From contig OZ024743.1 of the NCBI GenBank assembly GCA_964016885.1, positions 60,574,001 to 60,638,000 of the forward strand: a stretch of 64,000 bases of DNA. Reading direction: 5' to 3'. Position 1 is the stretch's first letter; each line of letters opens with the position of its first letter. Below, piece by piece: positions 1 through 64,000 of this stretch. A model generated the notes under the pieces. It saw only the letters and a program-made list of their open reading frames with translations. It made no database searches and was not told the origin of the DNA. This DNA is from Eledone cirrhosa (taxonomy: Eukaryota). Position numbers and translations under genes: made by a program.

Positions 1-54
1 ACACCCTCGTAATGTGATTGCAGTTTTTACTATAAGTTATTATCGGTATTTTTA

Positions 55-61
55 TCAACCG

Positions 62-102
<41 letters not shown>

Positions 103-507
103 GTTCTCATCATCATCATCATTATTATCATCATCATTAATATTATCATCATGTTTATCTTTGCCATCATCGCCATCATCATCATCACCATCATCATCAT
201 TATCATCATCACCATCATCACCATCATCATCATCATCACCATCATCAACCATCATCAACCATCACCATCATCCTCATCGTCATCATGATGATGATGATGA
301 CGATGATGATGATGATCATCATCATCATCACCATCACCATCATCACCATCAACATCATCATCATCATCATCATCACCATCATCAACAATCATCATCACCA
401 TCATTATCATCAATCATCACCATCATCCTCATCGTCATTATCATCTTCATCATCATCATTAATATTATCATCATGTTTATCTTTACCATTATCGTTATTA
501 TTATTGC

Positions 508-541
<34 letters not shown>

Positions 542-600
542 GCCCTTATTATTAATATAATTATATTATTGTTTATTTGTTTTCTTCTTGTTTTTGTTTT
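55..600. repeat. Compound (ATT)n/(ATC)n/(GAT)n trinucleotide microsatellite
   Basis: Direct reading; explains the poly-H/S/I/D ORFs. Confidence 0.97.
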
Positions 601-907
601 TGTTTTGTTCACACTGCAGCACATCATATAAACAATAGAGATGTGCGCTGAAGCGTGATATATATTTTGTGCACCCACCACATCCTAAATATATATCTTG
701 CAATGGTTTTTGCATTTACAAATATCATATTGATTTGAAAGATTTACAGTTCACTCATGTTATTATTGATCTACAGGATGGGGAATATGGCCTCTGTTTG
801 ATTGCGCCGGCGTTTCATAGCGTCTTTTTCTGACAGACGGAAATATACATTGAACACAGCAATGATCTCAAGAAATATTGGTATCTGTCAATTCTTAATG
901 TCTTCCT

Positions 908-909
<2 letters not shown>

Positions 910-958
<49 letters not shown>

Positions 959-982
959 TCTCTCTCTCTGTCTGTCTCTCTG

Positions 983-1022
<40 letters not shown>

Positions 1023-1082
1023 GCTTTACCGCTCTACCTTATCTTCCTTTATATCTATTTTCTCTCTATTTCTATGATAATC

Positions 1083-1173
<91 letters not shown>

Positions 1174-1255
1174 GTATCTATCTATCTATCTACCGCTCTA
1201 CCTTATCTTCCTTTATATCTATTTTCTCTCTATTTCTATGATAATCACCCTCTCT

Positions 1256-1287
<32 letters not shown>

Positions 1288-1452
1288 CCACTCTATATCT
1301 TCCTATCTTTCCCATCCCTTTCTCTATATGCTTTATCTCTATTCTTCACCCCCACCTTTATCTACTTCTCTAATCCCCACCTAGCTCTATTTCCTCTATA
1401 TTTCGCTATCTATCTATCTCTATATCCCCCTTTCTATCTCACTCATCTCTCC

Positions 1453-1497
<45 letters not shown>

Positions 1498-1640
1498 TCT
1501 CACTCTCTCTCCCTCTCTCTCCCTCTCTTTATCTTCCCTCTATATTTATTTCTCTCTCTCTCTATCTCCCTCTCTATATTTATTTCCTTATCTATCTAAC
1601 TATTTCTCTAACTCCCTCTCTATCTATTTCTATCTTTCCG
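910..1640. repeat. (CT)n/(CTAT)n polypyrimidine tract with a ~60-bp internal duplication
   Basis: Runs of tctc/tcta; accgctctaccttatcttcc...ataatcaccctct occurs at ~1029 and ~1192. Confidence 0.95.
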
Positions 1641-2321
1641 CCTCTTATTACCATAATTTTCTTCTTCAGAGACCATCTATCTTCAACACAAGCTTTGCCT
1701 GACATTTTATAAGACAATAGTTCCTCGTTTAATAAAAGCGGTTTGCTATGTATTGGATATACAAGAGACAGAATTCTGTCTAACATAGTCTAACCTTTGA
1801 CATCATAACATCTTCCTCTCGGCTTCTCTGAAACATGGAGAACAACAATATTAAATAGGAAGAGAAGTAGCAGCGACAGCAACAACAGCAACATCAACAA
1901 ATGTCAGGGTTAGATTCAACTCTAAGCTACATAATGACCCCCTCTCCTAAACAAACCGGAAACCATAACAACGCGACTATTACTGCAGTATGCAGCAGAT
2001 CAAACACCAGTATGACTGACAGCCAGTAGTTTCACCATTACATTATTTATATTCCGTAAATACAATAACTGACAACAACATTCCGAACCAGCAAGAGATC
2101 GTCTATATATTAATTCGACCTGGTAAAAATAGGAGCTAAATCTCCTTCAAATCAGACCCTTCCATTAACAAAACAATCCAATATCATATTTGATATTGTA
2201 GACCTAGATACAGTATGTCTCGAAAAATTGACGTGAGGAACACGGTTGGAATGTCTTTGGTCACAGGTGTACTCAATAAAAGCAATACTACGTCACACAT
2301 CTCACAACACGTTTTAATAAT

Positions 2322-2533
2322 GATTTCTACTATAGGCACAATGTTAGGGGGGGGGGGGGGTCGATTAGATCGACCCAGTACGTTACTGGTGCTTTATTTT
2401 ATCAACCCCATAGGGACCCTATAAGGATGAAAGGCCAAGTTAACATCGGTGGGATTTGAACTCAGATCATAAAGGGCCGTAACTCTATGCATGACGCCTG
2501 ATCCTCTACCGATACTGCCATTCTACCGCCCTT
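2322..2533 (-). mobile_element. tRNA-derived SINE, family A, with 18-bp target-site duplication
   Basis: TSD acaacacgttttaataat at 2304-2321 and 2534-2551; B-box-like gagttcaaatcc on minus; family motif actggtgctttattttatc...gatgaaaggc. Confidence 0.88.
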
Positions 2534-3090
2534 ACAACACGTTTTAATAATCAAACTGTGGTGTGTATAAGCAGCAAGCTACACACTCTTTTCCTTATTA
2601 ATTATCATTTCTCTAATTATTAAAATGATTTAATTTTGTTTCATAGTTTCATTGACAGCTGGACGAATCTCATTGTCAGAGTACTTGAATAATGACATAA
2701 ATATTTTGGAATTATATAATAAATTGATTATTGTATTAACTGGCTTATTTGTATTTATTTATTTCTATTTTTTTTTTTGGGGGGGGGGTCTATTAGATTA
2801 TCTTTTTAAAACGATGGTACCACTGGGTGAGGCTATTGTCTCTCATATACACACATTCTATTTACTTATGTTAGCATCTTTATGGATTGCAATGCGATCC
2901 ATATATACAGATTAAAAATTAATCTAAGTTTACCAAAGCCACAATCACATCTCTCACGAAACCAACACAGGAGCGTCTACACATTCTCACAACGTGCTAG
3001 ATATAGCAGTCAATATCCCACCCAAAATATACATTATTGAAAAAAAAAAGGAGGGGCACACCTAAAACATACTATTAACACAAATATAAC

Positions 3091-3282
3091 TGTTTCTACT
3101 TTTCGGCACAAGGCCAGCAATTATCTCAATGTATTACTGGTACTTTATTTTATCGACCCCGTACTGATGAAAGGCAAAGTTAACCTCGGCGAGATTTGAA
3201 CTCAGTCAGTAAAGGGACGTAACTGTGCTGCAAAAGCATGGTGTCCGACTCTCTACCGATACTGCCAATCCACCGCCCTTTT
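3091..3282 (-). mobile_element. tRNA-derived SINE, family A, with 18-bp TSD
   Basis: TSD tattaacacaaatataac at 3073-3090 and 3283-3300; same body as 2322-2533. Confidence 0.88.
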
Positions 3283-3516
3283 TATTAACACAAATATAAC
3301 ATGCAACAGCAGCAACTAGACATAAAAAACATCATCATCTTTAAGGTTATCATAAACATCGGAGGCATATTATTGCTTTCATTTATCCCAAGTAAAATGT
3401 TATCTTAGAATATTCTAGTATATAAAAATCAGCAGTCTCGTTTGTTTTTTTGGTTTTACGGAACTTCATTGCACTAGCTTCACCATCTATCTAGCTCTCT
3501 CCCTCTCGTTATATAT

Positions 3517-3597
3517 ATTGGATCGTCCAGTATGAAATTTGTAGAAATTTGTTATTTTTTTCACAAATTCTACAAATTTCATATTTGACGACCCAAT
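3517..3597. repeat. ~80-bp palindromic element in a (TA)n tract; second copy at 40100-40177
   Basis: ttggatcgtccagtatgaaatttgtagaa...ttctacaaatttcatatttgacgacccaa arms are imperfect reverse complements. Confidence 0.8.
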
Positions 3598-3681
3598 ATA
3601 TGTGTGTGTATATATACATATATATATTGGGGTCGCGACTCTTTATAATATAACCGACTCTCTCTATCTCTCTCTCTCTGT

Positions 3682-3733
<52 letters not shown>

Positions 3734-3745
3734 GTATATATATAT

Positions 3746-4232
3746 ATTGTTATACTTTGGGAGGGTCATGTTGCCAATAAGAAACACACGCACCAGTTGT
3801 TTTCACTTCAATTTATTATATATTTATAAATTTATAAATTTACAAATCTACAAACTTATAAATTTCTGGTTGGTTGGTTGGTTCCACAACCAGATAGTTG
3901 TTTATATATAGTCATAGTCCTTTCGTCACACACTCTGTGACCTCTTCAGTGACTGGGGATTCCTTTCTTTGTTTCTGTGCCTTTCCTTTCTTCTGTCCTA
4001 CGCCATTTTGTTTCTGTGTGTGTGTTGTGTGCTCAGTTTGCGCATGCGCCACATCCGGGTGTCTGTGTGTGTTTGTGTTCATTTATCTATTTGTTTATTT
4101 ATTTACATGTTGTTGGTTGGTTGTTTGTTCTATGTGTGTGTGTGTTTTCATTTTGTCCTTAATTGTAAGTTGTGATGTTGCTGTTCCACTCATATTTTCT
4201 ATTTAATTTTGGTTGTAATTCTTTTATGCTTA
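3746..4232 (-). mobile_element. 5'-truncated Penelope-like element (last EN codons plus 3' UTR/pLTR)
   Basis: Near-identical reverse complement of ~60070-60545; encodes IKELQPK end of the GIY-YIG ORF; (TA)n on both sides. Confidence 0.88.
3910..3954 (-). ncRNA. Minimal type I hammerhead ribozyme in PLE 3' UTR
   Basis: Minus reads agtca-CTGAAGA-g-gtcac(agagtgt)gtgac-GAAA-gga-CTA|tgact: 5-bp stem I, 5-bp stem II, CUA cleavage triplet. Confidence 0.75.
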
Positions 4233-4301
4233 TATATATATATCTTGTTACCCGGAGATTTACCCATTTGCATTGTCGAGGCTTCCAAACGACTTAAAGA
4301 A

Positions 4302-4343
<42 letters not shown>

Positions 4344-4699
4344 CAATGAATAGTATTTTTACATACCACTGCGCAAATTATGAATTTTGAATGAATGTTA
4401 GCTTAAGGTAAGCTTCCTGAATGTACGCTGAATTTTATAATGAAAAATAATCGTATAAATCAGGCATAGAAGCCACTTAGAGACGGGAAGAGGGTAGCAT
4501 TACCTGCTTTATTCGAACTCACACCTACTGTACATATTTGATTTTTACATTTTGACTCTGACAGGTCTAGCTTCTGTTGGTGGAGGTTCCAAATGAGAAA
4601 CTAAGATAAATGTAACAGTTTATTATATAAAAGCTTAACTCTACATTTCGTATTAAAGTCTATATCGAATAATGTTTTACCGCTGAATAATATAATCTC

Positions 4700-4759
<60 letters not shown>

Positions 4760-5714
4760 GAAAATGCACACACATACAAGCATATTCATACATATATATA
4801 GAGAGAGAGCGAGGGGAGAGAGAGTGCAAGAGATTCTAAGCAAAGAAAAGATCTCGGTTATCGATGAGAAAAAGAACCAAAACTATGCTTTACTGAAGTG
4901 ACCCGATTGTTTACAGAAGTAGGTCCAATATTTTGAAAACAGGTCAATAAGTTGAACAGTATAGCATCTCCATATTGAGATATAATGTATTTAGCGTTAA
5001 AGTGAATGTCCATCATGAATGTAGTGTTTGGTAATGTTCTATAGTAATGTTTTAAAACAACAACTAGAAAGATTTTGTTATTGAATAACTCACATCAACA
5101 AAGCAGTAAGGCTGAAATTTCTATATTAATAGTTTAACGGACGTAGTGTGTGCTCACTGAAGTTTACTTGTTGCCAAAAGCAATTTAATACAGCAATGTC
5201 GAGAGAATAAGCAGCCATATCTTGTTGGGAATTTTCCATTGATATATTTATTATTTCGGTGAAGACATAGCTGTCTGTGTAAGAGAGATAGAAGGAGAGA
5301 ACGAGAGACAGAGAGAAAGAGAGACAGAGAGAAGGAGAGACAGAGAGAAAGAGATGTGAGTGTAGGAAAGAAAGAGACAGAAAAGAAGGAGAGATATGTC
5401 GAAAAGCATATCTGCAGCACCTCTTACTTGGAACGGATTCAAGTCGATCTCCTTTATAATATTCCTTTATCAAAATATATCATTGTTGTTGTTGTTTTGT
5501 TTTAGATGTTATGTGATCTGATAGTTAAGTTCTTGGTGAATCTGCAGTGTTTTTTCTTTTTTTCTTTTTTTTTTTTGTTGTTGTTGTCTTTTTATGTTTA
5601 TGCAGCAAACTAAGCGGCCCAACTTCCTTTAACTGATGAATTCTAGTTAGAATTGAGAAATAAGAAATGAGGTCAAACATAGTCTAGATCTGTCTACAGT
5701 TTGCTGGATACAGC

Positions 5715-6040
5715 ATAGTAAAGTTTGCTTTAGAAGAATTAGGTCTCGAGTTCGATCTCACTGCGTGGCATTTGGGTCACCTCTCATTAGTCAGAGCATC
5801 GGGTCGGCCTATACTTGTGAGTGAAACTGGATAGACGGAAGTTGTTTTGAAGCCTGTCGGATCGACAGTACGTGTAATTCACAAGGCCAGTCTTGTCACA
5901 CACTGTCTCGGTGAATCACCCTGAGAGTTATATTTAAAGCCCGTGTCTGTGGAATACTCAGCCACTCTATAGGTAGAACAATTGGAACACTCATAGTAGA
6001 AATCGACATAGGCTCGTTCTTGCACTTAGAAAAAATAGTA
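5715..6040 (+). mobile_element. SINE-like family C; other copies ~9135-9700 (two), 11010-11480, 25790-26065, and minus-strand pieces ~7530-7740, 24580-24670, 33545-33685, 52700-52910, 54330-54550, 61680-61920
   Basis: Recurring blocks gttcgatc-cactgcgtggca, gtgagtgaa-tagacggaa and ctgaatc-ctgaga-gtctgtggaatactcagccact. Confidence 0.7.
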
Positions 6041-6798
6041 AGGTAAATTATCGGTACTTTTCTCTTAACAGAATATTGTAGAACAGAAATATACACAGTA
6101 AAATAGAAATAATCGATAGCTAATAATTGCTTATTACTCGACTGGATGGGTACAGACGATGGGTTCGGCATGGCAATAATGTATAATAATATATTAATGT
6201 TACTTTTTGCATCGACCCCGGAAGCTGAAACGAATAATAAACAATGGTAGATTATTTTTGTTTTATTTAATAGTAATACAATGAAGCATCTACTGTAGCA
6301 TATCATGTTGGTCTTGTATTGTTCCCCCTATTTCTACTATTCCAATATTGTAAACAAAACCTTCGATATTTTTTGAGAGTGTTATTTATTTTATTATTGT
6401 TTTCTCTGTATCTCTGCCGCATTGTTCTATTGTTTCACACGCTTTAATGAGTAATAGTTGCAGGAATTAGAAGAAATGGTTTGTAAAATATATATAAATG
6501 ATAAGATATCTATCTATTTCATTGATTCCAAAGAAGTAGTAACAGTGCTTCGATAGTTACAACTTTGTGTCGCACACGTGAAGAAGTGTGAATTTGTATT
6601 CTTTCAATGGTATTAACAGTATACCTTGCAAAAGCTACACACATGTTTAACGGTTGTTTTATCCAGTAATGGAATATTTAAATGCAGCGGGTAAGAAAGT
6701 GTGATTATGTACACGAGAATCAGACAAATAAGCAAAGGTATATATAGAAATGAACTAAGTGGATATTCTATTTTGTAAAATGACTTTACTACATCACG

Positions 6799-7164
6799 TA
6801 CTCTTGGGTCCCAAATAATAGGGCAGTTGGGGTTGGAATAAGCTGGTTGATGGGTGGGTGGAATTAGCGGGTGGGTTGGAAAATCAGTAATTTTTCTAGG
6901 TCGTCTTCGTTGATTTTTTAAAAAACGTGAATCAGTTGTTTAGTTTACATATTGAGACACCCCAGACCAACCTATTTATTTTATAACCCATGGATTTCGA
7001 CTAATGTACTTTTTTGTGATGCATAATATTTTTCAATGTATAAAGAAAATTAATTGTCACAGAAATGCTTCCACTTAAAATAAAATTTCGCCGGAGATAG
7101 GTTAGCAAAATTTAATAGGCGGGAGATAAGTGGGGAGTGGGGGATTATTTGAGACCTGTAAATA
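6799..7164. mobile_element. MITE (non-autonomous DNA transposon, TA-flanked)
   Basis: Imperfect TIRs tactcttgggtcccaaataa / ttatttgagacctgtaaata; colinear second copy at 37059-37422. Confidence 0.7.
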
Positions 7165-7734
7165 CCCAAAGTTTTGTGAGTGAAACTGGGCACATAGAAA
7201 CTGGATAGATAGTACTCGTAGTTTGAAATCATAGCATTGTCACGCACTATGTCACGGTGATTCGGTTTAGTAGATATATTAATTAAACATCTTGATATGT
7301 AATATTCAGACGCATATTAATATATCGATTAGGGTGAGCTACTGATCGAACAACTGAATCGGAAATGTTTGAGAATCTATCAGTAGGTCGTAGAAGTGAA
7401 TTAATTTTACAATTAAAACGATATAGTCATGGTGGAGAGTAAGATAGGTTTCATATATGGCAGCTTTAGTAGTTTCGTATAATAAATATAATGTTAGCAT
7501 TGTTATTGAAAGGAGATCGAGGACAAATTTACATGTAACCCACCCAACACTTTGCAGTGTATTGTCGTGTTGTTTAATGACTATCGATTCCGACAACGAG
7601 AATTAAGCTTGTTCAAACAGCAGAAAAATCGAACAACATGTTCAATAAATTAAAGTGCAGTCTTAATGAAATTCTCAAAGAGATTCGCCAGTGTGCGACA
7701 AAATTGGCATTTCGCACCACAGACATATATTCAT

Positions 7735-7870
7735 TTTTGCCAGCTAAATGGACTGGAGCAACGTGAAATAAAGTTTCTTGCTCAAGAACTCAGTGCACCA
7801 CTAGAAATGGTACTCAGGCCCTTGTGATCCTGTGCCGAACACCCGAACCACTAAGTAACGCGCCTTCACA
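7735..7870 (-). mobile_element. tRNA-derived SINE family B; other copies ~8780-8870, 20473-20603, 21480-21817, 21960-22210, 52560-52682
   Basis: Shared actggagcaacgtgaaataaagtgtcttgctcaag...ggaatcgaa...accact..gccac.cgccttcac; A/B-box-like head on minus. Confidence 0.8.
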
Positions 7871-10800
7871 TACATCGCAGTATTCTTTCCGACGCCCTCC
7901 GCTCTGAGTTCAATTCGTTCGATGTCAAATTTTTCCTTCTTCCTATCAAATAAAGAACAATTTTAGAATAGTAGATTACTTAGGTTGGGCATCGAACGAG
8001 AAGTCTCGTGGTATTTGTGTGGGCATTTTGCGTTCTAATTTAGAATCCCGCTGTTGTGTACCCCTAAATAAGAGCTAACACCACCATATGGCCTTGGGTT
8101 TATATTGGTAGAATCCAATTGCAAGCATTTGGCCTAGCATTTCAGTTTGTGGATACTCTTTTCCACCCTCCCAACGGTCTCGGAGGATCTGAAATGTACA
8201 GAGACCTTCCTCCTTTAATTAATCAGTAGTAACAAAACTCACTACACACACTGCAGAAATAAAACTGAACATGAAGCAGCTTCATAAGGAAATAACATAA
8301 CAAATCAATAGAAAAGCAGAGAATTGGCAATAAATCAGAAAACAAGCAATAACACTCTCTACAAAGTAATTAGCAGCTTCAACGAAATATGAACCAACGA
8401 AGCATCCTCTCTATGGTTGTTTAATTGCTAGAAATAGTAGCCACGTATCCCTAAAAATCACACGCCATATTCTCAATGAAAAGAACACGGATAGTGTAGT
8501 CCTTGGTTTCCTGCATATGAGGAAAAGAGAAGAGAAATAAGACTCATGGCTAGAATGTTAATGATTATAAGGCTGCTCGATGAAGACTGGCCTGGGGATA
8601 GGTACCAGCAAGAATTATTAGAATATTGCCTTCGGTTCTGACGGTGAGTGTTCAATTGATTCGACCAAATGTTTAAACTGCCCATGGAATTAGCATTCCA
8701 CAAACAGGTGTAGCTTTAACGTTATCTCCAATGTGGGTGAGGCTGGCAATTTGAACCAATGGTATAGCTCTCTTTTTTTTCAGTTGAGTGAATTAAAATA
8801 ACGTTTCTTGCTTAAGAACACAACGTGTCAGCGGAAATCGAATTCGTGACAAACCTTGGTCCTTCACATTCATACATAAACTATGCTTACAATTAAAAAC
8901 GAATCACAGCTGGCAGGTCTTTGAACATAGAGCTGTATTGAGGCAAACAGCAATAACAATCACAGCAACATGCTGCACATAACAGTAAATGAGAATATGC
9001 AGTTATCATAATACTAATTGTTTCTAATTAAAGCACAAAGTCAGTAACTTCTTTTGAGGCGGGGCGGATTAGCCGATTACATCAACCCCTAAAAGTGCTT
9101 CCTTATTGCCGCCTACTGATAGTGAATGATGCAACATGGCTGTATGTTTAAGAAGTTCGCTTTGCAAGTATGTAGTTCTGGGCTCGTTACCACGTGGCAG
9201 ACAGGGCAAGTGTTTTTTAGTTTTTTTTTACCAGAGAGACATGTCGACTCAAACGTTGTGAATGGAATTGGGTGGATAGAAATTATTTGTAATTCAAAGA
9301 GCCTTCCTTGTTTTACTTAGTGTGACCCTGAATCTTCAAGCGTACACATTTCTGTGAAAGACACAACCATCTATGCATTAATTTAACAAATAGCCTGTAA
9401 TGGTTAAGACGTTTGTTTCACAATTATGAAGTTCTGGGTTCAATGCCACTGCCTGACATACAAGGCATGCGTCTTTTACGATAGCCTCGAATCGAATTAA
9501 TTCGTCTGAGAGAAATTACGTAGACGGAAACTATTTGTAATTCAAAGTGTCAGCGTTGTTTCAGACTGTGCCAAATCTCCAAGTGAATTATTCTAAGTGA
9601 TGCACATATCTTTGGAAAACTCAGCCATCTCTACGTTAATTTAACAAGTAGCCAATTCCGTTGATCGAACTACTGGAACTATCATCGTCGGTTTCAACGG
9701 AGCTCCATTTACTGGTGGCCCCATAATAGATTTAAATACTGGAACGTTGAGATCATTGTGACGGAAGTGGAATATGCTATATTCCATTGTGTACTATATT
9801 TCAACCACATCAGACGATGCAGCAGTTATGTAATATGGGTTCTTTTGGAATTCATCGCCATTTTGATATTGGCTTTTCAGTCTGTTTTTAATTATTTTCC
9901 TGCTATAATCACATGTTATTAATCAACTAACTCAAGTTCATTTATTATTTTATATTATTTTCTGTATTTTTACTTTTATTACTTCTGAAAACAGCAGCTA
10001 TTGAAGCTACCATAGCATCAATCACTTTCATAACTACTTACTGAGTTCTAATTGTATAGCCATTTTTATCAGCCTTTTTTCAATCAGATAAAAAGTAGTT
10101 GAAAGCTTCATTTCCGACGATGGTATAATTGTCTCAAACGGGAAACAGCTAGATTAAATGATTTACGCTGTTTCATGCCGTGCATCCAATTTCTAAGTTT
10201 AAATGCTACCAACGTTGAAAGCTCTACATCAAAGCATAGAAGATAGTTAAACCCCAAAATACTAAACTGAGTTTTACCATCGTCAAAATTTTATGATTTC
10301 AAAATGTTCTCTGCATTTTGTTATTAAAACTAATGTTATTAAAAGTGATATTGATTCTGTATGTTAGAAATATCAGTCAAATTTGCCTCGAATCAGATTC
10401 TACTCCATTTTCTTTTCTTAAAAATAAAATCAGGTCAGGTTAGCTAACGTAGTGGGAAATAATGTAGTGCGAGATACTCCTATTATCACAATTAGAACAT
10501 CATGTGTCTTATTATAGAACTTCTGGTGGATATGGGATGACCTGAGGTTACTAAAAATATAATTGGGTAACACAAAACACACACGCGCGTGCGCGCGCAT
10601 ACAGAACTAAATTCAAGTGTGAGTGCGCAGGCACACATGTGTATTTGACTATGCGCACATGTGTATTTGACTGTGTACGCACACATTTGTATGCCTATTC
10701 TATTCTTAAAACAACGTTGAAGTTAATACTTTTTGATAGAACATATAGGTTTGATTACCGAAATATCGCCGACAGTTAGTTATCCTAATTTCAGTTTAAG

Positions 10801-11776
10801 TGCAGGCAGAACAACACATACATTATCTCAATTAGACTGTTTATATATCCAAACATTAAGACTGTACATATACAAGCAGGTTGAACCGCACACATATTCC
10901 CTCAGCCCGACTGTTTATACATCCAAGCATTAGTCAGAATATATCACAATTAGTTTTTATAATACAAATAAAAGAAAAGTAAGTTTCTAATTGTTCATCT
11001 GTGAACGTAACCTGGTTCAATGTTTAAAGAATTCGCTTCGCAATCATTATGCCATGGGTTCAATCCCATTAAAAGGCATCTTAGTCAGGTATTTCGTACA
11101 ACATCCTTGGGTCGACCCATATACACAGTGAGTGAAACTTAACAGGCGGAAGCCCGTTGGATAGAATGTACGACTACAAGAGGGCTTTCAGTGAGTGACT
11201 GGAGCGCTATAAGTGCATTGAAGTTGGGGAATCCTACTTGGAGGAAGACGAGATTTTTGTGTCGGTCTGATAACAGTCTCAAAACCTTTTGAGTGTACCT
11301 ATAATTCAAATGTACACTCTTCCTACGCACAGTGTCACTCAGAGTCTCACTGAAAATTCCGTCAAGACAACACGACTCTATGCAATGTACAATCATTTAT
11401 GCGATAATTTTATCAAGATGATATTCCATTGATCGAAAAGCTTGATTACTCATCGTTGAAACCGACAGAGGTTCAGTCTATGATCAAAGATGCTCCAGTG
11501 ATGACCATTCTATCATGAACAATATATATAGACACAGCCTGTGTGATTTGATAAGGCACTGTGGTAGGATTCAATGGAGATTTGGCTGCTATATATAGCA
11601 TATCCTGCGGCAGAATAGCTGCCTCCCGTAGTTCTAAATGGTGGATGAAAGGGCCTTGACATGTAGGCACTGTATATGAAGTATTATTAAATACTGTAAG
11701 AATCATTCTAATACAGAATAAAGCATCAGAGCGAATAAGGGGGAGTAGAAGCGCTTATCTATCGTTTTGGGGCATA

Positions 11777-11920
<144 letters not shown>

Positions 11921-12071
11921 GGCATACATAAATACAGCAGACATGCAGACATAGGCGAATGTGCTATTGCGTATGTGAATATATATAAATACAGATCTCT
12001 CTCTGTCTATATATATATGTATATATATATACATAGACACATACGCATATATACATACCCATATAAATGAA

Positions 12072-12104
<33 letters not shown>

Positions 12105-12105
<1 letters not shown>

Positions 12106-12430
12106 GCTCTTTTTACAAAACGGTTTTTTCCATTTCAGGTAGATGCGCTCCATCATCCACTTTTCTAAAAAAATAAATCATACACAAAACGCCAGCACCA
12201 ACAATTTTGCAAAAAATGTCAACACGAATAGACTTGTTATTTTTATCTAAAGACATTTTTTCCAATTCCAACCCAACCTTCCCCTCAATGTATCTATTTC
12301 TCATTCTTTCTTCTGATGAAGGACTATCTTCCGGGACGTTAAGACACTCTTCCTGTTATATCAAGCGTTAAGCTAATATATCCCTTCCATATACTGTACC
12401 GATTGTGTTATTATTTCTGTTTACTTTTAC
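12105..12430 (+). mobile_element. (TA)n-inserted HHR-bearing element, family D; copies 58975-59190, 51540-51625, minus ~52010-52085 and ~56810-56945
   Basis: Shared gcaccaaca.ttttgcaa...tctaaagacatttttt...cttctgatgaagga...cttccatatactgtacc; ends in microsatellite. Confidence 0.8.
12310..12343 (+). ncRNA. Degenerate minimal hammerhead (GAAA mutated to GGGA)
   Basis: ctt-CTGATGA-a-gga(ctatct)tcc-GGGA-c-GTT|aag; intact GAAA in the sister copy at 59100. Confidence 0.6.
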
Positions 12431-12447
12431 ACACACACACACAGACA

Positions 12448-12515
<68 letters not shown>

Positions 12516-12516
<1 letters not shown>

Positions 12517-12858
12517 GAATATATGTATAGTGTATTTGGGAATATACGGTATGTTTAATTAAATAGATTTTGAAGACCTTGCGCTATTATTTTTAAAGTA
12601 GTGACTATGTCACTTACTTCTTTTTTCGGCAAAGGAAGGGAGAGAAGCTGACAGATTCTGTTTCACACGGTTGGTGATCCTCAGAGCAACGTATTCCCTG
12701 CCTCTGCCGAAAATTATAGAGGCTGGATTCTTATAGAATTCCATCAGCCTCTATAAACTTCGGCAGAGGCGGCGAGTATGTTGCTCCGAGGATCACCAAC
12801 AGTGTGAAACAGTATCTGTCAGCTTCTCTCCCTTTCTTTGCTATTTCAGAGCACCAAT

Positions 12859-12860
<2 letters not shown>
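12516..12860. mobile_element. Fold-back HHR element related to the 311-bp unit
   Basis: Arms 12629-12725 / 12746-12841; shares ttttgaagacct, cttatagaat and gctatttcagagca with the 311-bp unit; flanked by (TA)n. Confidence 0.82.
12646..12689 (-). ncRNA. Type I hammerhead ribozyme; mirror copy at 12781-12824 has a CCGAGGA core
   Basis: gct-CTGAGGA-t-cac(caacc)gtg-t-GAAAC-agaatct-GTC|agc; near-palindromic stem III acaga-a-tctgt. Confidence 0.78.
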
Positions 12861-12910
<50 letters not shown>

Positions 12911-12913
<3 letters not shown>

Positions 12914-12960
12914 GAAAGGTATAGAAAGTATTGTAGCAAGAAGCCAACAGTATTCCATAA
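12911..12960. repeat. 50-bp element end embedded in (TA)n; copy at 14151-14200
   Basis: atgaaag.tatagaaagtattgtagcaagaagccaacagtattccataa in two separate TA tracts. Confidence 0.8.
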
Positions 12961-12974
12961 TATATGTATATATA

Positions 12975-13191
12975 TTGGTAAAAGGAAAAGAAAATGCTGA
13001 CAAATTGTTCGCCCGTGAAAAATAGTTTAATCAGAAATAAGTAAAAATTAGTAATAAGTATTGGTTAGTATTCAGTTTTAATAATTTTTACTTATTCCTA
13101 ATTAAACTATTTTTCACTGGGAACAATTTGTCAGCATTTTCTTTTCCTTTTACCAAAATATCACAACTCGTGTGTTACACCTCTATTCTTT

Positions 13192-13194
<3 letters not shown>
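12975..13194. repeat. Fold-back element in (TA)n, ~80-bp arms plus unpaired tail
   Basis: ttggtaaaaggaaaagaaaatgctgacaaattgttc (12975) versus gaacaatttgtcagcattttcttttccttttaccaa (to 13156). Confidence 0.85.
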
Positions 13195-13248
<54 letters not shown>

Positions 13249-14117
13249 AGTGTGTAGTGTGTGTGTGTGTAGTGTGTGTGTGTTCGGACTAAAAATCAGT
13301 GTAAATGGTGAAGCGTCACGAGCGTTCTATGCTATCAACAAAGCTCTGTTCGACAGAGTTGACCGCTACCTTAGTTTAGAAAACATGCCCATCTATTAGC
13401 CAGGTTTTCACTTTGCATAAACGAGATATTCTGAGAGGGAACATTTAATGTATGTGGTTATCTTATATGTAGTTTCCGCTCCAAATTACCTTAATTAGTC
13501 TTTCCAATTATTGGGAATGTTTCCTTGCTGGAAAAAATGTGTTCGATTTATTGTTTATTGTTAAGTTCGAAACTTTTACTCGATATAAACCCTGCATTGT
13601 ATTGTACAAATTCCTTCTAATTTTCCCAAAGTCTTGGGCCTATTATTACGGCCCTTTACGTTTTGAATTCAAATCCCGCCGAGGTTAGCTTTGACTTTCA
13701 TTCTTATCTCGTACTGGGTTCGATTTAATTGACATTGAACTCATCCTCGATGTTTGACCTTGTACCTAAATAAGAAACCACCATTATTATTATTTTGTTA
13801 ATGTTGTTCACTCTACTAGAAAACAAGCAGTTTTAAGCAAATGGGAACCAAGACTACCTTATCTGAACTAATTAGGATTTTAAAAATGGTCGTTTCCCCA
13901 GATTCCAATAGATTATACTTTGCGATCAATATTTATTATTCTCTCTATACTACCGCATTGGAGAACATAGAAATATATTAATATAGATAAGAACATTTTT
14001 CTTTATAGATTTTTTTTCGAAAATCTTGAAATACAAATTTCGGCAGACTGTAAAATCTGGTTTATCTAATTATTTTTATTTGATAATTTTGTGAAAAGAT
14101 ATATAAATATACATATA

Positions 14118-14149
<32 letters not shown>

Positions 14150-14198
14150 AATGAAAGTTATAGAAAGTATTGTAGCAAGAAGCCAACAGTATTCCATA

Positions 14199-14233
<35 letters not shown>

Positions 14234-14254
14234 TATATATATATAAAAATATAT

Positions 14255-14325
<71 letters not shown>

Positions 14326-14376
14326 CATATATATATATATACATATATGTACATATATATATATGTCTGTGTGCAA

Positions 14377-14420
<44 letters not shown>

Positions 14421-14877
14421 GTATACATATATGTATTAATATATATATACACATATATATGCATACACACACAGATAGAGTAGAAACGTGAATATTTTGA
14501 AATGTCATTGAATGAAAGACATTTCTATAAAATACGTAAGATTTTCTTAGATTTCATTGGGTCTACAGTAATTTTTGTTTGATTACATTCACGTTAGTAA
14601 GATGATTGACAGTTGTTAGCAGAGACGATCTTCCAATAGAAAAGGTTTGATTGACTAATAATAGTGAAATAGAAGGATGGGTGTGGTCGAGGGTTGAGAG
14701 GCAGAAAGATGAGGGTGTTCTTATTCTTATATAAATATCTTAGAAAGGTGTACCCTTCTGCGCAGTAGAGTCAATGATAGAGGGAAAAGATTGATAGAAA
14801 TATAGATATCGAGATGAGATATGTATATAAAGATATATGTACAGAATATATATACATGCATATATACGTACACACAC

Positions 14878-14991
<114 letters not shown>

Positions 14992-15484
14992 CCGAGTTGG
15001 AAATATGATGTAATTGATAACTACTTGTATGTAGAGACAAATGGATCAATGTATCGATGGTTGCATGGATGTATCGATGGATATGAGGAGCGAGGGGGGG
15101 GGGTATAGATGGATGGATAGATAGATATGCGTATATATAAGCAAAAGGAGAGTGAATGAAAAGAATAATAAATAGATAAATAATTGATCGAACAAATTGA
15201 TTGACATAAAAAGGAAAACACTAAGTAGAAGAGGCCCAAGAAGTAGTAATGGTAGGACATTGTAAGCCATAGTAAAACTAAGCCGCATATATATGTGACT
15301 GTATTAAATCATTTACACTGAGAATAAACTGACAACTGAATAACAAGACACATATTCATATATATTTCAGCAAATTTGAAAAGATAATTAAATGAATTGT
15401 TCTGGCAGACATTAAGTGATAATGAGGAAGATGATAAATACACACGCCCATATACATATATATATAAATATATATATATATATA

Positions 15485-17080
15485 TTGGAATAAATGCTCT
15501 GAAATAGCGATATATATGTGAATATAGACATAGAATATTCGAAAATATTCTGTATGTTTATAATAAACATTTTGAAGACCTAATCGCTATAGAATAGAAT
15601 ACGTCACGTATTACAATTAGATTCTCGATAAAAGCAAGGGAAGTAAGTCTACGCGTTTCATTCTCGTTAGAAATCGTCAGGACTACATATCCAGTGCTTT
15701 TATCGAGAATGACACAGCTAGAGACTTATAGAATACTTAGCTGTGTACAGGAACTGGTTTGAAAGAGCGGTTGCCGGTCCGGCAGAAATTAGAAATTGGA
15801 ATAAATGCTCTGAAATAGCGATATATATGTGAATATAGACATAGAATATTCGAAAATATTCTGTATGTTTATAATAAACATTTTGAAGACCTAATCGCTA
15901 TAGAATAGAATACGTCACGTATTACAATTAGATTCTCGATAAAAGCAAGGGAAGTAAGTCTACGCGTTTCATTCTCGTTAGAAATCGTCAGGACTACATA
16001 TCCAGTGCTTTTATCGAGAATGACACAGCTAGAGACTTATAGAATACTTAGCTGTGTACAGGAACTGGTTTGAAAGAGCGGTTGCCGGTCCGGCAGAAAT
16101 TAGAAATTGGAATAAATGCTCTGAAATAGCGATATATATGTGAATATAGACATAGAATATTCGAAAATATTCTGTATGTTTATAATAAACATTTTGAAGA
16201 CCTAATCGCTATAGAATAGAATACGTCACGTATTACAATTAGATTCTCGATAAAAGCAAGGGAAGTAAGTCTACGCGTTTCATTCTCGTTAGAAATCGTC
16301 AGGACTACATATCCAGTGCTTTTATCGAGAATGACACAGCTAGAGACTTATAGAATACTTAGCTGTGTACAGGAACTGGTTTGAAAGAGCGGTTGCCGGT
16401 CCGGCAGAAATTAGAAATTGGAATAAATGCTCTGAAATAGCGATATATATGTGAATATAGACATAGAATATTCGAAAATATTCTGTATGTTTATAATAAA
16501 CATTTTGAAGACCTAATCGCTATAGAATAGAATACGTCACGTATTACAATTAGATTCTCGATAAAAGCAAGGGAAGTAAGTCTACGCGTTTCATTCTCGT
16601 TAGAAATCGTCAGGACTACATATCCAGTGCTTTTATCGAGAATGACACAGCTAGAGACTTATAGAATACTTAGCTGTGTACAGGAACTGGTTTGAAAGAG
16701 CGGTTGCCGGTCCGGCAGAAATTAGAAATTGGAATAAATGCTCTGAAATAGCGATATATATGTGAATATAGACATAGAATATTCGAAAATATTCTGTATG
16801 TTTATAATAAACATTTTGAAGACCTAATCGCTATAGAATAGAATACGTCACGTATTACAATTAGATTCTCGATAAAAGCAAGGGAAGTAAGTCTACGCGT
16901 TTCATTCTCGTTAGAAATCGTCAGGACTACATATCCAGTGCTTTTATCGAGAATGACACAGCTAGAGACTTATAGAATACTTAGCTGTGTACAGGAACTG
17001 GTTTGAAAGAGCGGTTGCCGGTCCGGCAGAAATTAGAAATTGGAATAAATGCTCTGAAATAGCGATATATATGTGAATAT
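15485..17080 (-). repeat. 311-bp HHR tandem array, left arm (5 units + 41 bp), putative non-LTR retrozyme
   Basis: ttggaataaatgctctg recurs at 15485, 15796, 16107, 16418, 16729, 17040; HHR on minus at 15643-15686 + 311k. Confidence 0.95.
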
Positions 17081-20000
17081 GTCTATATTCACATATATAT
17101 CGCTATTTCAGAGCATTTATTCCAATTTCTAATTTCTGCCGGACCGGCAACCGCTCTTTCAAACCAGTTCCTGTACACAGCTAAGTATTCTATAAGTCTC
17201 TAGCTGTGTCATTCTCGATAAAAGCACTGGATATGTAGTCCTGACGATTTCTAACGAGAATGAAACGCGTAGACTTACTTCCCTTGCTTTTATCGAGAAT
17301 CTAATTGTAATACGTGACGTATTCTATTCTATAGCGATTAGGTCTTCAAAATGTTTATTATAAACATACAGAATATTTTCGAATATTCTATGTCTATATT
17401 CACATATATATCGCTATTTCAGAGCATTTATTCCAATTTCTAATTTCTGCCGGACCGGCAACCGCTCTTTCAAACCAGTTCCTGTACACAGCTAAGTATT
17501 CTATAAGTCTCTAGCTGTGTCATTCTCGATAAAAGCACTGGATATGTAGTCCTGACGATTTCTAACGAGAATGAAACGCGTAGACTTACTTCCCTTGCTT
17601 TTATCGAGAATCTAATTGTAATACGTGACGTATTCTATTCTATAGCGATTAGGTCTTCAAAATGTTTATTATAAACATACAGAATATTTTCGAATATTCT
17701 ATGTCTATATTCACATATATATCGCTATTTCAGAGCATTTATTCCAATTTCTAATTTCTGCCGGACCGGCAACCGCTCTTTCAAACCAGTTCCTGTACAC
17801 AGCTAAGTATTCTATAAGTCTCTAGCTGTGTCATTCTCGATAAAAGCACTGGATATGTAGTCCTGACGATTTCTAACGAGAATGAAACGCGTAGACTTAC
17901 TTCCCTTGCTTTTATCGAGAATCTAATTGTAATACGTGACGTATTCTATTCTATAGCGATTAGGTCTTCAAAATGTTTATTATAAACATACAGAATATTT
18001 TCGAATATTCTATGTCTATATTCACATATATATCGCTATTTCAGAGCATTTATTCCAATTTCTAATTTCTGCCGGACCGGCAACCGCTCTTTCAAACCAG
18101 TTCCTGTACACAGCTAAGTATTCTATAAGTCTCTAGCTGTGTCATTCTCGATAAAAGCACTGGATATGTAGTCCTGACGATTTCTAACGAGAATGAAACG
18201 CGTAGACTTACTTCCCTTGCTTTTATCGAGAATCTAATTGTAATACGTGACGTATTCTATTCTATAGCGATTAGGTCTTCAAAATGTTTATTATAAACAT
18301 ACAGAATATTTTCGAATATTCTATGTCTATATTCACATATATATCGCTATTTCAGAGCATTTATTCCAATTTCTAATTTCTGCCGGACCGGCAACCGCTC
18401 TTTCAAACCAGTTCCTGTACACAGCTAAGTATTCTATAAGTCTCTAGCTGTGTCATTCTCGATAAAAGCACTGGATATGTAGTCCTGACGATTTCTAACG
18501 AGAATGAAACGCGTAGACTTACTTCCCTTGCTTTTATCGAGAATCTAATTGTAATACGTGACGTATTCTATTCTATAGCGATTAGGTCTTCAAAATGTTT
18601 ATTATAAACATACAGAATATTTTCGAATATTCTATGTCTATATTCACATATATATCGCTATTTCAGAGCATTTATTCCAATTTCTAATTTCTGCCGGACC
18701 GGCAACCGCTCTTTCAAACCAGTTCCTGTACACAGCTAAGTATTCTATAAGTCTCTAGCTGTGTCATTCTCGATAAAAGCACTGGATATGTAGTCCTGAC
18801 GATTTCTAACGAGAATGAAACGCGTAGACTTACTTCCCTTGCTTTTATCGAGAATCTAATTGTAATACGTGACGTATTCTATTCTATAGCGATTAGGTCT
18901 TCAAAATGTTTATTATAAACATACAGAATATTTTCGAATATTCTATGTCTATATTCACATATATATCGCTATTTCAGAGCATTTATTCCAATTTCTAATT
19001 TCTGCCGGACCGGCAACCGCTCTTTCAAACCAGTTCCTGTACACAGCTAAGTATTCTATAAGTCTCTAGCTGTGTCATTCTCGATAAAAGCACTGGATAT
19101 GTAGTCCTGACGATTTCTAACGAGAATGAAACGCGTAGACTTACTTCCCTTGCTTTTATCGAGAATCTAATTGTAATACGTGACGTATTCTATTCTATAG
19201 CGATTAGGTCTTCAAAATGTTTATTATAAACATACAGAATATTTTCGAATATTCTATGTCTATATTCACATATATATCGCTATTTCAGAGCATTTATTCC
19301 AATTTCTAATTTCTGCCGGACCGGCAACCGCTCTTTCAAACCAGTTCCTGTACACAGCTAAGTATTCTATAAGTCTCTAGCTGTGTCATTCTCGATAAAA
19401 GCACTGGATATGTAGTCCTGACGATTTCTAACGAGAATGAAACGCGTAGACTTACTTCCCTTGCTTTTATCGAGAATCTAATTGTAATACGTGACGTATT
19501 CTATTCTATAGCGATTAGGTCTTCAAAATGTTTATTATAAACATACAGAATATTTTCGAATATTCTATGTCTATATTCACATATATATCGCTATTTCAGA
19601 GCATTTATTCCAATTTCTAATTTCTGCCGGACCGGCAACCGCTCTTTCAAACCAGTTCCTGTACACAGCTAAGTATTCTATAAGTCTCTAGCTGTGTCAT
19701 TCTCGATAAAAGCACTGGATATGTAGTCCTGACGATTTCTAACGAGAATGAAACGCGTAGACTTACTTCCCTTGCTTTTATCGAGAATCTAATTGTAATA
19801 CGTGACGTATTCTATTCTATAGCGATTAGGTCTTCAAAATGTTTATTATAAACATACAGAATATTTTCGAATATTCTATGTCTATATTCACATATATATC
19901 GCTATTTCAGAGCATTTATTCCAATTTCTAATTTCTGCCGGACCGGCAACCGCTCTTTCAAACCAGTTCCTGTACACAGCTAAGTATTCTATAAGTCTCT

Positions 20001-20201
20001 AGCTGTGTCATTCTCGATAAAAGCACTGGATATGTAGTCCTGACGATTTCTAACGAGAATGAAACGCGTAGACTTACTTCCCTTGCTTTTATCGAGAATC
20101 TAATTGTAATACGTGACGTATTCTATTCTATAGCGATTAGGTCTTCAAAATGTTTATTATAAACATACAGAATATTTTCGAATATTCTATGTCTATATTC
20201 A
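17081..20201 (+). repeat. 311-bp HHR tandem array, right arm (10 units + 11 bp), inverted relative to the left arm
   Basis: gtctatattca recurs from 17081 to 20191 at period 311; reverse complement of the left-arm unit; ends in (TA)n. Confidence 0.95.
17235..17278 (+). ncRNA. Minimal type I hammerhead ribozyme, one per 311-bp unit (15 copies)
   Basis: gtagtc-CTGACGA-t-ttct(aacg)agaa-t-GAAAC-gc-GTA|gacttac; palindromic stem III ACGCGT; predicted cleavage after A17271; closed by a perfect 16-bp stem 17211-17226 / 17285-17300. Confidence 0.88.
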
Positions 20202-20608
20202 TATATATATATATATATATATATATTTATTTATATCCACATACATATGTATTCATATATACATATATATGTATATATGTATATATATATATACAAACAT
20301 ATATACATATATATAGGAACGTGTAGGACCCCGACGGCTGAGCTCAAGCCGTTTCGACATATATATATATTTAAGGAACGATCGACTTTCGTCAAATCGG
20401 ACCGAGGGAACAATGTTTCCGTTGGTCTTTCCAATTGCTAATACTATCTATCGGTCGCAACTCCAGGTAGAAGGAGCAACGTGAAATAAAGTGTCTTGCT
20501 CAAGGACATAACGCATCGCCAGGAATCGAACTCACAACCTTACGATTGCGAATCCAATTCTCTAACCACTCAGCCACACGCCTTCACTCAGCCACACGCC
20601 TTCCTAAT

Positions 20609-20639
<31 letters not shown>

Positions 20640-20640
20640 C

Positions 20641-20684
<44 letters not shown>

Positions 20685-20718
20685 GTGTATATATATATAT
20701 ATATATATACAAACATAT

Positions 20719-20894
20719 AGTAACATGTATGACCCCGACGGCAGAGCTCAAGCCGTTTCGACGGCTAGCCGTCGATACGGCTTGAGCTCAGCCGTCGGGA
20801 TCATATATTTTCCTATTACCCACTCTACTACCCTAAGTATTGAGTACTCTGGTGCGTTATGGTCCACCTGGTTCCTTACCACAACTCCTTCGTT
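20719..20894. mobile_element. Fold-back (TA)n-targeted element, family G; copies 24112-24321, 56568-56767, half copies 20315-20358 and 50000-50058
   Basis: gaccccgacggc.gagctcaagccgtttcgacggct and its reverse complement, followed by a tail ending cttcgttata. Confidence 0.88.
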
Positions 20895-23185
20895 ATATAG
20901 AAACATTTATATATATATATATATACATATATTTGGGTTTGTGTGAGTGTGTATGCACGGATATATATATATATTTACATATGCGTATATGTATGTATAT
21001 ATGTATGTATGTATGTACGGTTTTTGCCGTGCAAATGATAGATATAATACATGGGTAGATTCATATACGATGTAGTCTATCTTTGAATGTATCTCTAGGT
21101 CAATATGTTTCGTGCTCCAGTGCCCCTTTCTTACTTAATCACGAAATTTCTGTCGCTGATCAATAATTGAATAACACACACATACACCCCTCATTCAGAT
21201 ACACACACATATGTATGTATGTATGTATATATATATGTGTGTGTGTGTGTGTATGTTTATAGACTTCCTTGTTCAACATGATTTATAAAGTATATTTTTT
21301 AAAAATCTCTCTATATATTGAATATTGTGATTGACATTTTAAATAAATTGGTGTTGGTTGAAAATATAAACCATATTTTGTATTATTATGTTCATCGAAC
21401 CCTTTAAGAATTATTTTGAAAACTTTATATTACACAGTTGTATTCCCAATGTAGTAATGTATGGTTTAAAAAGGTAAAGGATAAAGACCGCCTTCAATCA
21501 CGAGTGAACATGTGTTTTGCACCTAGAAATTTGCCCCTGTGGGCATATATCCGGGCAAGGTTGTTTGATAAGACCAGTTGTCACCTATGCATGCCAGTCT
21601 CCCCTCTCAACGCCACCAGTGTTGTTCAAGGCAAAGGCAATATCCAATACAGCTTGGCGCCAGTGATATCACAACTCACTTCTACAGCTGAGTAAACTGG
21701 AGCAGCGTGAAATAAAGTGTCTTATTGAAGAACATAACACAGCCCGGTCCGGGAATCGAAATCACAACCTCACGGTTATAAGACTGACGCTCTAACCACT
21801 AAGCCATTCGCCTTCACTTAATGGTCTAGTCTATTCATATATGTATATGTTTGTAATTATGTATCTTGCCCCCAACCCCCTTCACTTCAAACAACGTGTT
21901 TCAGTTGTTTGATAAATGGAACAAGTGCCTAAGCATTTCTCAGTACTAAAGTCTGTCTTAAGCCAGAAGGTTGGTTTGGCCGGTGCTTATCCCGGTGTCC
22001 TGGCGTGAAGCGACTGAGAGTACAATGCTCCCCTCTAAACAGACGCCAGTTCATTGCAGCTATTGCTGGTACTTATTTTCAACTGAGTATACTGGAGCAA
22101 TGTAAAATGAAGTGTTTTGCTCAAGAATGCAACACGTAACCCATCCCAGGAATCGAACCCACGATATCATGATCGTAAGTCCAACACCCTTGTCACTGGG
22201 CCACGCGCGTCTAAATTTCTCAATAACTTAAGCTTGTTCCCAGTGAAATTTATTGTGGCAAAATGTTTGACAAGTTTGGCCTTTTTAATTACAGGTTCGT
22301 TCTGATATATAATAGGGACGAGAGCATCGGCATAATTGATTTTAGTAAAATTGATACTAGTGTTCAGTTTTCAAGGAAACTAATGGTGAACGAGAGAAAG
22401 TTGTGTGAATAATCATAGATGACTTACCTGAAAATGATCGTGTATAGAATTTATGTCCCGAAAATTCATTGTTAAATCTGAAAGAAAGGAAGAAATATAG
22501 AAATTATCAAAGGCGTAAATTAATATTTGTCTTTAAAATATTATTTTATTCAAATTTTATTTTGAAATAAACAGTCGTTAAAATCGTTAGATGATGACGT
22601 CTTCTTGGAGGTAACATTAAATGTAATAAGAATTGCAATAAAGAGGAGGAGTTAATTAACAAACAATTATTTATGTTTTTAGGTGATAGTAGGGCAGTGA
22701 ACATATCTTTCGGCTCTTTACGTTCTAATTTCAAATCCTGCTACCGTCAACATTGATTTCACTACATTCGGGGTAGGTAACATGAGGGATCAGTCTAGTA
22801 GTGATATATATATATAAAATATTCCTTTTCTCCCGAATTGCTAGTTTTATGTTTAGTTTAGAAAATATTTTAAGTCACAGGAAGAAGTCTCAAAAGATCA
22901 TGCGCACTGCCTTGTCATTTTTAACTGACCAAAAGCAAGAGAAAACACGTGAGAGCAATAACTGACTGCCTAAATGCGGATATTGCCTACCCGTCTAGTT
23001 TCATCCAGAGAAAAGACAACCAGCAATTAAGAAGAAATTACATTGAAATTGACTGGAATAATTTTGAAAGCCGTTCCTTGGTCATGTGTATTGGAGAATA
23101 CACAAAGAGCCCACACACATTCACCGATATATATATGTGTGTGTGTGTGTGTGTGAGTGTGTGTGCATGAGTGTATGTGTGTGTG

Positions 23186-23231
<46 letters not shown>

Positions 23232-23415
23232 GTGAGGGTAAAAGATCATTGTATGGAAGTATGAAAGGAGACAGATATTCAATAGCCCATCATGTACTGC
23301 AATATAACCTATATATAACCTATGCGTATATAACAGAAATGAAGCACTATCTCTGCCAACTCTGCACATACAAAACACATATAATGAACGTCTGATGTAA
23401 TATATATATATATGC

Positions 23416-23568
<153 letters not shown>

Positions 23569-24039
23569 TATATAGTGTGTGTGTGTGTGTGTATTATATT
23601 CATATATAAAGAAACGGAAATCACCTGTAAATCGCTAGCAAAAGAAACGAAAATCTGTCTGGCAAATTCTTGCCGAGAGATAGAAACTGACTGAGGAGTT
23701 GTGGAGGAGGGGCGATTGTTAGAACATAAAATAAAACTAAACGTTATTACTTTATCTACAGATGGAATGTTGTTTTGTTTGTTTTTTAACAGGCTACTTT
23801 TCTTCTAATGACACCTGAACATTTGAATGTTTAAGAAATGTTTACCCAGACATTTAACTTTGAGATGCAAATATATGAACTCTTACTGAGAATTGTTCAG
23901 TATTCTTTACATTGCAATAGCTGGCTCCAAATAGCAAAGAATATTCATTAACCTATACACATCTATATATATATATATATATAAAAAAGGGAAAGAAATA
24001 TATTTTTCTTCCTAATAATCGTCTTTTTCTCCCTGTTTT

Positions 24040-24111
<72 letters not shown>

Positions 24112-24114
<3 letters not shown>

Positions 24115-24321
24115 CGAAGGAAATGTGATAAGGAACCAGATGGATCATAACGAACCAAAGTACTCAATACTTAGGGTAGTAGAGTGGGTAATAGGAACAA
24201 GTAGGACCCCGACGGCTGAGCTCAAGCCGTTTCGACGGCTAATTCTGGACTAAAACATTTTTTAGTCCAGAATTAGCCGTCGAAACGGCTTGAGCTCACC
24301 CGTCGGGGTCATACTTGTTCT
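24112..24321. mobile_element. Family G fold-back element, long tail on the left
   Basis: Palindrome centred ~24258; tail is the reverse complement of ~20805-20894. Confidence 0.88.
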
Positions 24322-24346
24322 TATATATATATATATATATATTCAA

Positions 24347-24377
<31 letters not shown>

Positions 24378-24396
24378 ATTTCCAATGTTTACATAA

Positions 24397-24426
<30 letters not shown>

Positions 24427-24431
<5 letters not shown>

Positions 24432-24467
24432 CGAAACATAAGTCAATTGCATGAACTCATAATCCTT

Positions 24468-24469
<2 letters not shown>
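24427..24469 (+). repeat. Short element 3' end in (TA)n with HHR 3'-half motif; copy at 49804-49854
   Basis: gtgac-GAAAC-ataa-GTC-aattgcatgaactcataatccttta. Confidence 0.6.
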
Positions 24470-24504
<35 letters not shown>

Positions 24505-25049
24505 GTCTGTGTATGCAAGGATGTAGATATGGAAGTATATATATAAATAGTGTGTGAATAATATGTATATGTTGTTAGATCTCCGTCGTTTCCGACGGCG
24601 AGTTCTCCAGATGATTCAATCAAAGGAACTGCCTGCTCCTGAAATTAACTTTTAAGTGGCTTAGCATTCCTTTAACCCCCTGAATGGTTGAGAACAACGT
24701 GACGTAATATGTCAAGCTGAGTTACACACCACCCAGTCCCGGAATTGAACGGAGTACCCTACCTACTATGCCTCCTGACTTAAGTTAATATATTTATATA
24801 TAGATATATGATGGACTCTTATATAGCAGAAAGCAGATGAGGGTACAGGAAATATTATACGTTATGTGCGCTCTCAAACCCTATCCCTCCTCCTGAGACG
24901 AAATTTTAGGTCTGGACGTAACCAATCATGACGCTCCCCCCTGCCAAAATGTTGCTGAAAAGTTCCTGGCTTTGGGTAAGAGAAACTACAGGAAGATCAG
25001 TTAATAATGATTTTATTCCACACATTCCCCTCTCAGATTCACATACTTA

Positions 25050-25676
25050 TTGCAGTTGTCCTTCAGTTTTTCTAACCTCTTTAAAAAGAACTCGGAATGG
25101 TGGGCCTCCAGCCATGCCACTGTAAAATCTATCAGGCCGGAACATTTTCAGCACACCTTCGTGTATATAGAGATATAAATGATGAAACCAAAACATTAGC
25201 TCGAGTTATAATTGTTTCTACTTTTGGCACAAGGCCAGCAATTACCCAGTGCATTACTGGTACTTTATTTTATCGACCCCTTTGCAGTTGTCCTTCAGTT
25301 TTTCTAACCTCTTTAAAAAGAACTCGGAATGGTGGGCCTCCAGCCATGCCACTGTAAAATCTATCAGGCCGGAACATTTTCAGCACACCTTCGTGTATAT
25401 AGAGATATAAATGATGAAACCAAAACATTAGCTCGAGTTATAATTGTTTCTACTTTTGGCACAAGGCCAGCAATTACCCAGTGCATTACTGGTACTTTAT
25501 TTTATCGACCCCTTTGCAGTTGTCCTTCAGTTTTTCTAACCTCTTTAAAAAGAACTCGGAATGGTGGGCCTCCAGCCATGCCACTGTAAAATCTATCAGG
25601 CCGGAACATTTTCAGCACACCTTCGTGTATATAGAGATATAAATGATGAAACCAAAACATTAGCTCGAGTTATAAT
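25050..25676. repeat. 232-bp tandem repeat, 2.7 apparently identical copies, containing a family A SINE fragment
   Basis: tgcagttgtccttcag at 25051, 25283, 25515; identical ORF translations at 25097 and 25329. Confidence 0.93.
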
Positions 25677-28429
25677 ATTATTTTAATCGTACAATGGCAT
25701 GTGCGACTCTTTCACTCAATGGTTAAATAATTCAAATCAACGTGTAATTAGGTTTATCATGCACTACATGTTTGAAGGTGCATCGTTCAGTACTTATGTA
25801 TTTCGGTTTACAAATCTAATGTTGTAAATCTATTCCTGGTAACACATTGTGTCCTTGTGCATGGCAGTTTATATCCCGTTTTTTCAGTCCATACAGATGG
25901 AAAAACTGAGTTGAATCTGTATTTTAAAGAACTGGCTTTACACATTATGTCACGCTGAGTCTTCCTGTGAATTACGTTAATCGTTCGCAGGTCTGTGGGA
26001 TGTAATTCACATGCAAGATTATTTCCCTGATCAACTGGATCACGTGTCGTCGAAATCGACGCAGGTCAACACACATCTAGCAATTCATACCTCAGTGTTC
26101 GTTTAACACCGAAATTCTCTGTGAAGAGACACTCAACTAATGTAGCGAGAATCACTCCCAAAAATGTCCTTACGATTTCCATACTGATTAATATTTTAAT
26201 CTAAAGTTCAAACAATTCAAAATAGAGGATTACTACTGTACGATACCCCTATTGAAATCTTCAATCGAGAAGTTAAGTCTCTGTCAAAGACAATTTTAAG
26301 TAAAATTGACCTCTCCTGTCCAACTCTAGTTATTGTTTAACAGCACACCTATTGAAAACATGCAAAACATCTTCAACATTTTTTTTATTTTCAAAACAAA
26401 TGTTAATTCATATTGAAATCAAATCAAATTGTATTCTAATTTCTTTAATACATAGAATGTATGTTTATTCATACTGAAAATTGTATAATCAATGCTTTGT
26501 CATGAATGTTGAATATTTGTTTTTATATAATTCTTTTAACATTAGTTTCAGCAGCTATTTTCGATAATTCGATTTTTATTCGTACGATTTTCTCTGAGCT
26601 GAAAAAATATAAATATTTCCTGGTATTAAAAGGTTTCTTTTATTCCGTTGTGATTTAAATATCTAACATATATTTTCCGAAGGGCTCACAACAATCAATC
26701 GTCTTGATTTAATGATATTGAAGAACACTTTCGGCTAATCTGGCAGATAATACAGATATATTATATTGGTATTTTGCCAGTATGAAATGAAATAACTATT
26801 GTATAGAAATAATGGCTTTGCAAAATTTCGTCTTTTTAATATAATTCAGGAAGTCTTACTCTGTCTGAAAAAATTATTTCAACATTTTGACTGATCTGAC
26901 ATCGCGTCAAGCAAGGCGGCAAATTTGTTAGTCGTTAGATTAAATGTCTTGTATTAGCTCTCTGCGCTCCGAATTTAAATATCGTCGAGATTAACTTTGT
27001 TTTTTGTCACCGCCTGATCGATGCATAACTATCAGGTCAGAGTGTTGGATTGCTTTGAAAGTTTAAATATCACCTCCTTTCAAAGCATGATAGGACCGAA
27101 ACCCCTATCATTAAAACAAAAAGAAGAAACCTTCTATGAAGTGCAGCCTCACAATGTGTGAATCGTAACGATCATATTCCCTATATTTTCCTTTTTCCTT
27201 GCAGAGATCTATGATAAATATTTGCGAGGATTTTTCATTCCTTGAATTTTAAGGGATAAATTATAATGTTCCTAATAATTCATAAATTATGTTAATTACT
27301 CGGGCACTTAAATACAAACTTAATGAGAAACTTCTTGATTTCTGTATAATGGTATGTCTGGATCTGCTTGTCCCTGTTGTAATATTGTGGTTAGATATTT
27401 TGGCAGTGTTGAATATCTGATTTCTGTATCCTAAAATATAGGTTTGTGAGTGTCCTCTCACATTTCGAAATTTATTTATCTCAGCTGTGATCCATGAAAG
27501 GATAGCGAATGCATTGCCGTGGAGAATAGAATCACAAAATTTACTATGAATTGAAACAGTTCTTGAAGACGACAAATTTTATTTCAATTAGTGAAGGCGA
27601 GTGAAACTAAAATAGATAAGAAATTGCATTACCTAATGAGTAAAATAAAAACATTTTTAAAACAACTCTTCATGAATAGAAATATTTCTGCACAGAATTT
27701 ATAAAAACTAAAGTTAAAATAATTGAGGTGAAAGTGCGAACAGGTGAAAAAAACAACAACAAAAAAAATAGAAATAAGACAGAAAAAATAATTTCATAAA
27801 TTAAAAACTATATAAATAAAATGATATTGTTTTGAAAATATATTCTATGATTTCCTAGAGCGATAGTTTATAATAGAATTTTTATAAAGAATATTTATAG
27901 ATATTTCATTTGTTTAAATCGCTGTAACAAAATCATTAAACATTCATGAAATTTTTAAGTAGCACCATAAGAATAACACTTGAAAGAGTGTATATTTATG
28001 AGGTATATCTGAGAAATAGACTGTAAATTAAAACGTTAAATATCTATGACAGTACTTAGATGACCTTACTACAGTGAGTTTGTCCAAACGTGCCTGTGTG
28101 AGTTTCCCCATTTCAATTGTTTTGGTGTAATTTGAGGGAAATAACTTCGCTATTTCTAGCAGTTCAGCCAACCCCGTATCACCACCAAAAATTTATTTTC
28201 CTTTAGGTAACATTTTCCCAATATCTAGACATCTGTATTATCGATTTTCTTCCTTTTTTTTTGGGGGGGGGGGGGGGGTCACAATTTCTCAAATCTCTAA
28301 TAAGAATGTTGTATTTCTCACCGAAACAGATCAGACAGCTGTTTGACCAGTTGACGAAAACAGCTGCAGTATATACTACGAAGTGTCATTATTTCGGTTC
28401 TCATTCAGCTTTTACTTATACTGCAATAG

Positions 28430-28784
<355 letters not shown>

Positions 28785-30344
28785 TCTTAGAGGTGCAAAT
28801 TAATTGCGTCAGTAGGCGGTATACCAAAATGAGCACTCGATGCCCGTGGAGAGCAAACTATCAATACTAATATTTTTAAAAATCTGAATTAGTGAATCTC
28901 CTAGGCGTAAGTGATTCGAACGTAGTTTCGTTGATCCCAAATGCACTGAATATCATTGTCATCTGCGAAGGATACTTTTGATTAGTTCCCTATTGCCTTT
29001 GTGATGCAATTTTCATTAAGAGTGCAGATGTAGCCTGGGAAGAATATCATTGATGAGCTAGGTTTCTTTTTTGTCTATATGGGAGAGAAGGGAAATCGAT
29101 TACTCCAAACTATCAGGATTGTGATATTTTCTATACAAGCATAACAACTAATTGTTTGGCTTAAGAGAATGAAATATTTATGATTGTTTTACAACAATTA
29201 TTTCTACCTAGTAATCGTTCATGTAGTTGTAAATTGCGGTCACATTATTTCTATACGGTCTTATTTCTAAGCCAGATATTTACATCAACTAATGTTACCA
29301 ACCATGACATTTGCATATGACGATTCAACCATGACATTTGCATATGACGATTCCAAAAATTGGAATTCATCCTAAATTGTCGTATTAATTAAAGTTTATT
29401 TTGACTGGTGTGTGTGGTTAAAAAAACACGTTAAGTCGAAGTGTTATCTGCACTGGGATTTTTACGGCTTCCAGCAACTTAAAGGTTCAATGTTAGATTT
29501 CGTCATTCAAATATTGTTTAAAGATAATTCTATTTATTTATAGTACGTCATTCTGAAATAAATGTTTAAATATTGTTCAGACATAGAATTTAAGACTGTC
29601 TCCACCCATCGTGACAATAATGGAAGGGGGATTAAACTCTAAATAATTTTCTTGGATGTGAAAGAATTGAAATCCACAATAGAATGAAATTCGTATGAAG
29701 AAGTTAGTTGGGGTTTAACATAGAATTTCCCTCGGGAAAATCCGAAGTAGTTCTTCGCAAACCAGAAATAAGATTCAGTCAGCTTGGTTTGAATGATTTT
29801 CTTTGCAACGAAGCCATTAAGGCTGTGGTTATCATAGATTTGAATGAAAAACGTGTCCATTCAACAATTGGAAACGTGGAATATGTCCAATGACATGAGT
29901 GAAATAATATACCCAGTGAAATAATTACACAGTTTTATACAAGTTCATGAGACGCTACATATGGAGTGAAAAATAACGGTAAATTTTCAACGAGAACGTT
30001 TTATAAACTGTCATTTTATCTATATTGAACGTTTCTTATGTGATGCATTGCATTATGCATAAATATTTATATACGTATGTATCTATATATATTTGCCTGC
30101 CTGTCTGTCCGCATGTATGTATGACGTTGATCAGTTCTCCTTTTCGGGTATTGTTTTGTATGCTCAGAGAGTGGGATTGGTCGAATGCAAGGCCTTTCCA
30201 CACTTAAAAAAACCTTCAAAGCACAGGCATTTCTTGTTCAGGATATGTTACAGGTTCGTGTGGCTGGCCGTAGCCTAAAAGTGCACCATTTTTTGTAATC
30301 TGACAAGCGATTGCAATACTCTTAGCAAAGTTTGCAGCCATCAT

Positions 30345-30930
30345 GACTTTATAAATGTTTTTCCAATAAAGAGAGAGTCGATTTCTAACATAGACGCAGG
30401 ACTCTTTCACTGGAATTTAGACAACATCAATACAGTAAATATGTATGTATGTCTCCATGCATGCGTGTGTGTGCAGATATGGATGTTATTGTATGTGTGG
30501 ATGTGGATGTTTTGTGTTTTATGTGTACATGTGAATATGTTTAGTATCTCTACATTGGTATATGTAGTTATTAGATGCAGAATCTCTGGAATATATTACA
30601 TATTTTTTGCACTTACTTCCATTATGTATGTATGTATATATGTTCTTCTGGTTTTATAATTTCACAAATTTTTTCCCAATAGAGAGAGAGTCGGTTTCTA
30701 ACATAGACAGAAGATTCTCTCTTTGGAATTTACACAACATCAACTAGGTAGATATATATGCATGCATGTTATTATATGTGTGGATGTGTATGTTTTGAGT
30801 TGTACGTGTGCATGTGTATATGCTTTGTATCTGTACATGTCTATATGCAGTTATTAGAGGCAACATTTTTGGAATGTTTTACATATTTTTACTGTTTCAT
30901 TAATGGATTTTACTTGTAATTTCCTAATGT
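30345..30930. repeat. Diverged ~315-bp direct duplication in a (TATG)n-rich region
   Basis: ttttccaata.agagagagtcg.tttctaacatagac...ggaattt..acaacatcaa at ~30360 and ~30672. Confidence 0.7.
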
Positions 30931-31225
30931 ATGTATGTATGTATGCATGTGGTTATACCACTGGGAGTGAAGGACCCCTAGTCTTTGTCAGGGCATTCTT
31001 CTATGGAAAAGGCAACTCAGGAAACTGGGATAACTCCGACATAAAGTCTGTGGCTCAGTCGGGTTATAGCTACTGTCGCTCAGAGATTGGGATTGGCTCA
31101 GTGCACAGTCTTTCCTCACTTTAAAAAAATCTGTACGCACAGGCATTGCATGATAGAATCAATTAATAATTATTAATAATGTTATATCGTGCAATGACCA
31201 TACTCGATAACGAAGGGGCTGCCAT

Positions 31226-31256
<31 letters not shown>

Positions 31257-31694
31257 TGTATATATTGATCAGTGTTTGTATGTATGTTTGCACGGGGACA
31301 TAGAAATACTTGGTTTGTGCCCGATGGCCCCGCGAACACGCCAGAGGCGTGAGACACCTATTTCTTGTTAGAACATCATTATAGAAAAAGAATTCTGATG
31401 TAAACAATGATGATGACCTGTTCTTCATGTTGAATACCTGTCACCGTTGATCAGGGAGTAATGTTAGTCCAGTGCAAGGCATTTCTTCGCCTAATAAAAG
31501 CTTTAGCATGAGCATTTATTTTTTTCTCTCGCTGCATCATATGTAGAAAGGCGTGTAAGTACTATGCAGGGCTGAAAGTTTAGGTTCTTGCCACCCATGT
31601 TTAAGGACAATTTGTGTTAATTCTCGAACTGAGATGCATACATTATATATGTATGTGACAATATATGTATATACATACACACACAGACACACAC

Positions 31695-31807
<113 letters not shown>

Positions 31808-32129
31808 TAGGTAGTAACATGTGCTTATGTCGTATTTGACTAAATAGAATTAGTATGTAAGTTGGGATTTTAAAAAAACCCGTGAATGGAAAAAAAGGAT
31901 GTGTATTGACGTACATGGGAGACACGAACCCAAATTTTGGTTTGCCGGACCAATGTGCTACCATTACACCAACACGCCAGCCATGCCTCCTTCCATTCAA
32001 TTAGAAGCTGTATAACCATAGCAGGTACATATATGTATATATACATGGTGGTGGCTGCCAACTCGTTTTCGAGTACGGCCACTACTTTATATCCATGTAG
32101 GAGAACCCCTACCGATGCGCTGAACGAGT

Positions 32130-32605
32130 GACTTTTTAGTCCAGCCAGCGACTTGAAAACTCTGGTACAAACACTACACTTGTGACAATTATTGACACAT
32201 AGTGCTTTGCCTTTGGTACCATGTGACGACAAGTGCAGAGAGATCTCCAGATACAAAGCAATGCCTGTGCCGTGAAGCTTTTATAGTGAGCAAAGGCACT
32301 GCACAAAGCCAGTCCCACTCTCTTAACCAAGATGATATTTACCAAAAAGAAGAACAAGTCAACATCATTGGATACCATCAGAGTTGCAGGTGTTATATCA
32401 GAGTTTTCCTTCTCCTAGAATTCTGCCTTGACAAAGGCTAAGGGGTCATCTCTCCCACTGATTTTGGATGGCCATTGACTCTTAAGAGCTCCTTTGCCCT
32501 TTGACAGGTTTTGTTTTTAGTCCTGCAGGATGTCCAAAGTCACCCTCCTCACCAAGAAACCTTGGTGGGGTTGCCAGTTTAGTCGCCAACGACCCGACCA
32601 TGAGA
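32130..32605 (-). mobile_element. RTE-like LINE remnant: C-terminal C2H2 finger plus UTR-like segment; related UTR pieces ~30950-31160, 38890-39070, 39200-39285
   Basis: Minus translation CSVCTRVFKSLAGLKSH; shared gaaggacccctag.ctttgtcagggca block; abuts (CATA)n. Confidence 0.6.
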
Positions 32606-32643
32606 CATACATACATACATACATACATACATACATACATACA

Positions 32644-32675
<32 letters not shown>

Positions 32676-33124
32676 AGGGTTTTCTCACCGGGCCATTTGT
32701 GTTGCTCATATCTAATAATGGTGATATTCTTGATAACAGTGTTATTTATAATGCTGCAGTGTTATTTCTAATGCAATAAATTGAAGAAATGAGAGTGAAG
32801 TTGTAGTAAGGGTGAGGATAGAGAATATGGGAGACTGTCTACTATGATGTTGTGATCTAATCGGATATGGTATAGCGGTTGGTTTAAATATGTTATGTTT
32901 ACTAGATCAATACATTAAAACTAGATATTTCTTTTGAATATGAGAAGAAATTATTTCAGCTGTTTCCTAGGAAAGAGTGATATAGGTAGGATGTGGCGTT
33001 TATCTTATACCGCGATTCTTTTGAAATAGTTGCTTAACTGTCAATGAAAGGGAACGATGAACACAAAATGTCGGGGAAATGAGTTTGTAAAGGAGTTATT
33101 CAAAATGTACTGACTCTTTTTTAT

Positions 33125-33201
<77 letters not shown>

Positions 33202-33262
33202 GGTGAGGGTGGTAGTGGTTGTAGTAATAGTTGTGGTGGTGGTGGTGGTTTTGATGGTGGTT

Positions 33263-33320
<58 letters not shown>

Positions 33321-33352
33321 CATCAGTAGTAATAGCAGCAGCAGCAGCAGCA
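33125..33352. repeat. (AGT)n/(GGT)n/(AGC)n microsatellite; similar at 36260-36480, 52200-52413 and (CTT)/(GTT) at 44240-44650
   Basis: Direct reading; explains poly-V/T/L ORFs. Confidence 0.95.
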
Positions 33353-34029
33353 CATCACCAAATCTACAAAGACTACACTTTCTCAAAATTTACAAAAGAA
33401 CCAACAATCGAGCCCACGAATTCCTTAGACGCGTGTGTATATATGTATGAGCGTGTGTTTGCGTGTTAGTGTGTATGTGTGTGAGAGAGGGGGGAGGGTT
33501 ATAGTGGGAAGAGGGGGGAGAGAGGGGGAGATAGAAACTTCATGTCAGTGTTCCAGTTCATAGGCGCAACCTGCTCGTGAAATTAACGCGCAAACAGTTG
33601 AGCATTCCACAGATACAAGTACCATTAATGTATATTCCCCAGAGAGATTCACTGTGATACAGTGTCTGACAAGACTGGACCTTTGAATTACAGATAAAGC
33701 TCGTTTTTTTCCCCACCAGAATGAACAGGAATGAGCAGGACACAACTCACCCCATAAATCGAACTTACGACCATGAAACAAACACTTATCCCCTAAGCCA
33801 CCTTCAGTCCTGGCCCCTTTCATTACTCACTATCATCAACAAAGTAAAATAATCTGTCGTCAACATTGTTCGTGCTAAATGCGTGAACTTTTTCTAATAC
33901 TTAATATAGCATGAAATCAGACAACCGCACGGCAAATCCTCTCACGTTGTTTTTATATTCCTATACACGGGTCACACACTTGAACAATCTTTCTGTTGAA
34001 GGTTTCTCCTTGTTCATGCCAACACAATC

Positions 34030-34720
34030 AGTAATTCAAAGCAAATTTGTGTCACATATCTTATACAGTAAGTAACACTGTAACAATGGACGGCGACACG
34101 GATGGTCGGAGAGTAACAATTGAACTATGAAGGTATAAACCTATGTTTTAATTAAAACGTAAAATTCTCTCAATCCCTGACCTATACCACCTTGCTATTC
34201 TGTGTGTAGCAACCGCAAGTTTACACGAATTAACATAATATAGCAGAATAAGGAAAGACACGAAATGTTCTCTTTGTAAAAGCAACAATAAAGAAGTACG
34301 CAATAGAAATTAATAACAAGAAGAATATTTATATGAAGACAAAACAGTTGAACAGACGCACAAAGAAAAAACAACAGCAAAAAATAAATTAATGTAGACA
34401 TCATTGGAACAGTGAAGAAAAGTCGCTGAAAATAATCTCTCCATGGTCTGTATCCCACAAAACTTGACAAAAGGAAGTGAACCAATAAGAAAGCCAACAA
34501 TGTCTCAAACACTCTAGACTAAAAGGAAAAACAGATGGTCTAAATTTAGCAGCACAGTCCTAATGTCTAGTAACAATGGCGACTAATATATCAATGCTTT
34601 AGATATGTTAATGAAAACCAAATTGTTCCACGGTCAATATCCGACAAGATTCGATAGAGGAAATAAGTCACCATGAAAGTCAACACTAGCTCAAATGCCC
34701 TGGCTTAAACTTAGAAAAGA
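34030..34720 (+). pseudogene. Decayed R4/Dong-like non-LTR retrotransposon ORF fragment
   Basis: Translations LHGLYP...LKGKTDGLNLAAQ and KLFHGQYP match the LHGxY...LKxETEGxxxAAQ post-RT motif; stops and frameshifts present. Confidence 0.65.
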
Positions 34721-36279
34721 AAAGTTTGATATTAACCGAACAAGATCAATGCTTAACTTTAGAGGAAACTACCAACATAAAATCGCCAAACAATGGCTAA
34801 CATCAATTGTAGACTATGTAATAACTATAAGAAATAATGGGCCATATTATTTCCGGTTGCCTAGTCGTAGCAAACACAGTATATATTCACAAGTATTTCC
34901 AGATAGATAAGTATATTATTGGACAGTGTATAAATACTCCCACACAGTTACTGGGTACAAGTTCTATAAACATGCAACAAATCCGATATGAAAAACATCA
35001 GATAGCTGAAATAATCTAGTATGAACCGACTGACATAATGATAAAAAGGGGGATGAAGTGGATAACGGAGTAAAGGAGGAGTAAGAGGAGGTGAAGAAGT
35101 GAGAAGGAGGGTTACGAGGAAGAATAGGGGAACGAGAAAAAAGGCTCTTAATTCTTGAGTTGTACGAGCGCAGTCAGAAAACAGCTTGCCTTTGACATTG
35201 CAAACCTGACATAGTTCATCCCTCTCCACGTCTGAACACGGTCTATTTCTTCCACAAAAGGAGAACAGGAGAAAAGGAGAAAATAAAATTGTAGAAGGAT
35301 CGACTCAGGTACTGGTCTGGTACTGTATTTATCGATTTCGAAAGAATGAAAGGGAAACTTGACCTCGCCAGGATTTGCACACAGAGTACGTGTCTGCCAA
35401 TTCTCCACCAAATCAAAAGATTCTTGATTAAAGACAGAAATTGAAGTATCTTTACTTCCATCAACATCTCGATGTTTTCTGGGAAAATTGAATTTGTCCC
35501 CAACTTGAAATTGCCCCTAGTACAAGGATTTTAAGCTGTTATTCAGCAAAATGTTCATCCGTTCAGTGTTTTGGTGTTTTTCGTTCCCTCAATCATAACT
35601 AACCGTAGGTTGCACCTGGGAAGCTTCTCCCCAAAGCAGAAACCTGTGCAAAGTGTTTTGTGGAATACAAGCAGTTACCCATAAAAGCAAGTGTCTCATC
35701 TTTGTGGCACCGATGTTTTCCCTGAGAAAGGCAAAGACTGATACAGCTTGGCCTCTGGTTCGTGGTGATTTAACTTTTTTTTTTATTTGATTGGAAAGGA
35801 AGGTGAGGTTGGAGTAAAAGTTGCCCTCCTCCAGTAAATTTACCAGAACATGGCTGAAAGGAGCAAAAATGGCAAATGTGGATAAAACTAATTTTTGCTT
35901 GAGCCTGTTGGTCGAACAACAACAGGTGAGAGAGGACATTCGCACTTGGAGGTTTGGGGGATTTGGGATTCGTGGAGTCCCTCTATGTAATCCCTTATAT
36001 TAACGTTGTAACTTGCCTGTGTAATATCTCCTCGATCCGTTGCCCTTGTGGTAAATAAAAGAAATCATTATTATTAATGTACTGGGTAATTGCTGGCCTT
36101 GTGCCTAAAGTAGAAACAATTATTATTATCATTATAGCTATGTCCCTTTACATTTTGAGTTCAAATCTTGCCGAGATTAGGTTTGCTTTTAACTCTTTCG
36201 AGGTCGATAAAAATAAAGCACCAGTAACGCACTGGAGTTGATTTAATCGACTTACCCCTTCGTCATCGTCGTCGTCGTC

Positions 36280-36336
<57 letters not shown>

Positions 36337-36339
36337 ATG

Positions 36340-36370
<31 letters not shown>

Positions 36371-36392
36371 TGGTAGTAGTAATAGTAGTGGC

Positions 36393-36433
<41 letters not shown>

Positions 36434-36437
36434 TAGC

Positions 36438-36472
<35 letters not shown>

Positions 36473-37058
36473 GTGGAGGTGGCGTTAGAGCAGCGGCAGC
36501 AACGGCAACAGAAGCAAGGATGCCGGTTTCTATCGTTGTTACGTTTACACCTCCGTTTATCAATGTTGAATGTGAGACCAAGTCATAGATAAATGTTGCA
36601 CAAGAACGAGGCATGACTGACGTACATGATTTGTTGAAGTGATAACATGTAAACAAATGTATTGATAACAACAGGAGTTAATCAATAGCAATTTAACAGA
36701 CTACGAATATCACATGATATGATCAGGCATCTCTTTTTTTTATTTTCAACCAATACACCGCTTAAGTCAATTAAGCGAATTTATTGTATTACATTATATG
36801 TCAATTAACTAATTTGTTGTATTAATTAACGCAATCAATACATAACTTTTCGGTGTCATGTGATATATATTACTACCATACTATATGGGATATAGTACGA
36901 CAGTTATAAGACTTACAGTATACAGCGTAACATAAATTCTATATATTTATTTGATATATCCTAGTTCTATGAGATCAATCGATGTTATAATTGTAAATAT
37001 TATCATCCACTGAAATCTAGATATAATTGGATAACTTTTTTTAAACTTTCTTAATGTA

Positions 37059-37422
37059 TACTGTCGGGTCCCAAATAATAGGGGGCGGGGAAGAAGCGGT
37101 GGGATTGTATAAGTGGGTGGAAATGGGTAATTGTTCAAGGTAATCTCCGTTGAATTTCAAAATCCAGAATTAGTCGTTTAGTTTACATACTGAGAACCTA
37201 ACCCATCGTATTTATTTTATAACGTATAGGATATCTAATAATGTACTTTTTGTGTCATGTATAATATTTTTTTGAAGTATAAAGAAAATTAATTGTCGCA
37301 TGAATGCTACCACTTAAAATAAAACTTCCGTGGACATAGATTAGAAACATTTAATAAGCAGGTGGAGAGGTCTGAAAAATTAATACGCGGGGGATGTGAC
37401 ATTTATTCTAGACATGTGAGTA
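37059..37422. mobile_element. MITE, second copy of 6799-7164
   Basis: tactgtcgggtcccaaataa start; shared ttagtttacata and ccacttaaaataaaa; degenerate right TIR ending gagta. Confidence 0.7.
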
Positions 37423-37954
37423 AGTCGCATGATCTTTTTTTAAAGAGATTTGCAGTAAACCATATGTAATTTCGATATTCCACTATCATTTCCAATTCAG
37501 TCCTTAGCTCAATAAATCATTCTAGAAAGGCATTTCACACTGAGAGGGCAGATAATAAGTTTTCTCTAATAACATAGAAAATGGTGGTTTTGTGAGCTCA
37601 TAGTGGAAGTGTTTCTGCTTATACTAGTCAAGGTATCGTTGCAGATTTAGTTGTAATCGTTTTTTTATTTCAGAGATGCTCATTGTTTTAAACGCACTAT
37701 TGACATAATGAGTAATACGATTAAAAGATTTTTCAGTGGAATTACTGAATATGTACTTACTAATATATATTGTTTCACTCATTTAAATAATCGAGAACGT
37801 GAAACACAGAGTAACATGAATACGATTTAGCATCTAATAAACTATTAAGATTTATTCAAGTTCCTTTTCTTAGTTTGTAAACAGCAAGGTTCATCAAATC
37901 AACACACACATACATATATATATATATACATATAGATGTTGAATAATATATGTG

Positions 37955-37993
<39 letters not shown>

Positions 37994-38021
37994 GACTGCC
38001 TTAACGATAACCTGTTATCCC

Positions 38022-38110
<89 letters not shown>

Positions 38111-38177
38111 TGTATATATATATATGTATATATATATATAAATATAAAATATACACATATATACATATATATATATA

Positions 38178-38224
38178 TGCTCCGAAGAATCCAAACCTCG
38201 GTTTGGAAGAAACAATTGTAAGCA
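38178..38224 (+). ncRNA. Hammerhead variant (CCGAAGA core) at the 5' edge of a ~190-bp (TA)n insert
   Basis: tgct-CCGAAGA-a-tccaaacc(tc)ggtttgga-a-GAAAC-aatt-GTA|agca; palindromic stem III ACAATTGT. Confidence 0.7.
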
Positions 38225-39382
38225 AATAAATTATTTAAACAGAACTTTGATTCATGTAATTTCTATATAACTGCTCTGTAAAACAACTGATGTTGTTACA
38301 TTGAGCTATTTGTCTTAGTGGTAATAAGATAGTAATAAATTACTGTCTTTCACTATTTAGGGTTTAAAATATATATAACTATAAAAGGTTTTAGTATATA
38401 CATAACTATAAAAAGTATCCTTAATACTATATATATATATATATATATAAATGAAAAAATGGCGTGCTGCCTTGTTGCTAAATGTTATACATATGAATGA
38501 AAATAGACCAAGAAACGAGACTGTCCATCATCAGTAGTCTGCTGTTTATCATTGGTATTTCTTCGCATTAAAGACTAGATACCTCAAAATCAGTGCGAGC
38601 GATAACTAAAATAAGTTATCGGGACAGAGCGAATTGGAAGGGAAAAGTAAACAAACAACATGGTAGTAATGCAAAGTAAAGAGAGGAAAAGAGAGACAAG
38701 TCAATGAATCTTGTGGACTTAAGTCCGAACAAATCAATCGACGAGAAGAGGCAGACATCCGATACACGCGAAAAGTGAGAGAGAAAAGGATTTCACACAG
38801 GTGAGACGGGAGGAAGTGAGAGAGGGGGTAGCAGAGTGTGATTGAGTGAAAGTGTGAGGAAGAGGTCAGCCGAGAGTATACATATATGTCGGGTCACTAT
38901 TGAGTGCTACTGGTAACATTTAACCCAGTACAACTTGTCGCATGGTCTGGTCGTCAGTGACTATACCGGCAAACCCAGCAGGTTTACTTGTTGAGGAGGG
39001 TAATTTAGGACACCCTGCAGGACAAAAAACAACCTGACAAAGGGCGGAAGAACTCATAAGAGTCAATGTGTAAATATGTATATACATGTGTATGCCTGTG
39101 TATATATGTGTATGCCTATGTATATATGTATATACATGTATACATGTGTATGTATATGCACGGGGAAATAGAAATAATCGGGCGGGATACCCGATCGCGC
39201 GGTTAAACCACTCGGAGTGAAGGACCCCTAGCCTTTGTCAGGGCATTCTTCTAGGAGAACGCAACTCAGGAAACTGGGATAACTGTTAAAACAACCAAAT
39301 GCTGTCATTGACAGCATCTGGCCGTTTTAACAATTGTTCTAGCAATAAGTTTCCACATTTTTCTATGAATTCATATATACGT

Positions 39383-39521
<139 letters not shown>

Positions 39522-40035
39522 TAGAAATATGTGTAGTTAGACATAATCTTACCATATATACGCACAGAGACGTAGATACTTGCAGATACACAAACAATCA
39601 CACTCACACAAATACATATACATACACATACACGTATATATTCCTACGCACACAAACACACATATATATATATTATATATAAATATGTGTGTGTGTGTGG
39701 GGGGGGGGGGTGCGTGCGTGAGTTTCTGACTGTCTGTCTGTGTTTGTTTGTCTATGCGTGCATGCGTGCTTATTTCATTGATGTATATGGTAAAAGCATG
39801 TAAACATTGGCAAAAATAGAGAAAAATCGATGCTCTTCGAATCATGTCTGTTGCTATATTTGTTTTGCGCCTGGTTACATACTTTCCTTTGATACTCTCA
39901 CTATGAAAAGCTGCAAGGTAACAGTGATTTGTTTGTCGGAAGCCAGTAACCAACGTTAACAAACATCCCAGTACCCATATATATATATATATGTGTGTAT
40001 CTGTGTCTGTGCGCGTGTGCGCGTGTGTGTATGTA

Positions 40036-40103
<68 letters not shown>

Positions 40104-40189
40104 GTCGTCAAATATGCAATTTGTAGAGATTTGTAGAAAAAAAACGAATTTCTACAAATTTCATGCTTGACGACCCTATATATATATAT

Positions 40190-40380
40190 ACGTTATTCCG
40201 GGTTGAATCGGAGGTAACCACAGTAAGTAAGGTACTCAATACATAGCAGAGTATAAAAGTTTTAATATAGATGAGATTCTACAGGACTAGAACTGTTTCA
40301 TTCTTTAGAAATCATCAGGAATCTCAGAGATTCCTGATGATTTCTAAAGAATGAAACAGTTCTAGTCCTGTAGAATCTCA

Positions 40381-40389
<9 letters not shown>
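40190..40389. mobile_element. Family E fold-back element with two intact back-to-back hammerheads
   Basis: Perfect palindrome 40263-40389 centred on 40326; tail 40190-40262 matches 60730-60808 in reverse. Confidence 0.9.
40327..40379 (+). ncRNA. Type I hammerhead ribozyme; mirror on minus at 40273-40325
   Basis: gagattc-CTGATGA-t-ttc(taaa)gaa-t-GAAAC-ag(ttctagtc)ct-GTA|gaatctc; 7-bp stem I, 4-bp stem III. Confidence 0.9.
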
Positions 40390-40447
<58 letters not shown>

Positions 40448-40578
40448 TGTGTGTGTGTGATTCTAAGGACATGATTAATGATATATTGCCCTGATTATTT
40501 AATTTATTAATTCTTCATTGAGCCACAACGTGACCGGTTGCAAAACATATATATCTATGACTTTATGTATATGTAAAC

Positions 40579-40611
<33 letters not shown>

Positions 40612-40618
<7 letters not shown>

Positions 40619-41190
40619 AGAGTATCGGAACTGTGATCTCGCAATTCGGAGAAGTAGCGGCTCTACTTGGAGTGACTCTCCAATATCCCAGCTGCGCCCT
40701 CTATCGAGTAACGTTACTCCAAAAACCTTTTGGAGGAACCCTGTGTCGGCCGCTTGTATTCACGGTCGTATTCTTTCCTTCATTACCCAAGATTCATAAC
40801 CATATGTAAGGGTTGGCAGGAATACCGAACTGAGGATAGCGAGTTTGGCTTTTACATCTACCTCCCTTCTTCTGATTACCGAATGCTGAAGCTGGCGCAT
40901 TCCTGCAACAGCTCCTGAAATTATTGCACATACTTTAGCCTAATTCCTTCTATAACCCGTGAACACGGCCCCGAGATACTTGAACGTCTCTAGCTACTTC
41001 AGTGAAACTTCATTCTCAGGTAGAGTGCACTGTGTGGGTTTCATAGAGAAGACGAGAGTTTCAATTTTTGGCAGAACTGATTTTCATTCCACCCATGTAG
41101 CATTCGACATCAATCGAGATCGCTTTTTGTTGAGTTAAGTAACACCATTTCGTCTGCCTTTTCCCGCCGACTGATTTTAAACCTGCCAGT
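40612..41190 (-). pseudogene. RTE-clade LINE RT C-terminal region (inverted segment)
   Basis: Minus translation TFKYLG...VFLPTLTYG.ESW...IQAADTGFLQKVFGVTLLDR...EPLLLRIARSQFRYSAH. Confidence 0.85.
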
Positions 41191-41232
41191 TGTGATATCA
41201 CTTCCAACTTAGCTGTGCATGCCAATCCTTTG

Positions 41233-41460
41233 TATGTGGTTAGAATGTCTTAGGAAAGAATGGCTGGACAGATTTTACGGGAAAAACCAACCGGCTGGAG
41301 ACCCAGAGGTAGACTCAGAGCAAGAGAGTTGGATACATACAAGAGCTTGGTTGGTCTAGCTTGGGGAACCAGCCGGATCAGTTGGAGACAGTTCCTTCAG
41401 ACAGGACCCGTTGGAACTAGTGTTTGAGGACTCTGCCCTCACGATCGTCTCCGGTCACTA
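41233..41460 (+). pseudogene. RTE-clade LINE 3' end (non-inverted segment)
   Basis: YVVRMS*ERMAGQILREKPTGWRPRGRLRAR...SDRTRW matches the RTE motif GHVxRM...GxRPRGRP...DRxxW. Confidence 0.85.
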
Positions 41461-41679
41461 GAAAAATTGTCTCTTGTGCTGAAAATATATCCTCATGAGT
41501 TGTGATATCTCACAGCGAATGATATCCTAAATTATTGGAATATAAAAACTGCTTTTTACACAGCGAAACTGCGGTCGGGATTTCGAAGTTAATTAGGTAA
41601 TATTTCATATTGTTTGGTTTTCCTAGTTATGAATTTATACACACACACACACACACAGACACAGACACAGGCAGACACA

Positions 41680-41791
<112 letters not shown>

Positions 41792-42755
41792 TGTGTGTGT
41801 GTGTGTGTCAATACCAAGTAGAATACATTTTATGAAACCATATCACTCCATTGAAGTAACAGTTTATAATTACAATACTACAATGCAGAATGTTATAAGA
41901 TCTGAATGAAAACAGCATACTAGTGAATACCATATCACAGCTAGTATGCTGCATAGCAGCATATCAACCACACCACACCACATCACACCACACCACACTA
42001 CATTACACTACCCCACTTCATACTCCAACCCTGCAGAATAGAAGCATAGAAACTATATTAAGCTACACATCACTGCAACTACATTATCCCAAATCACTCA
42101 CAACTGGTCTATAATAGAATATGAGTGTATTAGGGGAAAATAACTCAGCTATAAATATTTACACATACAGACACTGAGAGACACACACATACATACACAT
42201 AACATCATACACAAATGCGCATACAGTCACTGATGCATATACACACCCGCACAGAGCAGTATAAGTATACATACACGCGCACTTACACACTCACAGAGTC
42301 AAACGTACACATGCAAATAGACACATACAAGTACACATATACGCGCACACATACACATATACACATGCACACACACACTCTCTCACACACATACATACTC
42401 TCAAAGTTAAACGTACACATACAAAAGACACATGCCCATACACACACACTCACATACACACACGTTACTCCTACAACACTAAAACAATTATCACCAGCAG
42501 CTGTTTTGTTTCCGTTTATGCAGAAGAAAATCTTCAGATGTTATTAATATCATCAGAACAGACAATCAGGCCATTAATTTAGATTGAATGAGGCACCTGG
42601 CTAGTTGCTTCCAGAATGGCACTGCAGTGGAAAGGGTGGGGTAATATCGTAAAGGTACATTGAGGGTTTGATCCTGGTTGTGTAGTTGTTATTATTGAGC
42701 ATAAACATAATACATGCATACAGACTCAAATACACACACGCACACACACACACAC

Positions 42756-42832
<77 letters not shown>

Positions 42833-45490
42833 TACACACACACTTAGATATGTATATGTATATATATGATATAATATAGTATATAAGGCGCGTGGCTGAG
42901 AGGTTAGAAAACTGTATTATTTCACTTCTACCTGGATTTGTGACCGATAGATAGCATTACCAATTGGAAAGACCAATGGAAACATTGTTTCCTCGGTCCG
43001 ATTTGACGAAAGTCAATCGACTGTCAATATGTACGTATGTATGTGTGAGGGGGTTTATGTATATGCGCAAATAAATATATAAAAATACATCTCAAAAGAT
43101 ATAGAGCCAGCTACGATCAATATGAGAACACCATTTCTACCAGATTATCATTACTACCAAGGCTATTGACTTCTCCCAGTTGCTGGTCTATGGTCTCACA
43201 ATGAGTATGATTGTGGATTATTTTAGTTAATGATCGCCCCGCTCAGCTATCATTCAACAAATAAATTGCAAGGCAATACTTATGTCCCTGATGTTTGTTT
43301 ATGTACAGTAACTTATGCGCTCGACAAACACAGGTCGATAAAATAAATGCTTTCCATCCTGCCGAAGAAGTGACCGAGTCTTTAGTCATGGAAGCAAAAC
43401 CATTCATATCATATCAGCCATATATAGAAGCAGGGAATTGACTATCTGAGGCTTCGGATTAAAAGCCTTGCTATTTGTTCCGGCTCACTGCGCCCAGCGT
43501 CCAAATCTTTCCAAGGTCAATATTGCATTTACCATTTCGAATTCAATAAATAAATTACCAGTACATTATTTGGGTCGATTCTTCCTCTGCCACACAACTC
43601 TCACACACTTTCTCTCTTTTTCTGGAAGATATTGGCTGTATTCAGAACCGGAGAGGGATGACTCTATGAGATTTTAAATACCGAAGACAGGTTGTGTTTC
43701 AGGGCGGCGCCACAATGACTTTATCATAAATTAAGGGTCATTTCCTTTCATTCCACCACATAAAATATGGTGCTAACATCGCTCGTATGAAGTATAATTA
43801 TCGTTATTGTTATTTCCGAAGAGAGAGAGAACTGAATTGTTAAGATTCAGTACGCTAATATAATAGTAGATCCATATAGATGCTGTACTCTTTAAATTAT
43901 ATTAGCTTTCAACCTGTCTTTCAGATGGTTAATGATGTAATTGTAGCGAAAAGTCTCCTGCTGAGAACATTGTATGAACTGTTGATGCAGTGTAGCGATC
44001 ATTGATCAGTACACCTCGTTGATATACAATAGATTCACAGCTTATCATTTCTCGTCATCTATTAACCACCACCATCATGTCACCACTGTTCAGATCGGAC
44101 ATAATTCATGGAACAGTTGATGGCGTGGGCTTTAAGTCGACAAAAATCAATAATTCCAATTAATATTGAAATAACAATTTCTAAAATGGTATTGAAATTT
44201 CGCGAGTCGTCGCCATTTTCCTATATCCTTTGCTGTTGTCTCTTCTTCTTCTTCTTCTTCTTCTTCTTCTTCTTCTTCTTCTTCTTCTTCTTCTTCTCCC
44301 TCTCCTTCTTCTTCTTGCTGTCTTCATTCACCACCGTTGCCAAAGTTGAGGTTGGTGATTGTGCCATCGTTGTTGTTGTGGTTGTTATTGCTGTTCCCGT
44401 CGTCGTTTTCTTATTATTATTATTGTTGTTCGTTGTCGATGTTATTGCCATTATCATTGATGTGGGTGTTGCTCTTGTTGGAGCCATTTTGTTGTTATTG
44501 TTTCTGATGTTGCAATTGTTTTGTTTTGTTTTGTCGTGTTTTAGTTGTTGTTGCTGTTATACGTGTCGTTTTTCTTGTTATTTTTGCTGTCGTTGTTATT
44601 GGTGTAGCTATTTTTGTGTGACTGTTGTTGTCGTTATTGCCATTGTTGTTTTTGTAAGTCTTATCGTTGTTCTTCCGGAGATATATATTTTGTTGTTTTG
44701 TTTGGCATAACGCAAACATAGGAGGTTTCTATTTAAATCAACGAAACTGTCTTTGCTACAATACACCACTCCTACACAGGGATAGGACACTACTAAAGAC
44801 ATTAGAATTGCTATAAATGCTAGATTGCACATCCTTTGGAAATATATTGTGGTGATCAGGTATTTAATATTATGAAAATTCTATCACAAAGGCTCGTCTC
44901 CTTTCCCGTAGCCTGATTATTTTGTGTATTCAGTGTCACTTTAGCGTATGGCCTACGTGTTAAATTATGGTTCAGTCTATGGTATACCTGGTCATGTGTG
45001 GTTCAGCCTCTGATCGACCTGATCATGTATCTTTCAGCCTGCAGTTTAACTCAGTAGAGACCCCCCTTCGGTCACGAATGACCATGGGCTTTGCAACTAG
45101 AATGTTCCCATCCAAGGCACACTACAAACTTTATAGAGCATTGTAATGGGGAAAATGTTATCAGTTTCAATTTGAAGAGGATACTTATGTAGATGTTTGC
45201 CGATTGCCATATGATATAGACCAATGTATACTTATATCGGTGCTCGTTGATTGACAGGTGAGGATACAGCTGTGAATGTTGTTTGAGAGACCTTTTATAC
45301 AGACAGGAAAATTAAGCGCACATAATATAATCATACAATGAAAGGTTACAAAACCACATAAGATATAATTTTGGTAAATGGGTCATGGCATTACAAATTG
45401 TAGATCTCACGCTAAATTAACACTGATAACCCTTACAACGCCCAGGTATAAACCACGTTGGAGTTCTGCTCACATAGCTTACAAGAGGAT

Positions 45491-45537
<47 letters not shown>

Positions 45538-46860
45538 AGCATCTCAAATTAAATACAAAATAGATCATGTTTCTATGTTGAATACGGGGAGGGAGACCAC
45601 GAAATAGAGGTTACTGCAGTAAGAAGTAATGCATCAAGATATTCATAGAACCAAGACCTATCCTAATGACATGAATCTGGGTGATAGTTTAAGTCTACAG
45701 CTTAAAATAATTACAGTTCGACCAACAGGCTTTCCCTAAATTTCTGCCAACGAAGTTTCTTCCGCAAACCTTAAAAGTCATTGGCTATATGTAGACGCTA
45801 AAACACATGATTAATACATCACGCAATGAAATCGGAATTACGATTTCAAAGGACACTTTTTGAACTACACGTTCATGCATGCACCCATACAAACAGAGTA
45901 ACTAACTGGCATTCTTGTATCCTTTTGGTTGATTAGCAAAGATATCATTAACATACCCACCGCCCGTCAGAAACACGAATCACCTCTCAATATTTCTTCT
46001 AACAGTAAATCAGACTTTCCAATCCAAGCAAACAGTTTATATATGATATGCGCAAGCACAATGATCATTCTCTGTCTTCTTTGTTTCACGATTTCTACCC
46101 AAACATCGTATCAATATTTACCAGATCTTCTCATTCTAGAACATGAACTTACCTTTCCAGCTTGTATCCATCTCACAAGGACTACACTGAAAGACATTGC
46201 CGCCTATGTCACAAGACTGAAGAGTGTCAGGGACGTCACTCTTTACTGTCAAGTATTTGTTATGAAATACGTTACACCTAAGATTTCGTGCTATGTGTCA
46301 AAAACTATCGATTGTGTGGTAGTGGGGCTGTCATGATATATGACTTGGGCAGTTTAAACTTGGCGGAATATATCCCTTTCTACGTCTGGATAGAGGCGAT
46401 TTCTTCTAGATAATGAGTAATGGAAGGGGAGAGAAAATCGAACCCAGTACTGAGCTGTTACTTTATTTTACCTAGCTTGAAAGGATGAAATATAATTGAC
46501 CAAGGATGGGTTTTAACTCAGAGCGTAGAGAACTTGAATTAAAAATGCAAAGTAGGTTATTTGACATTTTTACAACTTTGTCAGTTGAACGCCTGCACTT
46601 CGAATTATTTAACGTATAGTTTGTTTACGATGTCAATTTGATCAACTATTAGTTTCTGTGTTATGATTTATGTTGTTGCTGCCATCGGCTTGTTATTGCT
46701 GTTTGTTCTATACAGTTTGATTCATAATAACATACTACCAAAGTCACCTGCTTCTTTCCTTATGATTATGTCGACACAAGTTCACAAAATTTCCGCATGA
46801 TTATATCGATTTAATTGTTGCTATAAACTTCACGATATTTTACAGTTTTATATAATAATT

Positions 46861-47420
46861 GCTTCTACTTTTGACACAAAGCCAGCAATTATCCCGGTGT
46901 ATTACTGGTGCTTTATTTTATCGACACCGTAAGGATGAAAGGCAAATTAACCTCGGCAGGATTTGAACTGAGAATGTAAAGAGTGATCATGTCCGACACT
47001 CTAACGATACTGCTAATCCACCGCACTTAAACTTTTATATAATAATTGTTTCTATTTTGGGCACAAGGCCAGCAATTATCCAGTACATTACTGGTACTTT
47101 ATTTTATCGACTCCGTAAGGATGAAAGGCAAAGTTAACCTCGGCCGGATTTGAACTCAGATTGTAAAGGGACGTAACTATGCTGGAAAGCATGTCCGACC
47201 CTCCAATAATAATAGCTTCTGATTTTGCACAAAACCAGCAATTTTGAGGGAGGGGAAAATCGATGAAATCGACTCCAGCGCGTGACTGGTACTTTAATTA
47301 ATCTACCCGTAAGGATGAAAGGCAAATCTAACCACAACGGGATTTGAAATCAGAACATAATGTGACGCAACTCTATGCCGAGAAGCATGTTGTCCGATGT
47401 TTTATCGATACTGGCAATCA
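46861..47420 (-). mobile_element. Three stacked family A SINEs; other family A pieces ~13655-13790, 22700-22860, 35300-35410, 36065-36260, 46440-46590, 62050-62130
   Basis: actggt.ctttattttatcgac...aaggatgaaaggcaaa repeated three times; ttttatataataattg duplicated at ~46846 and ~47033. Confidence 0.82.
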
Positions 47421-48420
47421 ACATAATACGTTAGTCTGCTTGGTTTCAGTATATCTATATGGCGAAGATGATGATAGAAATTATTAGGAGAATCATGTGT
47501 GTTCTTCCAGATATTAAGATAAAACCTAAGAAATCATTTGGATGGGGTCACATACCACCCTTTTCCAACTGTGACCAACATGGCTTTAAATGGAGGATTG
47601 CAGTTACAATATATTGACATGAAATATGTCTGTCCTCGTGCAGAAATCAATTCACCTTCCGGGAAACGCAACCAAAGATCACTGAAATATATTTCTTTCA
47701 GATTCTCCGAGAGCTCACAGGTGAAGCCCGGCTAAATATACATCACATTCAAACTACTCAGTACAATGGAGATATATTGGTTTAACGCACAATATAGTAG
47801 GAAAAGATTCTTTCTGTTTCGGACACAACATATAATTATCAGAGTCTTTTGGTAGGTGCACAGAGTTTTATGATGGTATCTGATTAATCATAGCAGATTA
47901 TTCTCGCGTTCGCCTTTAATCTTCAACTTCGAGGATGAAATACATATGCTTATGTGCCCTTGTTTACTTCCGATGCTGAATCAAAAATGTCACACGTCTC
48001 AAGTGACATATCACTTGAGGTTGGTGATGTGTTCTGGGTTTATTGCTGAGACTGTTGCCACATAGATTATAGCAACTGTTTCACCGGCCCCCTCCTGGTG
48101 GGCATATATCTCTCTTCCTACAAGAACACCCGGTTAAATTAGGTAATAGGCGTTTGTTATTTACTATACTTGTGAAGTTGAACATGAAGCTAAAACTGAT
48201 GAAACAACAGTCAAAGCAACAAATCCAGACTGCTCAACCAGCTTTAAGTGATATGTTACGCTCGGAGAGTGGCTGTTGATAGAGACTTATTATATCTACA
48301 CAGCGTCGTTCTGCAGCCGGGAGAAAAGGAACAAACGAAAACTCTCGAGTTATGTGAAAAAGCTGAAAAATGACTCTGTAGCACACACATCAGCTGGAAG
48401 ATTCTAGAGAAATGCAGGAA

Positions 48421-48497
<77 letters not shown>

Positions 48498-48501
<4 letters not shown>

Positions 48502-49675
48502 TTTAGCGAGGTTTTTGATATGAGACCCTCATAGAACTAGACATGAAAGGAATTTGCCCATTATACAGGAGTAAATCATGGAATAGCTAAGATAGGACTA
48601 AACATAAAATAGGTAAAGCCACCTTATGGTACGACAACCAGAGATAACAGAGTGTCATGTTCGTGGACGCTACTCCTGGAGGGAAATTAGCTAACCAGTG
48701 TAGAAAGGCCCTGAGAAAGACCCACTTAAAGATTAAGGTGGTAGAAAAGCCAGGAATTACCATAAAATCCCTGATCAGCAAAACCTACCCTTTTAAGAAA
48801 ACCCACTGTACTAATAAGAAATGTATTATATGTAAAGTAAACCCCCGGTAAACTGTAAAACTAGAAACGTAGTCTATAGCATAAGATGTACAGAGGGTAC
48901 TTGCAGAAACATGACAACAACATACATAGGCGAGACAGGTCGTAGCATAGGTGAAAGGATAGACCAAAACTGAGGGGAACTAAAAGGACGAAAAAACGGT
49001 TTAGTACTATACGAACACGCCAGACAACAACATGACGGTAACATAGACAACATAGAAATTAAAATAATATCTAAACATAGAAATGACCCAGCAGATAGGC
49101 AAATCATAGAGGCCAGTGAAATAGAACTTACAAGGCCAAAGCTAAACAGAAAAATTGAATGGAATAACAACACCCAAACAAACAATACTGACATAAGAGA
49201 AATATAAATAAATAAATAAATAAATACATACACAAGCACAATACCAACAAACACATATAAACACACACTAGTAAACTAAGATAGAATACAATAACCAAAA
49301 CACAGTCACCCAAACACGAACACACATCAAACACTATACACACACGCAAACGCATGCGCAGAGAAGAAGACAAAAATAAATAAATAAATAAACAGATTAA
49401 ATAAAGATGGCGTAGACATACAATATAACAGGAGGAAACAATAGCATCACTGACGATGTTGCAGATCTGCAAGGAAAGAACTTTGTTAGACTATATGTGT
49501 TTATATCTATATTATATCTGTATTTTTGACCGTTGGTCAGTCAATGGTAAACATTGAGGACCGAGTAAATTAACTGATATAAAAGATACAGAAGCGAAAA
49601 CCAATCAAACAGTGAGTGTGTTCTGTTATTAATTCTGGCAATATTATTAAAATAATATGACCCTTCCCAAGTATA
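48498..49675 (+). mobile_element. 5'-truncated, decayed Penelope-like element (GIY-YIG EN + 3' UTR), subfamily 2
   Basis: CPLYRSKSW...WYDNQR*QSVMFVDATPGGKL...CTNKKCIIC...CKTRNVVYSIRC...YIGETGRSIGER...RQIIEA; several stops; TA flanks. Confidence 0.9.
49445..49488 (+). ncRNA. Degenerate hammerhead in PLE 3' UTR
   Basis: catca-CTGACGA-t-gttgc(agatct)gcaag-GAAA-gaa-CTT|tgtt; mismatches in stems I and II. Confidence 0.55.
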
Positions 49676-49922
49676 TATATATACATATGTATGTATGTAT
49701 GTACGTATATATATGCACGTATTGTTCGAATCATATAATTCAAAAACTGTTATATGTGGATATATATGTATATATATATGTGTATATATATATATATATA
49801 TATAGTGACGAAAAATAAGTCAATTGCATGAACTCATAATCCTTTATTTACTGCTATATATATATTTCGATGATAGCCATTGAATGGCTCTGTGCTTATA
49901 GTGTTGATGGTATCAGAGCCTT

Positions 49923-50002
<80 letters not shown>

Positions 50003-50055
50003 AAAATGTATGACCCCGACGGCAGAGCTCAAGCCGTTTCGACGGCTATTTCTGG

Positions 50056-50117
<62 letters not shown>

Positions 50118-50120
<3 letters not shown>

Positions 50121-50493
50121 GTTTGTTGGTTCACCACTGGATAGAACTGGTCATTCCGTATAGTCAATCTCGATGTAATATTATGGAGAGCGATCAAAGT
50201 AATGCAACCCACGTCTTCGTTTGTGTAGTTGGTGGTGCGAGTACGGAGTTAATTATTATAAAATAACAGGAGGCTGGGCTGGTGTAGATCCTTGAAAGGT
50301 TTATTAGATTATGATCATTTCAATGACCGGGTTCAGTATGAATCCGGTGATATCATCAGGTATTCAAAATTCCTTTGTTATATTTTGAATACCTGACGAT
50401 ATCACCGGATTCATACTGAACCGCGTCATTGAAATGATCATAGTATAATAAACCTTTCAAGGATTTACACCAGTCCAGCCTCCTGTTATTTTA

Positions 50494-50498
<5 letters not shown>
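50118..50498. mobile_element. Fold-back (TA)n insert, ~115-bp arms, with HHR-like core
   Basis: Arms 50255-50370 / 50382-50497; CTGACGA at 50393 ... GAAC-cgc-GTC at 50418-50427. Confidence 0.8.
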
Positions 50499-50550
<52 letters not shown>

Positions 50551-50621
50551 AAAATAACAGATTAAAGTTTAAGCAAAGAATCGCTGCTTTCACCCTTAGT
50601 CTTCAAATTTATTATTATTAC

Positions 50622-50720
<99 letters not shown>

Positions 50721-51440
50721 GGGTGTGCGTGTATGTATTTGTAAGTGTATGCCTTTTTTATGTGCATGTATGTTCGTGTGTGTGAGCGCGCGTGTAAGGA
50801 ATGACATACATTCATTTCTGTTTTTATTTTTATCATGAATCACACTTATTGGTTGTGACGATGAAGAACAAAAAACTATTAAAAGCCACATCACATGTAA
50901 TGTACGTAAAGAATAACAAACAACGAAAACAGAGCCTCGTATTTCATTGTTATTAAACCATCTCCAATAAGCATGACATCATCCATTGATTCCTCCATAT
51001 ATATTCAACGGAACCTGCGCAAAATAATTTTATGGACGTGTTAAAAAAAGTATTAGATATTGCTGTTGCAAGAACAGGTTTAATTAATCATTTCCACTCG
51101 GTTTGAGTAAACCAGTGATGTTGACAAATTGTTTTGTGTTTTATTATATAAATCACATACACGACCTTCTATTAATCTCTTTCAAACTCTACCACAGATC
51201 GAATTTCTGTTCCACGCTACTGCTGCATTGTAATACTGGTTTTGTTTTGTTTAGTTTTTTGTTGGTATTGAAAAAGAGCTTTTAACTCAAATTAATCTTG
51301 TCTATATAATTTCAGAAGACAAATGGTGTTAATACTGACCTTGAACACAATAACAAATCTATCGTTGTGTAAATCACTCTTTCGTCTTTACAGATGTGTA
51401 AACAATTTATACCACTGAAGTTTTGATATTTGGGATTCGA

Positions 51441-51517
<77 letters not shown>

Positions 51518-51621
51518 TATATATATATATATATATATATTCTTCCTGCTATATCAAGCGTTAACCTAATATATACCTTCCATATACTGTACCGATTGTG
51601 TTGTTATTTCTGTTTACCTTT

Positions 51622-51733
<112 letters not shown>

Positions 51734-51979
51734 AATTAACTCGAAAATAGAGTTTTGAGACGCGAGTGTATAAGGATTCTCAGAGAGATGGGAAATCTCG
51801 GCGTATGGAAGCTGTTAGAACAGCAAAATACCGTCGAAGCGGCTTTGGGTAAAATATTACCTGGAAGGACAGAGATCAGCGGATAGATGTGAGTTGACTG
51901 GAAGGAAGGGAGAGAAGATAGGAAGGAGGAAAAAGGATGGATGAGGTCACAAACATTACATAATGCTCTTCAGATCTCA

Positions 51980-52015
<36 letters not shown>

Positions 52016-52370
52016 TTTATAAAGTAAGCAGAAATAACAAAACAAACAACACAATACATTGAAGAAATATATTAGTTTAACGCTTTTGTGCACATATATA
52101 CATATTTCTGTGGAATTCTTAGTCATTTACCTGTTAATTACATTAACAGGATATTCTGTTGATCGAACTGGAACGCACATTGCCGAAAGTGACGGAGGTC
52201 TACTACTACTACTACTACTGCTACTGCTACTATTGATGCTACTGCTACTGGTGGTGGTGGAGGGTAGGGGTGCGGGGGTGTTGGTAGTGGTGCTACTATT
52301 AATACTACAAATAATAATAATATTGCTGCTGCTGCTGCTGCTGCTACTAGTAGTGGTGGTGGTGGTGGTG

Positions 52371-52414
<44 letters not shown>

Positions 52415-53482
52415 GTTTTTAGTTTGGTTCCCCCCGAAATATCCCTATCCACAATGACCCCACCAAAATACACCAAAAGGTCAATATGATGTGTAAATTA
52501 TGAAATCTGCATAACAAATTCTTGGGCGTTTAAATAATAGGGGTTTAAGTCACTTCACTACAAGTAACGGGAAATGAAGAATTTTGTTTAAGAACACAGC
52601 ACGCCTCCCAGTACAGGATTCGAACCCACAATGTTATGGACTTAAGTTCATCACACTAACCACTATGTCACATGCGTTCACCTCTAAGTGTTGAACCTCC
52701 GACAGTACCGACGCTGAATATTCCAGCTGATTCGATCAACGCATCAGAGGTTTCGTCAAATTAAAGTGCAAGTGGCTGAGCATTCCACAGACACGTGAAC
52801 CCTTAACAAAGTTCTCATAAAAATTAAGCATCACGCAATGTGTGACAATGTTGGCTCTTTAAATAACAGATAGAACTCACTTTTTCCAGCTAAGTGGGTG
52901 GAGTAACGTGAAATAGTGTTTAGGCATGATCAAGGCGTTTGATATATAATGTTGGAACCGTGCCGACACTACTCATTTAAAACTAGAAAATATATTGTTT
53001 AAACACCCCACAAATTGACTATATTACCAAGTTACTATATTCTCGGACACGTATTTTCAGACAGACCGGAAGACCACCAGTAAAAGACTAGATATAATAA
53101 AACACAAAACTGAAAATATTTGTCTGCTGATAAAAATCTCATTTCAGTTATATATTGCATAGGAAAAAAAGAAAAAAAAAATGAAAGCAAACCAAAATAT
53201 AAAATTATGCTACAAAGCTTCATACTATTTCATTCCGCTCTGTACATCTCTATCACATTCGTTCATACTTCATTTTATATCAATAAGTGTCGATTGCTTG
53301 AAATGAATATTTCATCAACCAATACGTGAAATTGCACCACATAACTGTTATATGGTGATATAAAATATATTATCTCGCTATAACTCAATGTAAAGAAGTG
53401 TGTCATCAGATAATCTTTACAGCCCGTAAAATAATATAATAGCATATGTCTTAGGAAAACTACATCATGATATATATGTATT

Positions 53483-53544
<62 letters not shown>

Positions 53545-53545
53545 A

Positions 53546-53672
<127 letters not shown>

Positions 53673-55049
53673 CATACATATATAAATATATATATGCATG
53701 TATTATATGTGTATGTATATATATGCATGTATTATATATGTATGTATATATATATAATATATATATAATATACATATAATATACATATATAATATACATA
53801 TAATATACATATAGTAAATGCTATGATTTCTGCAGTATTAGATTGCCACCCGTTACATTAACTGTGACATGAATATCTAGATGTTAAGTATATCATCTTG
53901 GAAGTATAAGAATTTCAACTGACAATCTAATCTAAATGATATTTAATCTCTTATAAATACCGACCCTTCACGAGACAACGATAGAGCAGACTAGTCGATA
54001 CTCAATCTGCCAGAAATACCAGCCACATCGCCCTTAGTTCACAAACTAGTCCAAACATATCGGTCGGTTACACGTATACACAGGAAGAAGCATGACTGAA
54101 TAGTTAAAACGGTAATTCGATCCCACAACGCGAGATCTTGGGCAAGTGTATCATTGGATTTGGAAGAACACCCAAGATTTGTGTATATCCCCTGGATGTG
54201 GCCTGGCCCCCTTAGAGTGTAAGTAGTTAAGGGTCGAAGCACGCGCTTGAGAGGTTTTCGTCTCTGAAGACCTTTTGCTGTGCAGCTCCCCTGAAAATTT
54301 CTTCAACTAGTCTCGAATCAACCCACGGCATTTTTAAACGTAAATTTTATGGAAAGTTGTCAGGTGAACTGTAACTGTATTTCAAAGGGCTAACCTTTTC
54401 ATATACTGTTCCACGCTGAATCTCCCTGAGAATAATTATATTAAAGTTGCAAGTATTTGTTGGATGCTCAACCACTCTTACTTTAAACGTACGATCAGGA
54501 TATTCCATTGATCGAACTGTAATTATAATCGTAGAAACTGATGTAGGATCATTCCATTCCACTAGAAAACAAAACAATACATCACTACATAACACTACAA
54601 TATATTACCACAAAACACAACACGGACATTCTGTATTTGTTAAGAAAATACAGGTTCTGGCTATAATCTTGTTAAATCTTCTAAAACATAAATAACAACC
54701 ATAAATATAAACAAGTACAAAGGAAGCTATTTGTGATCTATAAAAAGACGTGGATTTCCTTTGTAATGAATGAAATATATTTGCAAAGTTCATATTGCTT
54801 TTTGTATTTCATATTCATAATATATTTCCATTGAATAAATGTTGTTTGTACGTCAAGCCGCCATAAATACTGTTGCTTCGTAAATTCTATCACATCCGCA
54901 GATACTATAGATTCTTTTTAAAAGGATCGTTCAGAAGAGAAATAGTAGCTTTCATGACTTCTTTTCACGATATTCGGAATACTAAAATACCGCTAATAAA
55001 ATGTCAACTTTAGCAAGTTGTAATTTCAAATTGGATACATTGTACATAC

Positions 55050-55114
<65 letters not shown>

Positions 55115-55121
<7 letters not shown>

Positions 55122-55684
55122 TAAATGGAAACTATATTTATAAAACCATATTTATTTCATTATATATATTTCAAGGATACCAAGTTAAATCATGGTATGC
55201 CTTAATCAGACAAAATACAATATATAACAGTTTTACAAATAGATATTGACGTACCCTTTCAAAAAGGTGACCGTTGTTTTTGGAGGCCATCTTTTCTTTT
55301 TGCTTTCTTCTTTTTCTTTATCTAACTTTCCCTTTCTTTTCTCCACGTTTCTCTCTCTCTCCATCTTTTTACTTACTCTTAACACTATGACTTACTAAAG
55401 TAAACAAACCACTATCCGGATGGCCTCCAAAAACAACGGTCACCTTTTTGAAAGGGTACGTCAATATCTATTTGTAAAACTGTTATATATTGTATTTTGT
55501 CTGATGAAGGCATACCATGATTTAACTTGGTATCCTTGAAATATATATAATGAAATAAATATGGTTTTATAAATATAGTTTCCATTTATTAATATTGTAT
55601 ATCTACTCCAAATATTAGTCGAGTGCTTTATATCAGTTATAATAATATTTGCTTGTTGTATCCCAACAATTTAAATAGAACTTT

Positions 55685-55688
<4 letters not shown>
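55115..55688. mobile_element. Fold-back (TA)n insert, ~176-bp near-perfect arms, with HHR-like core
   Basis: Arms 55115-55290 / 55419-55596; CTGATGA (55501)-agg.atacca...tggtatcct-t-GAAA-tatata. Confidence 0.88.
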
Positions 55689-55767
<79 letters not shown>

Positions 55768-55914
55768 ACTCTTTTACTGGTTTCAGTATATATAATGCGA
55801 TCATGCTAAGGCATGGCTTCAAAAGGATTTTAGTTCGTCATATTGAACCTAATATATACATTTTAAGACCATCACCTAGTTACGGGATATAAACACACAC
55901 ACACACACACCCAT

Positions 55915-56075
<161 letters not shown>

Positions 56076-56085
56076 TATATGTATG

Positions 56086-56157
<72 letters not shown>

Positions 56158-56207
56158 CATATATATATGTATATATATATGTATATATATATATACATAT
56201 ATATATG

Positions 56208-56274
<67 letters not shown>

Positions 56275-56280
<6 letters not shown>

Positions 56281-56505
56281 GCATATCAGTAAGAATCAAG
56301 GCGCGACGGCTCACCTCTTGTCGATTCAACAACTAGTTCTAGACTGTTTGCCAAAAATTGTACAGTTTTTAACTAGTTAGACAATTACTCAAGAGAGTAC
56401 TCGACAGTTGGGATAGTCAGCCGTAGGTTTTTTGGCAAACAGTCTGGAACTAGATGTTGAAACGACAAGAGGTTAGCCGTCGCGCTTTGATCCTTACTGA
56501 TATGC

Positions 56506-56510
<5 letters not shown>
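56275..56510. mobile_element. Fold-back (TA)n insert, ~83-bp arms
   Basis: ataaatgcatatcagtaag...tttgccaaaaa versus tttttggcaaa...cttactgatatgcatttat; GAAAC-gacaagaggttagcc-GTC resembles family G. Confidence 0.85.
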
Positions 56511-56557
<47 letters not shown>

Positions 56558-56567
56558 ATGTATATAT

Positions 56568-56767
56568 AGGAAAATAGTCAGGACCCCGACGGCAGAGTTC
56601 AAGCCGTTTCGACGGCTGTTTCTGGACTGTCCAGAAATAGCCGTCGAAACGGCTTGAGCTCTGCCGTCGGAGTCTTGACTCTTTTTCTATTACCCACTAT
56701 ACTAGCCAAAGTATCGAGTACTCTGGTGTGTTATGGTCCACCTGTTCCTTACCACACTTCCTTCGTT
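56568..56767. mobile_element. Family G fold-back element
   Basis: Palindrome centred on 56628; tail matches 20805-20894. Confidence 0.88.
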
Positions 56768-58939
56768 ATATGTGTGTGTGGGGGTGGGGGGGGGGGGGTT
56801 GTATGCCTGTAAAAAGTAAACAGAAGAAAAAAATAAATCAAACAACACAGTACTTTAAAGAAATATATTAGTTTAACGCTTGAAATAATAGGAAAAGAGT
56901 CTTAACATTTCGAACACTCGTCCTTCTTGAAACAGAATTAGAAATAGAAAATAAGGAGGAGTGTGAAGAAGAGTAAACGGTAAAAATGAGATGAAAAATA
57001 CACGTGCTTATTTAATCAGCCATATATATATTAGACGGGTTTCTCCAGTTTCCGCCGACAAAACTTCACATAAAAGACATTGCTCAACCCTGACCTATAT
57101 ATATGGTAGAAGTCATTTGACCAAAGTACCAAACAGTGTGCGTGAACGAAAAAGCACGTGATTGAAAAGCGATGCCTGCATCTGTTATAGATTAATATTA
57201 TCTAAGTGGATACAATTGTGGATAAAATTTTCCGAAGTGGTTAACATTTTCCTGTCTTTACAGTCGAATACGATTGATATTATTATAGCATACTCTCCGA
57301 AAAACGCGTTGGGAAAGATTTTCACATTAGATACCACAATGATGTACATGAAAAAAAAAATAAAGCCTTGTATTTTCCAACACAGTATAAAATATTCGAG
57401 CTTCTGGCAAAGATTTCTGCTTTCCATAATATTTCTGATGTTTGCTGCTCTCTGGGTTAGCGTTTCTATAGAACTGACTTAGATTAACATTTCTTTCTTG
57501 ATAGGTAGGTGTGTCTAATCAAATATATGTAGAATGCATTGTTCTTTTTCAGATACAGTATCTTCAGGACAAGTCGACTAAACAACTCGGTATTCTTCAT
57601 GAAAATCTTTTATAAAGCAGATGATATCTTAGTATACCTTCCTCAGTAATATCTTGTACGAAATATATTTTTAAGAAGCACATGCATGGCTGGGTGGATA
57701 CAAATTTCGCATCGCATTTACAGGGTTTGGGGTTCAATGATAGAATAACTTTCATAAAGTAAGTGATGATATCTTGATATGACTTCGTATGCAATATAAT
57801 GTATTTACAATAGGCGCATGTATGGTTGGATGCTTAAGAAATGCACTTAACATTTATGTGGGTTCGATTTGTTCCGAATGCTCAGTTCCTTGGTCATGTG
57901 TATTCTGTTCGGGTATTGGGTCGATTAAACTCCTGTGAATCAAATTTCGTAAATGGAAATTTTATGAGAGATTGTTCCTTTTTATGGTTGTAAACGTTAT
58001 CTGTCGCCAGGTATAACACAACCATCTTGTCTTTGACTAACTTTATCAAAGCATTTAAAAGGGGTTCCGCTCGCCGTAGAAGGTATATGCAATGTTTGTA
58101 CTTCAACATATCTATCCCAAACCTGCACTCTTAAAAGCATATTCCAATGTTACCTTTTCACACCTTGCCAAACACAGAACCACCTTATTTTTGCAGTTCT
58201 ATGTTCTTAAGAGACTTACGGACGTCAAAACTAATTTATGCTGGGCTACTTAATACAATCTCTGGAGATGTCTGAATTAAGGGAGAGGCGCCTGCAGATA
58301 TGACTTAGGGAATTAAGTGCCCTAGGCTAGCTATATAATGTTTGTCCCCTTCTCCCAGTTATGTATCCCATTTTCTTAAATCAAATATTTCCAATTTACA
58401 GTTTGAGAAGCTGATGAACCAAGATTTTGAAACTTCGTGCTCTGACTATACTAAGAAAGTTACTAAGCCTTCGTTTTCTTTTGTACAGTTCAATCTCACC
58501 GGAATCAAACTTTGAGAGAAGTCATAACATCATAGGACTCTCTCTATTTCTTTGGCTATTTCCACAACTCTGCTACGTGGCAGATATATTTAGTAAATCA
58601 CTTACGGATTGTAGAAAATTATTATATATTTAATTTGATTATACAAATTTGTATAAAACTCTGATATTTTGAGTTTCAATAATGCACCTCTCTGAGATCT
58701 GCGCTTTTGGCGGCTGACTATTTGGCCTTAAATGTAGCGTCGATCTTGGCTGGGTCTTATTCTTAGTAGGTTAGTCGATCAGGAGGACGTTTCCTTATTG
58801 TCTCTCTAAATATATCTCAATTTGTAAGAGAATAAATATCGTTTAAATTAGATTGACAGCTGAGATGGTTACATTCCTTAGATAATGTTAACTATCTAGT
58901 TGTTCAGCTTCTCCGGAGCAGCAAGATATAACTCTATAG

Positions 58940-58975
<36 letters not shown>

Positions 58976-59099
58976 AAACGGCAGCACCAACAGTTTTGCA
59001 AGAGATGTCAACATGCATGGACCTGTTATTTTTATCTAAAGACATTTTTTCCAATTCTATCCCGCCCGTCCTCTCAATCTATCTTATTTCTCATTCTTT

Positions 59100-59132
59100 C
59101 TTCTGATGAAGGACTAGCGTCCGAAACGTTAA
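59100..59132 (+). ncRNA. Minimal hammerhead, family D
   Basis: ctt-CTGATGA-a-gga(ctagcg)tcc-GAAAC-GTT|aa; palindromic AACGTT; stem I shortened by a deletion between two cgttaa repeats. Confidence 0.7.
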
Positions 59133-59198
59133 CCTAATACATCCCTTCCATATACTGTACCGGTTGTGTTGTTATTTCTGTTTATCTTTTACACACAG

Positions 59199-59255
<57 letters not shown>

Positions 59256-59553
59256 ATACTTTGGGAGGGTCATGTTGCCAATAAGAAACACACGCACAAG
59301 TTGCTTTCACTTCAATTTATTATTATAAATTTATAATAAATTTATAAATTTCTGGTTGGTTGGTTGGTTGGTTCCACAACCAGATGATTGTTCATATATT
59401 GAAGGTCTCGCCAGTGTTCATTTATCCGTTCCCCTACACTACGAGCTGTCTCACCTATGTACACTATATTTTTGTCTCTACATTGTCCTTCGGTACATCT
59501 TATGCTATACACTACATTTCTAGTTTTACAGTTAATATGGGGGCTTATTTTAC

Positions 59554-60100
59554 AAGGAACAAGGCTAATAGAATAAACTCATGGTATGATAGCAATAAAT
59601 ACCAGAGTGTAATGTTCATCGATACAACCCCTAGAGGTGAATTAGCTTACAAATTTAGAAGGGCCCTAAATAAACATAAACTCAATATTAAGATAGTAGA
59701 AAGACCAGGTACCTCCGTAAACACACTCATTAGCAAGACATACCCTTTTCAAAGACCCTCATGTATAGATAAGAAATGTATAACCTGTAAAATAAGCCCC
59801 CATATTAACTGTAAAACTAGAAATGTAGTGTATAGCATAAGATGTACCGAAGGACAATGTAGAGACAAAAATATAGTGTACATAGGTGAGACAGCTCGTA
59901 GTGTAGGGGAACGGATAAATGAACACTGGCGAGACCTTCAAGATAGTAAAGAATCATCTGTACTCTACCAACATGCTAAAATAGAACACAAGGGTAAATT
60001 AGAGAACATAGAAATAAAAATAGAATCTACACACAGAAAAGACGCAATGTTTAGACAAATTACAGAGGCAATAAACATAAAAGAATTACAACCAAAATAA
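59554..60100 (+). CDS. C-terminal GIY-YIG endonuclease of a Penelope-like ORF (open frame, 5'-truncated)
   Basis: WYDSNKYQSVMFIDTTPRGEL...CIDKKCITC...CKTRNVVYSIRC...VYIGETARSVGERINEH...LYQHAKIEH...RQITEAINIKELQPK. Confidence 0.9.
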
Positions 60101-60345
60101 AATAGAAAATATGAGTGGAACAGCAACATCACATCTTACAATTAAGGACAGAATGAAAACACACACACACATAGAACAAACAACCAACCAGTAACATGTA
60201 AATAAACAAATAAATAAATGAACATAAACACACACAGACACCCGGATGTGGCGCATGCGCAGACTGAGCACACAACACACACACAGAAACAAAATGGCGT
60301 AGGACAGAACAAAGGAGAGGCACAGAAACAAAGAAATGAATCCCC

Positions 60346-60389
60346 AGTCACTGAAGAGGTCACAGAGTGTGTGACGAAAGAACTGTGAC
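60346..60389 (+). ncRNA. Hammerhead in PLE 3' UTR; cleavage triplet CUG here versus CUA in the 3910 copy
   Basis: gtca-CTGAAGA-g-gtcac(agagtgt)gtgac-GAAA-gaa-CTG|tgac. Confidence 0.7.
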
Positions 60390-60626
60390 AATATATGAAC
60401 AACCATCTGGTTGTGGAACCAACCAACCAACCAGAAATTTATGAATTTATAAATTTATTATAAATTTATTATAATAAATTGAAGTGAAAGCAACTGGTGC
60501 GTGTATTTCTTATTGGCAATATGACCCTCCCAAAGTATAACAATATCGGTTTCAACACACGATTTCAGATAAAGAATCTTGCTAAACAAATTCAGAAACG
60601 AAATATATATATATTATATTATGTAT

Positions 60627-60808
60627 AAATGGCTTCTACAGGACTAGAACTGTTTCATTTAGGAGAAATCATCAGGAAGCCTAATGATTTCTCCCGATGA
60701 AGCAGTCCTAGTCCTGTAGAAGCCATTTCTTTATTAAATATTTATACTCTGCTATGTATTGAGTGCCTTACTTATTGTGGTTACCCCCGATTGAACCCGG
60801 GATAAACA
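60627..60808. mobile_element. Family E fold-back element: HHR on minus 60631-60681, decayed plus copy
   Basis: Minus reads ggcttc-CTGATGA...GAAAC-agttctagtcct-GTA|gaagcc; compensatory stem I changes relative to 40327 (gattc/gaatc to gcttc/gaagc). Confidence 0.85.
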
Positions 60809-60884
60809 TATATATGTATATATGTACATGAGAGTATTGAAGTTTGCATGAAGCATTGTGGAATAATAAAAACATTTTTATGGG

Positions 60885-61500
60885 GGGGGGGCTCGTTTCG
60901 GAAACCTCAACAATGCAGATGGGTAAATCACGGAGTAACAGAATCCGGTGGTGAAGAGAGAGATGTAAGGGAGTGTAGAATGAGATGTATAGTGTGTAGA
61001 AGAACGTAGGAAAGAGTGTAGAAAATAAAAATAATAACACGAGATAGAGTTACTTTGGGAGAGATTTAATTGTCCCTATATTTCGGATTTGCATCCATCA
61101 ACTGGAGGCTTTTCCGGGGAGGGAGGTTTATCCGCCGTAGAGTAACAGTACGTGGCGTCTGTTGTCCGCTGTTTGTGTGTAACTGAGGTATTTTGACTAC
61201 CTCACTTACACACAAACGAATACCTCAGTTACACACAAACAGCGGCCACGTACCATTCCTCTTCGACGGATAGCTTTCGCCACCGGAAACTCCCCACCCC
61301 CAGTTGATGGATGCGAATCCGAAATATAGGGACAATTAAATCTCTCCCAAGGTAACTCTATCTCGTGTTTCCTTCCTACGTTCCTCTACACACTATACAT
61401 CTCATTCTACACTCCCTTACATCTCTCTCTTCACCGCCAGATTCTGTTACCCAGGGATTTACCCATTTGCATTGGTGAGGCCCCCAAAACGTCCACCCCA
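60885..61500. mobile_element. Large fold-back element (~290-bp diverged arms); 3'-end fragment also at 4243-4292
   Basis: aatgcagatgggtaaatc...aactgaggtatt versus aatacctcagtt...gatttacccatttgcatt. Confidence 0.85.
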
Positions 61501-62580
61501 AAAATATTATATATATATATATATATATAAGTATGTATACGTACGTACATACATATATGTGTACAGACGTACAGTAGTATGTATATATATACATACATGC
61601 ACACATATATATATATATATACGTATGGGTTTACCGAACATTTATTATAATGTTCGGTTTGTTTGTAAACAAACAGCCCGAATTACGACGTACAGTGCTC
61701 GGCAACCATCGTCGCCCTTTTGTTCAACACTGACACAGGAACGATGTACTAGTTTCAAGATTATTAGCTATTGTCAGCATCGTATACCTTTCTGTCAGAT
61801 GGATGAACGTCTGAAAGTATATACTTTCCTTATGCATATTAACGGCTGAGCAGCCTAATTTGCATATCGAGTGAGTTAGTCGGTCGGGCGTACCGTAATT
61901 ACAGTTATTTACAGTTATCGCACATCTCATATATGCATAATGGTTTATAAATCAGGCAGGAGACCAGTAACTTTGGGAAGACACTTCTGTTCATTACATC
62001 TATCTCAGTGCTTTAGTGGTACCTTTATTTAACAACCCTCCACAATGATGGGCTTGTACTTTATTTTTTCTCAAACCCTGGAGAATGAAAAGTAATGTTG
62101 ACCCCGGCGGTATTTGAACTCAGAAACTAAATAGCCATAAGTAAATACCGTATGAGTTCTATCGATTCTGAAATTCCAATAGAAAACTGAAAACCCTAAC
62201 CACTAAGCCACTTCTCATCACCATATTTCGTACAGTTCTCAACGGATAGAAAAAAAATGGTACCATTAAGATTTCTAAAATTTGAGATAGAAATCTTATA
62301 ACGTTTCCTATTTCCTGGATTTCTCGTATTTCAAAGATTCTTTTCTTGTATTTCAAAGATAAATATTGAAAGACTATTAGAAGGAAAATAAACGTAATAT
62401 ATGTATTATCCGTGAGATAAGAATATGAAGAGGAATACAAATCATTCCCTGCAGATTCACAAATTATCTTGAGTGGAAAATGTGGTTAATGTCGAAAGGA
62501 CATCACTATATTTAGATTTAATATATACATACACAAAACACACATACACGTGCGTATATATATATACACACACACATATG

Positions 62581-62675
<95 letters not shown>

Positions 62676-62831
62676 ATAGTATATTATATTATACTGTGTT
62701 ATATTTTATATAGTGAGAAGGTGTACAACATAACTAGAACTATTTCATTCGTACGAAGCCATCAGTAAATATTCTTTTCTATTATTGTATTGGGTACCGT
62801 GTATAATATTTATATGTGCATGTATGCATGC

Positions 62832-62894
<63 letters not shown>

Positions 62895-62901
<7 letters not shown>

Positions 62902-63073
62902 ATATTTGGGGACGGTCATATTGTTGTAATAATATTGCCAGAAATAATAATAGAACACACTCACTGTTTGGTTTGGTTTGGTTTGGGTTGGTTTTCGCTT
63001 CTGTATATTTTATACCTCCATAGCTAATTTATCTGGCAATCAATGTTTATCATTGATTTACCAACGGTTAAAA

Positions 63074-63122
<49 letters not shown>

Positions 63123-63562
63123 ATCAAAGTTCTTTCGTCACGCATCTGTGACATCATCAGTGGTACTATTATGCTTCCTCCCATTGTATTTTAATTCCTA
63201 AGCGATCTTTATTTTATTTATTTATTTAGTCTTGTCTCTGTCTCTGTTTGCGCATGCGTTTGCGTGTGTTTTCCCTGTTTGGTGTGTGTGTTCGCGTTTG
63301 AGTGTATGTGTTTTTGTATTCTATCTTTGTTCACAAGTGTGTTTGTTGTTATTGTACTTGTGTATGTATGTACTTGTGTATGTATTTATTTATTTATATT
63401 TCCCTTGGGTCAGTATTATGTGTTTGGGTATGGTTATTGTTGTTATTCTGTTCTTTCTGTTCAACTTTGGTTTTCTTAGTTCTATCTCAGTTGCTTCTCT
63501 GATTTGCTTACCTGTTGAGTTATTTCTATGCTTAGATATTATTTTAATTTCTATGCTCTCTA
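62895..63562 (-). mobile_element. 5'-truncated Penelope-like element, subfamily 2, with HHR at 63122-63165
   Basis: Minus encodes IEIKIISKHRNNSTGKQIREATEIELRKPKLNRK; UTR like 49150-49675; tacca-CTGATGA-t-gtcac(agatgc)gtgac-GAAA-gaa-CTT|tgata. Confidence 0.85.
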
Positions 63563-64000
63563 TATACATGTATCTATCTAACTATTAAGTAAGTCCGTTC
63601 TTGAACACCGCTGTTCATGTAAGTCTGTACAATATGTTACGTGGTCGCGTCGTCGGTGACTAAACCGGAAATCACACCAAGTTTGCTTTGTGAGGAGAGT
63701 GAATTTTGAAAATCCTGTGGAATGAAAGCAAAACCTCTCAAAAAGGGCGCAGAAACCATTCAATTCTGTGTTTTAAAAAAATGCTAGACAGAGCCTATTA
63801 TCCATTGTTGGCAGCCTGTCGATGGGAAGGATTATTGTTACTCGAAAACTGGGGTGGTGAACTCTTTAGTCACCTTGAAAACCTTTGGAGTAACCAATAT
63901 ATTTATTCTTGATATAAATAGGCATAATCTGCAGCTCCATAACATGCTTGCTAAAAATGGACGAAGGTGGATTAGAGACCCACCTATGTCAATATTTCCC

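Follow-up and report, generated by a model that had tools for sequence, protein, structure and literature searches.

A hammerhead retrozyme family of Eledone cirrhosa with head-to-head arrays in (TA)n and Penelope-like insertion ends

A 64,000-nucleotide stretch of the Eledone cirrhosa genome (hereafter the window) was found to carry a double array of 311-bp hammerhead units. It belongs to a dispersed non-LTR retrozyme family whose copies are probably inserted as head-to-head arms in (TA)n by the reverse transcriptase (RT) and endonuclease of a Penelope-like element (PLE) acting in trans, on what is probably a circular one-unit RNA. The retrozyme class is known; the two-armed anatomy is undescribed for retrozymes as far as the literature was searched.

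The initial annotation had described a single tandem array of 15 units without differences, lacking an ORF and inserted in (TA)n. The period is indeed 311 bp, with 15 complete hammerhead motifs and 0 mismatches among units, and (TA)n is present on both sides, but the array consists of two inverted arms, 5.1 minus-strand and 10.0 plus-strand units, joined head-to-head within the microsatellite (Table 1). Unit GC is 35%, and no ORF was found in the unit, where the longest stop-free frame is 59 aa and the longest ATG frame 30 aa. The outer ends of the arms differ in the unit. Arm 1, whose RNA-sense lies on the minus strand, points left with its 3' end, which lies at unit position 166 (numbered from the cleavage site; the "tail" end), and the 3' end of arm 2 is at position 131 (the "short" end), adjoining the unit-internal AUAUAUAU at 133-140. 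The hammerhead cores of arm 1 begin at 16924, 16613, 16302, 15991 and 15680, those of arm 2 at 17241 + 311k (k = 0-9). Both the retrozyme identity and the youth proposed in the initial annotation are supported, and the window locus is likely a young insertion.

Table 1. Coordinates of the double array and its parts within the window
Feature	Position	Strand	Remarks
Left (TA)n target flank	15450..15483		
Arm 1	15484..17080	minus	5.14 identical units, 5 hammerheads; exact run, 0 mismatches
35-nt "tail", unit positions 132-166	15484..15518	minus	At arm 1 outer end, missing from arm 2 outer end
Head-to-head inversion junction	17078..17080		3-nt microhomology (TAT), the overlap of the arms
Arm 2	17078..20201	plus	10.05 identical units, 10 hammerheads
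First plus-strand type I hammerhead	17235..17278	plus	Predicted cut after A17271; by motif and pairing, no Rfam match
Cut-to-cut monomer, 311 nt, predicted circular RNA	17272..17582	plus	Strongly self-paired
Right (TA)n target flank	20202..20315		Imperfect farther from array

By motif and pairing, a type I hammerhead was recognised in 15/15 window units. The first on the plus strand comprises a 6-bp stem I with one bulge, CUGACGA, a stem II of 4 bp plus a non-Watson-Crick U.U basal pair, GAAA, and a stem III of 1 bp with palindromic ACGCGU. The core (CUGACGA / GAAA / UA) and the previously noted palindromic stem III were found, and the site predicted from the consensus agrees with the cleavage position proposed there. 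The 1-bp stem III with its palindromic tetraloop resembles axolotl HHR_Amex1, and the basal U.U of stem II is like that of HHR_Amex2, as described in PMC7229834. The Rfam hammerhead search suggested as a check returned no match for the unit, at the gathering cut-off or at E<=10; the Rfam models also fail to match the hammerheads of a sibling family or of PLEs at three other loci. Self-cutting of the unit RNA is predicted from the motif. The monomer folds at -72.8 kcal/mol (z -4.2; 0/100 shuffles as stable) and, as a circle, at -68.6 compared with -48.8 +/- 4.4 for shuffles. In its fold of lowest energy, however, the window haplotype has a mispaired core (-12.9 vs -2.0 kcal/mol for the monomeric hammerhead fold). 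Across the family, the catalytic core is struck by 0/36 distinct fixed substitutions, counted without L081 and L095 (mosaic or expanded) and L223 (which overlaps L058), and by 3/80 single-unit changes; taken alone, this apparent avoidance of the predicted core is weak evidence for a ribozyme. Common variants lie at N7 or loop II, or preserve the pairing of stems I and II. Among the sequencing runs listed for the unit, none is on file as RNA. In three runs from other studies (X4-X6, of unrecorded kind) the unit assembles as one 340-nt self-returning contig, which is not usable as evidence of a circle because tandem DNA yields the same; run X1, perhaps the source sample, was not taken as independent.

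Genome-wide, the family comprises at least 16,535 unit matches and 1030 exact TA-tail junctions, which support the dispersal in (TA)n and supply the further TA-flanked copies that the initial annotation had proposed looking for. Its size is estimated at roughly 1,500-1,800 loci, and 310-nt haplotypes are common. The units (311 bp, 35% GC, without LTR) fall within the ~150-450 bp and <50% GC of non-LTR retrozymes; they are noncoding, dispersed and multi-copy, with target duplications that, where present, exceed 4 bp, and a stable self-paired monomer. An autonomous PLE is defined by an ORF for RT plus GIY-YIG endonuclease; the unit is without an ORF, and no coding DNA was found inside any of 60 insertions picked by their tails. 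In its tandem noncoding units of 150-450 bp, low GC, one type I hammerhead per unit and self-paired monomer the family is like the metazoan non-LTR retrozymes of Cervera and de la Pena (2020, PMC7229834). For those, cleavage and circular RNA were demonstrated by experiment, whereas the present family is known from sequence, with cleavage and circle predicted.

The two-armed architecture, with 3' ends outwards, was seen in 14/15 loci picked by BLAST, in 54/57 resolved tail-picked loci (3 unresolved loci being dropped from the architecture and junction counts), and in 14/17 resolved loci of an end-blind run over the first 36 Mb of C1. In every one of 83 closed (fully seen) two-armed loci, 23 of them chosen regardless of their ends, one end is short and the other carries a PLE-type "tail", one arm ending ~35 nt deeper in the unit than the other. 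Modal end positions are 131/140 (short) and 166 (tail), the tail length in the family is 26-35 nt, and TA stands immediately beyond the far end in 50/52 loci. Target duplications of 9-12 bp are present in 5/83 loci (control mean 0.35, maximum 2). Inverted repeats are prone to long-read fold-back and assembly artefacts, and there are N gaps in a few loci (L055, L094, L205); against this, the arms are unequal, the flanks differ, the ends fall at fixed biological positions, target duplications occur and the junctions vary across >80 loci, and we give almost no credence to the inversions being artefactual. The anatomy is that of PLE-type insertions, namely an inverted 5'-truncated copy, a one-sided tail of 30-40 bp and a microsatellite or AT-rich target, and autonomous PLEs of the same genome show the same one-of-each ends. 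PLE-type mobilisation, as previously suggested, is supported by this tail and inversion anatomy.

Where the arms meet, an overlap of at least 2 nt was seen in 24/34 insertion-free junctions (chance 18%), and the predicted ribozyme cut shows no excess of inner arm ends (0 and 4 of 54 vs 3.6). The window junction forms a perfect hairpin with a 4-nt loop, and the arm lengths within a locus are weakly correlated (rho 0.35, P 0.01). Both would be in keeping with a single cDNA that folds back and copies itself, the tail being trimmed from the copy, a self-priming model proposed for PLE inverted repeats from palindromic junctions (PMC3846280). Near-symmetric, hairpin-like junctions, however, stand at the chance level (4/54 vs 3.6 expected), on which fold-back was rejected as the general mechanism, and the window's hairpin loop appears to be chance. 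Further, the tailless arm extends further 5' than the tailed arm in 20/52 loci, the window included (10.05 vs 5.14 units), so that neither arm contains the other. Self-priming is therefore highly improbable for this family and largely refuted, unless later DNA expansion accounts for all 20 cases.

Copying of a monomer by rolling circle, proposed in the initial annotation, could be examined through sequence variants in 53 loci; seven of the 60 (L045, L055, L059, L081, L093, L094 and L095) were left out for N gaps, broken chains, or mosaic or expanded structure. Within a locus, the two arms are of the same haplotype, down to rare variants carried by all units; T233C, for example, is fixed in all 8 units of both L083 arms. 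The 53 loci contain 11 rare fixed variants, comparable in order of magnitude with the non-fixed changes (0.175 per unit), and an A-to-G excess is seen among fixed variants. The fixation of rare variants in all units of both arms indirectly favours a monomeric template, but three loci depart from it: in L095 both arms switch away from a first haplotype after two units, in L077 only the opening unit of each arm has C205T, and L068 is a mosaic. A monomer circle alone cannot account for these loci, which need multimeric templates.

These three loci also speak for a different template: transcription reading through an existing array would give a linear, multimeric RNA that stays uncleaved, and on this a PLE enzyme would twin-prime, with circles rare or irrelevant. 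Clonal multimeric RNA is expected from every clonal array, and in the in vitro work on the Anolis Poseidon PLE hammerhead cleavage was not required for insertion, hammerhead mutants still being inserted (PMC11167929). Moreover, of three rare variants checked across the genome, two occur in more than one locus (T120G+C132T in 2 loci; A89T in 4 multi-unit loci and one single unit), privacy being judged in a one-haplotype assembly from which parents may be absent. By linear copying, however, arrays could not grow and a new variant could not reach fixation across the units, and T233C is both private and fixed: outside L083 it occurs only in two single units, and as these sit on other haplotypes they were rejected as its parent. 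The single unit with A89T, in L202, sits in the innermost partial unit, and no parent was found for that variant. A non-fixed variant shared by the two arms at equal index was seen in only 2 of the 53 loci (144 overlapping units); if parents had the variability of today's arrays, ~25 would be expected. On this balance we consider the linear template unlikely.

Growth of the arrays after insertion was also weighed, by which short pLTR-like inserts would be amplified locally as minisatellites through unequal exchange while gene conversion kept the arms alike, a scenario discussed in bioRxiv 10.64898/2026.07.22.740005. L081, expanded at the DNA level to ~46 units with variant sets irregularly repeated, L058, with a variant pair repeated 7 units apart, and L057 fit it; a 5-unit circle or periodicity predicted for L057 failed. 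Typical loci, in contrast, have no repeated internal variants and only 0.056% scattered divergence, the 15 window units show 0 differences, and in very young loci both arms are already multi-unit with a haplotype in common. As a general account, local amplification is thus very unlikely. Some loci do need multimeric templates or later DNA expansion.

The initial annotation had also named a co-resident PLE as the probable helper. Of the copy in the window, which belongs to the PLE-A family, only the endonuclease end is left. It has no sequence in common with the unit, and its tail is ~58 nt long as against 26-35 nt in the retrozyme family; this part of the proposal was not upheld. A second family, PLE-E, has the same hammerhead architecture as the unit and many intact 775-aa frames, with a tail of ~61 nt in full-length loci. 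No significant sequence is shared between the unit and PLE-A or PLE-E (71 and 142 of 300 shuffles scored as well, respectively). Among 68 PLE-containing stretches and 4 full-length PLE-E loci, no autonomous PLE matched the unit in sequence or tail length; L117, L151 and L198 seemed to match the unit but owe this to nested insertions of the retrozyme.

For trans-insertion on a circular template, the following course may be proposed. By analogy with the family literature, a tandem transcript would self-cleave, probably as a hammerhead dimer, and ligate into a 310/311-nt circle. A PLE endonuclease would nick both (TA)n strands ~9-12 nt apart, the spacing of the duplications observed in 5 loci. 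One target 3' end would then prime cDNA near position 131-140, possibly by pairing with the RNA's own AUAUAUAU, and the other near position 161-173, positions at which ends are observed. Both cDNAs would circle the template a variable number of turns, and their 3' ends would be joined by microhomology or short fill-in, as the observed junction pattern suggests. A minority of events would use multimeric RNA, and a few arrays would later have grown at the DNA level. In twin priming of L1, two target 3' ends prime two cDNAs and microhomology joining yields an inversion, as a minority outcome and at variable internal sites. In the retrozyme family, by contrast, the inversion, probably from two cDNAs, is the rule, with two fixed sites and a repeated template.

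PLE insertions as described (Craig et al. 2021, 10.1101/2021.04.23.441226; Arkhipova et al. 2013, PMC3846280) share with this family the head-to-head inversion, the tail at one end and the microsatellite targets; they consist of an inverted 5'-truncated copy with a one-sided tail of 30-40 bp and duplications of ~9-10 bp. Unlike them, the retrozyme lacks an RT/endonuclease ORF, and both of its arms are multi-unit hammerhead arrays. In vitro, the Poseidon protein cuts and extends both strands, and two RNA start sites define the tail (Frangieh et al. 2024, PMC11167929). AT-rich targets are likewise a feature of the present family, for which extension of both target strands and two internal RNA starts bracketing the tail are also proposed. 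As far as its main text goes, that study saw no strand difference in start site and does not address the pairing of sites per insertion or the joining of two cDNAs, whereas each retrozyme insertion appears to use each site once, one of them with TA microhomology. Vertebrate retrozymes have been described as PLE derivatives (Li, Clavereau, Pollet 2026, bioRxiv 10.64898/2026.07.22.740005), and with these the family shares a probable non-autonomous partnership with PLEs and similar unit sizes; the argument there is from co-occurrence and pLTR phylogeny, in a text without tail or target-site analysis and without molluscs. The main text of PMC7229834 only proposes PLE mobilisation; it neither mentions an "inverted" or "opposite" arrangement nor analyses insertion ends. 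No description of a two-armed, one-sided-tail anatomy for retrozymes was found in open-licence papers or bioRxiv main texts, although supplements could hold one.

A young family with multi-unit arms and trackable variants offers direct genomic evidence on the machinery that mobilises retrozymes and on the circle as template (PMC7229834, PMC7761336), and bears on how PLEs come to have inverted repeats and a tail on one side (Craig 2021, PMC3846280, PMC11167929). It also supplies a concrete assay, in which resident PLE proteins with intact frames would be offered a (TA)n target and a circle of 310 nt. A bolder reading, to which we lean slightly less than evenly, is that the arrays are a fossil record in which one dimeric PLE enzyme would nick both (TA)n strands and load two RTs, at a distance of 35 nt, onto one circle made by the hammerhead, and both would roll round it before the cDNAs are joined head-to-head; the A-to-G excess would then be RNA editing of the circle written into the genome. 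If true, this would replace the self-priming model and explain the PLE inverted pLTR, the one-sided tail and the tandem arrays of retrozymes in one step.

Tandem Repeats Finder resolved the hammerhead region of the window into two arrays, each of period 311, and exact extension showed these to be inverted arms sharing a 3-nt overlap and bordered left and right by (TA)n. Unit length, hammerhead motif, cut site, the absence of an ORF and the lack of differences between units (15 motifs, 5 minus and 10 plus) were as given in the initial annotation, which had described one tandem array and overlooked its offset outer ends. Numbering the base directly after the predicted cut (window 17272) as unit position 1, the outward-pointing RNA-sense 3' ends lie at position 166 on the left and 131 on the right.

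Hammerhead-bearing and associated features of the window, with the second autonomous Penelope-like element (PLE) family
Feature	Position	Strand	Description
Arm 1	15484-17080	minus	5.14 units, 5 hammerhead motifs, 0 mismatches
Arm 2	17078-20201	plus	10.05 units, 10 hammerhead motifs, 0 mismatches
Older sibling retrozyme family	12512-12862		unit ~315 bp; 2050 candidates genome-wide
PLE copy	59248-60600		5'-truncated, endonuclease end alone, inverted pLTR (terminal repeat), hammerhead at 60351, in (TA)n
PLE-related fragments	near 3700-4230, 48600-49700, 62860-63560		
Fold-back insertions	40190-40389, 60620-60822		short, unequal ends, TA flanks, hammerhead with stem II resembling that of the 311-bp family
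Hammerhead-bearing fragments	28462-28625, 12180-12450, 58970-59200		adjoining TA runs
ACUAGU-type hammerhead fragment	~61620-61920		old, recognised by eye
Small repeated palindromic element	20301-20358, 20705-20816, 24191-24324, 49986-50058, 56500-56674		variable centres, beside TA runs
232-bp repeat	25050-25676		2.7 identical copies, no hammerhead motif, part of an interspersed repeat inside; looks like local duplication or assembly effect
PLE-E	L209-L213 (G000 C1, C2)		very young, 4202 bp, two overlapping frames of ~450 and 775 aa

The two-armed layout is general within the family. Head-to-head arms were found in 14 of 15 loci picked by BLAST, in 54 of the 57 resolved among 60 consecutive loci picked by their tail, and in 14 of 17 resolved in an end-blind run over the first 36 Mb of C1; single-arm insertions also occur (L039, L070, L089, L092, L217-L219, L227 and L231). 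Every two-armed locus with both ends visible (83 of 83, the majority picked by one end and 23 irrespective of ends) has one end at ~115-140 and the other at ~157-173. Loci picked by the short end as lacking the exact tail pattern had a tail end anyway, a few bases off. The short end adjoins the unit's own AUAUAUAU (positions 133-140), so that a (TA)n primer could pair there; homology at the tail end is ~2 nt. Target duplications of ~9-12 bp were seen in 5 of 83 loci (control mean 0.35, maximum 2), at places where an interruption of the target repeat falls close to the cut. Inverted copy, one-sided tail and microsatellite target are marks described for PLEs, in which the tail is 30-40 bp (Craig 2021, 10.1101/2021.04.23.441226; PMC3846280), and two autonomous PLE families in the same genome likewise have one short and one long end.

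The hammerhead is of type I, with a stem I of 6 pairs and one bulge, CUGACGA and GAAA, a stem II of 4 pairs stacked on U.U, and a 1-bp stem III that holds the palindromic ACGCGU noted initially. Two such palindromes pair at a computed -9.5 kcal/mol, which meets the need of a dimeric ribozyme. Axolotl retrozyme ribozymes share both oddities, the 1-bp stem III and U.U, and cleave well as dimers (PMC7229834). The Rfam hammerhead search that had been proposed as a check gave no match in the 311-bp unit, and the core is mispaired in the lowest-energy local fold computed for the window haplotype. Self-pairing within the monomer is strong (z -4.2). Across 99 family loci, none of 36 distinct fixed substitutions hits the catalytic core, and common variants fall at the variable N7, in loop II, or where stems I and II are kept or improved. 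Motif and variant pattern together are good structural evidence for the predicted ribozyme, short of proof of activity. On all testable features the family is a metazoan non-LTR retrozyme, as first annotated, with cleavage and circular RNA predicted; its identity as an autonomous PLE was rejected, the unit having no ORF.

Within a locus the two arms have one haplotype in common, rare variants fixed across every unit included (11 in 53 loci). In a genome-wide test T233C was fixed at one locus only, T120G+C132T at two and A89T at four multi-unit loci. For a new variant to occupy every unit of both arms, it must pass a bottleneck of a single unit and then be copied again and again, as would happen when a monomer circle is reverse-transcribed over several turns (the model of PMC7761336). 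Non-fixed variants stood at equal index in both arms in 2 loci (144 overlapping units, 53 loci), and inner arm ends showed no pile-up at the ribozyme cut. Against a pure circle, the mosaics L095, L077 and L068 call for multimeric templates, switching between templates, or conversion, and the periodicity predicted in L057 failed. Also counting against it, an arm of ~46 units at L081/L124/L207 (G000 C1, 97.46-97.48 Mb), with variant sets recurring at irregular spacing, is a retrozyme insertion that has secondarily expanded as DNA in the manner of a satellite. In a post hoc test, RNA-strand A-to-G changes were over-represented among fixed variants (8 of 26, vs 5 of 72 single-unit changes; 99 loci, Fisher P 0.005; A-to-G vs T-to-C 8:3, P 0.075), which is only suggestive of RNA editing prior to insertion.

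The TA-flanked copies anticipated elsewhere are dispersed, with 1030 genome-wide matches to the TA-plus-tail junction and 1207 to the short end, part of the latter inside a variant unit. A unit 27-mer has 16,535 exact matches (~5 Mb), and extrapolation from the 18 loci that lie within the initial 36 Mb of C1 suggests roughly 1,500-1,800 loci. The family is young, because non-fixed changes amount to just 0.175 per unit (53 loci); the most frequent unit length is 310 bp, the 311-bp window haplotype being a minor one. A diverged subfamily (L204, L215) has ~15 differences and an altered tail sequence and retains the two-end layout. The sibling family is 75-80% alike across unit positions ~60-245 and keeps the priming region, both end positions and the head-to-head layout, and its hammerhead is a different one, with a 4-bp stem III; retention of the priming region despite this difference points to that region as a putative cis signal. 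Other hammerhead tandem families, with palindromic ACUAGU in stem III, have units of ~484-502, 466 and 375 bp (L049, L094 and L132); inverted arms are seen at L049.

The co-resident PLE had been proposed as the copier. Its family (58,088 candidates; young copies elsewhere with RT-endonuclease open frames of 840-1160 aa) has no sequence in common with the 311-bp unit and a tail of ~58 nt, so that the proposal is not supported. PLE-E, in which intact 775-aa frames are numerous, has the hammerhead architecture of the 311-bp family, a ~61-nt tail and head-to-head insertions whose arms continue past the hammerhead and enter another full unit of identical sequence; it gave no significant sequence match to the 311-bp unit.

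As to the inversion, the window junction is a hairpin with a 4-nt loop, which pointed to self-priming, the model of PMC3846280, whereby the inverted arm is copied from the other after fold-back. Near-symmetric junctions, however, occur at chance (4 of 54, 3.6 expected), and in 20 of 52 loci the arm lacking the tail extends beyond the tailed one on the 5' side. Neither arm could therefore be copied from the other, and self-priming is largely refuted for this family. Arm lengths within a locus correlate weakly (rho 0.35), extra bases (1-16) occur at 20 of 54 arm junctions, and 24 of 34 insertion-free junctions overlap by at least 2 nt (chance 18%). Each arm reads as cDNA extending inward from its target end, and with the overlaps this fits two target-primed cDNAs that would grow inward and then be joined through their 3' ends. 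Twin priming by a PLE-type enzyme on mostly monomeric, probably circular RNA is the best mechanism, and one we consider likely. Neither head-to-head, tail-bearing retrozyme arrays nor twin priming for PLEs was found described in open-licence literature or bioRxiv; supplements and subscription papers may hold a description. The twin-primed reading agrees with PLE protein in vitro, reported in PMC11167929 to cut and extend both target strands and to start at two RNA sites either side of the tail. Start sites did not differ between strands there; the two-armed family loci have one of each, and this one-of-each end rule is an addition to the in vitro findings.
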